Counted from the stretch's first letter, positions 1 through 12,794 are shown. The stretch: DNA of 12,794 bases from Planctomycetota bacterium (GCA_947501605.1 CANMWZ010000061.1:1-12794); one strand, 5' to 3'. Numbers and translations are program-made. The notes: a model not told the origin generated them from the letters alone.

Positions 1-52
1 TCGGCAACGCAGCGGCGAGCCGCTGCATGCGTCGGCCGAGCACGAGCTTCAT
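1..52 (-). CDS. possible 5' end of a gene running off the left edge (MKLVLGRRMQRLAAALP...)
   Basis: ATG at 52-50 is open to the window edge and co-oriented with the upstream genes. The basic-then-Ala-rich start resembles a signal peptide. Only 17 codons are visible. Confidence 0.25.
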   Translation of the reverse strand, partial: MKLVLGRRMQRLAAALP

Positions 53-142
53 CGCAGCTATGTGTTGCGGGAGATTCGGTCGCTCGATCGTCGATGTGTC
101 GCGCTAGCCCATCAGGGACTTGATGCCGCGCCGGAGGTCTAT

Positions 143-259
143 GGCCGCCATTTCGGCCGCGTGCCGGCGGAGTCGGCGATTTTCACTGCAAATCGCCGGT
201 AGAGGCGGCGATTTGCGGAGGCTCCCCAGGGAGCCTCCTGCGCTGGACCCCTTCGGTCC
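143..259. other. cluster of tandem inverted repeats (hairpins) downstream of the argS tail copy
   Basis: Stems read by eye: GGCCG 143-147/CGGCC 154-158; GCAAATCGCCG 188-198/CGGCGATTTGC 206-216 (11 bp, 7-nt loop); GGAGGCTCCC 217-226/GGGAGCCTCC 229-238 (10 bp); GGACC 245-249/GGTCC 255-259. No clear U-tract follows them. Confidence 0.7.
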
Positions 260-264
260 CGTGG

Positions 265-487
265 CCGCCCGTCCGCCTACATCCGTTCCGGCGGCGTGAT
301 GCCGAGCAGCGACAGCCCAGTCACCAACAACCGCCTGGCCGCTTCGACCAGCAACAACCTCGCATCGCGAACCGCCGGCTCGACCCCGAGCACGTGGTGG
401 TCGCGCAGGTAGCTGTGGATCTCGCCCGCCAGCGCGATGGTGTGCGCCGTGACGATGCTCGGTTCGCTCTGCTCGGCCGCGCGTTGC
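265..487 (-). repeat. direct repeat copy A of the argS 3' end (223 bp)
   Basis: Aligns without gaps to 2966-3188 (offset 2701). Mismatches only at 271, 272, 337, 351, 383, 421, 424 and 484. Confidence 0.97.
277..487 (-). pseudogene. argS: argS 3' fragment (last 69 residues, QRAAEQSEPS...GITPPERM, plus stop), lacking its own start
   Basis: The translation is identical to the C-terminus of 2978-4708 except for one A->V change. Homology stops abruptly at 487, 6 bp from the stop codon of the 791-aa gene and out of frame with it. Confidence 0.9.
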
Positions 488-493
488 CGTTCG

Positions 494-2869
494 CTACCGC
501 TGCTCGAACGTGCAGAGGGCGACTTCGTGCGCATCACCGCGCAATGGATCGGTTCGGCCGATGGTCCTGAACCCGCCGGCCGCTGGCTCGACGAGTTCGA
601 GGACGGTCCCTTTTGGCAGCGCGACCGGTAGGCGAACCAGGCCTGAGACGTCGCCTACGCGGATCGACGCCGATTGCGGCAAGCGCACTACCGGACGCAC
701 CAGAGGTTCGTCCGGGCGCTCCTTGTGACGCAGCAGCAGATGGACCTCGCCACGGCGGAACTCGCAGACGGTGTCTACTGGGTGCTTTGCGGTCACTCTT
801 CCAGGTCGCCCGCGGAGGCGTGTGGAAGTGCGCGGGTCCGACCACTCGAATCCGTAGTCACCGGGCGGCAGCGCGGTCTCTGCGATCAGGTCCGTCCCTT
901 CGCGCTTCACGGGGATGGAGCCCAGGCGCCATGGCCATCGCTCCCCGGCGACATCGAGGTCGCGCACGACGTGGATCCAGTCGCCTGCCGCAGGGCCAGG
1001 GTCGCCCGAAAGCTGGAGGCGAACGGGTACTGCGAGCGCGTCGTCGCAGGGGATCTCGACATCGTCGACGCCATCCTCGACGCGCACGAACACCTGGCGC
1101 ATTGCATCTTCTGCTCGGATCGATCGCCGATGGAGGAGCCATCCCGTCGTCGCAGTGCGCTGTAGTTCGAATCGGCCTTCGTGCAGTTCGGCTTGGACCG
1201 AAGTGTTCCAGCGATCTCGATCGGCGAACAGATGGACAGTTCCACCGACGTCCTGGCGCAATGCGCCATTCGCGTCGACCAAATGCCCCCTGAGCACTTT
1301 GGATGGCACAAGTGAGAGTTGCACGGAAAGGCCTCGGCGCGGGATCTCGCATGCGTGCGTCATGTGTCCGACGGCGCGCGCGCGAACGAAGGTGCGCGTC
1401 GATGGCGCAACCTGGAGAACCACTTCGCCGAAGGTGTCCGTCTCCCCGGAAGTGACAAGGCGGACCCCTGCCATGCCGATGCCACTAGGATCCGTGTCCG
1501 GCTCGCGCACCGTCACCTCTGCTGTACGAGCCATCTCCACGCCGCCGGAGCACTCGATCACTTCCACCACAGCGCCAGTGAGCGGTCCGCTTTGCTCCCC
1601 TCGTACGAAGACCCGGATCGGTTGGACCTCTCCCAGATCCTGAACGAAGTCGCGGGTCGTGGCGTCCTCCCGTTCGACCGAGAAATCACTGAGGCTCCAC
1701 GCGAAGGTTACTCCGTCGATCGAGCCTCGCACGATTGCGTCCGGTTGCGCAAGAGGCGGTAGCGCAAGCCATCCATCGATGGTGACCATCGATACGTACT
1801 CGTGGTTCGACGATCCGAATGTGCGCGGATCTCGTGGCATGCGGATGGTGGGGGACTGCAGGGAGGTCGGCCGCCCTCCTCTTCGAATCTGCGCGCGGTC
1901 CGTCGTGCGGCGCGCGAGTACGATTCGTGCTTCGTCGCCGAACAGTACGGGGCCGAACGATGGAACCTCGCGCCATCGTGGGTCGCCGCGGGCGACGGTG
2001 AGGAATGTGTAGTCGTCGTCGCCTGCGCGCCGAGCAAGACGAAAGCTGCCCTGTGCGTCCGTGAGTGCCTTTCCCGAGCCGCTCTGGATGACGACTTCCG
2101 CGCACGGCACGCCATCCCTGTCCGTGACCGAGCCGCGCAGGAGTTGATCGACCAACGGCCCGACGCGAAGCGCGATCGGTGTAGTCGAGCCGTCGACGAG
2201 GAACAGTGCCGGCACGATCGCAGTGCCCTGCTCAGCGGATTGGACCGACCACCAGCCGGGGAGCAGGTCGGCGACCACGAGTGTCCCGCTCGATTCGACC
2301 GTGAGCAGGGACGGTGCGGTACGACTCACCCGGACGTCCTCCGGTTGGCTCGGCTGCTGGAGTCGCAGTTGGATGCGGGACGAGAGGGCGTCGACCAGGG
2401 TCACATCGAAGGTCACTGCGAGTGGTCGTTGCAAGAGCACGGGCTCGCTCCGTTGTTCCAACGGCGTCCGCACCTGTCCCCGACCGTAGACCGAATGTGT
2501 GAACGTCCACGCCAAACCCTCACCTGGTGCGAAGGTGCCCTCCCCGTCGGTGGCGTGGGTTGTCGCTGGAGCTGTCGCCGAAACACGGAACGCGCGCAGA
2601 GCCATGCCGGTCACGGCTCGTGAATCGTTGGCATCGACGAACCGTTGGCGCTCGACTCCGACCGCGTCACGCGACTGCGCAGAAGGCTCGGGGGGCATGA
2701 GCCTCGTTGCCTCGAGGGCGGCGGGCGAAGTAGCAGCCACCGAGTCCGAACCTGATTCCGAAGGCACGCCGGGCGCGACATCTTCGCTGCCGGACAGAAG
2801 CGCAACGCCGCCGCCGAGCAGCAGGATGCCGAACCCTGAGGCGAGCCACTTCGCGGTCCTGGAATGCAT
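494..2869 (-). CDS. membrane-anchored/secreted protein with carboxypeptidase-regulatory-like (CnaB/Ig-like beta-sandwich) repeats, 791 aa
   Basis: N-terminal hydrophobic helix (WLASGFGILLLGGGVALL) and a S/P/A-rich linker. Then repeats of the G-x-V-x-D-x-x-G-x-P...T-D-x-x-G-x-F type: LRGSVTDRDGVPCAEVVI...TDAQGSFRL, VRGEQSGPLTGAVVEV...TDTFGEVVL, LRGHLVDANG...EGRFEL, TDGEGTF. Confidence 0.75.
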   Translation of the reverse strand: MHSRTAKWLASGFGILLLGGGVALLSGSEDVAPGVPSESGSDSVAATSPAALEATRLMPPEPSAQSRDAVGVERQRFVDANDSRAVTGMALRAFRVSATAPATTHATDGEGTFAPGEGLAWTFTHSVYGRGQVRTPLEQRSEPVLLQRPLAVTFDVTLVDALSSRIQLRLQQPSQPEDVRVSRTAPSLLTVESSGTLVVADLLPGWWSVQSAEQGTAIVPALFLVDGSTTPIALRVGPLVDQLLRGSVTDRDGVPCAEVVIQSGSGKALTDAQGSFRLARRAGDDDYTFLTVARGDPRWREVPSFGPVLFGDEARIVLARRTTDRAQIRRGGRPTSLQSPTIRMPRDPRTFGSSNHEYVSMVTIDGWLALPPLAQPDAIVRGSIDGVTFAWSLSDFSVEREDATTRDFVQDLGEVQPIRVFVRGEQSGPLTGAVVEVIECSGGVEMARTAEVTVREPDTDPSGIGMAGVRLVTSGETDTFGEVVLQVAPSTRTFVRARAVGHMTHACEIPRRGLSVQLSLVPSKVLRGHLVDANGALRQDVGGTVHLFADRDRWNTSVQAELHEGRFELQRTATTGWLLHRRSIRAEDAMRQVFVRVEDGVDDVEIPCDDALAVPVRLQLSGDPGPAAGDWIHVVRDLDVAGERWPWRLGSIPVKREGTDLIAETALPPGDYGFEWSDPRTSTRLRGRPGRVTAKHPVDTVCEFRRGEVHLLLRHKERPDEPLVRPVVRLPQSASIRVGDVSGLVRLPVALPKGTVLELVEPAAGGFRTIGRTDPLRGDAHEVALCTFEQR

Positions 2870-2923
2870 GAATCGAGAAGCCTCGTCGGAGCGGCCGGCC
2901 CTATCGCGCGCCCACCCGAGACC

Positions 2924-2941
2924 GGGGGACTCTACTCCCCC
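2924..2941 (-). promoter_or_regulatory. short hairpin GGGGGA-GTAGAG-TCCCCC containing a -10-like TAGAGT, upstream of the cargo gene
   Basis: 6-bp perfect inverted repeat 2924-2929/2936-2941. TAGAGT reads on the minus strand at 2934-2929, about 60 bp before the ATG at 2869. No convincing -35. Confidence 0.3.
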
Positions 2942-2965
2942 AGCGCTTCGCCAGCCCTTTGCACA

Positions 2966-3188
2966 CCGCCCACCCGCCTACATCCGTTCCGGCGGCGTGA
3001 TGCCGAGCAGCGACAGCCCAGTCACCAACAACCGCCTCGCCGCTTCGACCAACAACAACCTCGCATCGCGAACCGCCGGCTCGGCCCCGAGCACGTGGTG
3101 GTCGCGCAGGTAGCTGTGGATTTCACCCGCCAGCGCGATGGTGTGCGCCGTGACGATGCTCGGTTCGCTCTGCTCGGCCGCGCGCTGC
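2966..3188 (-). repeat. direct repeat copy B (3' end of the intact argS plus 12 bp downstream)
   Basis: 215/223 identity to 265-487 by manual alignment. Confidence 0.97.
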
Positions 3189-4708
3189 ACCGCCGTGCCG
3201 AAGTCCAGCATCACCAGCAGCACCTTCTCCGCATCGGCCAACTGAGAGAAGTCGACCTTGTCGATCGCCGGCACCGACTGCTCGCTCTTGCGCAGGATCG
3301 AGGACAGGCGCGCGCAGGCGTAGCTCACGTACGGCCCGGTCTCGCCCTCGAAGTTCAGCATCGTCTCCCAGTCGAACTTCACGTCCTTGATGCGCGAGTT
3401 CTTGAGGTCGTTGAACACGATCGCGGCGACGCCGACTTGTTCGGCGATGCGGTCCTTGTCCTCGAGGTCCGGGTTCTTCTCGGCGATGACCTTCGTCACC
3501 TTTCTGACCGCCTCGTCGAGGATCTCGTCGAGGAACACGGCATTGCCCGAGCGCGACGCGAACTTCTCCCACTTGCCCTCGTCGTTCTTGCTCAGGACAA
3601 GACCGAACGGCACGTGCTCGACGGCAGCAGCGATCGGCTCCTTCATTTTCACCAGCACGCCCTTCAACTGATCGAAGTGCAGCTTCTGCTCGGCGCCGAC
3701 GATGTAGAGGATGCGCGTCGGGTGGTAGGTGCTCTCGCGATAGAAGACCGCGGCGAGATCGCGCGTGTGATACAGCGTCGTGCCGTCGCTCTTGCGCAGC
3801 AGGCAGGGCGTCGCGATGCCCTGCTCCTTGAGCGTGACCACTTCGGCGCCTTCGCTGGTCTCCAGGATGCCCTTCTTGGCGACGCGCTGCATCGCGTCTT
3901 CCATCTTGTCCTCGAAGAAGGACTCGCCGGTGATCGCGTCGAACGTGACCGAGAGGCGTTCGTATGGGCCTTGGAACGCCTTGAGCGACTCGTCGCGCAA
4001 GAACTGCCACATGCGGCGTTCCTTGTTGTCGTCGCCACTCTCCAGCGCCTGGAAGTGCTTCGCCGCCTCGTCGTCGAGCGCCGGGTTGTCCTTCGCCTCT
4101 TTGCTGTAGCGCTTGTAGAGATCGAACATGTAGCGCATCGGCGCTTTTTGCAGTTCGGTCTCGTCGCCCCAGTGCATGTAGGCCGTCATCATCTTGGCGA
4201 AGGGCATGCCCCAGTCGCCGAGGTGGTTGATGCCGTGCACGGTCGCGCCGAGGTGGCGATGGATGCGGCACAGAGACGTGCCGATCACCGTGCTGCGCAT
4301 GTGGCCGATGTGGAAGGGCTTGGCGATGTTCGGCGAGCTGAAGTCGATGCAGACGACCTCCTTGCTCTTGGCGGCGGGGCCGTAGGGCGCTGCGTTCTGC
4401 AGGATGTCGGTCAGCACGTCCCTGGCGAGGGCGGCCCGTTGGAAGCGAAAGTTGACGAACGGCCCGGCAGCGACGGCGGCGGCGACGGTCGCGTCGGGCG
4501 CAATCGCTGCAGCAAGTTCAGCGGCTAGCGCTGGCGGCGCCTTGCCCATGGCCTTCGCCAACTGGAAGGCACCAAGAGCCACGTCGCCGTGCTCGCGGTT
4601 CTTCGGCGGTTCGAGGCGCAGCATCGGCTCGGCGTCCGTGCGGGACAGGCCGAGCCCTTGCAAGGCGTCGAGGAGTCGGTCGCGAAGATGACGTTGGAGT
4701 TGGCTCAC
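2978..4708 (-). CDS. argS: arginine--tRNA ligase (class I), 576 aa, GTG start
   Basis: N-terminal Add1 domain (HGDVA...LAK, AGPFVNF), IDFSSPNIAKPFHIGHMRSTVIG with the HIGH motif, HLGDWG, LRKSDGTTLYHTRDLAA, YIVGAEQKLHF, the KMSK-equivalent KFASRSG, NFEGETGPYVSYACAR and the conserved C-terminal LLGI..PERM. Confidence 0.99.
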   Translation of the reverse strand: MSQLQRHLRDRLLDALQGLGLSRTDAEPMLRLEPPKNREHGDVALGAFQLAKAMGKAPPALAAELAAAIAPDATVAAAVAAGPFVNFRFQRAALARDVLTDILQNAAPYGPAAKSKEVVCIDFSSPNIAKPFHIGHMRSTVIGTSLCRIHRHLGATVHGINHLGDWGMPFAKMMTAYMHWGDETELQKAPMRYMFDLYKRYSKEAKDNPALDDEAAKHFQALESGDDNKERRMWQFLRDESLKAFQGPYERLSVTFDAITGESFFEDKMEDAMQRVAKKGILETSEGAEVVTLKEQGIATPCLLRKSDGTTLYHTRDLAAVFYRESTYHPTRILYIVGAEQKLHFDQLKGVLVKMKEPIAAAVEHVPFGLVLSKNDEGKWEKFASRSGNAVFLDEILDEAVRKVTKVIAEKNPDLEDKDRIAEQVGVAAIVFNDLKNSRIKDVKFDWETMLNFEGETGPYVSYACARLSSILRKSEQSVPAIDKVDFSQLADAEKVLLVMLDFGTAVQRAAEQSEPSIVTAHTIALAGEIHSYLRDHHVLGAEPAVRDARLLLVEAARRLLVTGLSLLGITPPERM

Positions 4709-4877
4709 GGGGCGAGAGGCTGGCGGACGGGGTTGGCCGCGGGCGCGGAACGGGGCGGATCAGGATAGCGTCGAAGTGTTGGCGCGGCGAAGGCGCGCCC
4801 TGGCTTCCTGCGAGAGCATGGTGGAATGCGCGAAGGCCACCTCGAACGAACGCTGCACCTGCCGCAGTGAGCCGTCT

Positions 4878-5924
4878 TCAGTACTTCAACGCCAACTCGA
4901 TCGCGTCGAGCTTGAACCTGCTGACCAGCTCGTACCACTCGCGCTTGCTGATCTTCCGCCGCTTCATGATCCGCGCGCGGGCTCGCAGCATGCGCGGCAA
5001 GCCCCACAGTGCGGCGACGTAGGCGCGCAACATCAGCCACGCCAACTGGAACCACGAGTACTCCTTCACGAAGTCACTCGACAGCCCGCTGTGCGTCGCT
5101 GCCGCATAGCCCTGCATCATGTAGCGATTGAGCGAGAACATCGGGCTCATCAGCAGGATGAAGCGCGGCAGCAGCTTGACTGCGTTCCAGATGCGGTTGC
5201 GCTCGACGTGGTAGGCCTTGAACTTCGAGTAGTTGCCGGCGCTCGCTGACTTGTGGTGCAGGATGCGCGAGGTCGGCACGTACCAACACTTCCAACCTCC
5301 GAGCTGCCCGCGCATCGCGATGTCGAGGTCCTCGAGGTAGCAGAAGTAGGCTTCGTCGAAGTCGCCGGTGTCGGCGAGCATCGTCTTGCGATAGGCGCAG
5401 GCGCAGCCGTGCGGGGCGAGCACTTCCTCAGCGCGGTCGTACTGACCGAGGTCTTTCTCTTGCCATGCGCGCGGGCGGCAGACGCCGTCGGGGTAGAGCA
5501 GGAGCCCCGCCGAGTCGAAGACGTTCGGTTCGCCCATCCGGTGGATGCGGCACGCGAGCATGCCGATGTCGGGCTTGCCCGCGACGAATCGCATCAGCTC
5601 GGTGATCGCGCTGGTGTCGGCTACCGCGTCGGGGTTGAGCAAGAACACCCATTCGCCCGTTGCCATCGCGAACGCTTGGTTGTTGCCGCGGGCGAAGCCT
5701 TCGTTCTTGGCGTTGCGGATCAGTCGCAGACGATCGCCGTAGGTCGTTGCCGCGCGCTCGTGGCTCCCGTCCTTGCTGGCATTGTCGACGAGGATGACTT
5801 CGAGGTCTGGCCAGTCCTGCGCAAACAACGACAGCAGGCAGGCGTCCAGCATCTCGCCCGCGTTGTAGTTGACGACGACCGCACTGACGCGTGGCGTGTA
5901 GGGCGCGGTCGAAGGAGAACTCAT
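4878..5924 (-). CDS. glycosyltransferase family 2 protein (GT-A fold, WbbL/RfbF-like), 348 aa
   Basis: VSAVVVNYN, VILVDNASKDGS, NEGFARGNN, FLLNPDA, GDFDEAYFCYLEDLD and HHKSAS are characteristic GT2 motifs. Confidence 0.95.
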   Translation of the reverse strand: MSSPSTAPYTPRVSAVVVNYNAGEMLDACLLSLFAQDWPDLEVILVDNASKDGSHERAATTYGDRLRLIRNAKNEGFARGNNQAFAMATGEWVFLLNPDAVADTSAITELMRFVAGKPDIGMLACRIHRMGEPNVFDSAGLLLYPDGVCRPRAWQEKDLGQYDRAEEVLAPHGCACAYRKTMLADTGDFDEAYFCYLEDLDIAMRGQLGGWKCWYVPTSRILHHKSASAGNYSKFKAYHVERNRIWNAVKLLPRFILLMSPMFSLNRYMMQGYAAATHSGLSSDFVKEYSWFQLAWLMLRAYVAALWGLPRMLRARARIMKRRKISKREWYELVSRFKLDAIELALKY

Positions 5925-6111
5925 GCGTCGTTGGTCGGCTCTTGCCCGGGGTCGGGACGAGGGCGCGCATCATGTGGCGGCGGCCGCCTCGCCGCCGCCG
6001 AAAAGCGCGCGGCCTTGGCGCGTGGGCAACGTCGATGCCACCGAGTGTTGCGGCTGCGCTGCTCATTGCGCGGTCGAAACCGAGCGCTGCGAGGGTAGCC
6101 TACTTCGACGA

Positions 6112-7077
6112 ATGAGCCCGTGCCCCGTGTGCAACTCGACTGCCGTCCGCATCCGCTGGACGGGCCTTGGCGACCGCTCGTTTGCGACCACGGCAGAACT
6201 CTTCGACCTCGCCCAGTGCGACGACTGCGGCTCGCGCTTTCTCGCTGACATCCCGCCGCTCGAAGAACTTGGGCGCTACTACCCCGACGACTACTGGGCG
6301 GGGCCGACGGACCAGGCGACCCACAAGCAGGCGCAGGGCGGGCTGCTCGAGGCGTATCGGCGCTTTGTGCTGCGCGACCACGTGCGCTTCTGCGGCAACG
6401 TGTTGAAGGCGCAGCGCGCGCGCGGCGTGGCAGTGCGCGTGCTCGACGTCGGATGCGGCGACGGTTCGTTCCTCGAAGCCCTCGGCGAGAAGAACGCGAT
6501 CGGCATGGACCTCGGTATGGCGGCGGTCTGGGCCGTGCGCGCGCGCGGCTTCCGCGCAGTGCGCGGCACGCTGTCGGACTGCCCGCTGGCCGACGGTTCG
6601 TTCTCGATGGTGACGGCCTTCCACTTCCTCGAACACGTGCACCCGGTCGGCCCGATCCTCGAAGCAGCGAAGCGGCTGTTGGCCAAGGACGGCGAGGTCG
6701 TGTTCCAGGTGCCGAACGCGGCGAGCTGGCAGGCGAAGCTGCTCGGCCGGCGCTGGCACGGCTTCGACGTGCCGCGGCACTTGATCGACTACACCGCGGC
6801 GACGTTCCGGCGCACTTTGGAGAAGCACGGCTTTCAAGTCGTGGCCGAGAACCAGCAGTGCCTGCGCGACAACCCGACGACGTTCGCGACCAGTGTGGCA
6901 CCGCGGTTGTTCCCGCCATCGCGATTGGCGCGCGGCGGCAAGGCCGAAGGGCTCGGGGCGACGGTCGCGAACCTGACCTACCTCGCGCTCACGGTGGCGG
7001 CGATGCCGTTCACCTGGTTCGAGGCGGCGTGCGGTCGCGGGGCGTCGGTGATGGTGCACGCGCGACCGCGGCGCTGA
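6112..7077 (+). CDS. class I SAM-dependent methyltransferase with N-terminal Zn-ribbon (CPVC...CDDC), about 321 aa
   Basis: VLDVGCGDGSFL (motif I), FSMVTAFHFLEHV, VFQVPN, W..FDVPRHL and YYPDDYW. The start is placed at ATG 6112 (MSPCPVC) because the 5923 start overlaps the divergent GT2 start. A -10-like TAGCCT lies at 6096-6101. Confidence 0.92.
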   Translation: MSPCPVCNSTAVRIRWTGLGDRSFATTAELFDLAQCDDCGSRFLADIPPLEELGRYYPDDYWAGPTDQATHKQAQGGLLEAYRRFVLRDHVRFCGNVLKAQRARGVAVRVLDVGCGDGSFLEALGEKNAIGMDLGMAAVWAVRARGFRAVRGTLSDCPLADGSFSMVTAFHFLEHVHPVGPILEAAKRLLAKDGEVVFQVPNAASWQAKLLGRRWHGFDVPRHLIDYTAATFRRTLEKHGFQVVAENQQCLRDNPTTFATSVAPRLFPPSRLARGGKAEGLGATVANLTYLALTVAAMPFTWFEAACGRGASVMVHARPRR

Positions 7078-7098
7078 GGCGTTGCGCCGCGAACTCCC

Positions 7099-8562
7099 TC
7101 ACTTGCGCACGAGGCGGAACGCGGCAAAGGCGCTGTTTGCTGCCGCTGGCTCCATTGCGTAGAGCTGCGGCAGACGCTCTGCGGCCTGCGCAATCGCCGG
7201 ATCCCTCGCTGCCTGCATGGCCGCGAGGGCGCGCTGGGTCACGACGTACTGCGCGCCACGCTGCACCGCCCGGTCGTACTCCATCGCAAACCACAGCAGC
7301 ACGATCTCGGGCGTGACGACGCTGGCGTCGCGCGCTCGCGCCGCAGCCACCGTGACGACGACCTCGCCGAGCAGGGTGCAGCGGATCTGTGGATGGCGCC
7401 GCACGACCTCGGCCCATTCTTGCGTGCTCTCGGCAAACAGGTCGATGGGGCCGCGCGCGAGTGCCGCAGCGACGCCGTGCTCGGTGCCCTCGGGATCGGT
7501 TGGCCAATCGTGCGCGCGGATCTGCCAGAAGCCGCTGATCGCACTGGCCGCGACGGCAATCCAGAGCAATCGAACTGGCAGCGCTTTCACCGTCAGCAGC
7601 GCCATCGGCACCGCGAGTGCGAGCAAGAACGAGCCGCGTTCGACGATGTTGCCCTGCGTCAGGAAGTCGCTCGCATACCGCTGGTAGCCGAGGATCTTGG
7701 TCGAGACGAAGATGTAGCCACACAGGCACGCGGTGAAGGCGATGCCGGCGCCGAGGTCGCGGCGCGTGCGCAGCACCAGCAGCGCCAGCACGCCGATCGG
7801 CGCGTAGGCAAAGATCCACTCGTGCAGGGCGATGTGCGGCACGAAGTCGAGCGGGAACGCATGGCCAACCGTGTTGGTCGCCATGTCGCCCTGTTCTTCG
7901 ATACCAAAGGCAATCGCGATGGCCGTTGCGAGTGCGAGATGCACCGCGAGCACGACTGCCGCGTGCAACGACGATCGCAGCAGCGGCCGACGCGGCCAAT
8001 CCCACAGAGCGCAGAAGCCGCACAGCGTGAGCGCCAGCAAGTGACCCGAGGCGTGGAAGCCGGCAGCGATCGCGGTGGCCACTCCGGTCATCGCCGCGGC
8101 ACGGGCACCGCCGCCGGTGACGAGTCGTGCGAACGGCAACCAACTGGCACAGGCGCAGGCGAACAGTACGGCGTCCACTTCGACGACGCTGGCCGTGTAC
8201 ATCACCGCCGGCAACGCCGCGACCGCGATGCCGCAAACCGAGGCCCGCGTCCGGTCGAAGCCGAGACGCAGCGCCGCGAGCTGCACGCAGAAGACGCCCG
8301 CAGCTGCGGCGAGCGACGACAGCGCGCGGAGCGCTTCGTAGTCGCGCACGCCGACGACAGCGAGGACCTTGGCGAACGCGTAGGCGACCGGCAGATAGAA
8401 GGCGAAGCGCGGGTGGTGGAGTTCGCCCTGGTCGACGTCGCGCAGGTAGTAGAACGCGTCGAACCCGTGCATCAGGTTCTGGCCGAGCGCGAGGTAGACG
8501 AGCAACGCCGCCAACGCGACTGCGGCCGCCCGCGCGACGAAGGCGCGATCGGGCGAGGCCAT
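7099..8562 (-). CDS. polytopic membrane protein, GT-C-superfamily-like (ArnT/PMT/DUF2723-like), about 487 aa
   Basis: About 10-11 hydrophobic segments. The first loop has D-x-x-Y and HP..Y (GFDAFYY...HHPRFAFY), followed by an EVD acidic loop, GFH and a soluble C-terminal domain. An alternative start at 8646 overlaps the ABC-F stop (ATGA). The 9258 start in the ORF track is an off-frame overlap with ABC-F. Confidence 0.65.
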   Translation of the reverse strand: MASPDRAFVARAAAVALAALLVYLALGQNLMHGFDAFYYLRDVDQGELHHPRFAFYLPVAYAFAKVLAVVGVRDYEALRALSSLAAAAGVFCVQLAALRLGFDRTRASVCGIAVAALPAVMYTASVVEVDAVLFACACASWLPFARLVTGGGARAAAMTGVATAIAAGFHASGHLLALTLCGFCALWDWPRRPLLRSSLHAAVVLAVHLALATAIAIAFGIEEQGDMATNTVGHAFPLDFVPHIALHEWIFAYAPIGVLALLVLRTRRDLGAGIAFTACLCGYIFVSTKILGYQRYASDFLTQGNIVERGSFLLALAVPMALLTVKALPVRLLWIAVAASAISGFWQIRAHDWPTDPEGTEHGVAAALARGPIDLFAESTQEWAEVVRRHPQIRCTLLGEVVVTVAAARARDASVVTPEIVLLWFAMEYDRAVQRGAQYVVTQRALAAMQAARDPAIAQAAERLPQLYAMEPAAANSAFAAFRLVRK

Positions 8563-8642
8563 GAGTCCTTCGGGCGACGAGCTCGACCGGGTGGCCGAGG
8601 CGCCGCGCCGTTGCCGCGGTGACGGCAGCGGGTTCCCTGCCG

Positions 8643-10541
<1,899 letters not shown>

Positions 10542-10744
10542 CGGGCCGGGACAGGATCGGGGCAGCAGGGCTCGGTCACAAGGGCGCGGAACTCGAGCTC
10601 AATGGCTGCAAGCGGGCGTTTGTGCTGGCGACTCGAGGCGGCGGCAGCGAAATGGCAGCAAGACCAGATGCCGCGGTTTGGGGAGCGGCTTCGCCAGGGC
10701 CGCGAGCCACGCAGTGCTGCGGTCGCAATTGCGTCCCCCCGCGG

Positions 10745-12082
10745 CTACTTGACGACGTAGTCGATCGCTTTCGTCTCGTCGCCGATCTGCATCTCGACGA
10801 CCAGCATCGCGGTTGGCCGCCGCTTGCGCACGCCCTCCTTCTTCTCGCTGCGATCGAGGAACCAGAGATTGGCGTCGATGGCAGCCAGCAGGCTCTTGCC
10901 GTCGTTGATGGGCACGCCGTTGACGGCAGTGATGACCGCGCCTTCGGGCACACAGAGAGGCAGCAGCGCTTCGGGCACGCGGTCGACACGGAAGCCGCGC
11001 CACGGAATGCCGCTCGAGTTCTTGCCGTGCGCCGCGGCGCCGATCGCCTCGCCGGTCAGTGCCTGCTCGCCGGCCTTGACGAGCGCATCGCGCTCCTCGC
11101 CGGGCATCAGTAGCACGCGCCCTTCGGCCAAGCGTCGAACCGGCGGAAACATCGACTTGCCCGCGACCTCGGCGAACTGCTCCACGGCATCGACATCGGC
11201 GAGCGTCGGCACCGGCAACTTCTGCTCCTTGTCGGCGATCGCGGCGAACAGGCCGAGTGCTTCGCGGCGCACCGAGTCGGTGCCGAGCCGCAGCAGTTGG
11301 CGAATGCGCGGCAGCGCTGGCTCCAGCCACAACAGCGCCAGGTCGCGCCGCACACCAAAGCACTCCTTCAAGAACCACAAGCCCTGGGCCTGGTCCATGG
11401 AGTCGTCGAGGTCGAGCAGTTGGAAGAACGGCACCAGATTGATCCCGTGCATCAGGTCGTCGCCGCGCGGTTCGCGCGTGATGCCGCTGGCCTTCGCGGC
11501 GGGGCTGCCGACCTTCGGCATGTTGGCCACGATGGTGTCCTGCTGCTCCTTCGGTAGATCTCCGAAGCGACGGCCGATGTTGGCCTGCAAGAACGCGATC
11601 GCGCGCGGATACGCGAGTTCGCGCGTGCGGCGGACCGGCTCGCCGGGCACGTGCCCGATCAGGTTGAAGACGTAGTCGACGTTGGCGCAATAGAACGCGC
11701 CGTAGAAGGCGAGCGCGCGCTCGTCGGGATTGCGGTTGCTGCGCATCTGCACGGCGAGGACGCCGGCATCGAGGCCGAGGCGCTCGGCTTCTGCATACGC
11801 CTTCTGCCAGTCGTCGTTGTCGATGCTCTCGCGGCCGTCAGCGTCCAAGGTGCGGATCGCTGCGGGATCGTCGGCGATCTGGCGCATGATGCGGAGTTGG
11901 GCGAACAGGGCGTCCGGCGGCGCGGCAATCTCGGCCGGGTCGCGAAAGGGCGACAACACGTCGCGCGTTGGGTAACCGGAGTTGACCCTGGCCTCTTGGG
12001 CCAGACTCGCTGCGGCGAACGTGCACAGCGCTGCGGCGAACGACAGGGCTCTGCGGGACCTTCTGGCGGCGGCACTGTTCAT
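10745..12082 (-). CDS. secreted hypothetical protein with helical (HEAT-like) repeats and a C-terminal PDZ-like domain, 445 aa
   Basis: Signal peptide (RRSRRALSFAAALCTFAAASLA|QE), HEAT-like motifs (NPDERALAFY, EPVRRTRELA, TDSVRREALGLFAAIA) and a PDZ-like GFRVDRV...EGAVITAVNGVPINDGKSL segment. Confidence 0.7.
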   Translation of the reverse strand: MNSAAARRSRRALSFAAALCTFAAASLAQEARVNSGYPTRDVLSPFRDPAEIAAPPDALFAQLRIMRQIADDPAAIRTLDADGRESIDNDDWQKAYAEAERLGLDAGVLAVQMRSNRNPDERALAFYGAFYCANVDYVFNLIGHVPGEPVRRTRELAYPRAIAFLQANIGRRFGDLPKEQQDTIVANMPKVGSPAAKASGITREPRGDDLMHGINLVPFFQLLDLDDSMDQAQGLWFLKECFGVRRDLALLWLEPALPRIRQLLRLGTDSVRREALGLFAAIADKEQKLPVPTLADVDAVEQFAEVAGKSMFPPVRRLAEGRVLLMPGEERDALVKAGEQALTGEAIGAAAHGKNSSGIPWRGFRVDRVPEALLPLCVPEGAVITAVNGVPINDGKSLLAAIDANLWFLDRSEKKEGVRKRRPTAMLVVEMQIGDETKAIDYVVK

Positions 12083-12134
12083 GGCAAAGACTGCGGGCGA
12101 CTGCTAGTCGAGTGGAGGACTGGTCGTAACGGGC

Positions 12135-12749
12135 TCAGGGCAAGAACCAGACGACGGCAACCTGGCCGAGACCGATCAGCGCGCCGAGAACTCCGCCCCA
12201 CCACGTGATGGCGCGCAGCTCTCTGCTAGCGACGTCGAGGATCAACTGCTCGAGCTTTTGCACCTGGAACGCGGCGACCTTCTGCTCGACCAGCTTCTGC
12301 ACGTCGAGCCCCTTCACCAGGCCCTTTTCGATCTCGTCGAGGATCGTCTGCTTGTGCCCGAGGATGCTCTTCTGGATCGACTGCTTGATGTCGCCGACGC
12401 GCTCTTCGGTCAAGAAGCCACCGATCAGCGGTAGCGTCCTCAGCTCTTGGATCTTGGGGGCGAGGCCACGGTCGAGCACGCCGCCGAGCAGCTTGTCGAA
12501 GTCGAGCTTCTCGAAGCTCTTGACGATGTCCTTGTGCTCGACGAGGTGCGAGCCGACGACCTTGCCGATCGACTTGGCGAGCTCCTTCTGCCGCCGCGGC
12601 ACGAGGCCCTGGAACGGGATGAAGAAGAACCGGCGTCGCGTAAGCGGCCGGAAGATCATCTTCACCGCGATGTAGTTGGTCAGGAGCCCGATGACGCCGC
12701 CGATCAGCGGCAGCAGGATCCAGGTCCAGAGGGATGGGGTGTCGGGCAT
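12135..12749 (-). CDS. DUF445 (YheB-like) family membrane protein, 204 aa
   Basis: PLIGGVIGLLTNYIAVKMIFRP, QGLVPRRQKELAKSIG and a C-terminal LE.LILDVASRELRAITWWGGVLGALIG match the DUF445 pattern with N- and C-terminal TM helices. Confidence 0.9.
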   Translation of the reverse strand: MPDTPSLWTWILLPLIGGVIGLLTNYIAVKMIFRPLTRRRFFFIPFQGLVPRRQKELAKSIGKVVGSHLVEHKDIVKSFEKLDFDKLLGGVLDRGLAPKIQELRTLPLIGGFLTEERVGDIKQSIQKSILGHKQTILDEIEKGLVKGLDVQKLVEQKVAAFQVQKLEQLILDVASRELRAITWWGGVLGALIGLGQVAVVWFLP

Positions 12750-12794
12750 CGGGGGCGAGGAGTATGGAGCGGGCGGGTGGGCTGGGCAAATGCG

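Follow-up and report, generated by a model that had tools for sequence, protein, structure and literature searches.

We report that the 3' end of argS is duplicated around a single gene in a Planctomycetota genome, and that this gene probably entered as foreign DNA on a fragment from a related strain, built in by host recombination through a homologous crossover within argS on one side and an illegitimate joint on the other. The window, i.e., the whole stretch of 12,794 nt that was analysed, is the complete contig C61. Sequence comparison bore out the direct repeat claimed in a previous sequence-only reading: positions 265–487 and 2966–3188 align over 223 nt without gaps, with 8 mismatches and a spacing of 2701 nt, and the repeat comprises the last 208 coding nt of argS (about 69 codons), its TAG stop, and a further 12 nt. 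Of the mismatches, six are coding (five synonymous, one Ala/Val) and two lie past the stop; the copies share no exact match longer than 64 nt. The same reading had called for a BLASTN search for further argS tails; with the repeat as query against the whole 4.65-Mb assembly, blastn returned the two known copies and no others. The features of the locus, from argS downstream, are as follows.

2978..4708, minus strand: argS, arginyl-tRNA synthetase, intact, 576 aa; Pfam tRNA-synt_1d, DALR_1, and Arg_tRNA_synt_N above cut-off; full-length orthologues in relatives
2966..3188, minus strand: upstream 223-nt repeat copy; functional end of argS with its stop codon and the next 12 nt
2870..2965, minus strand: 96-nt spacer between argS and the cargo gene, part of the insert; no blastn similarity (see below)
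494..2869, minus strand (that of argS): cargo gene, 791 aa; ORF with its stop 6 nt from the repeat boundary
488..493, minus strand: 6 nt of sequence between the cargo stop and the putative novel (illegitimate) joint at 487/488
265..487, minus strand: downstream repeat copy, the stranded old argS 3' end; open frame without a start of its own; DALR_1 positions 49–117 only
163..264, minus strand: native DNA 3' of argS; two adjacent hairpins at about 238–217 and 216–188
1..149, no strand: contig overlap, identical to the beginning of contig C50

The true boundary of the downstream copy lies within 483–487, and its first 3 nt precede a mismatch. The hairpin region 163–264 has a DNA fold z of −3.43, with none of 200 shuffles equally stable, and it matches the argS–apt spacer of the same-genus genome G003 (78% over 54 nt) and, more weakly, G004 and L052. 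The 96-nt spacer at 2870–2965 showed no blastn similarity to the argS–apt spacers of four relatives or to the rest of the genome. Promoter and terminator scans gave nothing above shuffles; no tRNA or tmRNA was found, and there was no Rfam match in the window. Contig C50, joined through the 149-nt overlap, carries a 362-aa ORF and then apt. This ORF (L001:358–1446) is membrane-type, family-less, and of lower GC3, and lies between the stranded tail and apt with no tail copy of its own; the two hairpins of window 163–238, both strong, are situated ahead of it. A c-di-GMP-I riboswitch (L001:7193–7278) is situated upstream of a FliA-like sigma factor gene.

As claimed earlier, the repeat encloses one 791-aa gene whose stop is 6 bp from the boundary (ORF 494–2869, minus strand), and nothing mobility-related was found in the insert when the cargo was compared with Pfam, or when the cargo together with six ORFs in alternative frames was compared with NCBIfam. 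Restriction or modification families are likewise absent from the cargo. The product is predicted to be a membrane-anchored exported protein: it has one N-terminal hydrophobic segment at about residues 8–27 (hydropathy peak 1.78) and a weak match to Pfam PF13620 (CarboxypepD_reg-like; E 0.0044, below cut-off), and its top Atlas clusters are CarboxypepD_reg of Planctomycetota (score 0.96, with recognition below the reliability mark). The cargo GC3 of 0.73 falls at the 1.1th percentile. The 90% cluster of the protein has 15 members, of which 13 are full length at 95–100% identity and come from other assemblies; the variants differ at positions shared in patches, which suggests residence in the species long enough for recombination among strains. 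Relatives of the cargo were found in none of 90 family genomes, and a search of 1.84 billion representatives gave eight matches, with only the cargo's own cluster below 1e-10.

The genome was assembled from a metagenome and the repeat lies 264 nt from the contig end, so that the unit might be an assembly chimera of two co-occurring strains, and strain variants were indeed seen in all four runs used below; nevertheless, we consider this explanation highly improbable. The earlier proposal to map reads over 487/488 and 2965/2966 was carried out with Logan contigs from four runs (X1, X4, X8, X10), one of which may be the source sample, under a 31-letter bridging rule; runs containing only part of the stretch (shares 0.24–0.48) were left out. 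The joint 487/488 is bridged in three of the four runs (X1, X4, X8; three studies), reaching 34 letters into the tail, and 2965/2966 also in three (X4, X8, X10) with at least 35 letters; X10 has no cover at 335–668, and X1 ends 13 letters beyond 2965. No run contig spans the whole unit, because these contigs break inside the repeat. All or part of the stretch is contained in 20 of the 23 listed runs, 11 of them with at least half of its words. Such bridging in independent runs rules out misassembly. Moreover, contig overlaps in this assembly are 149 nt, compared with 64 nt for the longest exact match of the repeat, and the cargo protein recurs at full length in other assemblies, so the chimera is already largely refuted. 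Depth in X8 (cargo 3.3–4.3, argS 6.8–9.3, flank 8.1) hints at a mixed population and was left uncounted, as contig depth does not equal cell share.

The flank of the lower repeat copy resembles the argS–apt spacer of G003, G004, and L052, and that of the upper copy does not. The match to the empty spacers of relatives identifies the lower copy as the old chromosomal end. Among 20 argS loci from 19 relatives, 12 contain apt, and argS directly precedes apt in six of these, including the locus of G003; the empty sites sought by the sequence-only reading, with argS joined straight to the apt side, thus exist. The other six loci have unrelated tail-less inserts of 1.3–8 kb between argS and apt, and a duplicated argS tail was seen in none of the 20 loci. 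By this comparison, argS–apt is the ancestral neighbourhood, with an interval that varies in relatives. The same loci support the view that a new argS end came in with the insert, so that the resident one now lies downstream and ArgRS is kept intact.

Differences between the two copies are predominantly silent. At argS, five of the six coding differences are synonymous, against an expected silent share of 0.26–0.32 (P 0.006–0.014 under random change), and pooling with four further units of the same genome, described below, gives 25 of 39 (P < 1e-4). Such a bias indicates that both copies were once selected as ArgRS and hence are alleles from different strains. Some or all of the last ~69 codons of the working gene probably belong to the incoming allele. 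Two observations were counted against the overall explanation given at the outset: the APH-like unit, taken alone, has no silent bias (3/8), and neither an empty allele within the species nor a donor-type locus (cargo without tail) was seen.

Comparison of the genome with itself yielded 46 local repeat pairs, six rows of which represent five units of one type, i.e., a gene, one cargo gene, and then a copy of that gene's 3' end, with genes called by a script using its own codon model and not a standard caller. The duplicated ends belong to argS (223 nt), tex (223 + 63 nt, separated by an internal deletion), an APH-like gene (229 nt), a Ser/Thr kinase gene (59 nt), and a DUF5666 gene (130 nt), so that the aligned tails span 59–286 nt. 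An N-terminal hydrophobic segment is present in three of the five cargos, two of which also give weak CarboxypepD_reg matches, and three of the five have a low GC3. Judging from these units, tail duplication is not argS-specific. The remaining repeat pairs were rejected as paralogue or domain repeats, IS91-like remnants, intergenic repeats (C75, C15), a single copy of a 5' part (C21), and an unclear case (C40). Contigs C52, C55, and C66 of the genome (G000) contain many 100–370-nt repeats flanking small variable gene blocks; from translated motifs, we take these to be remnants of IS91-type transposases. In the C21 case (G000:C21:34354–57107), which mirrors the tail units, 144 nt from the 5' part of a pseudouridine synthase gene are repeated 22.6 kb upstream of the gene and so bracket a 22.6-kb island that looks, from its translations, like a multiheme cytochrome cluster.

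Tail copies of several lengths occur in other genomes. In the same-genus genome G002 (L270:1–11740, G002:C164), three or more tex tails (about 100, 324, and 372 nt) are stacked: the gene end at the contig start is followed by a cargo, a 100-nt neighbour copy fused to the 372-nt tail, another cargo, the ~100-nt tail, an FG-GAP cargo, and the 324-nt tail. The FG-GAP cargo is common to the genome studied here (84.7% over 1813 nt). The fused 100-nt piece copies, at 94%, the 3' end of the convergent far-side neighbour, so that the fusion keeps pieces of both flanking genes, which fits a randomly broken donor fragment and not an attachment site; no other locus shows traces of the two donor ends as clearly. 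Microhomology at the tex joint is at most 4 nt and imperfect. In a genome of another family, G131 (L292:4997–9406, G131:C7), argS is followed by two secreted-type cargo genes of low GC3, a 644-nt argS tail, and then apt; the tail is 99.7% identical to its own argS end, and both differences are silent. In the same-genus G004 (L053), a 173-nt ugd end brackets one low-GC3 gene, an insert that the present genome lacks at ugd.

The metagenome contig L060 (1320–1522) carries an unrelated tail-only argS copy (81% nt identity) behind a different gene; this tail starts within about 3–7 nt of the boundary described here, where contig L062 (1–125) also starts. The near-coincidence of the three boundaries at argS codon 508–510 is not predicted by random breakage and was counted against the preferred explanation; it could mark a preferred breakpoint, e.g., a hot spot for a G+C-rich joint, or be due to chance. 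In G131 the boundary is about 420 nt away, hence the codon 508–510 site is not obligatory. The fixed boundary expected by the earlier reading is therefore not supported, given tails of 223 and 644 nt at argS and the three tail lengths (about 100, 324, and 372 nt) at tex.

A tail-only argS copy beside a full argS was found in one of 87 family genomes and two of 278 order genomes with a match, in protein searches that miss tails under roughly 25 codons. Two further sets, 800 kb of sequence from two other genera and 443 kb of contigs from the same genus, yielded no tail-plus-cargo unit; at the rate of this genome, about one unit would be expected per set, so this null result is weak either way. 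Several candidates were set aside. The second argS match in G003 is a 301-nt contig overlap with four differences and not a tail unit, and the end of its contig C169 exactly at the boundary, 80 nt past the last allele difference, was treated as an assembler effect. The second copy in G010 starts at a contig end and was not classed, G194 has a second, different argS, and G240 has a 127-codon argS remnant that lies between an ABC-F gene and apt and is not preceded by a full gene. In G240 (L293:5093–5473, G240:C103), these last 127 codons are all that remains of the lineage-type argS there, and a more distant argS is located on another contig, likely as a result of gene replacement. In unrelated bacteria, a 144-nt end of a PNPase-like gene surrounds a small gene (L074:1112–1978) and a 92-nt end of an S1-domain gene is duplicated (L084:573–3660).

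Under the explanation that we prefer, the donor fragment would have contained an argS end and the cargo. A homologous crossover within, or 5' of, the last 69 argS codons would have introduced one side, and the other end would have been attached by an illegitimate joint at codon ~508, leaving the old argS end stranded downstream of the cargo. The joint may have formed directly, by homology-facilitated illegitimate recombination, or the fragment may have been circularised and then integrated by a single crossover; both routes give the same product. Gene 3' ends would dominate among targets because the host gene survives there. Once present, the unit could be lost through recombination between the copies or spread among strains through ordinary allele exchange. 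Natural transformation is a plausible route of uptake; the genome encodes ComEC and DprA, but both were also matched in 10–11 of 14 control genomes and, being nearly universal there, lend little weight to competence. Variable tail lengths, unrelated targets, allelic copies, and the absence of an enzyme together argue for host recombination. Of the gene-capture unit proposed from sequence alone, the replacement of the argS 3' end, the intact ArgRS, the lack of an integrase, and homologous recombination as the likeliest route have stood, and specificity for argS is not supported, the same scar being present at four other genes of the genome.

Two other origins of the scar have to be weighed against capture of a related strain's DNA. 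One is a site-specific integrative element that targets argS near codon 508, of which the unit would be a remnant or passenger and whose integrase was lost or acts in trans; we judge this unlikely. It would account for the starts of L060 and L062 near the boundary; the anatomy of e14 at icd/icdC is alike, including silent differences between copies (PMC13626634), and a genome-wide search for tyrosine recombinases (PF00589) gave eight matches. However, the insert holds no integrase or remnant of one, and the nearest PF00589 match is about 23 kb off, past conserved genes; searches of IMG/VR and of phage and plasmid collections gave no argS tail, only the two order genomes have a tail-only copy next to a full argS, and the tail of G131 is 644 nt long. 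In addition, five unrelated targets in one genome would require five lost integrases.

We are still more doubtful of a local duplication, a target duplication in the literal sense, in which the resident tail served as template for the repair of a break at the end of argS, with foreign DNA patched in and the copies drifting apart afterwards. Double-strand breakage is what Furuta 2010 proposes for this class of insertions (PMC2853133), and five of the eight differences in the APH-like unit are non-silent. On the other hand, a dead copy should show the silent share of 0.26–0.32, far from the values at argS and in the pooled units, although the bias could also arise if the live copy exchanged alleles afterwards.

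The argS unit is of an ordinary kind and a clean example of it; the single locus matters little, while the set of units provides a natural record of the entry of accessory genes without a mobile-element enzyme. It suggests that what has been called long target duplication is arguably often allele capture, untied to restriction enzymes, for which the allelic copies, the varied lengths, and the two broken ends in the G002 stack all argue. In uncultured planctomycetes, tail duplication also offers a simple mark by which gene gain may be dated. Direct experimental support for the mechanism of this class is little in the literature covered. A bolder reading, which we regard as improbable, is that gene tails in this planctomycete genus are reusable landing pads, with donor circles stacking at tex, argS, ugd, and further gene ends and a host enzyme acting in trans with a preference for positions such as argS codon 508–510. 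If true, it would imply circles made from fragments broken in both flanking genes and a turnover of the exported carboxypeptidase-regulatory-like repertoire.

Homology-facilitated illegitimate recombination in natural transformation combines a homologous anchor with a microhomology joint (PMC4437187), and the argS unit is similar in having one anchor, one illegitimate joint, and no recombinase. The anchor from a related donor has its counterpart here in the silent-biased allelic copies. This type of recombination usually deletes recipient DNA beside the anchor. The old tail is kept here, hence a joint inside the anchor gene, or a circular intermediate, would be needed. Exchange of minimal mobile elements through both flanks leaves no duplicated tail, unlike the argS case, where the tail is duplicated. 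Like these Neisseria elements, which hold variable genes between conserved flanks and move by homologous recombination (PMC3787668), the argS–apt interval is variably occupied across the family (filled in 6 of 12 loci). The microcin H47 island of E. coli is likewise small, located between direct repeats, and without its own recombinase; its repeats, in contrast, are short, and its RecA-independent excision has been demonstrated (PMC5426353). As in e14 at icd/icdC, a new 3' end is supplied to a housekeeping gene and the old end persists as a fragment with silent differences, but e14 is a 15 kb prophage with SOS-induced excision by site-specific recombination, whereas the argS unit has no integrase and, judging from the tail lengths, probably no fixed boundary (PMC13626634).

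The closest likeness is to insertion with long target duplication (ILTD; Furuta 2010, PMC2853133), with 25–423-bp repeats, often across stop codons; the pairs in its Table 3a range from 24/25 to 417/423, e.g., 224/238 and 195/208. The unit was thus not undescribed, as the sequence-only reading had supposed, since repeats of 200–400 bp without mobility genes are in print (Table 3 of the same paper). In the literature covered, we found no description of an insertion unit specific to argS. As in ILTD (PMC2853133), the argS repeat is long and imperfect (215/223 identical), has two copies in the genome, and exceeds 30 bp at both ends; the insert of 2701 nt is below 20 kb and contains one gene and no mobile-element genes; the repeat spans the stop codon and leaves the target gene intact; empty sites in relatives such as the same-genus G003 have a single target copy; and the duplication length varies between events, here at argS and tex. 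The tex gene is even a shared target, in Neisseria in that study (PMC2853133) and in the present genome. Unlike the units of Furuta 2010 (PMC2853133), the cargo here has no restriction-modification genes, so the restriction-break rationale proposed there is not directly applicable. The present units further differ from ILTD as described there in that the two copies behave like two alleles and unlike a single sequence that was copied, and that several units occur per genome and are stacked in a relative.
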